DNA of 55,969 bases, the filler included, from Dugesia japonica (lineage: Eukaryota), in assembly GCA_001938525.1 (NCBI GenBank). It is 5 parts of 5 records of this genome, joined end to end, with 100 filler letters (N's around TTAATTAATTAA, not from the genome) between each part and the next. Parts side by side here need not be neighbours in the genome. Positions count along the whole stretch, not along the records: positions 47,043 to 55,969 come from MQRL01599336.1; 4 more parts are not named here. One strand, given 5' to 3'. Positions 1 to 55,969 of the stretch are shown here, piece after piece (the first letter of the stretch is position 1; each line of letters starts with the position of its first letter). The notes below the pieces were generated by a model. The model made no database searches. It was not told where the DNA came from and was given only the letters and a program-made list of their open reading frames with translations. The position numbers were made by a program, and so were the translations under genes.

Positions 1-42
1 TAATTCTTATTTGTTTAACTGAAATAATATTGTGTAGATACT

Positions 43-700
43 ATGGTGCTATCAAATTATGAAAAAATATTATTGCTATTTAATTATGAGAGAATTCTTA
101 TGAATTTTAGCAAAGTGCAGCCAGAATATGAAACAGTGGAAAATTTATGCGACGCATTCCATGTCAATAAAGATTATGCCTACGATTTAAGAACAAAATT
201 TTTTGAAAGAGGTACACTGCATAGGAAGAGTAGGTCAGGAAGAAAGAATATCGAAGGATATGTTGATAGACGACAGTGAGTTGTCGAAGCTATTAGCAAA
301 CGCGAATCTTCTAGCATTGCGTCTCTTTTTGAAGAGACTGATATTCCCCATACTAGTGTTCAAAGAATTATCAAATAAGAAGGAATGGGACTTGTCCCCA
401 GAAGAACCTGCCCTCTTTTAAGTGATGATCAGAAATTGAAGAGGCTAAAAAGTATCGACAGAATCATTATAATTAATGGAATGCTCATGTTGATATAGCT
501 GAGAAGTGGTTCGAGCTGTATCCTTTCCATTGAGAACGATATCATAACAGTCCGCGAAGAAAGAATAATGTTGAACGCTTCAATGACTTCGGAGATAGAT
601 TTGTTCCCAGCATTACCATCATTAGCCATCATTAATGCAGTCTCCAGATTTAAATGCTAACGACCTCGGCTTTTTTAATTCGATCAAAAATCGATGTCTT
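43..700 (+). mobile_element. Degenerate Tc1/mariner-superfamily transposase fragment
   Basis: HTH-linker-like FFERGTLHRKSRSGRK in ORF 43-279. About 637-690 translates QSPDLNANDLGFFNSIK, the SPDLN-x2-D third catalytic motif. Frameshifted in between. Confidence 0.65.
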
Positions 701-1334
701 TTTGAATTACTTTAGTTATTATTACAAGAGATTTTTTGGTCAACTGAACCGGAAACTTTGACTTCTTTTGATAGCAAATCATGCATAGTGATTGAGAGTA
801 AAAGGCAGAAAGGATTAATTGTCATTGTACCACATTCGCAAAAATAAACTTTGTTAATTGTCTTAGTTTTATAAGTATGTTTAACAAATCGAATTTTTTG
901 GTGGTATGTAGTAAGTATATAATTAATATTCTAAAATATTTTATTAATGATTTAAAATTGAAATTTCAATTATAAATCAATGTTAGAAATGTATTTAAAT
1001 ATTATCAATACTATAAAATAATTATTATTTCCATCCCAAAATTTTAGGTGAAATAATATTTAAGTAGTTAAGGGTTATTTCAAATGAATGAGCAATCGAG
1101 ATTCACATATGAAAATCAAATATTTGATACCACAAATAATTACGAGCTATTTTATACAATGTTAACCTTTAAACTTTAAAATTTATAGACACTTAATTTA
1201 ATTTAATTTAATGATTTGTAATTTTTCATTTTACATTTATTTCTAACATTTTATATTAAAACCAAACTTTGAAAAAGTTATTAAAAAGAATTGACGTCGT
1301 CGCAAGACAAATAGCAAAGTAGTATCGGAGGATG

Positions 1335-1500
1335 CAAGAATAATTCAAGGAACTACGACTATGTTACTCCGATTGCCCTTAGAAATAATTCGTGCAGTGA
1401 TTGTATTTAGAGAAAGATATTCAACCATCAATTGTACGCTGTTGCATGAACCCTTCTTTANATTCAAATTTCTCAACAGCATGATAACAGTTTTACAGTT
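1335..1500 (-). mobile_element. Helitron RepHel PIF1-like helicase fragment (C-terminal part)
   Basis: VIMLLRNLNxKKGSCNSVQLMV...ITARII...IVVVP*I resembles the Helitron consensus IMLLRNLNxxxGLCNGTRL...VLIPRI. Confidence 0.8.
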
Positions 1501-3189
1501 GCAATTATTNCGAGAATAATTGCTGGAAGTAACCATTGATCGTTTTTGAGCTTTCATTAAAATAAAGCTTTGATCAAATATGTTTTTATTTTTTGATAAT
1601 AATTCTAATTTTTTATTTTGTTTTTGTCAGGAATTGACTTATTCAAAAAATTAAAATTATTATTAAAAACAAAAAACTAATTGGATAGAAGCTTTACTTT
1701 AATGAAAGTGTTATATCCTAGTGGGTATAGGCACCTAACAAGAAATTATCTGACTCCAAAGATAATTAATAAGCGTGCAGGTAAAAAGTTATTTTATTTA
1801 TTATAAATAATAATATAATAAATAAAGATAAATCAATAAAGAAAACACGTTTTGTTTTTAATAAACTTTTATTAACTATAAACNNNNNNNNNNNNNNNNN
1901 NNNNNNNNNNNNNAAGATATAAGATATATCTTGCGAATACTATGCGCGTCTCTTTCACTTTTTATGTCCGGCACTCTCGCCGTATCTTTGGGTAGTAATT
2001 GGTCTTCCAGGTATTTTAGGCTATAAACGCCATAATTCTTAAGCAACCTTTTTTCTAAACAAGGTGCATTAGCTAAATCTTGAATCCCTAATATTCGATT
2101 TGCTGGGAATTCTTCCGCGTTTATTAAATCTTTAAAATTCATTTTCACTAGGATGCGACTGTCCAAAAATTTCTTTATTTTCTCTTTTAACTCTTTGCCN
2201 NNNNNNNNNNNNNNNNNNNNNNNNNNNNNNNNNNNNNNNNNNNNNNNNNNNNNNNNNNNNNNNNNNNNNNNNNNNNGTGACAATTGAGTTAATTATCAAT
2301 TCACCTCAAAATTAAGCACGGTGGCTGACACTACTGCCTTGAGTGTGACATAGTGGAACGCCACGAAACTTGTTAAACGATCTTCTTACTGTGGATTGAG
2401 AGATAATCGCACAAACGATTTCTGTGTTTTGATGTCATTAAAATTGACATTATAATTCCGTGTGAGTTTGTTTACAGCTGACTTGATGATTGGTCTTTTG
2501 AAATATAAAACCTCCACAGTTATGATTGCTGTACCTTTGATGCATTTGAAACCTATTTTCCTTTCACAGCCATCTCCATTGCTGATTTTCAGGATAAAAT
2601 GTTTTTCTAAGAATATAGGGGTTACCATACCAGATAATGCAACCGTGATTGATTTATTAANNNNNNNNNNNNNNNNNNNNNNNNNNNNNNNNNNATTTTT
2701 CATATCACTAAATATATCTTTGATATTTGCCATTTCTCGGAACCATTGTCGTTTTCGGAGCATTATGAAACTTAAATTTCTTCGGGATTTCTGTTGTTTC
2801 ATAATATTTGACTTCTGTAAAGAAGTTATCTTCGATTTGACGGTACACAACTTTGTCCTTGTGGGCGATATGGGCTTAAGGATCTGATCTAGATGACTTG
2901 GCTTGATTGTATTGAATGAATAGGTTGTCTGTCATATCTAAAATAAAAACAATTAACTGTGTATCACTTGACGTGATAGGCCAATACTGACAAGTCCCAT
3001 ACTGCATACATCTATTACTTAGATATCCTATGCATTTTAGCATCATTATAAATACAAATATGATAAATATAAATATAATACTTTTCTACTTAATTTTAGT
3101 TCGGGGGTTTAGATTATAGTTTGGATTTCGTTATAGTTCAGATTTCTATAACGAATTTAATGTTGTACCAATAACCTTAAAAATTATTA

Positions 3190-3352
3190 AATTTGTACCA
3201 GGCTCACTTGGAAGTCGGCAAATGATTTCGCGATTCATTTCAAGAGCTTGTGCATTGGGTGCGGCGGTGATTACTCGGTCCGACAAGTGCTCATCGCTAA
3301 GATTTCCATGATTTGCGCCAAAAATAGTGTTGATTAAGTTATCATTCGCTAT
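3190..3352 (-). mobile_element. Helitron PIF1-like helicase fragment (upstream part)
   Basis: Manual translation DNLINTIFG...LSDRVITAAPNAQALEMNREIICRLPSEPGT resembles LIxxIFG...RAILxPxNxxVxxINxxILxRLPGE. Confidence 0.7.
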
Positions 3353-3354
3353 CT

Positions 3355-3510
3355 GATATCAGTACTTTTATGAGCTAAATCATGTTTTTAAGCTGCTTGA
3401 TCTACTGGATTAATTGGATCTTCTCCTGGCTTCGGAATGTTATTTTCATCTTCCAATCTGTTATATAATCTAGTTCCTGGTCCAGTGTAACTATGTTTCC
3501 ATAACGATAT
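3355..3510 (-). pseudogene. Parvovirus-type phospholipase A2 (PLA2X) relic, Polinton/adintovirus-like
   Basis: Manual translation WKHSYTGPGTRLYNRLEDENNIPKPGEDPINPVDQAA*KHDLAHK: Ca-binding loop YxGPG plus DxAAxxHD catalytic helix, with one in-frame stop. Confidence 0.85.
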
Positions 3511-4310
3511 TTTTAGAATCAGTAGATTTCTTAACCACTTGAAATATCACATCGCCAAGTATCATCTTTTTCCTTTATTATTACTTTAGGTTTAGTGTTT
3601 ATTGATTGATTTCCAGATAATCTATTTAAAAAACAAAGTGGAATTGATTTGTTTATCCCAATTTTGTACAAATCTAATGGAGGAGAATGTTGGAGTCGAT
3701 TAATACTGTGAGGTTATTCTGAAGAAATAAGTGATTCGCTTGGGGACAGTCATTGTCATTTTTGTCGGGATTGCTTAACAATGCCCACTTTTCGTTCACT
3801 GCAACAATTCTTTAAAAAAACCGTTTGTTCGCATTTAACAAACTTGCAGCTGTTTGATCGCATCAAGTTCTGTCAGCTCATAAAGATCTATTCTAGGAAC
3901 TCTGTATTGTTTACCAATTGTGCACAGATGGCTGATTTCGAATAGACGTGTAGATAGAGAGCACCTTCTTCTAATAGAGACGTTCTACCGGGACCTGGCT
4001 TATGTTGGAGGATTGTGTCGCTGTTTTGGAACTTGACGAATCACAGTCTTGCTGTGCTTTCTTTAATCTCCTCGAGCTTTCAACTTCTGTGATAAAACGG
4101 GTAGCTTTGGTTGCAGACATCTGTTCGTTAGCAATAATGTAATAAAATTACCAAAATTTCAAATTTTACTGTCATATTCGGCGCAACAAATTTCAAATTA
4201 AAACCAATATGTGGGTAAAAATAAAATTTATTTGTTTATTCAGAAAAAATATGCGCATTATTAAACAATAATTTACAATGGTTCAAGATGAACCCGATTA
4301 CCTTTAATTG

Positions 4311-4501
4311 AAATCAATAAAAACGTCCTATTTTTTAATAAACCAATGAAAACGTTCTATTTCTTATATAAACCAATAAAACGTCTTATTTTTTTAATAA
4401 ACCAATAAAAACGTCCGATTTCTTAAATAAACCAATGAAAACGTTCTATTTCTTATATAAACCAATAAAAACGGTTTAATTTTTGAATAAACCAATGAAA
4501 A
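4311..4501 (+). repeat. About 30-bp tandem repeat, ~6.5 copies, each with AACCAAT
   Basis: CCAAT at 4343, 4373, 4402, 4432, 4462 and 4492, plus a TCAAT variant at 4314. Unit resembles aaaccaatgaaaacgttctatttcttatat. Runs into Ns. Confidence 0.95.
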
Positions 4502-4741
4502 NNNNNNNNNNNNNNNNNNNNNNNNNNNNNNNNNNNNNNNNNNNNNNNNNNNNNNNNNNNNNNNNNNNNNNNNNNCAAATTATTTTTCTCAAAAAATTAA
4601 TTCAATTAAAATTGAAAATTAGAACGACGTATCAGTAGTCGTAGACTACATCGGCCGTCAATTTAATAATTTTAGAAATTCATTTGTAACAATAAAAATT
4701 AATAAAATTAATTCAAAAATTTTACAAAGAAAAAAAAATAC

Positions 4742-5511
4742 TTTAAAAGAAGTAATAAAAGCTCTCGGAATCCAATTACACGTCAGTGGTCCCAGCATTT
4801 TAGGTACCATTTGTAATTGTAGGTTCAAAGGTCCATCACTAGATTGAATTTTATGTTCTGATAAATTCTCACGAGGAATGTAAAAATCAGAGACTGCCGC
4901 AGCCAAATAGAGCATAACAATGTTTTCAAGCGGTCTTAATGTTATGCAAATATGTTTTAGCTTTGTTAAATACTCTTGAATTGTTATGAAATCGAGAAAC
5001 ATTAGTTTGTTTTCTGAAAAATACAAATTCCAATTTTATAGAAATAAAACGTAGTTCAAACTGTAATTTTGATAATCTTGAATAATTTGAGTAAAGTTAA
5101 TACTGAAACTTTCATTTAAATATATTCGCTTCGAATTTTCATCCATAGTTAACTCGTTTAGAAATTGCTCACTATCTATTTTTCTTCGAAAAGGCATTAT
5201 TGAACCTTTGCGATGAAAAAATATTACATAATATCCATGCCTTAGAAACCATTCAGCGGAAACAGAGCCTCTGGTTCCTGAACTAAAACATATACATACA
5301 ATAAACGTGAATGTCATATTATACTCCACCTGAAATTATCCAAATATCTCACAGTTCGTGATTCAAGAGCAACAGTTGTACCTCCAGAAGTTATAAGAAC
5401 TAATCTTTTATTATCCATAATATCAGAATTAAACTTTGATATAAAGGAATTCAACTGATTTACCATTCCATGAATTTTAAATTCATCGTCAAATGTTTCG
5501 AAAATACTATC
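4742..5511 (-). CDS. PPCS: Phosphopantothenate-cysteine ligase; exons ~5511-5330, 5282-5062, 5013-4742; 3' exon not found in window
   Basis: Spliced translation gives [38 protein letters not shown]...YLAAAVSDFYIP...HKIQS...VPKML...SFK. GT-AG introns 5329-5283 (47 nt) and 5061-5014 (48 nt) preserve frame; donor at 4741. Start uncertain (ATG at 5466 or an upstream exon). Confidence 0.95.
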
Positions 5512-6629
5512 CTTAATAAATATTAAACGATTATAATAATATAAAGTAATTATTTTAATATTTAAAATTAAACTGTAAATAAAAAATACGGTAAAAAATT
5601 TAAATGTAAATCAGAATTTTTAAATGTAAAATTAGCAATATAATATTTAAATATTTAAACAAATGTTAGTTATTTTTGAATGATTTATTTTCTCAAATTT
5701 CCAAATCTTGGCACTTTATTTACGAGTAAATTTCAATAAAACAATTAAGTTCGAATCTATAATTTACGATTAATTTATTATCGTGTAATTTATTAGTTGA
5801 TTTTGACTTTTTTCTAATAGCAAAAATAAAACAAGTGACAAAATTCTGTATCACAAAATAAAATATTAATACTCAAATAATATAAAACCATTTATTGACA
5901 GTTATTTTTGCGAAAGAATTACTTGGTGGTAAAATACATTGATATAAACATTTGTCATAAATGAAAAGAAAACTAATGAAAAGGAAAACCAAACAATTAG
6001 GAGAAAATGGGATAAAAATTAAAATCAGAAGAATCAAATGAAGGATATTTATGACAAATTCTTTCATTAGGAAATAATATGACCTAATGATTGATTGCAT
6101 TAAAGGAACAGTAAATTATGATGCAATAGTTAATTGATGAAGTAACAAAATATGAATTGGATGCAACAGTAATTTAGTCNTTGCAATAATTAAGCCTGTG
6201 CATTAGTTTCGCTTTTGTAATATTATGGGGAAATGAAATAAAAATCTGAAAAAAATAATGATATTAAGATAAAAGATAACAATAGATTGCTAAATAGTTG
6301 CAACTAAAATTTCAATCCTTAGAAATCAACAGATCATTAATCTAGTTAAAATTAGCAAACAGAGGGTGTTTTCCTTTCAAACTTACAGACAAATATTATC
6401 CAAAGGACGACTTTTAAAATACAGCCATGAAAAAGGCATATTATGTTTGTACGATTTAGAATCCATAAGTCAGAATGCCAATATTTATTAAAATTCAAAT
6501 ATCTTCTCGGAGCTTGATTTATCGAAATTAAGTATGTACCTGCTCCAATACATTGAGCNNNNNNNNNNNNNNNNNNNNNNNNNNNNNNNNNNNNNNNNNN
6601 NNNNNNNNNNNNNNNNNNNNTTTTCTTTC

Positions 6630-6890
6630 AGATTAAGAACATTAAGCTGGAAACAGTACTTAGATTAATAGTGAATGCTAATCTACTGGACAAATCTAAA
6701 TCTAATAAAATCCATCGTCTTTACAGTATGAATCTGAATTCAGTTGTTGTAAAATTTAAAGACAAAAGTAAAGTGAAAGATATAGAGAATAGATATTCCC
6801 GAAGTGTTATAGTTTTTTTGAGAGAAAAGCAAGAATGAAAGGAAAGGGAATTACTTTGAAAGATACTGACCTTACACACCAGTCGTATCT
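6630..6890 (+). mobile_element. Possible non-LTR retrotransposon ORF1 C-terminal fragment
   Basis: SVVVKFKDKSKV followed by KGKGITL..DLT resembles the LINE ORF1 LKGxxIxIxEDLT motif; frameshifted. Confidence 0.45.
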
Positions 6891-8309
6891 AGACCGCTAC
6901 AACAAAATGAAACGATTTCTGTAATTTAATTCAAGATATATTCTGAAAATCACCATTTGTATAGTTTCATGCGTCAAACAGTAGAGCTCATAAATAATGA
7001 TGAGAAAATAGTGTGGACGGATGTATGATATAAGCATTTAATATGGACACCACACAACACAATTGAGATGCCGGTTCTATATGATTCATGGGGTGAAGCC
7101 GGAACTGATCGAGACCCCTGGTGGGTAACTGAAGATAAAATAAGAATACAAGACACCGAAATCTAGGAACAAAAAGAGGAAATACTGGGGCTGCGAGCTC
7201 TTGTTAAACAGTTACAAGAGCAGCTCAATGACCAAAAGAAGGATCGACAACAACAGAACACCGCACTAGCAGATTTGTTGTCTCGTGCCTCGGATCATTT
7301 AAGACGAGCTCCAACCCTCACGGATCATCAGACGGTGCTGATGAACAATCTCCTCACCCATAATCAGGCCGGTAGAAGAATCTGGCAACAAAGAGAACAT
7401 GAAATGCCTGTGCTTACAGCCCATTTAGAGACGTTGGAGCTAGAGGAGGTAGTGGAATCGGAAGTGTGATAATGTGTATAATTTAATATATTTTGAAAAT
7501 GTCATTGTTAGCACTTACTGTGGATTCACATAAACAATAAATGATTTAAAATAACAGAATTAATTAAACGATAAACGATGCAAATAAAATGTTTAAAAAA
7601 GAAGAAGTTGTCCACATTGAAAGAAAGATTGAATGTGAGTAAAAGAAGGGAACTCACGCTCATAGCTAATAATCGGATGAAGTCGGAGATTATTAAGGAT
7701 TACGCCGATCGAGAATTCGCAGTGCTAGGAAATGTCCGAATTCTATGGAGAGAGTATCATATTCAGAGCGTCAACGACCAAGGAGAAACAATCACAGATG
7801 AAACCATATTCGGTTCACCATGAACAGCGATTGAATAAATACTAATTGAGTTCAGAGTTGTTTTCTTTCACTTCGATTTAGAACGAAAATAAGAGCCAGT
7901 TTCAATCAGAACTTTCTATTAAGTCAAGATACCGCGTAGTCTCACTGAACTCGGGAATGGGAAATCGTGATGTAGAAGAAGACATCACAAATTTCTGTGG
8001 TTACTAGGTATCATCCCCCAGACAATTTTTTCTTTTAAAAAACAATATAGCATAAAAAATTTAGATACGCAGGAGTGAATATAGTTAACATCAAAAGCTT
8101 AGTAACCCAACAGTTTTATTAGTTTTCAATTTTATATATGGTAAATAGTATTATTTAAAAGTATAAATTTGACTTAAATTAATGTTTTTCTGATCATTGT
8201 TGAAAAGTTATTTATTTGAATTTTTATTTAGGTTTAAATAGCTAACATCATGATTGATCTTCTTTAAATTTTTATTTCTTTTATCCACATTGTCATCTTC
8301 TTCTGAAAT

Positions 8310-9312
8310 TCATTTCACACAATTATTGTTGTGATATATCTGACCATTTCTAAAACTATGACCTGTTTTACCAAAAATTAGGCAATATGATATAAGAGGG
8401 CAGTTATTACGTATGTGGTCCATCAGACCACAGCCAAAACATGAATCATTTTTTAATCGATCTTCTTTTGGTGGAGGGAGTCCTTTTGATATATTATACA
8501 ATTTCGTTGCAATAAACTTAATGAAAACTGTTGGCATATTTCTAAATTAACGTTCTCGGCTGTTTTTAGAAATCATCAATTCTTTAGCAATTGGAATTAC
8601 TTTTTCAATTTCATTATTCCTAGGTTTATGATGGCTAGAACCTTTAAAAACAATTTTCTTAATTTTCTGACTGTAACTTGCAGCTACCACTTCCGAGTAA
8701 GTCAACTTATTTATCTGTGACCTACCAAAACTTTCAACGAACTTTCTCATTTCATGCGGCTTAATTTCTGGTTTAAGAGCAAATGATTTTTTTTAGCTCT
8801 TCGGAACTCTTTTCTTGATTATTAGCTGAGCTATTTCCTCCACAGTCAATTCTTTTTAAATTTTTTTTTTGACTAATCTTCAAACTCTTAATTCAAAGTT
8901 TTCGAAATGTTCATTTTCTTTTTGTTGAATTCCACTACATTCTTCAATACTTCGAAGAAATGACTTTTCTTTTATAAATTTTCCTTAAAACCATTCACTA
9001 GCTATTTATCGTTGACATTCTGCTGACTTTTAAAAGCTTGTTACATGTATTTTGCATCACCGTCTAATAAAAAATCAGAGATTGATAATAAATCGAAGCT
9101 GATTGATTCTGTAAAGATTGAAGTTTCATTTAATCATTTTGTTGTATCTTTGTAATAGTTCCCAGAGAATTTCGTAATTTTAGGGATTAGTAATTCCCTA
9201 GACTCTCTCAGGCAAAGCTTCATGGATTGTTTTTGGTTTGGTTTCCTGGTTTCCAGTAATTGGGTTCAGCTGGGCTGTATCACCAGTTAAATCAAAAGTC
9301 TTAATTTCCATT
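8310..9312 (-). mobile_element. Degenerate gag-like gene with zinc knuckles (LTR retrotransposon relic)
   Basis: CFGCGLMDHIRNNC (CX2CX4HX4C), a decayed second knuckle CLIFGKTGHSFRNG, and upstream IPKITKFSG; many stops. Confidence 0.7.
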
Positions 9313-10489
9313 ACAAATTTATTCAATAAGTTCAAAATATAACTAAATCTTAAAACACAATATTTAAACAAATATTTCGTTTTTTAAATATTTAAACAAA
9401 TATTTCGTTTTATAAATATTTAACTACAAATTTATTGGTATAGAATATTACTAGTCAATAGCAAACATTCCATATACCAACAATAAATGAGGATAACGTA
9501 TCCCGAAGAGGAGGGGATGTACATTTAGTGGTTCACCGGCCATCATTCATAGATTGAGAATAGGATCACTCAATGAAATTTTTGCGGTTATCTATGAACC
9601 GCTTAGTAATAGTAGATAACGAAAAGTTGAATAATAGCAAGAATAGTTTATCATGATCTCCCTAAGAACTCTAACTGGACTAAAATTAAAAATAAATAAA
9701 TTGAAATTTGTATTTTAATTTTTAATAAATTTATTAATTATTATATTTAATATTATAATAATTATATTTATAATATAATATAATATTAAATAATATTATA
9801 TAATATAATATTATATTTAATTTATTATATTATAGATATATTATACTTAGAATTTTTTAATTTTGATTTTTGATTTTTTTTTTATTTTTTTTAAAATTTT
9901 CAAAAATGCCCATTTTGTTTTGTACTTTTATGAAAATTTTTTAAAATTTTTTTTATTTTGTTTTGTGTTTTTTATACATATAATTTATGTTAAAAATATT
10001 ATTTTTTATAAATTTCTTTATTAAAATTCATTCAAAAATGAACCAATTTTTACACAATATTATAAAATTAATTTTTTTCTGAACTAAAAATTTTTTTAAA
10101 AAAATTATTTTCAAATTAGTATTAGGACAACTAATTAATATATTTAATTAATNNNNNNNNNNNNNNNNNNNNNNNNNNNNNNNNNNNNNNNNNNNNNNNN
10201 NNNNNNNNNNNNNNNNNNNNNNNNNNNNNNNNNNNNNNNNNNNNNNNNNNNNNNNNNNNNNNNNNNNNNNNNNNNNNNNNNNNNNNNNNNNNNNNNNNNN
10301 NNNNNNNNNNNNNNNNNNNNNNNNNNNNNNNNNNNNNNNNNNNNNNNNNNNNNNNNNNNCGAAAATTTGAACTTTTTTACAAATAAATTTTGTTTTGATC
10401 GAAGCCTTATCTTATTTTAATGAAATATATTATTTTAAATAATATTTAGTGAAAATGAAAACATGTTTAATTATTTAATAATTATTTAT

Positions 10490-10720
10490 ATGGAAGTATT
10501 TAAATAAAGAAAAATATAGCAATCTTTGTAAGCTTGCAATAGAAATGTATGCAAACAAATTTTTAAATTGTGAACAATAGTAAAAATGCTACTAAATTGT
10601 TTAAAAGCTTTACTTACTGATGAACATTTAAAGGTGATTTTAAAAATATCTACTTCAGATTTTGACTTTGAAATGAATAAAACTACTAGAAAATTGAAGA
10701 AATTTCATTATTCTCATTAA
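10490..10720 (+). mobile_element. hAT (Buster/SPIN-like) transposase C-terminal dimerisation fragment
   Basis: YSNLCKLAIEMYA...LTDEHLKVILKISTSDFDFEM...FHYSH* matches the typical C-terminus. Confidence 0.75.
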
Positions 10721-12117
10721 ATTAAGATTTAATTATTCTTTTAAAATTATAACTAAATTATAATTATAGCTATAAAATTAATTATAGCTATAAAATTAAT
10801 TAATTCGTTAATTTAAAATTATTTCATTTTAGAGGTTTTTTTTACAAGTATTTAATGATATCAAATATAAGGAAAAATTAAGCAGGTTTATTTCTAGACA
10901 AAAAAAGCGAGTAAATATATTTCAGATATAAAATCATTGCTAGAAATATTAATGGTTTTAGTTTTAAAAGCTGTTTATTTTAATCTAAATGAATTGAATT
11001 TTGCGTTGTAACCAGATCCCCTTAACCATAGAGCTAATAGGACTGAAGCCCAGTGGCTTCATTGATCAGAGGGCGCCAAAAAACCAAGGCAATAAAATTT
11101 TGATTGCTTTTTTTCAACTAAAAAAAATTTACGTAAGGAATAGTCAAGAAATTCTCTAGGAGAAATACTTACTTTTTATTTCTCCAACTAGAACAACCAT
11201 TGAACATCGAAGAATACATTTAGATACTAAATAAACAGGTTAATTATTTATACATTTCAATTTATCTATTACCAAAGTTTTCTGTAAATAAGAACTNGTA
11301 CTATTTACGAAAAAAGGGCTTTTTAAAAAGAATTTCTATGAATAAGGCCTATAGAAAAGATATTTAATATGATTATGCTCACAAAATATACAAAGAAATA
11401 AATATAGGTAAACAGCCTACATTCAATATTCGTCATGTTCAAACATATCCGATTCCAATAACAATGTTTTTATAGTTATAATAAAACTATGTATGGGTGG
11501 AAAATTTTATTTTACGGCTCTAGATGCCACCCACGGAAAATTTTTTTAGTAATCCGACCCAAATTAATTTTATCCTCACCTAATTTTATCAATTCTTTTT
11601 TCGATGATAAACACAAAAATTCTTCTAATAAACTAATATCAAAATTCAATTAATTTAATAATTTGAGTAAATCTTATACAATTTATAAATGGTTAATAAA
11701 TCTAAAATTTCCAAAAATATAAAATTATTTATTTAAAATTTCAATTTTATTGCAAACATCATAATTAACACTAATTCATTATCAGTGATTAATATCAATT
11801 AGAATAATTAATTAAAATTTGCATCCGTGTTTGTAATAATTATTCGTAATTATTAATAATTAATTATTAATAATATATACGCAACTTAAGTTATTAGTTT
11901 CAGAAAATTTATATCTCAAATATTTTCATGACTTCCATGTATATCTTTTCTTAAAAAAGATTAAAATAATTCTCATTAATAAACATTGAAAAAATTCCAG
12001 TTCAAAGGAATTTGAATAAATCGCTAAAGATTGACAATAAATATAAATACCCAAAAAGAAAGAATAAAAAATTACACATTATATATTATGCTATTATTTA
12101 AATTATTAATAATTATT

Positions 12118-12217
12118 NNNNNNNNNNNNNNNNNNNNNNNNNNNNNNNNNNNNNNNNNNNNTTAATTAATTAANNNNNNNNNNNNNNNNNNNNNNNNNNN
12201 NNNNNNNNNNNNNNNNN
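12118..12217. other. Artificial contig spacer
   Basis: 44 N + TTAATTAATTAA (stops in all six frames) + 44 N. Confidence 0.97.
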
Positions 12218-12288
12218 TGTTATTTACATAAAGAGGCGTGAACGGTGATTGCGTCACTTCCGATCCGGTGTACACCTATCCCCCTACT

Positions 12289-12662
12289 GAACAGACACAT
12301 GGTTCAAACAATAACAACGGGGAGCCTCTTTATTGTTCAGAAGATCAGGAAATTCGCAATAATTCATTCCCTGAAACTGAAATAATATATCCTAAAGATG
12401 TTGGTCAGTGGCCTGATAATATAACTGAAAAGTTGGGGTAATCATTTTTTACACAAAAACCAAAAGATGTAAATATTGAAATGAGCAAAAGCATAGATAG
12501 CATTGAAGTCAAATATCGAGATAGAAGATACAATCAAAATTTTCTCAGAAAAATTCATACTTACAAAAATCAAACGGAACCCGAGAAAAACGTGAATAAT
12601 TAAGTTATAATGAAAAAACTGGCAAAATTTATTGCTACATTTGTAAGTTGTTTTCTACTAAG
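12289..12662 (+). mobile_element. Partial duplicate of the hAT transposase region 18409-18783
   Basis: Near-identical sequence (YPKDVGQWPDNITEKLG*...YCYICKLFS). Confidence 0.9.
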
Positions 12663-13517
12663 GGTTTAAAACTCTCTGAACATTGTTATTTACTCAGATC
12701 AACGTTTCCATCATCGGGAATGTCACGTATGGGATTTATCAGTTGTTTCATATTAATAAACTGGACTCTTTATCAATTTTGTTTGGACATGTGACCACTT
12801 TAACTCGAATTTATTCGTCAAAGTACTGAGCTGAAATGCTACGAGAAGAAATTCTCAGAGCTATGATAAATTTAGTAGACAAAATCGTCCTCTAAGAATT
12901 AACGAGTACCCGGGTTTCTTCATCCCTATCTCTTGATGAAAGTATATCTGTATGGCCATATATAAAAAAATCAAATATTTTTATGATTTAGGAACACAAG
13001 TACCTCAATTGTGAATAACAAATATTAGCGTTCGTGATGAATAATTATGTAATTTCGAATACATTTAAGGCTTTTCATTTAATACTTTTACTTTGGTTTA
13101 ACCAATTTTGTTATTAATTTGTGGTTTCACTTCTATCGATAACAAGCCTACCCAGTGGTTAGTTATACAAATATATTTTATTTTGATCGAAGCTTTTTCT
13201 TTATTTTAATCAAATTTCAAATGCGATCAATGGTTAAGTCCAAAAATTATTCTCACAATAATTGTAATTACTAAGCAATTTTATTTAGTATCTTTATCCA
13301 TAATTTCTTCTCTTCATCTTTATTATAAGCATAAATAACAGGAAATGCTAAAGTACATTGAAATAATAATGAAACAGTAAAATAATTTCTTTGTATACAT
13401 TTAAATATCACATAATATTCTAAATCAATAATTTATGCAATATAGATTATTTATCTAAAATACAGCAATGATTAATCGATTGTCCTCGATGATTTATTCA
13501 GATCTGAAATGATAAGC

Positions 13518-13844
13518 CTATTCAATTTCTAGCCTTTGTCTGATATCTGCTGGAAATCTCTTTTTTGATTTTTTCTTTTGCCCAGCCATTAATTCTTTAT
13601 ATATATTGGAACGCAAATATCGATAATATGAATCACTGGTCATCAATTTAAATATATGCTCTTCAGCTTCTTCGAAACAAAATCTATCTGGATTTGAAGC
13701 ACTTATATTTGCTACTCTATTTGCTACACTCTCCGCTACTTTACTATCGACATTGAGAGGTTCAGCTGCACTAGGAGAAAGAAACTGATTGTATATTGTC
13801 TCGATTCGTCGATTGAGATCACGCAAAGGAGCTCCTTTTAGTTC
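13518..13844 (-). CDS. Terminal exon of a regulator of G-protein signalling, R7 (RGS6/7/9/11, EGL-10/EAT-16)-like
   Basis: Acceptor tttcag at 13845, then ELKGAPL...IYNQFLSPSAAEPLNVDSK...FEEAEEHIFKLMTSDSYYRYLRSNIYKEL = C-terminal half of the RGS box. Confidence 0.9.
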   Translation of the reverse strand, partial: ELKGAPLRDLNRRIETIYNQFLSPSAAEPLNVDSKVAESVANRVANISASNPDRFCFEEAEEHIFKLMTSDSYYRYLRSNIYKELMAGQKKKSKKRFPADIRQRLEIE

Positions 13845-16329
13845 CTGAAATATTACAATTACCAAAATAGTCAGATTAATGAATTAGAATATAAAATGAA
13901 AATTATTCAAAGCTGTAAAAATGTGTCTTCATTACTCAAAATAAAATGATTAAATGAGAGAGATTATAAAGAAATAATGTAAATGAAGTCCAGTTAAAAT
14001 ATTATTTATTATTTTGTGCAATAATTTTATGATTTCTTATTAAGTTGAATTAGAACCTAACTGAAAATTTATTTTCATGAGTAATGTGAAAATTGAAATA
14101 CGTCCTATACATGATATTTTACTCAGTAATAGTATTGTAAAAACTTCTGGGTGTATATTATTTTTTCTAACCTTTTTCTATAATATAATCACTTATTAAA
14201 CTTTAAGTAAGATTTTTATGCGTATAAATCTATTTTACTTATATTATAGGCAGCCAATCAGAATAGAACAGATTATTATAAGGTTAGTATTTTAATGCAA
14301 TTTTTCACTTATTAAACTTTTAACAGTATATTAAATATCAGATTTAATATAACTATTAAATCCAAACATCAATTGTAAAACAATAAAATGGTTTGCTCCA
14401 AAATCTGCATTGATTAATCTGTTTTCTACTATGACACAAACATATAAATCTGTGAAGATTACAACAATTCTTATATCAAATACGATGAATCGGAAAATTC
14501 ATGCTTAACACTTTAGAAAACCTAAAATGATCAAAATAGAGAAATATAAAGAACATAAAATTCAGATTACGAAACAAATAAGCGATTTATACTACTATTT
14601 TTCGAAAATCGAATAAATAAATGGATTAAAAATTCTGGGAGTAGATGCATTTTTACCATGATCATTTGTTCGAAAACTCGCAATATTATATTTTTAGCAA
14701 CTTAATAATTTATTATTTTTCTTTTCAGCAATCAATCACTAAAGGTGTTTATCAGAAAAAGTTATTGTAATAAGCGTTTCTCTCTACAAATAATGATAAT
14801 GTGCAACCAAGATAAATCCATGAAATGCTATAAATTTGTCTGTTTCTTGTGAATAAATTACTGATAATTCAACTGAATGGCATTTTATATAATAGGTTGG
14901 CGTGTGTTGTTGATTCAAGTATTTTAATGTTTACATTTATTTTTATAATTATCATTGTAGATGTCAAATTTGAATTCACATTTTTCATTTACAATACTCA
15001 TTTGAAAAATAATTAATATAACTTGAATAAAATAAGACAGATGAAGATCGATAAGATTTATGGTTACTATATAAATTTATAACAGATAACTTTACTAAAT
15101 ATTAATTAAATCAAATTCGATCCGAGCAACAAATTGAAAGTCATTATTTAAGTTGATATATGCAATAGCACTTAATTTGACAATTCAACAGTTTGACATA
15201 TTTTTCAATTGAGAAAATCATGAAAACTTAACAATTTACTGAAAAAATCGAACAAACTATTTCATCCAGCTTACCCAGCAGACACTCTTAAATTAACTTA
15301 CACAGCAGCTTTCTGCAAATCAAAATCTTCAAACAAGAATTTAAAACTCATTACAGCTTTTAATAATTCAACGGTATAGATCCGCATAATACTATAATAC
15401 TGGCAAAGATTGTATAATTCGTAATGGTTCTTATTTTGATTAATAAACTTCATTCTAAGCTCAGTTATACTACCTTACACGGGATAGTTGAAAGTAATAA
15501 TTACTTTGTATCAAATTTATTTTAAAATTATACCTTTTTTATCTCTTATTTTTAGAGGATACATAAAATAAATGGTTGCTAATAGACTTTTTGAAATAAT
15601 CTAACCTATTTTATGTCTATGTGAGTTGGTAGGTCCATAGTTATATTACCTAAAAATTACCTCTTTGGAAATTGCGCATGGAATATAAAAATTTTAAAAT
15701 CAATTACCCATAGAAAGAATGTTCTGGAAACTATCTTTCAACGCATAAGTAAAATAAATAACACAAAGAAATGGTTAAAACCGAAACGAAAGCAATTATT
15801 ATACCACATAAATTTTGAGAACAATTTGAAAAGTAAGTAGATCTATTTGATGTATATTTTATTTATTCAGTTATTAGATTCTAATGTAATTTAAGAAATT
15901 TGTATTCTAAAACCATTGTAAAGAACTAAATGGTTATTAAAATGAGTAGTTTTTTTTATATATTCTCTTAGGAATTCAACTAATAAAACAATTTTTAAAT
16001 TCCATGAAATACGGAAAGTTAATTCCGTCAAGATTTTTGGATCTTATTCGTGTACAAATATATCCTAAATATGAATACACCAATAAAAAATTTTCAACTT
16101 GACTTACCTCATTATTTTTAATACAAACGATTTTGTTGGGATGAAATACCCTCGATTAAGAAGTAAAGAGTCCTGGAATCTACCGTAAATAACAAATTAG
16201 AAAATAACAGCAGGATTTTATTGATAAAAAATTAAGATAAAAATGAATAAATAAATTCAAATTAGGTAAAAAATATAAAATAAAAAGACAATAAATTCAG
16301 TTAATTATAAATAAAATAATTAAAGTTAA

Positions 16330-16535
16330 CCATTATCCGGTTAAGATGTATCTGTTGGACACATTCTTTTACATGCAAATGTTTAATAAGAGTTAATTAA
16401 TTAATTTATTATTTTCTTTACCCTTATCTATTCACGCACACAGTCACGCGCACTTTCTAAAACAAAGTTCTATAGTGTGTCTGTTGGACACAAGCTAATC
16501 ATTTATGTAACTAAAAGAATCAGGCTGGATAAAGG
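16330..16535. mobile_element. 206-bp piggyBac-type MITE
   Basis: TTAA at 16326-16329 and 16536-16539; imperfect TIRs CCATTATCCGG / CTGGATAAAGG; two internal copies of tctgttggacaca. Confidence 0.8.
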
Positions 16536-17841
16536 TTAATAGATAATAATAAATAGATTCATAAATAAATAGATAATAATAATAACTGGAAAAATAATAA
16601 AATAATTGAGTAATAAAATAATTATATGCTAATTAAAATGAATTAATATAAAATTAATGCAAAAAAGAATAAGAAGTCGGAAAATTAAAATACTGGAGAA
16701 ATAAGCGTGGTTAATATTCGATGTAAACAGCATAAAAAATCTTGGTCAAAAAGGTTAAAAATTAAAATGGAGAACAAAGGAAGATTTTCCACACTCAAAT
16801 GTTACTCTATTGATTAATCGCTGATTAACATAATACGGTGTAGCCTTCTCTGTAGAAAAAGCCGATTCAAACGGCCTCTACGTCGAAATAGAGGCAATCC
16901 GGAACAGTTAGCAATTACAGATGAGACTATTACATCACAGGTAAGAGTTTCTAATGATTACCTCCCAGACTTGATAATTGATTCAGAGGTGACACCTAAT
17001 TTAGTACCTTTGCCAGACCTTAAACTTTGGTACCATTCAGATTATGTATCCCTATTTCTACCTAGAAGATGAACCGATACCAAACCATTAGTGGTGCAAC
17101 ATTGTAGTATTAATTAATTTTAGCATTTAGACTGGACTAGTTCTTAATTTACTGACTATAACGAAATGTACAGCAGAAAGAATCATGAATCCGAACCAAA
17201 GGGATGCATTTACGCACTCAAACTTTGGGTTGCTAGTCACCGGATAATTTCTGAATATTTATCACAAGGAAACTAGACTAATTTCCTCGAGTTCCACGGG
17301 ACTACCAAGCCCTAGCCATTATAATGAGAAATTCGGTCCAGGTGGAACCCAAACCATTTTATTGAATAAATAATGTTTGCAATAAAAATTTATAGTAATT
17401 AATAATTTTTAATTATATTGATTATTATATAACATCTAAATTGTAACCGTAAATCAACTAAATTCAATTGATTATTGAAGACGAAAACTAAATAACATTT
17501 CAATCTAATTTATTAAAATTATGAAATATAGTTGCCATACAGAACGAAATTGACAACATGCAAGTAGCCATCGCAAAGCAATTATACAAATTGAATTCAA
17601 AGGCTCTACAGAAAGTGATAGGATCAAGTGATGTTGTGTTTGAACAAAGCAAATATGAATTGTTTCAACAAACCGTAACATTTGAAAAAAATATGACATG
17701 CAACAGATTAACATAAATTAAATAGACTCTACAATCTTAGAAGTAATTAACTTGCAGACCAATTAATTTTAGAATTATCTTATATCTGACGCTATTTAAA
17801 AACAATACCGTTTTATCATAATTTTATCTTTCGTCTTTAAG

Positions 17842-20703
17842 TAGTGGCGCGTTTACGCATAAGCGCACGCCTAGGGCTCCCAATCGAAAGAAAAAACTTT
17901 AAATAAAAAAAACCTTTGCGAATTTGGATTTTAATAATTTCTTGTAAATATAACTTTTTTTCAATTACACAGTTTAGCATTCATATAAACGTCTGCTACA
18001 GTTTACGTCACTAATATAATATAAATGTAATAAATATAATTGAAATTCCTACAACAAATATTAATTAAAATCTGCTGCAATATCTGCTGCAAAATGAAAG
18101 AAGCGTGAGCACACGATAAATGAGCTAAGGAAACAAAAAACTTGCTTGACGAATTTGTAAATTGTAGACATGTTGATGACAGAAATTTAGTTAGTGTTAC
18201 GGCTAATACGGATTATAATACGGATGAAAAAGACAAAAATTGCCATTCGATATCTTCCACAAATGTGAATGTAATAGTCGTTAATCATATTCCACAAACA
18301 GGAACACCATCTCAGCCACTAGGTATGACATTACCATTTCTAATGAAAGGAAATTATTAAATTACAGATACGAATGCAACCAAAAGTTATTTTCATTTTG
18401 ACCTAAACGAACAGACACAAGGTTCAAACAATAACAACGGGGAGCCTCTTTATTGTTCAGAAGATCACGAAATTCACAATAATGCATTCCTCGAAAATGA
18501 AATAATATATCCTAAAGATGTTGGTCAGTGGCCTGATAATATAACTGAAAAGTTGGGGTAATCATTTTATNCACAAAAACCAAAAGATGTAAATATTGAA
18601 ATGAGCAAAAGCATAGATAGCATTGAGGTCAAATATCGAGATAGAAGATACAATCAACATTTTTTTGATAAAAATTCATAATTACAAAAATCAAACGGAA
18701 CCCGAGAAAAACGTGAATAATTAAGTCATAATGAAACAACCGGCTAAATTTATTGCTACATTTCTAAGTTGTTTTCTACTAAGAAAACACAACTCACGAA
18801 TGGTTATTTCGATTGGAAAATAGTATCAGCAGTACTAACCGCACATTAAAATTCAAAAGACCACTGGCACTCGATGATAACGTATTGCAAACGCTTTGTA
18901 CAAGAAGGGCACATTGATACAGAAATGGTACAACTTTAAAAAACAACAGCAATATTGGAGGGATGTTCTGAAAAAGGTAGTTACGACCGTGAAATTGCTT
19001 TCTGCCCAAGGACTGGCATTTAGAGAGCAGAGAGAATCCAGAGATACTGCAAACAAAGGAAACTATTTGACTTTTCTGAATTATCTTGCTAAATTTGATC
19101 CATTCCTGGATAACCTTATCAAGAATTTCGCGAATTGTAGACAAGGATTTGTGAATTACTTATTCAATACAGTTTGCGATGAATTTATAACTATAAGGGG
19201 GGACAATTTAAAAGCTTAATTTATTCAAGAAGTACAAATGAAGACATATTTTGCATTGATTATTGATTCAACAACCGATACAAGTCATATAGTTCAGCTC
19301 ACTGCTGTCCTTAGGTATGTTCTACCGGACGGACAAATAAAAGAAGGATTCTTTTCTTTCATTGATACCCATGGTAATGATGCTACATATTTATTCCAAC
19401 CCATCATTGGGGCATTGATATTACAAAATGCAGAAGCCAAATCTATGAAAACGAAAGCAATATGTCAGGAACATACACTGGATTGCAAGCTAGCATTAAA
19501 GCTGAAAGACCAAATGCAGAATACAAACCTTGTTCTAATCAGTCACTCAATTTAGTAAGTAATGCTGCTGTTCAGTCTTGTGCCGCTGCAGTGACATTTT
19601 TTGACTTTGTTCAACATATGTATGTATGGTTTTCTTTGTCAACCCATAGGTGTGTCTGATATTGTTGTGCTTGTAGGATGATCAATGATGTTTGTCTTCA
19701 CTTGATATTGTTGAAAAACATCTTATGAAACATTCACTGTCTGTGAAAAACGATTCTGATATCAGGTAGTCTGTGAGAGCAGATTATGTTCTAGCTTTAA
19801 AGAAAAGATACAAGGAAATAAAAGTAGCTTTGTCTGATGCAAGTGTTGATGCAAGGCAAAAACTAGTTGCCAAAGCAGAGAGTAAAGCGCTAGTAAGAAA
19901 ATGAAGTGGTACAGATAGCTCTAATGACAGTATTATGGAATTCGTTGCTGTAAAAAATAAATACAATCATTAAATTTCTGCCGGATCAAAGACTGTCGAA
20001 GAAAGTTGAATTGTTTAATTCGTTAAAAATTGTTTTTCAAATCGTCAGAGAAAAGTTTCCACGAATAGAAATGGAGGCAAGACATATACTTGGTATTGAA
20101 AAGAATGACACTGAATATTAAGATAAATGGCCGAGAAAACGTACTTTGTTTTTTGACAAAACTGCTGAGAATGACGTTATGCTGAAAAGACGGGAAAAAT
20201 TCATTGTTGGCATCTTGAACGTTGTTTGTGACAAGTTAGTTGTGGAGCTCGGAAACCACTTGAAAGTTTATGAATGTATACAAAGCCGGTTTGGAGTATT
20301 TTTTGCAGATGAACAACTTAACAATGGGAGTGATAGAAACATGATACAAACTTTGATATATACATACAAGGATGACATTGACTGTGACATATTTGAGGAT
20401 AACATTGATCAATTTATGATCCTTGCAAAAAATGTAAACATCACCAATTCCAAAGATATGTATCACCTTGTGGGACGTGGAAACAATTTTGCGTATTTAC
20501 CTTATGATACAAATAAGTAATGTTTCAGGAGAACGATCGTTTTATTTACTTAAAAGTGTGAAAAACTATATCAGAAACTCCATTGATTAAGATCGGCTAG
20601 GTAATTTAGCATTGTTGTGCATCGAATCTACTGAAACAAAAAAAGCAAACTTTGACCAACAAATTGATGATTTTGCTAGGCTCAAATGCAAACAAAATTA
20701 ATA
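17842..20703 (+). mobile_element. Near full-length decayed hAT transposon (Tip100/ZMYM1-like transposase)
   Basis: Collinear motifs LSAQGLAFR, NKGNYL, YFALIIDSTTDTSH, MSGTYTGLQ, PCSNQSLNLV, SGERSF-like and DRLGNLALL across frameshifts. GC-rich left end tagtggcgcg at ~17842; right TIR not confidently placed. Confidence 0.9.
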
Positions 20704-23700
20704 AATAAAATTTGTTGGGATTTCTAATTCGTATGTTTTGCAACTTTAATTCTATAATCTATATTCTCTTCTATTTCTATAACGCTATTTGTGACTACTA
20801 TACTAGTTAGTAAAAAATTAATAGCGATTCAATTTCAAATTTTTTGAAATGAAATTTTATATAATAATACAATATTTACATCGGAATTACTCCGATTAAT
20901 TTATTTATTGATCAGATTAATACGGTGGTTTTTATTTGACTATGTGTATTCAATAAAATTATCTAGTATGTTTTGTATTTATTCGACTTATTATTACCAT
21001 GGGTGATTATGATTTCAGTTATTCCACACAAACTTATTCATCCCCATATGTGAGTTTTTTAACCTAACATATTACGCGAAGTAAAACTTTCCGTTATCAT
21101 ATGAGAATTATACTATTAACCATATAATCAAATATAACAAAATTTTCTATAAATTGTATCAATAATTTCATTAATTAAAATAAAAAATTATGCAAAAAAT
21201 CAAAGTGCATTACTTGAATTAATTGATTATTTTAAAACGTATTTCAGAAAATGTTTTATTTTAATATTGAGAAAACTTGATTTAAATTAAGTCCGATTTT
21301 AAGCTAAATTTTTTGAGTTTCTATAGTTAATTTTCTGTACGCCCCACTCTTTTAAAAGATCAGCCCTCATCATCTAATATTTTCTGCACTACTATTAGTT
21401 TAAACAACACGTGTTTTTCATTGATTCATGGTTCTATGTTATACACGTTATAATGATCGTTTTTATTGGTTGATTAATGTTGTGATTTTTTACGTTTTTT
21501 CACGCAGAACATCATCTTTGTATGAAATTCTTAATTTTTTATGGAATTTTTAATTAGTCGACCGCTTTGATTCATCCAAAATAAACCATGGAAAGCAGTC
21601 ACTTTTACATGAATAAAAATCAAGAACTATATAGTGAAGCTTAAAAACCCAAATTAAATTCCTTAAAAGATTTTAATAGTACCCGTATTAATAAGGTTTC
21701 AAGACCAACAGTATTTTCTAAGGAAAATTTTAATGAAATTCTACTGTTTTTCCCCTTACAGATGAATCCATAAATGGCTGACTCTTAACAATAATATTAC
21801 CTAACCAATTTTACATGAATAAAAATAAAAGAATGTGGCCGAAAGACTTTTGAAACAAATTAAATTGAGTATTCCAATCATCTTAAATTATTTGAATAAT
21901 AAATAATAACTTTTCAAAAATTAATCTTGTCAAACTTTTGACGTTTTATTTTTAATAATTTCATTGTGACTGCACAAAGATTTTTACAAATATTGCATGT
22001 AAATTTCAAATTTATCAGATGAGAAATATTTTCATTACATTAAAAATTTATTAATTAAAATTATAAAACTTTTATTAATTATATATAATTATTTGAAAAT
22101 TTTATTCAAAGTAAAAAATTAAAAATAAAGGTTTAAATTTCTAATTAAAAAATAGAAAATTTAAAATTAATCACTTAAAAAATAATAATAATTAGTGATA
22201 ATTAAAATATTGAATAATTTAATATAAATACACACAGACCTCAATTGGTATCTTTTCGGTTTGTGCATTTGGAAAAAGTAATACCATTTTTCTAAATGTG
22301 TCTTTGATTCAATTGCAGACACTTTAGAAAGATTCTATCAAAAATTAAATGTTGCTAAGAAATAAAAGAACAAAAATAAATTAAATTAAATCATGAAATT
22401 TAGACTTAAGAAAAGAATGCAAGATTTTCGTAATTGATATTTTTCATCAGAAAAATATGTATGCAAATAATTTTCATCAGAATAAGTAAATAATTATTGG
22501 CAAGCAATTTGAGAAATTTTTTTGTATTCCGGTTAATTTTATACAGTGCGGACTTTAATCTCGGTGGCTCTCTTGAGCAAAACTTTTTAGGCGCCCTGAT
22601 ATTAAATCCAAAAAAAATAGTAATATAGAATTAAATACATATGGGTCGTGAATAACTTTGACATTTTTATGGCTTTCATTTCACAATATTTTTGCTTTCA
22701 TATTTAATTCACCGAAAAGCAGTTCGTTTTTAAAAAGTGTGAAAATTAGTGCGGAATTATTGACAAAGAAAGAGCGCGCTTATACTTGAAATATTTCGCA
22801 AAATTCTTCGTGATACTCTCTAAAATAAGTTTAAGCTACAAAGTTATTTTTATTTGATATTTTTAAATATATGATAATATTTAAACTAAATATTTTAAGA
22901 AAGTTAGACCGCCTTCAACACCACTAGATTAATGGGCACCCTGGGACGCTGCACACACCTTACTACCTCCTAAAACCAAAACTGATTTAATTCATATCCT
23001 TTGTATTAATCTAGTTATAACTATAAAATAAAATTTCTGCTTTTCCTGTATAGAATCGGATTAGTTCGCAATTAATTCAAATTTACTTTGAAATTTAATT
23101 TAGTTAATTTACCTTCTAAATTAAAAATGAATTCCAGAAGCAATACGTTAGTTAGTACTAATCTATTTGATTTAGTTTTCAGTAATTACACTGATTTGGT
23201 CATTTTAATTGACTCGGATTTAATTTTGATCAATTAATTTAATCTAAAATTAACTGTTTACGCTCTTTTAGGAAAGGACACTTTACGGTTCCATCATTAA
23301 GTTATGGCATCAATATTTTCGGATGCAAAATATTCAAAACAACCATTACAATAGATCGAAAATTAACCATTTCCAAATCATCAAAGCAAGTTAAATAAAT
23401 CAAAGGCTGCATTAGAATAAACCGAAGATTTTTAAACTTTTTCCGACTACCAACTCCTTTTTCAATGAAATATTAACTGTTTTAAGAAATTTATTTATTA
23501 GCAAAGGAGAAAAACCTTTTTGTAGTATCTGGATTTCCACCTGATTCAAATTAATGGGACAGGAGATTTTGTTGTAAATAAGAAACCTTAGAGTATGTAA
23601 TTATAATGTCGATATTGGAATACAACATTAACAGAGTTAAAATTGCGTAGAAAAGATATTTTAAATAATTATTTTCTTTATACAAGGTAATGGACGTGAA

Positions 23701-23769
23701 TTACACTCTGCAAATCCCTAATCCATAACTTTTTCACCGTTTTTTTTCACTGCTTTAATTGATTTTTTT

Positions 23770-24404
23770 GGCATGTAAAGATGAATCAAAGTCTAATCAT
23801 CAGTTATAAAACGACGGAAAAATTCATTTGCCAGACAGCGCACACGCTTATATTTTTGGTCAATTGTAAGCAAGCGCAGTACTAATCTAGCCAACAATTC
23901 TTTCATTCCAAAATTTTTATTCAGAATTGTAAATACCGATCCTATTAAAATACCCATGTCCTTGCCTAGCTTGCACACTTTTATTCGGTGGTCATCTAAG
24001 ATCATATCATTGATCTTTTAAATAATTTCAGGTGTTATCCCTTCGCCATTCAGAACGTTCAAAATTATCTGCGGTTGTAAAGCTACAATGAAATGCTGCA
24101 AACCACTTATGAATCAATCTGATTGATAGTGAAGAGTCTTCATAATATTTAACAAACTTTGATTTTGTTTCAGTAATCGTTTTACTTATTAAGAAATCAT
24201 TTTTAAAATGCACTCGAAATTCATGTTTTTTCCATTTTGACAAAGATTTTTTGATATTGATTTATTTAAACTATGAATTAATTATAAAAAATTATAGATT
24301 TCTCTCATTATTTATTGATATTAAATTATTTATTTCTTTTATAGATTTCTACTCTTCGATAAAATTTGTTTTATTTTTCAGGGACTTATTGAACTGCTTT
24401 CGTA
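23770..24404 (-). mobile_element. Mariner (Himar1/irritans-like) 5' fragment with TIR
   Basis: HEFRVHFK...IHKWFAAF and MILDDHRIKV...RLLTIDQK...FFRRFITDD; TIR-like tacgaaagcagttcaataagtccc at 24404-24381. Confidence 0.85.
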
Positions 24405-26824
24405 ATATTGTTTATAATTAGTAAACGAGCTGACAAGATGATTTTTCCGATGATTTCCTATGTAGACTACGATTATCAGTAAAATGTATAAAATTGATGT
24501 CCACTGAACTTATTGTTTGTGCTTATCCACAAACTGGCAATGGAAAAATTTTAATACCAATACCAATAATAATTTCCTTAAATTTTCTCGAAATTGTCTT
24601 TGCTTAATTTATAGTTAATAATAAATGTTCGTATTTTCAGTGCCTTTTTGTTGCTATATAAGCCAATCCAATTTATTAACATAAAAGTTATTGAAATTTT
24701 GATCCACCCTTTCAAAATTATAGATCCCGATGTTCACTTGGGTAAATAAAAATGAACTGGCAAAATGACCGATAAAAAATTTCAATTATAGATTTTTCAT
24801 AGATAAAATATCAGCAACTTTGCATTTTTGATTTAATCTTAATATCATAAATAATAGTATTTTTCAATTTTAATTTACAATTTGAAACATTGTTAAGTCG
24901 ATGTAACAACTTCACGAAGCAATGAAAACATGAAAATTTTATTTAGTTAATTTTTTTGAATTATTTGAATAAACGGTTATTTTTACTTTACTCGTTTAAT
25001 GTGATTTTTAATTAAGTATTAAGTTTTATAATTACAATTATTGTGAGAATAATTGTTGGACTTAATCATTGATCGCATTTGAGATTTCATTTAAAGAAAA
25101 AACTTCGATCAAAATAAAAGGTATTTGTAAAAAGTTTAAATTTTCGACAAGACGATTATCTTAATTAAAGCTTTAAGAATCACAGAAAACGTATTTTTCT
25201 ACGTCAACTTGTATATTATTTTTCCCTTTTAATCCGAAATGATACCATTTCATTAACTACTCTAGTCAAGCAATATGAAATTGTTACATAGTGAGATATG
25301 CGCTCAGATGATATATTTTTTATATATTATGCATTTGATTTAAATGTATATTATGTCGTTTTTTATATAAGAGTTAAAATTTTAAATTTTGGACTTTGTG
25401 AAACAAGTAATTTTGATAGTGAATTTTTTAATTAGAGCTGTAACTTTAATTAAATTTTCCATTAAATTAAATTATAATTTTAAGTCTTTCATTGAATTAT
25501 ATTTTTTACATATTGTTTGTGTAACGAATCCATTCTATTCAAACGACAGAAGAAGAATTGTTTATTTTGTATAATAAATTCTGATTATTTTGATTTGAAA
25601 ATAAAAGTTTATAATGCATATAAACAAAAGAATTAATACATTAGAAATTGCTGGGCTGGAATGGCCTCGACAAGAATAAATGATATAATAAAAAGTCAAT
25701 AATGCGAACAAGTGTAGAAATAAATATTAAAATAAATTAAATGAAAGAGAATAAATTAATATAAATACAGGGATGGAATTAAATAAAGAAATAATAATCA
25801 TGTAATTGAAACTAACTAAATGATTTGGAAACAGAACAAACGACTAATAAAGAATGATGGACAGCAAAAAACGTAAAAAAATAAATTGAAGCAGTTAAAA
25901 ATAATAAATCAATTAAATGGTGAAAAAGAAAACGAAATGAAGACATGACAATTAAATATTTTTATTTATATAGTGTATAAGTGATATAGAAGTATTTTAT
26001 ATTTTTAAAATTTTAAAATAATAATAATAATGGAAGAAATAAAATACATTACGATATTATATGTAAAAGTAATTAGAATTATATATAAATATAAATTAAG
26101 ATAAAAGATATTTATTGTAGAATGTATAATTATTAAAATAAAATTTGATCACTGAATTAAAACAAAAATAAATCTGAGTATTATTATTATTAATATTGTT
26201 ATTATTAATGTAGATGTAATAGAGATTAATTATCATTAGAATTATGTAATGTTAATATGGTATTGATATTATTAGGAATATTAATATTTATATTTATAAT
26301 GATAATATTTATGATTTATGATTATATTTGTTAACATTAGTTATTTATATCTATTATTATTATAATTGTCACATCTAGGTGACCTTTGAAATTACGAATT
26401 TATCATTCGTTTCGTGCGGCCTTATAAAATAATTACAATTTCGAAAGTTACAGCTGATTGAATTCAAATTTATGAGTCAGGACCAACCTACAATGTAGAA
26501 ACTGCAGAGTATACCAAGGGTATGGAATTCAATACAAATGCACATCATACAAGCAACACCCAGTCTATAAAAAAATTAAGTGAGCCAAAGCATCGATTAA
26601 CAATGATGTAGTACCATACATAAAAAGGCGGTATTGATATGCTTTGATTACACATCTGACTGAATTCATTCGAAATCAGCATATAAGAAGACATGTCATA
26701 GTAGATTGAAATTTAAATGTGGTGGGTCCATGAAAAACACAATTCGAGCAGTTTCTAAAGATATGGAGCACTGAACAATAAGAATTAACATTGTTACAGA
26801 GCGAGTTTGTTGAAAAATAAAAGC

Positions 26825-26924
26825 NNNNNNNNNNNNNNNNNNNNNNNNNNNNNNNNNNNNNNNNNNNNTTAATTAATTAANNNNNNNNNNNNNNNNNNNN
26901 NNNNNNNNNNNNNNNNNNNNNNNN
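26825..26924. other. Artificial contig spacer
   Basis: 44N-TTAATTAATTAA-44N. Confidence 0.97.
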
Positions 26925-27070
26925 CACATTTGAATTTTAATTAATTATAAATTTTCTTTGAAATTAAATGAAATTAATAAATCGATTTTAAATTTTTTAA
27001 TATAATTAATTTATAAATTTACAATTTTATTATAAAAAAAATATATAAAATTGGACTGATACGAAAAATA

Positions 27071-27727
27071 ATGAAACTATTTACAGAAATGTGTGAAATT
27101 TTAAGGAAGTTTATTAATTCACTTGTTAAAAATTATAAGAATAAACAATATTTTAATTGTTATACAATAGAAAAATTTTATAGAAAAGATAGATCTGATT
27201 GTAGAGTTAACCAAGACAAATTTAATAAATATAAATATTCAAATTTTAACAATGGGAAAATTGGAAATATTATTTATCAAATTGGTAATTTCAATGAAGA
27301 CATTTGTAGCATTGAACGTTTGAGAATGGAATCAGAAAACACAAGTTTGAATTATTCATCATCTGAAAGTGAAAATTACGATTTAGATGAGAAATTAGAT
27401 TTTATCAATACAAATTTATTTGGAAATTTTAATCCTGTGAAAGATTTCGAAAATAGTCCTGAAAGAAATGATTTGAAAATTTCACAAGAAAATTATAAAT
27501 ATAATTTGTTCGATGAGAATGATAATAATGAATTTAATAATGTTATGTTCAATAAAATGGTGGTATTATCCAAAAATTTATTAGAACAGGACGACTTTGA
27601 TGATATTGAAAATGAAAATACAAATAATTGTCAAAGATTTGATGATTGTGAAATATTAGATATTAATCAAATATCAAATTATAGCAAGAGCGGTAAAATC
27701 ATTTATAAAAAATTCAAAATATTTTAA
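27071..27727 (+). CDS. Intronless 218-aa Asn/acid-rich protein of unknown function
   Basis: 657-nt ATG-initiated open frame in very AT-rich DNA; ATTGG ~20 nt upstream; AATAAA just after the stop; no recognisable domain. Confidence 0.55.
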   Translation: MKLFTEMCEILRKFINSLVKNYKNKQYFNCYTIEKFYRKDRSDCRVNQDKFNKYKYSNFNNGKIGNIIYQIGNFNEDICSIERLRMESENTSLNYSSSESENYDLDEKLDFINTNLFGNFNPVKDFENSPERNDLKISQENYKYNLFDENDNNEFNNVMFNKMVVLSKNLLEQDDFDDIENENTNNCQRFDDCEILDINQISNYSKSGKIIYKKFKIF

Positions 27728-28370
27728 TGAATAAATTATTTGGAAATTGCTGTAATTTGTGGAAAATTCTTTTTTTTATTCAAGGAATAAATATATAGCA
27801 ATTTAATAATAATATAATGCTGAGTGTAGTAATACTATTCTGCGTTGTTATATAATTATTTATAAAATAATGTAAATTTGATTATTTATTTTTCCATTGC
27901 AAAATTTTAAATTAACAATAATTAATTTTTATCAGGTGGGCTTTTGTTAAAATTTCATTTTAATTTGGAAATAATTACAAGTTCATTATTCAATCCTATT
28001 ATGACAACTGGTTACACTCGCTAATCACATATTTAAAATCAATTTCTTAAATGCTTATTGGTTTCTGGTAAGAACCATACTGCAATATGTGTTGCTTATT
28101 CTGCGGATATAGTTTTTTTTTTACAGATTCTAGGTTGGTAACACTAGTTTAGAGGCTTACACCTTTTTGTTAATAATTTTTAATAATTCTGTTTACAAAG
28201 GGTTAATGTGAAACTATTTATTACTGTATTTACTGTTAATTTTTATTCAATAATGTTCAAATAATATATTTAGTTATTTAATTCAAACTACCTTATTCGA
28301 TATAAGAATTTTATTTTAGATAAAGTGTTATATTCATATACAGTGAAACCTTTTAAATTTAAAACGAGTA

Positions 28371-28690
28371 TATACGTGGCAAGTCTAAAAAGTACTTAGA
28401 CTCTACCAGAAATAATGAAGTCAACTCAACAAAATTTTTGTTAACAATAAATATACATTCAAAGGTTTCATTTCTCGAAATTTTTACATTGTCTCCTTTT
28501 ATATTGACGCACTTTTGCCAGCGATCGACCATTTTTTCAAAGCCTCTTTCAAAGAAATTTTGATCCTTCTGCATACAAAATTTCATAATGTTGTCCTTCA
28601 TATTATCCTTTGAAACAAACTTACATCCTCGTATACGTATTTTCAAGTAAAATTTAGTATAGTTAGATGCGTAATCAGATGGCAAATATT
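28371..28690 (-). mobile_element. Mariner 3' fragment with TIR
   Basis: PSDY...KDQNFFERGFEKMVDRWQKCVNIKGD; TIR-like tatacgtggcaagtctaaaaagtact at 28371. Confidence 0.85.
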
Positions 28691-29399
28691 ACTATCGAGT
28701 CAAAATTTCCTTCGGATGAATTTGTGACAATTTGTTTAACATTTCAACTCTTTTTTGATATCATTGGATAGAAAATTAAACACTGTTCGTAGAATTGTCT
28801 AAAGAAATGGTATAAAAAAATGCATGCTTCACGAGAAAATCAAAATAAATTGATTAGTATTATTTACATGACAAAGATGATGAACAAGTGAAGAATCATT
28901 ATGTAAATAGCTTATTTCTTATTTTACATTTTATAATTACTATTTTGAGAATCCGAATAATATTTCCGAATCAAAGAGGACAATGAACAAAAGGACGATC
29001 GGTAATGTGAATTTATTATCACTTATATATTGGGAAAATTACGCTCTCATGAACTCATCAGATGTCAACTTTTAATATGAAAGCCTCGGATATGTTTGTA
29101 TTAAATATAAAACGTTTGATTTATTTAATACTTTATTTTGTAAAGCTTTAATAGGTTTTTTTGTAAAATTTTTGTATTAATATTTTTCTTAAATAATAAT
29201 AAAAAATATTTGTTAGGTAAATCTTCAATTGGTAATTCATTTTGCAAATCACAATTAATATTTTTAGACATTGTTTATTTCACTATTAAAACACATGNTT
29301 AGTAAGATAATTGTACTTGAAATATAACTGATTACATATTAAANTGGAATTTGATCACTTTCAATTGGCTAAAATTNTTACATAATAATTATTTCCTCA

Positions 29400-31860
29400 T
29401 ATCCACCTTTTTAAGAAACTTCTAAGTTTTTACACATTTCTTTCCAATTGCTGTCTATTTTCGCCTTTTACCACATACCGCTTTTCGTCAATTTTCTCAA
29501 TTATTCGATAAGGTTCTTCAAATTATTCTTGACTTTTATTTCTTATTTCTTTCTTGATGACTAAAAAATAGCCCACTTAGAATTCTCTGTTAGTAATCAT
29601 GTCTGAAGTGTTTTCTTTAGTTCTATCTAGATTGTCTGACAAATACCATTTTCTCTGCTAATTTTCTTTCCAAATACGATCTCAGTTGGGCTCTTTTCAG
29701 TTGTCTTCTGTTTTGGTGCGATCATTGTAAATTCTATTTCCGGTAAAAGATCTGCCCGATCTGTTGTCTTTCTTTCCTGAAGTGTTGCATTAATCAAATC
29801 TTGAATTTTCCAAAACTGTCTTTCAATTTGTTCGTTTGCATTATGATGATAGGGACTCGAAAAGCAAAGATTAATATTTAGCTTCAGTGCAAACTTTCTA
29901 TTAACTCTTAATTCAAAAGCTTTTCCATAATCTAATCTTATCTCTCTTGGACATCCAAATCTCAATATCCACTTTTCAAAAAAAGCTTTTCGTATTGTTT
30001 CCTTGTCTTGTATAGGCAATGGTATAAGAACCAGATATTTACTGTACTGGTTCTACACATTTATGGTCTGGATATATCTGTGAATATGACTTCAAACAAA
30101 TTTATAGCTTCTAACCTCTTTGTCTTCTCTTAAGTTGCTATCGTCACTACTGTGGTCTTCTGACAAATTTCACAACTAACAACTATCTTCTGTATTTGGC
30201 TTTACAAGTTCTTGCCAATATATTTGTTTCTCATATACCTTTTGTACACCTTTTCAACTCCTACATGACATAATAATTTATGTATTTCTTCTATTGTCTC
30301 ATGAATTTCGTCATCCGAAATTTTTATTTTCTTGATTATATTTGTTTCCTCAGAAATATTTAATTGCTGTACTTTTTTCTTTTCAATTATGTTCAGTATT
30401 CTCGTTTTAATCTTCCCTTGGCATTTTTATGTAGTATTTGACATTGTACACATAACTCACATCTTGGTCTAGATGATCTATTTGTATTACCATGTTTAGT
30501 TCCTTTTATATATTCCAAAATGATGTCTAGACTACTCAGATGATTAATTCATGTCTGGAATTGTGACGTAATTGGTTTTTTAGTCGTCATCATGAAAGTT
30601 AGAGGTTTATGATCTGTTCTAAGAGTAAATCTTCTACAGTACAAATAGTGTTTGAAGTGTATGCAGAAATAATAAACAGCCAATAATTCCTTTCGTGTGA
30701 TGCAATATCCCTTTTCATGACTCGTAATTGAGTGCGATTCATAGGCAATAACTCTATTTTGTTCTTCCTTATCTCTCTGTGAGAATACTGCTCCAATTGT
30801 ATCAAAAGTGGCATTTGTATCTAATATAAATTATTTTTTTATGTCTGGAAAACACAATATTGGTGTCGCCATTAGAGATTTCTTCAGACCCTCAAAAGTA
30901 TCGTTTATTTTATCTGTCAGTTCTAATTTCTTGTTGCTTGGTCCGCTACACAACTTTTCTAAGATCCTTGATTCTCTTGAGTAATTTTTTATAAGCTTTC
31001 TGTAATAATTATAAATTCCTAAATATTTTTTGCCGCTTCTTTACACCGTTAGGATTATCAAATGTTTTTATTGCTTCTATTTTAGACGGATCAGTTCTTA
31101 CACCATCCCTGTTAATTATGTGTCAAAATAATTTGATTTTGCTCTGAACAAACTGACGTTTCTCTGGATTTATTCTTAGACCAGCCTTTATTATTTCTGT
31201 CAATACTTTTTCAATTACTTCATAGTGTTGGTCTTTATTAATCGTAAATATCAGAATGTCATCAAGATAAACCATGGCTTCATTAATTCCGCCTACCACT
31301 TTTGTCATAATCTCCTGAAATGTCCCTGGTGCCACTGCAATGCCATTTTTTTCATTTTTTCAGCAAACGTCATCAATTATCACTCTAATTCTAAAATTTC
31401 CAACAATTTTCAGTGTACTATTATTTGCACAATGTAATCTTTCATCACTCATTTCTAAATACATTTTTCGTAATTTATTAAAACAACTCAAACTCATAAC
31501 GTTAATTTTAGCCCTTTTATCAAATAGACATTCAACTTTATTTCCTTGAATTGATACCAAAACGCTTGGTCTGCCTTGTAGTTTATAGTGCGAAATATTT
31601 GTTTTCTGTTTTGCTTCAACTGTTCTAACCCATTCTACTGTTCAATCATCCGCAAAATTTTCCTTCTTTAAGAACCTGTATACTTTTTCTGTAACTTTTC
31701 CGATATCATCCTACTTTTCGAACTACTGAGTATAATCACTGACTTCATTTTGAACGTCTTTACATATTCTTCCAACAAATCTTCATCTAACAAACAAGAT
31801 ACTGATCTCTCCGGTTGTTTGACCTGGGTAACGTTTGTAGCTGCAAAATACAATTCACTT
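29400..31860 (-). mobile_element. Internally deleted Ty3/Gypsy retrotransposon (gag-PR-RT-RH-INT relic)
   Basis: VECLFDKRA (protease), MVYLDDILIF (RT), LDTNA (RNase H), WILRFGCPREI and SPYHHNANEQIER (integrase). Protease is joined directly to mid-RT near 31345. Same family as 37181-41186. Confidence 0.92.
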
Positions 31861-32124
31861 CTTCAGAAATTGTGATTGATTTATTCAATTTGAAGTTTAA
31901 TATCAATTTTTTTNNAATTAAATCTTTTTATCCTGATTTTTATTGGATAATATTATTAAAAATTATATTAATATCTTGTTTAAATTTTTTGATTAAAATT
32001 TCTTCGAGTTTTTTTCTATGGAGTGCTGATATATAGTAGGAATCTATTATTTCCATTATATGATATTGTAGTTTATATACTTCACTCTCATTATGTTTGA
32101 TATGCTCTTTGTAATTGCTCTTTG

Positions 32125-32188
<64 letters not shown>
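32125..32188 (+). repeat. (ATT)n microsatellite running into Ns
   Basis: Direct reading. Confidence 0.98.
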
Positions 32189-32606
32189 NNNNNNNNNNNN
32201 NNNNNNNNNNNNNNNNNNNNNNNNNNNNNNNNNNNNNNNNNNNNNNNNNNNNNNNNNNNNNNNNNNNNNNNNNNNNNNNNNNNNNNNNNNNNNNNNNNNN
32301 NNNNNNNNNNNNNNNNNNNNNNNNNNNNNNNNNNNNNNNNNNNNNNNNNNNNNNNNNNNNNNNNNNNNNNNNNNNNNNNNNNNNNNNNNNATTGTAATAC
32401 TAAAACTAACACAAATAATATATTTAGATTAATTAAAAAGTAATTAAAAGAATGTTAGCATGCAGTTCACAAATTAAATTTGTAAAAATGCACATATTTT
32501 TTATTTTTAATATTTTTATTAAATTGAAAGAGAAAATTCTTGAAATATTTTCTTAAACAAATTTTTTATAAATAGAAATTTTTCATTAAATTTTATTTAA
32601 TTAAAA

Positions 32607-32936
32607 ATGTCTTTCAATGAAAATTCAGTAACAATTGTTGACAGTAAAATGTCAAATAAAGATAATGAATACATTATTGAAACTGTAAGAACTATTTTCA
32701 ACAGTAAAACTACAAATAAAGAAAGAGCAAGAGAAATAAAAAATAGTTTAGATATTCAGTTTGGAACATCATGGCAAGTGGTTATTGGATTATCATTTAC
32801 AACGTAAGATGACTTTTAATTTTAATTAAATCAATTAATTTTAATTATCTTTAGAATGATAACTCACGAACTTGATCAATTATGCACTTTAAAAGTAGGA
32901 GAAAAATTCGGTGTTCAAATGTTTAAAACCGGTTGA
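32607..32936 (+). CDS. Divergent dynein light chain LC8-family protein, 92 aa; exons 32607-32803 and 32855-32936
   Basis: 51-nt gtaag...tttag intron. Spliced product ends AREIKNSLDIQFGTSWQVVIGLSFTTMITHELDQLCTLKVGEKFGVQMFKTG*, matching the LC8 pattern (IKxxFD, WHCIVG, VTHE, FKSG). Confidence 0.92.
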
Positions 32937-33879
32937 AAATTTTATTTATTTTCATTGAAATATAATTTATATTTGTTACTTTAGTATGTGTAAAAAAATA
33001 TTTTATTAAAAATTTTATTAAAATAAAAGTAAATATGAATTAGTAAAACATAATTAGTAAAATTTATGAAAAATAAAGCCAAACTGAAAATTAATGAAAA
33101 TCAAAAATACAATCGAACTCTATAATTATTCATTTTTACTAAAAGTTTCAATACCTGCNNNNNNNNNNNNNNNNNNNNNNNNNNNNNNNNNTTGAATTTA
33201 TGAATTTAAAATATATTAAATTATTCGCTTTTAGTAATTTTAGTCATTTTTTGAATTTTGTGCATGAAATAATAAAAAATTATTTATAATAAAAGTTTGT
33301 TGAAATATTTGAGTGTTTATTTAAATAGCTTTATGTACAACTTTTATTAAATATCAATTTTTCGGAAAATTAAATTTAGAAAAATTGTCTTTCTTACTAC
33401 GCGGCCGCAAATAACTTAAAGGTTGTATACTCGTGACCAATACTATTCGTGCCAATCCAATCTTCTATCAAAGGTAATTATGGAAAGATTTAATAAACGT
33501 CAGTTATTATAGTTGTTTGTTTATCCTTATTCATAGCAATTTTCATTTTGTAAATTACTTGCTTCTTTCATTTTCAAAATATATTATTAATATATAATAA
33601 CGTTTTGAGCTCCAAATAATCTCATCATCTTCCTCTTTGAAATGTGCCATATTTATACTCTGAGGCCTATAACACAAACATAATCATATGGCTATGACTT
33701 TTAGTCAATTTTATAAACTTTTTACACAAAATCCTTGTGCACAAAATCCGGAAAGATTTAAGCAATCATCACACATTTTATTAAGTATTAAGGCATTCAG
33801 AAAATAATGGTGGATTTCGAAACCAAACTTAAAAAAAAAATAAAAAACCAAACAGTCATAACTAATTCCATTACAAATG

Positions 33880-34870
33880 TTTTATTAAAAATGATAAAAA
33901 ATTAGAACGCGTACACTTTTGCAAACGTTATAGAAACCTATACATTTCTATTTGAAAGAAATTTGGATTTCTTGGACACTTTAATATGCACGAAATGATT
34001 AAAGTATTTAAATAAATGGAAATATGTTGGCGCCATGTCCAGTGAGTATGGTAACTAAGCAAGAATTTCATATCTTAATTTATGTAGTTTTTATACATCC
34101 ATTTATGAAAGATAAGAACTTGAGTTTTCGAGAAGGACTATTTGGCTCTTTAGATTGACTAAAACCTGCTCTTTTTGCATCAAAGTTTTAAGCATTTTTT
34201 TCAATTATTTACTGGAAAATGTCATGAAGATTGTTTTTTCGTGACGGGTATGATAAAATGGAATAACTCCGGCAATTGATCAACATACAGTAAACAAAAA
34301 GTTCTTTGGATGGCGCTTCTTTTTTGGAGACTCTTTAGAAGACAAATCAACTGACAACCACTGAACAAAATGTTTGCAATTATCATAAATAATCTACTTT
34401 TAATCACATGTAATGATGCAATTCAAGAAGGATTCAATGAAACATCTTCTGAGGAGAGTTGTAAGTATATCTAGTTATCTCTTCATGGAAATTTCTAAAC
34501 AAAATCATGTGGCACCAATTTAATCAGTTTATTGAATTTGCGGATACACTTCAGATTTTCAAAAGCAGTTGATTGCGAAACATAAATCCTTGCTTCGATC
34601 TCTGATCCACTTTTCTTTGGGTATTTCTAGAATATTTGCTAAAAATATCATCATCAACAGCATTAGATCTCTTGATTTTTTCTTTGTCTTTAAGAAATTC
34701 ATTTTCCACTTTGGAACTACTGGAACCATTTCTGCAAAATATTCCGAGTTGCAGTACTATTTCCGCAAACTTTGTTTACATTTTCAGTTGTTTTGGTTTG
34801 CAAGTACAATGATACGAAGAACGATTCTGTCTATTGTAACTAGTTTATCGCTATTACTTTCTAACATTTT
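33880..34870 (-). mobile_element. Heavily decayed mariner (Hsmar1/cecropia-like) transposase
   Basis: Manual translation: TTENVNKVCGNSTATRNILQKWFQ, LVPH, ITCD*K*IIYDN, LPYSLDMAP. Confidence 0.8.
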
Positions 34871-35424
34871 TATATTTAATTATCTGTGAAATATTTACAT
34901 ATACATTAAGTTTACGTTACCTTAATAATTTTCTGTGTTTTATCATATTATTATTCATCTTTAAACATGGAGCTAAAAATGTGTAAAATAAAGTATAATA
35001 AATAGTTAAAGTTATTTTACCTGCACTAGGATTTGAAATCCCTTGATCCCGAGCCTTTGTGTAATTTTTCCATTCTGAAATACCGGAATTTTGGATTACT
35101 ACAAGTTTTTTAATCATTAGTGAGTAAATATACAAATACGCAAGCGAGTAATTAGAAAAAATAAAGTAAGAAGAAAAAGGCAATAATAACGAATAAATTA
35201 AAATACATTGCACCAATAGCACCAACACATTTGATATTATTCTCTTGCCTATATGTGATGGAAGCGCAATATTTTATATGTTATTATTTATAATATTATA
35301 CAGGTAAATAATGATCATATAATATTGTGTATATAAAAATAAAATAATTGTTTTGTATAAATTTGTATTTTAATACGGCAATTCAGTGTATTTTTTCATA
35401 CGAATATAAAAATAGTATATAAAT

Positions 35425-35550
35425 GATAGTATTGTTTGTATTATGACCAATGGAAGAAGTGTGATGAAGAACGTTGGAAAGAATTTACCAATAAATCAAC
35501 AATTATGCTTTGCTCATGCCTTCCAACTGGTTATACTTTCAGTTCTATAG
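35425..35550 (+). mobile_element. hAT transposase catalytic-region fragment
   Basis: IVCIMTNGRSVMKNVGK...QQLCFAHAFQL (TDGASVM and CxxH motifs). Confidence 0.7.
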
Positions 35551-35624
35551 AAATCATTCATTCATTTTGAATTTTCTGAATTTGAAAAGGAAAGCAATGA
35601 CATTGGAAATATAAAATATGAAAA

Positions 35625-35890
35625 TAGTATTTACATACTCTCTTATCCTACTGAATTGTTGTTTAATCTGCCCATACAAATTATGATGATACGCACTCAA
35701 AGATACTAACAAAACAGTCAAACGTTCTGCAAAAGATTTCATAATAACTGATTTAAATACTATTCACAAACATTACAGATAACCCTAGGACAACCAAATT
35801 CTAAAACATACTGTTTCAAAATTGCTTTTCTGATGCTCTCCTTATTCTTACAAGATAACGCTACCAAAACAATATATTTAGTAAATTTAT
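35625..35890 (-). mobile_element. Gypsy integrase fragment
   Basis: KESIRKAILKQYVLEFGCPRVI...SAYHHNLYGQIKQQFSRIRE aligns by eye with the integrases at 29627 and 37212. Confidence 0.8.
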
Positions 35891-36933
35891 TTACAATATC
35901 TAATATATATTTCTTTTGACCTGTCGTCTCCTTCCATTGTTCACAAATATTTACAAATAATACTACTGCCGCCCTGATTCCAATTTTGTGAATGTTGAGA
36001 TCACAGATATCATATCACAAATAACACGGAAACAAACAATCATTACACATAAACAAATAATTAAGACCCACTCAATAACAGATCCTCAATATGCAATGCA
36101 ATGATCATCAATCAATCCACAACATTCAAATCAACAACTCAAAGGTGATATCAACTCAGCATACGATGCAATATCCCATAATCATGCGTTTTTGATTTTT
36201 AGACTTTGTTTTGATTTTTAGACTTTGCAGTGTAATAGTTCATAATTGATTAACATTAATTCACAGACACTTATTTATGTAATTTATGTAATCTCGATTA
36301 TTGAGAATTTTGTGTTGATTGTAATTAATTATTTATATTTAATATCAATTTTATGTAATCTTGATTATTGGAAATTTTTTATTAGCCAGAGTTAATTTAT
36401 CTGAAAAAAATAACGCCAAGTATTTTATATTTTTAATTATGTTTTTATATTTGATTTTTATATTTTTATTTTTAATTATGTTATCTATTTTATGTAAATA
36501 ATTAAGTAATTTTACCTGAATAATAATAGCAAGTATTCGTATATTCTTTATTTTTATGTAAATAATTATGATATTCAAAGAAAGAATGATTATGTATGTG
36601 TGTTGAACAGAATCAGTATATATACTGATCGTTTTTACTTATTTTTCTGTGAAACTTTTCATCTGAACTCTGACCTTTGGGGAAGCAGTTCCAGTTTGAT
36701 TTATATACTATAAATAAATTTTTAAAGGTATTTATTATTTATTTATATAAGAAAGTTACACGAATATTACTATATCTATATTTTGAATAATTATATTTGT
36801 TATATAATAATTGTATTAACATACAGCGGGTAAAATCAACCCAACACACAATCCAAGAGTTATATTTAAAACGCAAGCACCTTTGGGCATCCAATTACAG
36901 AAACCAAGACACAATTTTTGTGGTCCCAAATGC

Positions 36934-37033
36934 NNNNNNNNNNNNNNNNNNNNNNNNNNNNNNNNNNNNNNNNNNNNTTAATTAATTAANNNNNNNNNNN
37001 NNNNNNNNNNNNNNNNNNNNNNNNNNNNNNNNN
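36934..37033. other. Artificial contig spacer
   Basis: 44N-TTAATTAATTAA-44N. Confidence 0.97.
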
Positions 37034-37180
37034 ACACATAATTTTCGTTCCAAAACTTAATTTAATTTATTTTAATTTCTTGATTAATTTGTGACTTTCA
37101 ATTTATCGAAAAAGAGATTTTTTTAAAAATTAATTCCCAATCATAGCATAAAACTTTAACTCGCTTCAAAATCATTTACA

Positions 37181-40100
37181 TTCCCCCTTTTAAGAAATTT
37201 TTTGATTTTTTCTATGTTTCTTTCAAGACGTTTTCCATTTGTATCTTACAGGATGTAACGTCTGTCATGAATCTTCCTTTTGATCTTATAGGATCCTTCA
37301 TAACGATCTTGTTTCTTGTTTCAGCTTTCACTAAGACCTCATCACTGATCTTGAATTGTCTTTTGGTTAATATTTCTTCCCTTTGTTCTTTGTACATTCT
37401 TTGAGTATTGGTTTCATACCATTTTTCTCCGCTTATTCTCTTCCCAAATACGATTTCAGCCGGGAATTTCTTGATAGTTTTCTGTTTTGTAGCATTTAAG
37501 GTAAATTCAATCTCTGGCAATACATCCGCCCAATTTGAAGTTTTCCTTTCTTTAAACGTTGCATTAATCATATACCGTATAGTTCTAAACTGCCTCGTGA
37601 TTTGCCCATTTGTGTTATGATGATATGGATTCAAAATACTGAGGTTAATGGCATGCTCAGCTGCAAAATCTTTCATTGATTTAGACTCAAGTGCTCTAAC
37701 ACAATCAACTCGAATTTCTCTCGAACACCCGAACTTTAAAATCCATATCTTCATTATTGCTTTCCGAATGGTATCTTCATCTTGTCTTGTCATTGCTNTC
37801 AAGGCTACATACTTACTGCATTAGTCTATTATACCGAGAACATATTTTTTTGACCTCTTGTCTCTTGCAGTGATCCACACACATCAATAAATAACAGTTC
37901 AAACATTTCGGCTGGCTGCGTCTTTTTGGTTTCTGCCTTCGGCTTTGTTGTCAACACTTTAGCTTTCTGGCAAGTTATACAGCTTTGCACAACCTCTTGT
38001 ACGTTCCTCCAGAATGTTTCGCCTTATATTTATGCTTCAAATACGCTGCTACCGTTTCTGCTCCAGCATGACATAAAAGATGGTGTATCCTTATAATAAC
38101 CTTATCTATTTTATCATAAGGTATCCATGTTCCTTTATCATTCTCACAAAATTGTCTTGTTTTTTTTGAATGTTTAACATGTATTTAACATTCTTGTTTT
38201 TAATTTCCCACTTTTGAGATCTCCATGTGACATTAGACATTGTGTATATGTACCGCATTCATTCCTTGACAATGAAGCGATCCTTTTCTACATTCCAATT
38301 TTATATCTAAACTGCTCAAATAATTAATCCAGGTTTGAAACTGTGGTGTGATCAGCTTCTTGGTATTTAGCATAAAAGTGATGGCTTTATGGTTTGTTCT
38401 GAGTAATGTTTTAAATATAATATAAGTAATGTTGGAAATGAATGCAACAGTAGTAAATTGCGAGCAATTCTTTCCATGTATTGCAATATCCTTTCTCATG
38501 ACTCGTCATTGCGTGTGACCCATATGTAATTACTCTTTCTTGCCCATTTTTGTCTTTTTGAGAAAGAACTGCCCCAATCGTATCGAAACTCGCATCCGTG
38601 TTCAAAATAAATCTTCTATTTATATCTGGAAAACATAATATTGGAGACATCATTAGTGCTTCTTTCATTCCATTAAAAACGTCTTCTAATTCATTCGCCC
38701 ATTCAATTTTCTTGTTACGTGGCCAACTACACAGACGTTCCAACAATCTGAGTTTTTTCAAATAATCTTTAATAAACTAGCGATAGTAATTGCAAATTCC
38801 TAAAAAGCTTCTCATTTTCTTAACGCAGTTTGGTTCACCAAAGTTCTTAATTGTTTCTATTTTAGTTGAATCTGTTTTCACACCTTTATTACTGATAACG
38901 TGTCCCAAAGATTTGATCTTCTTTAGCATGAATTGAAATTTCTCCGGATTAACTCTAAGACCAGTATTCTTAATTTCTGTTATTGCTTTATTGATTATTT
39001 CATAGTGTTGCTCCTTTGTTTTGGAAAATATGAGAATATCATCTAGATAAACCATCGCTCCTTTTATTTTTAGGATTAGTTTATTCATCATTTCCTGGAA
39101 CGTACATGGTGCTGCTGCAATTCCAAAAGACATTCTCTTGAAACAAAATTGCCCTTGTCTGGTTGAAAAGGCCGTATTCTCTTGAGAATCCTTACTTAGT
39201 TCCACTTGATAGTATGCAGCTCTCAAATCTATTAAGATAAAATACTGCGTATCTTCCAAAGCATCTAGCCTTTAGTCCACATTAGGCATAGGAAATGCTT
39301 GTCTATCTGTTATTGCATTGAGCTGTCTAAAGTCTAAACATAATTGTACATCTTTTTTTCCTTTTTCCAAACACAGAAAAAATGGCGTATTCCATTGCAA
39401 ATTACACTTCCGGATCATAAAATTATCATACAGATTCTAGATGGTCTCTTCAATCTTCTCGTCTAGATTCATTGGTTAGTGATACGGTTTTATGTTAAAT
39501 GGGCCTCTTTTAGTGATTAATCAATGTTTCGTTAAGTGTGTACATCTAATGTCTCGTTTATCCGCCATAAATACATTCTGATTATTCTGAAAAATCGCAG
39601 TCAATCTATGATCTTTGTTCATTTCTAGAATCTCCATTGCATGTCTCAATCGTTCACCTGTCTGTATTTGTCTTCTAAAATTTGCATCGATGTTGCAAAT
39701 GTATTTTTCTCGATGATTATTGATGTCTACCTTGAACGTTTTTTGAAGATGATATCCAAAAGTATTCTGAAATTCTACTCCATCAATTAGATCTGGTAAT
39801 AATTTATCTACTATTATAAATGTTACTTCCTTGCACACCTCTAAAATTACAACTTCGACACGTTTCTTTCTAATTGTCTCCAATGAGCTGTTATTTGCGC
39901 AATGCAATCGTTCCTTACTTTTCTCTAACATTTTTTCTACGAGTCTATTAAATCTTTTCATGTTCATCACATTTATTCTTGCTCATGTATCTAACAAACA
40001 ATCAAATTGTTCAACCTTGATCATCACTGAAATGCAAGGTCTCCCGTGCATTTTATCATACAAAATTTCTACATTATGTTTCTCTTCAATTATTCATATC

Positions 40101-41186
40101 ACTTCTGCTTTGTTAACTTCTGCTTCATTGAAACTTTCTATTTTTAGGAATCTGTAGACTTTTTCTCTTACTTTACTAGTCTCATCCCATTTCTTGACCT
40201 CTTGAGGATATTCAAACGTTAACTCGTTTAATGGATGGCTCCGACCAACTCCTCCACTGATGGAGCCCTGCCTTTTGGGTATCTTTTCTTGGATCTTCAT
40301 TTTCTATTATACTCTCAGAAAATCTCTCTTCATTCTCATCATTAAATTTTTCTAGAATGGCATGAATTGGTTTGGTCCGACCCCAATCTTTTGTTTGTTG
40401 TCCGCATTTAGAATTGTATCTTCTCTCTTCTAGTCTAGGTTTACTAATGTTTGAATAACATTCTTCTGCTTTGTGACCAGGTCTTTTACATCTACCGCAT
40501 ATAATGTCCGTCCACATCCTTCTGTTCCTTTGGACACTCTTTTGTTGTATGCCCATAACTCTAACATGTCCAACACTGTGGTTCTGTTCTTTTTGTAACT
40601 CTCTCAATATTTTGTCTGCTTTCTCCGAAACGTTATCCACGTGTGACACCAGCGTAACTTTTTATTACATTAATAGGTTCTCTTCTTTCTATTTTTTCAA
40701 CTATTGATAACGTTTCTTTTATATCTTCTACTTTCTCCAATTTCCACATTACAATCTCTACTTCTGCTTTTTTACACAGATTATTAGCATTTTCGATAAG
40801 AGTTTTCTTTCGTCAGCTCTCCATTTGCTAAACATTTATCGACAAAATCTTCCACGGTTTTAAAAAACATCTCAAGTTCTTCCTCACCACGTTGATAGCT
40901 AACAAGATTCTGTAAATCTTTTATTATGTTTCTCTTGCTCTCAAAAGCTAATCGCAATCTCTCTTGATATCCATCCGCTTTTTTTAATGTCTTCACATAT
41001 GCTTGCATTAAATCTTCATGATGCATACATGTTACCCAACGTTCCTGATCTTTCTTAACAGCGATGTTCTTTGCCTCAAAGTATATTTCACACCGTTTAA
41101 TAAACTTTTCTAGATCATCGCCTCTCCAAAATATTTTTAGCAACAATCTTTCTGTGATTGCATCGGTGTTTACCGCTGCCACCATG
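37181..41186 (-). mobile_element. Ty3/Gypsy retrotransposon internal region (gag, PR, RT, RNase H, INT), frameshifted
   Basis: CGRCKRPGHKAEEC knuckle; CLLDT*A protease; LCLDFRQLN and YLDD (RT); TDAS...IGAVL (RNase H); HHLLCHAG and integrase core; PPT aaaagggggaa then TGT at 37191-37178. Confidence 0.97.
41172..41184 (-). promoter_or_regulatory. Primer-binding site, tRNA-Leu type
   Basis: TGGTGGCAGCGGT directly after ...AACA; complementary to the eukaryotic tRNA-Leu 3' end ACCGCTGCCA-CCA. Confidence 0.85.
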
Positions 41187-41214
41187 TTAGGTGATATGTA
41201 TGCTTCATGAAGAT

Positions 41215-42386
41215 TGAATGGAATCATATGTGAACATTTAGCAGAAGAAATATATCAGAAGATGTTTGTTTATAACAATAATGATATTGGATACCTGTTT
41301 GAAATTGATCTTGAAATATCTATAGAATATCATGATAATTTAGATTAATTACCTTTAGCTCCAGAACATAAATTTCTGCCTGGATTGAAAGTCATGAAGT
41401 TGCAAAAGTTACATGAACCAAAACGGCATTATATTGTATATTGACGATTATTGGAACTGTATATAAAGCTAGAGGCTCGTGTAACGGCAGTGTATAAATA
41501 ATACAGTTCATACAAAAAGAAATCTTTGCAAATTATATTGATGCAAATTCTACAAGAAGAGCAGAATCAATGTCCAAATTTGAAAAAGATTTTTACAAAC
41601 TATTAAATAATGCGCTATATGGTAAGACAGTGGAGAATTTAAAAAATCGCATGGATCTCCGGCTATGTAATAATGAGAAGAAATTTGTAACTTACACTAG
41701 CAAAGTTACATTTAAGAAAACAATGGATATCGCATAAAAACTCAAAGCTGTATTATTATAAAAAGATACTATATGTCTAGATAGACCGAGTTACATTGGT
41801 CTTTGATTTTTGAGGAAATTGCGAATATATAGGCTCCAATATGAAGAATTCAAACAATAATGTCAACAATTTCTTTGTAAAATTGATATAATTGCCGGAA
41901 ATACTGACAGTTTTTTCTTATCATGTACCGGGGTAGATAAAAACCAACTCTTATCTCAGATGAAATCGGATGGTCTGTTGGATATAAGTAATTACCCAAA
42001 AGATCATTCGCTCTATCTCAACAATGTGGTTAATAGAATTGGATTGTTTAAAGATGAAGAAGAAGGTAAAGATTTTATTGAATGGGTATTTCTAAGGCCA
42101 AAATGTTATAGTTTAAAGAAAGCAGATACTACTATAACAATGAAGGCAAAAGGGATTAGTTTGAAAAAAACATATTAATTATCAAAATTATTTAAAAGCA
42201 TTCAATAAATATGAAGATAAAGAAGAAGAACCAAACAAAGTTATACAGACTAGCTTTCAGTCAATAAATCATCAGGTTTATACAATCGCGAGTAATAAAC
42301 GCAAATTGTCTTGTCTGGATGATAAACATTTTTGGAGTGAAAAAAATACTAGTATGACATATGGTCATTATAAAACAAATAATTAG
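41215..42386 (+). mobile_element. Polinton/Maverick (adintovirus) protein-primed family B DNA polymerase, C-terminal pseudogene fragment
   Basis: GYLFEIDLE...LPLAPEH; FYKLLNNALYGKTVEN; GNTDSFF; IGLFKDE; LRPKCYS; MKAKGI; LSCLDDKH...TYGHY; multiple stops. Confidence 0.93.
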
Positions 42387-42949
42387 ATAATATGTAAATA
42401 AATGTTATGTTTCAATGATCTCAGATTGTCAAAAAAGAAAAAGTCGAAGAAGAAGATGATGATTTTAGTTTAAATGATGAAATAAATGTTGTTACATATA
42501 TTTGTTCTTTTTTCTTTTATGTATATGTTAATAATAAGTTAAGGAATATTAATTGTCTTTTGTTTTTTTTNNNNNNNNNNNNNNNNNNNNNNNNNNNNNN
42601 NNNNNNNNNNNNNNNNNNNNNNNNNNNNNNNNNNNNNNNNNNNNNNNNNNNNNNNNNNNNNNNNNNNNNNNNNNATTTGATAGTTGTTAAAATCAAAATT
42701 TTAAATAATAATAAAGTAAGATTAATAATAATAATGATAATATTTGTTATGCAATATAGCAATTGCGTATTGTTTTGATAATGATAAATGATGTTAAATT
42801 GATTACGTAATAACTAAACTGTATTGTGTGCGTTGATTATGTAATAGACCAGACTTTATTCACAAATGGCCTAGTACTTACCTATTCATCTACTAAATCT
42901 GGATTTTTCGTGACACCTGATTAAATTCTTCGTAAAAATTCCTAAATAA

Positions 42950-43045
42950 AAATTTTTCAAAGAATTTTGTCAAAAAAAATTTTGTCCAAAATTTTTTGTC
43001 AAAAAATTTGATGTCAAATAAATTTTGTCAAAAAATTATTTCAAA
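42950..43045 (+). repeat. Imperfect ~15-bp tandem repeat (aattttgtcaaaaaa)
   Basis: About five to six consecutive variants by direct reading. Confidence 0.8.
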
Positions 43046-43299
43046 TGTCTGGATCGTCGCAACGCGTTGGAGGTTCGGGTACGTTTCGATTACAACTAAA
43101 TACCATTACATATAGTTTTTAACAACTAAATTGAAGCTTATTTACTAAGGTTTCTCTATTTTTTTTTACTAATTTTCTTTCGTTTTATATACAATAAACA
43201 GGTTTTTGAGTCTGGTTAAAATATTTATGTTATAAATTTATAAGATCAACATGAAAACACCAAATAAAAAACATTCAATAAAATTCATTATTTTTATTA

Positions 43300-43346
<47 letters not shown>

Positions 43347-44029
43347 CTGAAAAATAAAAAGTTCTATTAATTTTTGAATCAATTGATCTAATCATCAATG
43401 CTAGGCACATGATTCATTCCCAATAATCTTAAAAATTTCGCACAAAATTTTGAAATTAATAATATTTATAACTGATTTACACTGAATATTATGTTCAGCA
43501 ATGTTAGAGTGATTCGTGGATTTTTAATATCAGGGAAATTCTTAAATTTTTATATATATTATAATAAAATTTATTTTTTTAAAACCTTCAAATATTATTG
43601 TAAAAAAGTAATTAACAGATTTTTAAAATATAAAATATTTTTTAAAACGAAATTAACTTAATTAATATTATATATATTATGTTAGACAAAATTATAAAAG
43701 CNNAATTTATTTTAAAGAAATTATGTAGAAAAATAATAAAAAATATATATAAAGTATAAATATTTTGTAGAATTAAAATCGATATTTTTAAAATATTTTA
43801 ATAAAAATTCATCAGATTCTTTGTTTGAATACTGTCGATTATTCTTCATCTTTTTTTACTTTTATCAAAAAACTTGTAATAATAAATAAAAACGTATGGA
43901 GAGTTGTGAGGTTTTGAATTTGACTAATACGTAATGTTACTCCGAATACCTAACCGACTATGCTTTTTTCTCCAATACATGTGGCATTACACTCATATTT
44001 ATAAATAAGATTAGAAACCAATCCATAAG

Positions 44030-44275
44030 GAGTCTTAGACTTATTACTGAAAGCAAATTACCTCCTGTCAAAGAGGAAGAATTTTTAAATTCTTTACTTA
44101 AGAAATTAATTTATGAAAATCATCTTTATGCTGAGTGGTTTACGATTTTTGTTGGTTCTCAGCTGGCGAAGTAATATGAGCTTCCGAAGATTCATGAAAT
44201 AATTATCTAATGAGACCTGTTTTATCTATTATTAACACGGCTCAATACAAAGTTGCTAAATTAATGTTCAAATTG
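44030..44275 (+). mobile_element. Penelope-like retroelement RT fragment
   Basis: GSQLAK*YELPKIHE...MRPVLSIINTAQYKVAKL resembles the PLE motif YGLPKIHKxxxPLRPIxSxxxTxxYxLAK. Confidence 0.8.
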
Positions 44276-44499
44276 GTGTTTCTAAATTTTATTGAATGTC
44301 TTTAATTTGAACTTTTTTACAAATAAATTTTATTTTGTTCGAAGCTTTTTCTTATTTTAATGAAATCTCAAATGCGATCAATGGTTAAGTCCAACAATTA
44401 TTCTCACAATAATTTTAATTATAAAATTTATTGAAACTATTACATAATCGATTGTATATTGCGGAACTATAGTATATATACTTTATTCTTAATATTAAA

Positions 44500-44548
44500 C
44501 AGTTTGTCTGAAGATGACAGATATACTGTCAAAACTGGTTGTAATAAA
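44500..44548 (+). ncRNA. Degenerate minimal hammerhead ribozyme (Penelope pLTR type)
   Basis: CTGAAGA-T-GACAG(atata)CTGTC-AAAAC-TG-GTT: CUGANGA box and stem II intact, GAAA box mutated to AAAA; ~230 nt downstream of the PLE RT on the same strand. Confidence 0.6.
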
Positions 44549-46942
44549 TATATATTTAATTGAATAGCTTGTTAAGTCATTTATGAAAAGATGGCTATTA
44601 TTATTCTTTAACTTTTTGGATTATTATTATTACTATTATTATTTATTTATTATTTTATTAATTTTTTTTATTTATTAATTTTTTATTTTACTAATTATTA
44701 TTATTTTATTATATTTCATTAATAAATTNNNNNNNNNNNNNNNNNNNNNNNNNNNNNNNNNNNNNNNNNNNNNAAAATTAAAGTTTTTTTTTCCAATTAA
44801 AATAAAATTCTTTGAAATCGGGGTTCGAGAAATTAGTGGCTCAAATGTAATAACTGTAAAATGTGGACATTTCTTGATAATCTGGTTTTAAATTTAATCA
44901 TTACACAAAATAAAATTAATTTCAAAAAAATTCTAAAAAATTACTCAGAACCAAACAAAATTATTTTAACGGTAGTACAAAATATTAAATTCATAACCAT
45001 ATTGGAAAAAATGGTGCAAATTACTTAAAATCTATACATATCGAAAAGAAATATTAAAAATTTTCAATCCACTTTAATATTACAAACTTGTTAACAAAGA
45101 AGTGGTTTTTAAAATTGTTAATGTGGGTAATTTTATTCTCATACAACAAAAAATAAATAGGCAATAAAAATTTCATTAAGTACATAATTCTGTCTCATAA
45201 ATTATAATCTCTTTCANNNNNNNNNNNNNNNNNNNNNNNNNNNNNNNNNNNNNNNNNNNNNNNNNNNNNNNNNNNNNNNNNNNNNNNNNNNNNNNNNNNN
45301 NNNNNNNNNNNNNAAATTTTAACTGCCTTTGTCATTTAACTAGTAATACAATGAAGTTTATTTAAAATTTGCCAAGGTCACGTTTGAGTCAAGATTAGTC
45401 CAGATAAACACAAACACAATCTCAATTCAAATGAAAGAAACCAGTTTACAATCCACGACACAGACTGTATGGCTCAGATCACTAGTGTGTGAATAAAATG
45501 GACTTAACAACAACCACTCCGAGAAACTTATAGAAATTTCTAGTTTAATTTCTATTGGATGATGTTTTAGTAATAAAATGTCATCTTCTCTATTTTCTTT
45601 TCTTTCTCAGTTCACACACAAACATAGAATGGTATATATATATATGTATAGATATATGTATTACAAATTTATGTATATTCAATACTGATCCCATGCAGAC
45701 ACACAAATACACTGACTAAGCTAAATGACCGTAGCACACAAACACAAAATTAGTGGAATTAGTTTGATTTATAGAATTATTTTGGTTACATGCAACAAAT
45801 ACATTGAGATCAACTTTGATGGGCATTTCTTTGCCAAACACGATTGGTACTGATGAATCAACGTACCATATCAAGGTAATGTAAATCAAGACAACTCAAT
45901 CATTGTCTAAATTGAAATAATTAACTTCCTAATATTCATCAAGTGATTCGTAAATCTACTTAAACGATAAGAGTATTTTTCAAATTATGAAACAATCTCT
46001 AAATAACCAATCACTTCTAATGAAAGAATTTGTCGTTTCAATTTATTTTCTCAAAACTTGCCAATGATTCTCGAATTAATAATTTGTAAAAATGGATTTT
46101 TTCCTGCTTAGTATTTACTGTTTAACAAACTATGTAGTTTGCGGTGAGATTATTAATATTATTATATTTATTTATAATATTTAGTTTATGTTTAAAAGGA
46201 AATTATTGTTTTTTATTATTCATATTTCTTTTAAATCTAAATTAACTGTCATTAAAATTTTATAATTCATTGTAGTAGATGTGTTAGAAATTCCGTAGAA
46301 TTTCGATATTCTGTTTAAATAGAAAATCTGTTAAATAGAAAATCTGTTAAATAAAAATCAAAATTTCAGTTGAATTTTAAATGCGGTCAAAGTTGACAAA
46401 ACCGTGACGGGATTGTCTTAATGATTCGCTAATAACGACTAAGATTAGAGACACAAATGATGTCGGCTTTAGCTAATTTCTAAAGTAAAATTTTGATGTC
46501 TTTTTTTTTCAAACAGTTACTAGTTTAAAAAAAAATTGTCGAATATCAAATTTCTTAAAAGTTTTACCCGATTTATCACAGTGTTGTAATTAAAATAAAA
46601 CGCCTTATTTAAAATCTCGTTTCGTTCTCTATTGAATATTTAATGTGTTGAAATATTGTTTTTCACGTTTCAAAATGACTTTTATGCGTCAAAAAGTTCA
46701 AAAATTTTACCGGTATTCAAACGGCATAGATTTTGATGAAATATTCACCAGAATATATCAAATGAATTAGATTAAATTTTATTGTTAACAAATTACTAAA
46801 TTTTACTTTGTGGTTAGTATTGATTTATTTCAATATTTATTTAAAAAATGAAACTCAATCAAAAATTAATTATTCAAATTTTATTATTTAAAGTCAAATA
46901 TTAATTTGATTATAAAATTAATTAATGAATTCGATAGAGATT

Positions 46943-47042
46943 NNNNNNNNNNNNNNNNNNNNNNNNNNNNNNNNNNNNNNNNNNNNTTAATTAATTAANN
47001 NNNNNNNNNNNNNNNNNNNNNNNNNNNNNNNNNNNNNNNNNN
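46943..47042. other. Artificial contig spacer
   Basis: 44N-TTAATTAATTAA-44N. Confidence 0.97.
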
Positions 47043-47154
47043 TTTTAATATAAATATGATTTATTTTAGTTTAATTTCATTGGATTAAAATTAATGAAAA
47101 ATTAGAATTTATTTCTATTTGTAAAAATTTATTAAAAACAAATAAACAATTTAA

Positions 47155-47810
47155 ATGGAAAATCTAATTTCTAATTATTTCAAATCAATTCAAGAAGAAA
47201 TCGATGAATGTTTAATTGGTTACATACTTAGGTTAATAAATAATAAGAAATCAAAAGAATACATAAATAATAGTTTGAAATTATTTCTCAATGAAAAAAC
47301 CGAATTATTTGTTGATTGGTTAATGTCCACGACAAATAAAAATCATTCTAATTTATTAATAAAATCAATAATAAATCAAGATACTCAAATAATACTCCAT
47401 TCTGATCAAAATGTTCCAATTAATATTTCAAATACAAATAATTGTATAGATTTCAAATCAAATAATTTCAATNNNNNNNNNNNNNNNNNNNNNNNNNNNN
47501 NNNNNNNNNNNNNNNNNNNNNNNNNNNNNNNNNNNNNNNNNNNNNNNNNNNNNNNNNNNNNNNNNNNNNNNNNNNNNNNNNNNNNNNNNNNNNNNNNNNN
47601 NNNNNNNNNNNNNNNNNNNNNNNNNNNNNNNNNNNNNTTAATTATGACAAATAAAAGTTCAAAACTAAATAGAGTTAGATTCAAAGAAAATATTGCCGAA
47701 TATTTAATATTTTATCCTCGACCAAATATCGATAGAAAAAGTGTATTCGAAAGATTGAGCAAAAGAGAAAATTATGAGAAATCAAGAAATATTTCTAGAA
47801 ATAAAAAATT
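47155..47810 (+). CDS. PWI-like domain protein with RVxF motif, copy A (stop probably hidden in Ns)
   Basis: IDECLIGYILRLINNKKSKEYINNSLKLFLNEKTELFVDWL resembles the ZC3H14/Nab2 and RBM26 PWI-like domains; RVRF at 47671-47682; paralogous to 53730-54318. Confidence 0.8.
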
Positions 47811-47992
47811 NNNNNNNNNNNNNNNNNNNNNNNNNNNNNNNNNNNNNNNNNNNNNNNNNNNNNNNNNNNNNNNNNNNNNNNNNNNNNNNNNNNNNNNNNN
47901 NNNNNNNNNNNNNNNNNNNNNNNNNNNNNNNNNNNNNNNNNNNNNNNNNNNNNNNNNNNNNNNNNNNNNNNNNNNNNNNNNNNNNNNNNNNN

Positions 47993-48053
<61 letters not shown>

Positions 48054-48063
48054 TATAATAATA
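47993..48063 (+). repeat. (TAA)n microsatellite
   Basis: Direct reading. Confidence 0.98.
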
Positions 48064-49024
48064 ACCCTGTTATGCACCCGACCGTCTTAATGGGGACTTT
48101 ATTTAAACGCACATTAGAGCCATTTGCTTACAAACTGCAAGATCCAAATGTCCAGACGAAATTGTGCTATTTACGTATACAGAAGCAAGGTTATTGAATC
48201 TTCTCCACAATAAAATTACCACACTCAGTCGAATTCCAGGAAAAATAAATTCCCAGGTTAATAATATTTATAAACTAAGAGAAGAATATTGAAAAGAAGA
48301 ATATTGAACTTTTCTCTTCAGTCAGAAACATTTTACTGCTATAATTCTATAGAAAATTATGAAGCTGCCTGTTTTTATTTGCTTGATAAATTTTAAACTC
48401 AAAGTATAGTTCAATAAAGTATATAAATAAAAGCACTCCAATTCACTCCAACATTTTTTCAGACTGAGTTTTTTATTTATGCAAAAAAATTTATTTGAAA
48501 ATTTTTAGAAGCTTTATTTTTTGAAATAGTTTCATTGTACACACATACACACAAAAAAAGAATTTCCTTTACTCCAGGCTTTAATCATGTTACTCATCAT
48601 TCAAAGCAAATTTTTTACTATGATTAAGAATATCATATTTCAAAGTCAAGATTACATATACTCAAAAAATTAAATGAAAATAGCATTACAATTCTTCTCA
48701 AGGAATGTCAAAATTGAAATCAAATTGCTTCCTGATTGGTTATTAACATTAAAATAATAATACACACAACAAATGAAATGAAAATAACATTTGAATCCTC
48801 ACTGAGTAGACGTAATATTATAATAATAATACATACATAACAAATAAAATAACAAAAGATTTTCAAACAACAATTTATACAAATTAAATATTGTTTTCTA
48901 TCCATTTTATTGAGCTGTCTGGAACTTGTGAGTTGCATTTCTAAATAATAAAATTAATTGAATCCAAAGAAAATCATTATCTTTACATTGACTGGATTGA
49001 TTCGTTGTGATTATTGACCGAAAT

Positions 49025-49110
49025 ACTATAATGTCTGTATGGTAAACTCATATTTTTATCTACCCATACACGCTTATCATCTGTGTTGGTTAATGCAATT
49101 TTTTTGCATG
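49025..49110 (-). mobile_element. Second Polinton pPolB relic (extreme C-terminus)
   Basis: KKIALTNTDDKRVWVDKNMSLPYRHYSI, homologous to the C-terminus at ~42300-42386. Confidence 0.75.
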
Positions 49111-49913
49111 AATTAAAAAGTTAGCCTGAAAAATTCTTCTCTCCCTCGATGGTGATTTGGAGTGCTACTATCTATCTACTCAATATTTCAGATTTTAAAT
49201 TTCAAAATGTTCATGCACTAGAAAAATAAACTTTGATTTACTATGTTTCGTACCAAGTCCTAGCACCAACAAATCAAATCTAACTTTACAAGAATGCTTT
49301 CAATGGGCAAACAACTCCTAGCTCAAAGTCAAAAAAGACTCAATTTTACAATCGGAAAAATTCATTAGTATATTTGAAAAAAATTACAGAAATTTGGATA
49401 TCATTTGAAATAATTGATGAAGAACCGACATCACATATAATTAGTAATATATGAGATACATATATTCTGAAAGCAACATTTCGACAAGAAGTTCCAAGTT
49501 TTATTCATAATGCCTGGATAATAAGCGCTTTTGGAGCGGAAGAAATATTTGTATGATAGATGGTCTATATAAAATTAATAATATTGTTTTTTTAATAATG
49601 GCAAATGTTCTTTTGCTAGGCACATTCCTTGATCTTGGGGCGGCTTGCCGCTCATAAACCTCCACTCATAACAATATATTATTATGTTTTTAAAAACTTC
49701 ACTTTGAAAATAAATAATTCTATTTCCCTATTAATTGATTTCTACTTGATTTTAATATAAAAACAAAAATCTAAAATTTTTAGTTTTGATATTTTCTTCA
49801 CGAAAACTTGAATTAAAATAAAAAAAAAAATAATTACAAAAAATAACTTATATTGATTTCTTTTAAAGAAAGTATATAAAATCTCAATGATTAACACAAC
49901 ATTTAATAATACT

Positions 49914-50492
49914 TTAGAAACATCCTTCTGTGTTTGATAGAGCTCTAAGTGATCTTTCTTCTTGTATCCAATTCGTGAACACAATATGATGATCAGTACC
50001 GTAAAATGTCATAATATTGTCGAATTCAGATGAACCACTTGCACGCAACTTTCTAACGCATCTATCAATTAAAATTCTATTGTTTTCCGGATGAGTTATT
50101 TTGAATACAACAACATTGTAACCTTTATATTCACATCTTTGAATAGTGCCATTGCACGGTTCTGGTAAAATTGTTAATGCTGGAAAGTTTTTGAATTTAC
50201 AAAGTAATTTAACACCAATTAATTCTTCCATTAAAATTGAGTAAGATAATATGTTACCATGTTCTAAAGTCCAGCCGGGGCGATGAATTTCTTTTGTAAA
50301 TTCCAAATCATAATATTCATCAAATTTACCGATTGAGAATTTATTAACGATTTTATTTGAGCCAGTAACTGTGCTAGATGAATCAATAGGAAATTTCTTT
50401 TGACGTTTCGGAGATGTCATGTGATGTTTCAAATTAGATTTTGATTGCGTATTATCGTTCAGTACATTTGCAGATGAACACGAACTACCCAT
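49914..50492 (-). CDS. 192-aa ORF with N-myristoylation motif and degenerate protein-kinase N-lobe (putative pseudokinase or first exon)
   Basis: MGSSCS N-terminus. CNGTIQRCEYKGYNVVVFKI...DNIMTFYG...IVFTNWIQEERSL follows kinase subdomain I-V spacing. Confidence 0.6.
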   Translation of the reverse strand: MGSSCSSANVLNDNTQSKSNLKHHMTSPKRQKKFPIDSSSTVTGSNKIVNKFSIGKFDEYYDLEFTKEIHRPGWTLEHGNILSYSILMEELIGVKLLCKFKNFPALTILPEPCNGTIQRCEYKGYNVVVFKITHPENNRILIDRCVRKLRASGSSEFDNIMTFYGTDHHIVFTNWIQEERSLRALSNTEGCF

Positions 50493-52119
50493 TGGAATAA
50501 TTTACAAAAGATTAATTCAATTCTAGTAAAATTCTATAAAGAATATTCGAAATTGAAGAAAATCTAAACAATAAAAAGAATTATGGTATTTATTTTGGTG
50601 GCATAGTTACGTGAAAATCACAAAAATAACTGGCACACGAGCCTGCATACATTATCATAAACACCAATGATCGATTAATAAATTAATATCAGTCACACAA
50701 TTTTATATTCAATTCATAATTCATAATTCGATTTAACAACAGCAAAAAATAAAATGAATTTTTTTTTGAATGGAGATATTTTATGTATACTTATTTTATT
50801 TTTTTATGTTTTAATATTTCTATTTTAATATTTTTNNNNNNNNNNNNNNNNNNNNNNNNNNNNNNNNNNNNNNNNTATAACTAAAAAATTGAATTGATAT
50901 TAATTAATTATCATTAATATCAGATAAAATTAAAATCTTAGTAAAATTTTATATCTTAAATAATATAATAACGATAATAATAATATTACATATATAATAA
51001 TAATAATAATAATTTTTTCGAATTTTATTATAAAATTTATTGGAGAGATTTGAAATTTTGAATTTTGGCTTAAAATATTTTCTGTTTTAAATTTGGTAGC
51101 GTTGAACTCAAAATTAAAAACAATCTAGATTTTGCATTACTTTTGTAGAAAAATGTTTGTTACTCATTGGAAGGTCTGTGGTGTACTAAAATACTTGAAT
51201 TTTTGTTTTTTTGAATTTTTCGTAATTTCAATAATAGATTTTTTCGAATTTTGTACTATGAGACTCAGTATTAAATGTTACGTATACTTTGCTTTAAATG
51301 ACATATTTGTTCAAGATATAATAAATAATTATATTATTAATTATAAATAATATAACTATAAATAATAAAATTTTTTTAAACACTTTGATACCATTAGACT
51401 TAGAATTAAAAACTGATTATAGGTTATCTATGGTTTGCTATAGTTTTCGTTATAAAGGGTGTGGCGCATGGAAGCACTTGATCATTGTTTTAAAAAATGT
51501 TCAATCCAAACTAATTGTACAGCTTTGAATTTAGTATTTTTGCAATCAGAATAAAAACTTATCTATACATTGCTTAAAAATTTAGTTAAAAATACTTCCT
51601 TCTCATAATTTGAGTTTTTATTTGCTTTGTTTAAATTACGCGTGTTAAAATTTAACTTACATTAAATTTTTGATTTAATTTTAAAATTCTACATGTTTAT
51701 TTAAATTCATGATTTTATAGTAAAATACGAATTTTAATTAGATTTTCTAATATAAATTTCGATTTACTTTAAAAAAAAAGTGTTAAAAATTTTACCAACT
51801 ATTGAAAATTTCTAATTTCAACGCTAATTATGATGAAAAACTAACAAACATCAGAATAATAAAGTTTATTAAAATATTACTGTCAGTAGTTTTTATTGAA
51901 TATTTTTAGGTTTTTGATAATTAGGAAATTATAAAGAAAATGTATTTAAATAATTGAGTTGTTTAAATATTGAGTTTAGAAAGTGGAATTTAAAAAAAGA
52001 TAGTTTTTTATTTTAATTTTGAATCAGAATCAAAAGAAAAGGTATCAAGTTGTTTTTATATTATAAATTCTTTTCTAGCTACATCAGGCTTTTAAATTAA
52101 ATGAGTATTTATGAACAGA

Positions 52120-52285
52120 ACCTAATATGGTGGCACCGGTTAATACTGTTAGTATTGCGGACCATCTTATCCCGGATATCTACTGAAGACACGATGATAT
52201 CAAAAAATTTTATATGTATTTCGGAGTCGAAAGAATGCATAATAAAAATTATCAAGAACGTTTGGTAACGTGTTTCATAGTTGGG
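52120..52285 (+). mobile_element. Gypsy PBS plus gag N-terminus fragment, related to the 41185 element
   Basis: cctaatATGGTGGCACCGGT; MVAPVNT...DDIKKF...QERLVT versus MVAAVNT...DDLEKF...QERWVT. Confidence 0.8.
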
Positions 52286-52990
52286 AAGTATGTAGAAACA
52301 TTTCTGAACACCATTTTTTAATTTAGTTTTAAAAATTAAACACCACTTTTTAAAAAAATTTCCCCGGGGGGGAAGTTGCTTGGGAGGTGTTATGCGCTAC
52401 CTAGGTCTAAAGAGTTGCATAACACCAACACACATTCACTAACCCTCCCTCCATGTGTACTAATGATTACATAATTTTGCAATACAAAAACCCGAAGACA
52501 CACATCGTGTGTCTTACGTAACTGTTGTTCGTATTTTTGAAAAGTTTACAAAATTATCGGGTTTTTAATGGACGAGTAAATTTGTGTGTATTACATAACT
52601 TTTGCTTGTATTTTTGAACAATTTACTGAATTATTTGATTAGTTTATCGAATTATTTAAAAATTTTACCAAATTATTTAAATTTTCAAATTTTTAGACGT
52701 TAAGGAAATTCTTCGAGAAGGTAAATTTTTGGGTGATTTTGGGCTATAATTTCCTCGGATTGGTCTTTTTGGATTGAATTTTTACAGAAACTCGTGTGAA
52801 TTAGACAAATTTGTTTAAATATTCAAATAATTAAATTTTTTATTTGACTCCGGGCGAACATCCCCAAATTTGATAACTTTTGGTCGAGAATGACCTCAGA
52901 ATGAATTCTAGCTAAAAATATTTTGTTGTCGAATTTAAATTGATTCAATATAATTAAATAGCAAACATTCATTTAAGAAAATTATATTAC

Positions 52991-53295
52991 TATTAGGTAG
53001 TTCAATTAATTCTCGCTGGTTTTAATAATAAGAAAAAATATAATTAAAAACTCCAAATACTTTTTTTTACATAATCTTTACATAACATCTCATTCAAAGT
53101 AGTGTCCATCATTGCTAGCAACATTTCCCACCTTTCTGGCAACAAATGAATACGATAAATTCGACGATAAATTCTTGAAATTTACCCAATAGACAAGCCA
53201 TTTCTGGACATCATAAAGATTGTTGAAGTTATGTTCACAAAGGCCATGTTGCATTGAGCCAAAAAGATGGTAATCACTTGGAGTAAGCACACAGC
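52991..53295 (-). mobile_element. Mos1-like mariner 3' fragment with TIR
   Basis: LTPSDYHLFGSMQHGLCEHNF...ASNDGHYFE*; TIR-like tattaggtagttcaattaattctcgct at 52991. Confidence 0.88.
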
Positions 53296-53729
53296 TCAAT
53301 TAAAATCACCATGACGACCATATTAAAATTATTCTAAGTCGGATGTTATTCACTACTGGAAAAGATTTCGACCAAAAATATTTTAAACCTAGATTCGAGT
53401 TAAAGTTAGACCAATGAAATTCAAAATTGAAAAAAGTTTTGAATGTCGACCAATAATCTCGACCATTAACTATGGTCAAAAATTCGAAATTCAAAAAAAT
53501 TTTAACTATATTTTACATAAAATTAAATTTTTTTAAATATTTTATTTTTTTATTTAATATTTTTATTTAATAATNNNNNNNNNNNNNNNNNNNNNNNNNN
53601 NNNNNNNNNNNNNNNNNNNNNNNNNNNNNNNNNNNNNNNNNNNNNNNNNNNNNNNNNNNNNNNNNNNNNNNNNNNNNNNNNNNNNNNNNNNNNNNNNNNN
53701 NNNNNNNNNNNNNNNNNNNNNNNNNNNNN

Positions 53730-54318
53730 ATAATTGTGTATTTTTAGAAATAGCTTTTGATTTTTCATAATTTTCTCTTGTGCGAGATCTTTTGATACTG
53801 CATGTTTTCTCGGTTTCTGATTGCGGATTGAATACTAAATATTCAGCAACATTCTCATTGAATTTAACTCTTTTTTTCAAAATTAATGAATTCCTATTTA
53901 TATTTATATAATTAAATAAAGAATTTTTTGAAATTACTTTTGTTGAAGTCTTTTTTTTTAAAATAGATTTTATAACATTATTATTTCTATTCGATTTCTT
54001 GTTTACGTTTGATGATATTTTATCAGTATAATTATTGATTGGAATATTTTGGTTAGAGTTTAATATTTCAATATTTTCGTTTGACATTATATCTATTGAT
54101 AAATCATCAATGACATGATTATCGCCATGAATCTTATTTGTCACGGACATTAACCAATCAACAAACAATTCAGTTTTTTCATTTAGAATTAATTTTAAAC
54201 TATTAATAATATATTCTTTGGAGTTTTTATTATTTACTAGCCTGATTATGTAATCAATTAATGAATCATAAATTGTAATTTGGATTGATTTGAAATAATT
54301 AGAAATAATATTTTTCAT
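53730..54318 (-). CDS. PWI-like domain protein with SILK and RVxF motifs, copy B (stop probably hidden in Ns)
   Basis: 48 of the first 62 aa identical to copy A (manual count); SILK at 53967-53956; RVKF at 53871-53860 followed by EYLVF. Confidence 0.8.
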
Positions 54319-54719
54319 TTGAATTTTGTTATTGGTTTTTAATAAATTTCAACAAATAAAGAATTTGTTTGATTTTTAAGTTATTTTGATCCAATAAAAT
54401 TAAAATAAATAAATTTATTATTTTTATTTATTATTAATTTTATATTATTTTAATACGCATAAATTAATGTAGCAATCATAATTGTTTTTAGAGTTCAAAC
54501 TTGAAAATGATCTATATATTCGACATAGCATCTTTACCTAATATTTAAGAACCTTAATAACATGAGCTTATAATAANTAAATTAAAATTGGCCCAACTTA
54601 TTAATAATTACATGACGATAAATATTACCTTATTTTGATTAGAAAAGTTATTTTTTTAGTTTTATTTGATTTCAAATTTACTAAATATCAATAAACAAAA
54701 TATTTTTAATTAATTAATT

Positions 54720-54805
54720 AATAGTAATTAATTATCAATTTATTACTATCGATTATTTTTAATTATTAATATGAGGTCGACGTCGTCACTTACATCTGGA
54801 GTTTT
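54720..54805. repeat. Left arm of a long inverted repeat (partner 55884-55969)
   Basis: 85 of 86 nt complementary to the last 86 nt of the window. Confidence 0.97.
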
Positions 54806-54996
54806 ATAAAGTTTCCTCCATTCAAATAAATGATTTTTAATTTTTTCAAGAATGTTTCACTAACATTTAAAATGCAAGAAATTTTCCAGTAAGAAAAATT
54901 TTCTTATTTTGTATTTTAAAATATGATGAAAGTCGTATAATCTCAAATTATTGAAAACAACCGGAAGTTCAAACTTTATTTTCCTACTTATATTAT

Positions 54997-55888
54997 TATT
55001 TAGTCGCATTAATTCTCGCTCTTTGTTTTAATTAACTAGCTTATTAAATATTTCAGTGATAATTTAAATCAATCGGTAAGATTTGTTAAGTTTTAATATT
55101 TAAATATTAAAATAATAGTATATTATTTAGTTAAGTTGTATAACAAAGGAAAACCGATCCATTTAATATGACTAGATTTATTCTAAAAAACGCACATTTG
55201 CGGGAGGCGTTGCTTTTTTGTTTTCATCTAAAAAGAAGTGCTTCAGAAAGTCATAGGATGCTTTCAGAAGCTTTTGGCAACCATGCTCTGTCTGAAACAT
55301 GCTGTTGAGAATGGTTCTAGCAATTCGAAATGGGTTACTTTGGTTTGCAGGATAAACAACGTCTAGGTCAACCAAAGCGCTTTTCAGATGAAGATTTGGA
55401 AAAGGTGTTGATCAAATAACGATCCGAAACAATGTCAAAAATCATTAATTTAAATAAATATACCATAAACAGACGATTTAAAGCCATTGGATACAAACAG
55501 AAAGTCAGTAAATGGTTGCCTCATCGATTGAAAGAAGCAGATATTGCAAAACGATTAGTCATTTGTCAGACGCTGCTCAACTGGCAAAGAAAAAAGTCCT
55601 TATTACATCGCATTGTTACTTGTGATGAAAAATGAATTTCTTATGAAAATCTGAACCAAAGAATATCATGGGTGAAACCTGGTCAACCCAGAAAATCTAC
55701 ACCAAAATGAGACTTGCATGGAAACAAGGTGATGTTATCTATTTTTTGAGATCAAAGGGGGATTATTCATTGTGAGCTTCTGAACAAACGTGAAACGATT
55801 GATAGTCGGCGTTATCAACAACAATTAATAAAATTTTCGCAAGTATTGCACGAAAAACGGCCAGACTATTCCAATAGACATGAAAAAC
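54997..55888 (+). mobile_element. Mos1-like mariner 5' portion with TIR, truncated by the inverted-repeat arm
   Basis: TIR relic ending attaattctcgct at 55020; ATG 55168 MTRFILKNAHLREALLFCFHLKRSASESHRML...WLPH...RIVTCDEK...KRPDYSNRHEK. Confidence 0.92.
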
Positions 55889-55969
55889 TCCAGAAGTAAG
55901 TGACGACGTCGACCTCATATTAATAATTAAAAATAATCGATAGTAATAAATTGATAATTAATTACTATT
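55884..55969. repeat. Right arm of the long inverted repeat (cut by window end)
   Basis: Reverse complement of 54720-54805. Confidence 0.97.

What the first reader, a model, noticed from the sequence alone, without database searches (positions are those of the whole stretch)
47155..54318. Duplicated PWI-like + PP1-docking (SILK / RVxF / hydrophobic pair) genes: candidate new PP1-targeting family
Seen: two intronless, convergent paralogs on one contig. Both have a ~60-aa N-terminal domain (48/62 identical), a diverged Asn-rich linker, then a re-conserved island RV[RK]F-x-EN[IV]AEYL[IV]F and RENYEKS. Copy B also has SILK 28 aa upstream of RVxF; the matching region of copy A is masked. Established: RVxF, an upstream SILK and a downstream hydrophobic pair are the canonical PP1 docking elements, and EYLxF recalls the EYFYF segment of PNUTS. 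PWI-like domains occur in RNA-processing proteins (ZC3H14/Nab2, RBM25/26/27, SRRM1). Inference: small adaptors with no zinc finger or RRM in the visible sequence that recruit PP1 to RNA-processing complexes. I do not recognise this architecture from a named family.
Basis: partly seen in the sequence, partly recalled or inferred. Interest (0 to 1): 0.72.

Follow-up and report, generated by a model that had tools for sequence, protein, structure and literature searches.

The report
Orphan gene pair with PP1-docking-like motifs
Two facing copies of a small gene with no detectable relatives encode a conserved helical head, possibly PWI-like, and a floppy tail carrying a short peptide string that looks like the docking code for protein phosphatase 1; the genes are real, but phosphatase binding was not tested.

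Summary
Two convergent paralogous ORFs lie at 47155 onward (+) and 54318 onward (-). Their first 62 residues are 48/62 identical. Both carry RV[RK]F-x-EN[IV]AEYL[IV]F and RENYEKS, and copy B has SILK 28 residues upstream.

They are real coding genes. Copy B is open for 196 codons in 21% GC DNA, while its other frames hold 8-29 stops. All coding indels are multiples of three. The head has dN/dS 0.18 (p 1e-5).

The PWI-like reading is only near threshold. Pfam PWI scores 21.4 bits against a cutoff of 22 (E 3e-4), and language-model features point to PWI/RBM27-type clusters. The AlphaFold model is a plain two-helix hairpin and matches no PWI structure.

The PP1 reading rests on motifs only. The tail matches RVxF-x6-ΦΦ-x-F in both copies. 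The full SILK + RVxF-ΦΦ-F string appears in 3 of 100,000 composition-matched shuffles. Outside the motifs the island evolves almost neutrally, and copy A fails the strict RVxF patterns.

No relatives were found in 1.84 billion proteins or three DNA collections. Neither transcription nor PP1 binding could be tested. Both C-termini are masked and unknown.

Verdict: a lineage-restricted gene pair and a plausible but unproven PP1-interacting protein of moderate interest.

The parts
47047..47154 (+). Conserved upstream block of copy A (promoter/5' leader candidate). It is cut by the edge of the piece at 47043.
   Evidence: It belongs to an 80.5% identical 303-nt block shared with 54428-54127. The upstream 111 nt are 78% identical, against 64 +/- 4% for shuffles.
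47155..47340 (+). Copy A, N-terminal helical domain (aa 1-62), candidate PWI-like.
   Evidence: 48/62 identical to B. dN/dS 0.175. Pfam PWI E 3.2e-4, 21.4 bits against a cutoff of 22. ESM features 0.90 to PWI clusters. AF2 pLDDT 85.5, two helices.
47341..47472 (+). Copy A, visible start of the Asn-rich linker.
   Evidence: dN/dS 0.55, with in-frame indels of 18 and 3 nt relative to B.
47473..47637 (.). Masked or unread stretch inside copy A (165 N). The counterpart of B's SILK region would lie here.
   Evidence: Sequence as given.
47671..47712 (+). Copy A RVRFKENIAEYLIF: candidate RVxF-x6-ΦΦ-x-F PP1-docking string.
   Evidence: Regex match. 10/14 identical to B.
47764..47784 (+). Copy A RENYEKS, the second conserved block in a basic stretch.
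   Evidence: Identical in both copies.
47811..47992 (.). Masked or unread stretch hiding the C-terminus of copy A (182 N). It is followed by a (TAA)n microsatellite at 47993-48062.
54319..54428 (-). Conserved upstream block of copy B.
54133..54318 (-). Copy B, N-terminal helical domain (aa 1-62).
   Evidence: Pfam PWI E 0.014 and Rad33 E 0.0095, both below their cutoffs.
53872..54132 (-). Copy B linker (aa 63-149), rich in Asn, Lys, Ser and Ile, predicted without stable structure.
   Evidence: AF2 pLDDT 29-38 across the linker.
53956..53967 (-). Copy B SILK (aa 118-121), followed by KKK.
   Evidence: Read from the sequence and matched by regex. [GS]IL[KR] occurs in 2.2% of shuffles.
53830..53871 (-). 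Copy B RVKFNENVAEYLVF (aa 150-163), preceded by KK: RVxF-x6-ΦΦ-x-F.
   Evidence: Matches the loose, Meiselbach and Hendrickx RVxF patterns. The extended pattern occurs in 0.22% of shuffles.
53758..53778 (-). Copy B RENYEKS (aa 181-187).
   Evidence: A weak helix is predicted at aa 181-190.
53575..53729 (.). Masked or unread stretch hiding the C-terminus of copy B (155 N).

Best explanation
The pair consists of two functional, lineage-restricted paralogs from a duplication that included about 110 nt of upstream sequence. Each encodes three parts:
- A roughly 60-residue helical N-terminal domain under purifying selection. It is most likely a protein-interaction module of the PWI-like type found at the N-terminus of RBM26/27, ZC3H14 and Nab2.
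- A fast-evolving, disordered linker rich in Asn and Lys.
- A short conserved peptide string, (SILK)-x28-[KR]RV[RK]F-x6-YL-x-F, followed by a basic RENYEKS block.

The most likely mechanism is inferred, not shown. The tail would lie in an extended form over PP1's RVxF, ΦΦ and Phe pockets, and the SILK groove in copy B, as PNUTS, spinophilin, Gm, KNL1 and Inhibitor-2 do. The head would tie the bound phosphatase to a partner, plausibly in nuclear RNA surveillance or export.

My odds: real genes about 0.85; PWI-like head about 0.55; PP1 docking about 0.4.
For: Coding:
- Frame 0 of B has no stop in 196 codons at 21% GC, while the other frames have 8-29. None of 100,000 shuffles stayed open.
- All indels inside the ORFs are 18, 3 or 6 nt, whereas the upstream indels are 1 nt.
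- The head has dN/dS 0.175, Fisher p 1.3e-5.

PWI-like head:
- PWI is the best Pfam hit for A (E 3.2e-4, 21.4 bits against a cutoff of 22; E 8e-4 on the longer 106-aa piece) and appears for B too.
- For the head alone, the top ESM feature hit scores 0.90 with 200/256 shared features, and 24 of 30 hits belong to the PWI set.

Docking string:
- Both copies match [KR]x0-1[VI]{P}[FW] (consensus as given in PMC6406801), followed after 6 residues by Y-L, then x, then F. This is the same ΦΦ-x-F layout as human PNUTS Y410-F411-x-F413 (PMC10731240).
- The motif has basic residues before it and acidic residues after it.
- Copy B's SILK to RVxF spacing is 28 residues.
- In shuffles of B aa 63-196, the strict RVxF occurs in 1.1%, the extended string in 0.22% and the full SILK + extended string in 3e-5.
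- The core 14 residues are 10/14 identical, with only conservative changes, inside a tail that is otherwise about 25-35% identical.
- The tail has AF2 pLDDT below 50, as expected for a motif-bearing disordered region.
Against: - No PP1 binding test of any kind could be run.
- The motif statistics are post hoc.
- The loose RVxF occurs in 16% of shuffles.
- Copy A has N at the position where the stricter patterns require a basic residue.
- The 54-codon island has dN/dS 0.76, not significantly below 1. With only two sequences, the conservation of the 14-residue core (3 synonymous against 4 conservative non-synonymous changes, read) is not statistically separable from recent common descent.
- PWI is below Pfam's gathering score in both copies, and B scores Rad33 equally well.
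- The AF2 model is a two-helix hairpin, not a four- or five-helix bundle. Foldseek, VIA-align and the atlas shape search return only generic hairpins.
- Sequence and profile searches of the PDB find no PWI entry.
Confidence: 0.4

Rival explanations
1. Both are real genes with a conserved helical, possibly PWI-like, head. The conserved island is not a PP1 dock. It would instead be another short peptide element, such as a nuclear localisation signal (KKRVK..., KRSRTRENYEKSK), a different partner-binding strand, or a hydrophobic segment that packs against the head.
For: The loose RVxF is common by chance (16% of shuffles). Copy A fails the strict patterns. The island is basic-rich and overall near-neutral (dN/dS 0.76). 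No Pfam PP1-binding family (PP1c_bdg, PP1_bind, IPP-2 and similar) hits the tail even at E up to 10.
Against: The extended RVxF-x6-ΦΦ-x-F layout is rare by chance (0.22%) and is present in both copies. SILK at a typical distance adds to it (3e-5 jointly). PP1 docking strings are too short for Pfam models, so the absence of a hit means little.
Confidence: 0.33
2. These are orphan genes whose head is a generic two-helix hairpin or coiled-coil dimerisation module unrelated to PWI, and whose function has no tie to RNA processing or PP1.
For: AF2 gives a plain hairpin (H2-27, H31-65). The best structural matches are assorted hairpins at Z 7-8.6, within the background for helical models. PWI is below its cutoff, and Rad33 and RICTOR_N score nearby. 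There were no homologs in 1.84 billion representative proteins.
Against: Two different methods, Pfam HMM and language-model features, independently rank PWI first. The AF2 model rests on a two-sequence alignment and tends to merge short helices.
Confidence: 0.17
3. These are not functional genes. They would be decaying duplicates or ORFs carried by a repeat, sitting among mariner remnants.
For: The ORFs are not in the protein collection. Mariner pseudogenes flank and separate the copies. The upstream DNA is about as similar (78%) as the coding DNA. There is no RNA evidence.
Against: Both frames are intact in stop-rich DNA. Indels are in frame. Third codon positions differ most (45/62 identical, against 52 and 56 for positions 1 and 2). 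The head has dN/dS 0.175, p 1.3e-5. Only two copies exist in the piece and no terminal repeats surround them.
Confidence: 0.1

Closest known systems
PNUTS (PPP1R10) PP1-binding region, including Leishmania PNUTS
   Same: Both have an extended RVxF ... ΦΦ-x-F string in a disordered segment. Human PNUTS has TVTW398-401, Y410-F411 and F413 (PMC10731240).
   Different: The RVxF to ΦΦ spacer is 6 residues here, against 8 in human PNUTS. There is no TFIIS-N-terminal domain, no Arg motif at the PNUTS position and no detectable homology.
PPP1R15A/B (GADD34/CReP) PP1-binding core (from my own knowledge, not checked here)
   Same: As I recall the sequences, both have [KR]V[RT]F followed by x-E-x-V-x-E/V and then an aromatic pair, with the same 6-residue spacing.
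   Different: Pfam PP1c_bdg gives no hit. The downstream eIF2alpha/actin-recruiting segment is absent, and the head domain is different.
KNL1, Inhibitor-2 and Rif1: SILK plus RVxF double docking
   Same: SILK lies N-terminal to RVxF by a few tens of residues, and both motifs sit in disordered sequence (KNL1 and I-2 as described in PMC6406801; Rif1 in PMC5437018).
   Different: SILK is visible in copy B only. There is no homology, and the proteins are small.
N-terminal PWI-like domain of RBM26/27 (C. elegans RBM-26), ZC3H14 and Nab2
   Same: A helical domain at the extreme N-terminus. Pfam PWI is the best-scoring family, and ESM features point to RBM27-type PWI clusters. RBM26/27 act in PAXT nuclear RNA decay (PMC7049725), and their N-terminus is annotated PWI-like (PMC11556708).
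   Different: The domain is about 60 residues instead of about 80-100 and scores below the Pfam cutoff. The visible sequence has no CCCH finger or RRM, and the fold is not confirmed. I recall RBM26 having a PPP1R alias (PPP1R132), but I could not confirm it in the paper library.

Membership tests
PWI domain (Pfam PF01480), including PWI-like N-terminal domains | HMM score at or above the gathering score of 22 bits | tested here: not met
   Copy A head scores 21.4 bits (E 3.2e-4) and copy B head 16.1 bits (E 0.014). This is close but below the cutoff.
PWI domain (Pfam PF01480), including PWI-like N-terminal domains | Four- or five-helix bundle fold that superposes on solved PWI or PWI-like structures | tested here: inconclusive
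   The AF2 model from two sequences has pLDDT 85.5 but only two long helices. No PWI entry appears among the Foldseek, VIA-align or atlas matches. The alignment is too shallow to trust the helix breaks.
PWI domain (Pfam PF01480), including PWI-like N-terminal domains | Pro-Trp-Ile signature of canonical PWI domains | tested here: not met
   Neither head contains PWI. PWI-like domains also lack it, to my knowledge, so this excludes only the canonical class.
RVxF-type PP1-interacting proteins | [KR]-x(0,1)-[VI]-{P}-[FW] motif | tested here: met
   RVRF in A and KRVKF in B. The stricter Meiselbach and Hendrickx patterns are met by B only.
RVxF-type PP1-interacting proteins | ΦΦ pair 5-8 residues after RVxF, followed by a Phe-pocket residue | tested here: met
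   Y-L after 6 residues, then x-F, in both copies. This occurs in 0.22% of composition-matched shuffles.
RVxF-type PP1-interacting proteins | SILK motif N-terminal to RVxF (optional accessory) | tested here: inconclusive
   Present in B (aa 118-121). The equivalent stretch of A is masked.
RVxF-type PP1-interacting proteins | Motifs lie in an intrinsically disordered segment | tested here: inconclusive
   AF2 pLDDT is 29-43 over aa 60-180 of B. This fits disorder, but the model rests on a three-row alignment.
RVxF-type PP1-interacting proteins | Physical, RVxF-dependent binding to the PP1 catalytic subunit | not testable with these tools
   No eukaryotic PP1 sequence could be obtained for complex prediction, whose references cover bacteria, archaea and phages only.
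PNUTS / PPP1R10 | TFIIS N-terminal domain plus homology of the PP1-binding region | tested here: not met
   No Pfam hit other than PWI. No homologs by phmmer.
PPP1R15 (GADD34/CReP/ICP34.5) | Pfam PP1c_bdg region | tested here: not met
   No hit on either tail at E up to 10.
RBM26/27 family | CCCH zinc finger and RRM domains after the PWI-like head | tested here: not met
   Absent from all visible sequence of both ORFs and from the ORFs downstream. The masked C-termini (about 50-60 codons) are too short to hold them.

The most novel reading that the evidence does not exclude
This would be a lineage-specific family of minimal PP1 adaptors: a stand-alone RBM26/27-type PWI-like head fused to a SILK/RVxF-ΦΦ-F tail, which recruits PP1 to a nuclear RNA surveillance or export complex. 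It may have arisen by partial duplication of the N-terminal part of an RBM26/27-like gene, with the docking motifs evolving de novo in the low-complexity tail.
Probability: 0.2. Interest if true: 0.55.

Novelty: new member of a known kind. Interest (0 to 1): 0.4.

Why it matters
PP1 gains its specificity from hundreds of unrelated partners that share only short docking motifs. If this pair binds PP1, it would be a compact natural example of a new PP1 adaptor arising in one lineage, made of a small interaction domain plus a motif-bearing disordered tail. It would also link PP1 to PWI-like-domain partners in RNA metabolism. If it does not bind PP1, it remains an ordinary lineage-restricted orphan gene pair. 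That outcome would be a reminder that RVxF-type strings arise readily in low-complexity, Lys/Ile/Phe-rich proteomes.

Tried and rejected
Homolog searches (all empty):
- Word-indexed search with B and with the head profile.
- Exhaustive phmmer against 1.84 billion representatives.
- The search for related loci in viral, prokaryotic-genome and metagenome contigs.
- A degenerate DNA pattern for ELFVDWLM in metagenomes gave 34 hits. All are pattern-seeded chance matches on bacterial-type contigs. The best tblastn match was 41% over 44 aa, and the E-values are meaningless after pre-selection. Some of these contigs come from human-gut metagenomes. I take them for bacterial DNA, not human, and did not pursue them.

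Structure:
- AF2 of the whole visible B gave pLDDT 39.6 and is unusable.
- AF2 of the head alone gave a confident hairpin. Foldseek/PDB, VIA-align wide and the atlas shape search all returned generic hairpins.
- PDB sequence and profile searches found nothing significant: eIF5 W2 at E 0.13 and Sgf11 at E 0.9.

There is therefore no transcription evidence.

Other:
- Literature searches for PPP1R132 and for RBM26 + PP1 + RVxF found nothing.
- Rfam found nothing in 47043-53521.
- The masked stretches were left as they are.

Full report
**Setting.** Only places 47043-55969 are genome. The piece is very AT-rich, 15-35% GC. It carries decayed mariner transposons, so it comes from a eukaryote. The sequencing-run tool codes the organism's name, and I did not try to uncover it.

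**Observation.** The ORF listing finds a + strand ORF from 47155 (copy A) and a - strand ORF from 54318 (copy B), which are convergent.
- Copy B is visible without interruption for 196 codons, down to the mask at 53729.
- Copy A is visible for 106 codons, then 165 N, then 57 codons, then 182 N.
- BLASTP gives 60/96 identities (E 2e-33) for the N-terminal parts and 22/46 (E 1e-13) for the island.
- The first 62 residues are 48/62 identical.
- The island holds RVRFKENIAEYLIF in A, RVKFNENVAEYLVF in B, and RENYEKS in both.
- B has SILK at aa 118-121, 28 residues before RVKF.

**Gaps.**
- B alone shows that head, linker and island lie in one uninterrupted frame.
- In A, the island's only open frame (the others have 2-7 stops) is the frame carried from the ATG across the 165 N, since 483 is divisible by three. 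Both visible parts match B in order and strand. Continuity is likely but not proven.
- The two 3' masks (182 and 155 N) hide both C-termini. The 'poly-Ile' tail that the ORF listing prints for A is a (TAA)n microsatellite read in one of its three frames. The nominal lengths of 311 and 251 aa mean nothing.
- I did not fill any N.

**Are they genes?**
- At 21% GC, frame 0 of B has no stop in 196 codons while the other five frames have 8-29. None of 100,000 shuffles stayed open.
- Indels between the copies inside the ORFs are 18, 3 and 6 nt, whereas the upstream indels are 1 nt.
- For the 62-codon head, Nei-Gojobori counts give dS 0.71, dN 0.125 and omega 0.175, Fisher p 1.3e-5. Codon positions 1, 2 and 3 are identical at 52, 56 and 45 of 62 sites.
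- The visible linker has omega 0.55. The 54-codon island has omega 0.76, not different from 1.
- The duplicated block includes about 110 nt upstream of the ATG: 78% identical, against 64 +/- 4% for shuffles.
- Only two copies exist in the piece and no terminal repeats enclose them.

I conclude that both are, or recently were, functional protein-coding genes. Selection is concentrated on the head.

**Relatives.** None were found.
- The word-indexed search with B and with the head profile gave nothing.
- Exhaustive phmmer against 1.84 billion representatives found no protein at E <= 0.001, not even the query itself. The organism's own ORFs are therefore not in that collection.
- Three DNA collections gave nothing.
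- A degenerate pattern for ELFVDWLM found only chance matches on bacterial-type metagenome contigs.

The collections are poor in eukaryotic genomes. This shows that no annotated relative exists there, not that the family is confined to one species.

**The head.**
- Pfam PWI was the only hit at E <= 1 in the first scan. It is the best of three families for A's isolated head: E 3.2e-4, 21.4 bits, against a gathering score of 22.
- B's head scores PWI at 16.1 bits and Rad33 at 16.4 bits.
- ESM feature search of A's head gives a first hit at 0.90 with 200 of 256 shared features, and 24 of 30 hits belong to the PWI set. The clusters include RBM27-like N-terminal fragments. By the tool's own calibration this is a lead, not proof.
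- AF2 on the two-row alignment gives pLDDT 85.5 but only two long helices. Foldseek finds nothing at E <= 0.001. VIA-align and the atlas shape search return assorted hairpins at background Z.
However, a model from two sequences cannot resolve helix breaks, so I treat the fold test as inconclusive.

I put PWI-like at about 0.55.

**The tail.** AF2 gives pLDDT 29-43 over B aa 60-180, which fits disorder.
- The RVxF consensus [K/R]x(0-1)[V/I]x[F/W] (PMC6406801) is met in both copies. The stricter Meiselbach and Hendrickx patterns are met by B (KRVKF) but not by A (NRVRF).
- Six residues after the motif come Y-L, then one residue, then F. This is the ΦΦ-x-F layout that human PNUTS (Y410-F411, F413), spinophilin, Gm and Leishmania PNUTS use for the ΦΦ and Phe pockets (PMC10731240).
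- Basic residues precede the motif and acidic residues follow it.
- SILK followed by RVxF is the arrangement described for KNL1 and Inhibitor-2 (PMC6406801) and Rif1 (PMC5437018).
- In 200,000 shuffles of B aa 63-196:

| Pattern | Fraction of shuffles |
|---|---|
| Loose RVxF | 16% |
| Strict (Meiselbach) RVxF | 1.1% |
| SILK | 2.2% |
| RVxF-x5-8-ΦΦ-x-F | 0.22% |
| Full SILK + extended string | 3e-5 |

These patterns were chosen after seeing the sequence, so the numbers overstate significance. They do show that the string is not a trivial by-product of composition.
- The 14-residue core is 10/14 identical with four conservative changes. At the DNA level that is 3 synonymous and 4 non-synonymous differences (read), which suggests constraint but is too few to test.
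- No Pfam PP1-binding family hits the tail, which is expected for motifs this short.

**What could not be done.**
Transcription is therefore untested. I kept those places out of all later searches.
- Several runs guessed to be RNA hold 5-9% of the piece's words, but I cannot say which part.

**Comparison with known families.** The proteins are not members of PNUTS, PPP1R15 or RBM26/27. The defining domains (TFIIS-N, PP1c_bdg, CCCH + RRM) were looked for and not found. The tail resembles the PP1-docking strings of PNUTS, spinophilin and Gm, and the SILK + RVxF pairs of KNL1, I-2 and Rif1. The head resembles the PWI-like N-termini of RBM26/27, which act in PAXT nuclear RNA decay (PMC7049725, PMC11556708). 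I recall that RBM26 carries a PPP1R alias, which would make the combination less unprecedented, but the paper library did not confirm it.

**Verdict.** This is a real, lineage-restricted gene pair.
- The PP1-adaptor reading is the single most likely specific mechanism, at about 0.4, but it rests on motif grammar alone.
- The PWI-like reading is near threshold.
- If true, it is a new member of the large and heterogeneous class of PP1-interacting proteins, not a new kind of system.
- Interest is 0.4.

Noticed in passing
window 49914-50492 (-): A 192-aa ORF that begins MGSSCS, which fits an N-myristoylation/palmitoylation start. It has no Pfam hit. Its single relative is a 194-aa protein, 64% identical (E 1.5e-77), on a 1074-nt transcript-like Logan contig of run SRR33002330. 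It is probably a real lineage-restricted gene lying between the two copies.
   Followed up: partly
window 54720-55969: A decayed mariner (Mos1-type) transposase N-terminal half with in-frame stops. HTH_48 scores E 4e-10 at 55177-55305, and there is a weak HTH_Tnp_Tc3_2 hit at 55432-55632. It is enclosed by an 86-nt inverted repeat, 54720-54805 against 55884-55969, 98.8% identical. The outer arm ends exactly at the edge of the piece.
   Followed up: partly
window 53044-53299 (-): Two short ORFs whose wording is that of a mariner transposase C-terminus (HLFGSMQ..., LPERWE...). They lie just downstream of copy B on the same strand. They have no Pfam hit, and I recognised them by eye only.
   Followed up: partly
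window 47993-48062 and 50959-51014: (TAA)n/(AAT)n microsatellites. The first abuts the mask at the 3' end of copy A and produces the spurious poly-Ile reading.
   Followed up: no
window 52507-52634: A 51-nt segment repeated directly at 77-nt spacing, 82% identical, in the ORF-free middle region.
   Followed up: no
The single reads call was lost, and I kept these places out of later searches.
   Followed up: no
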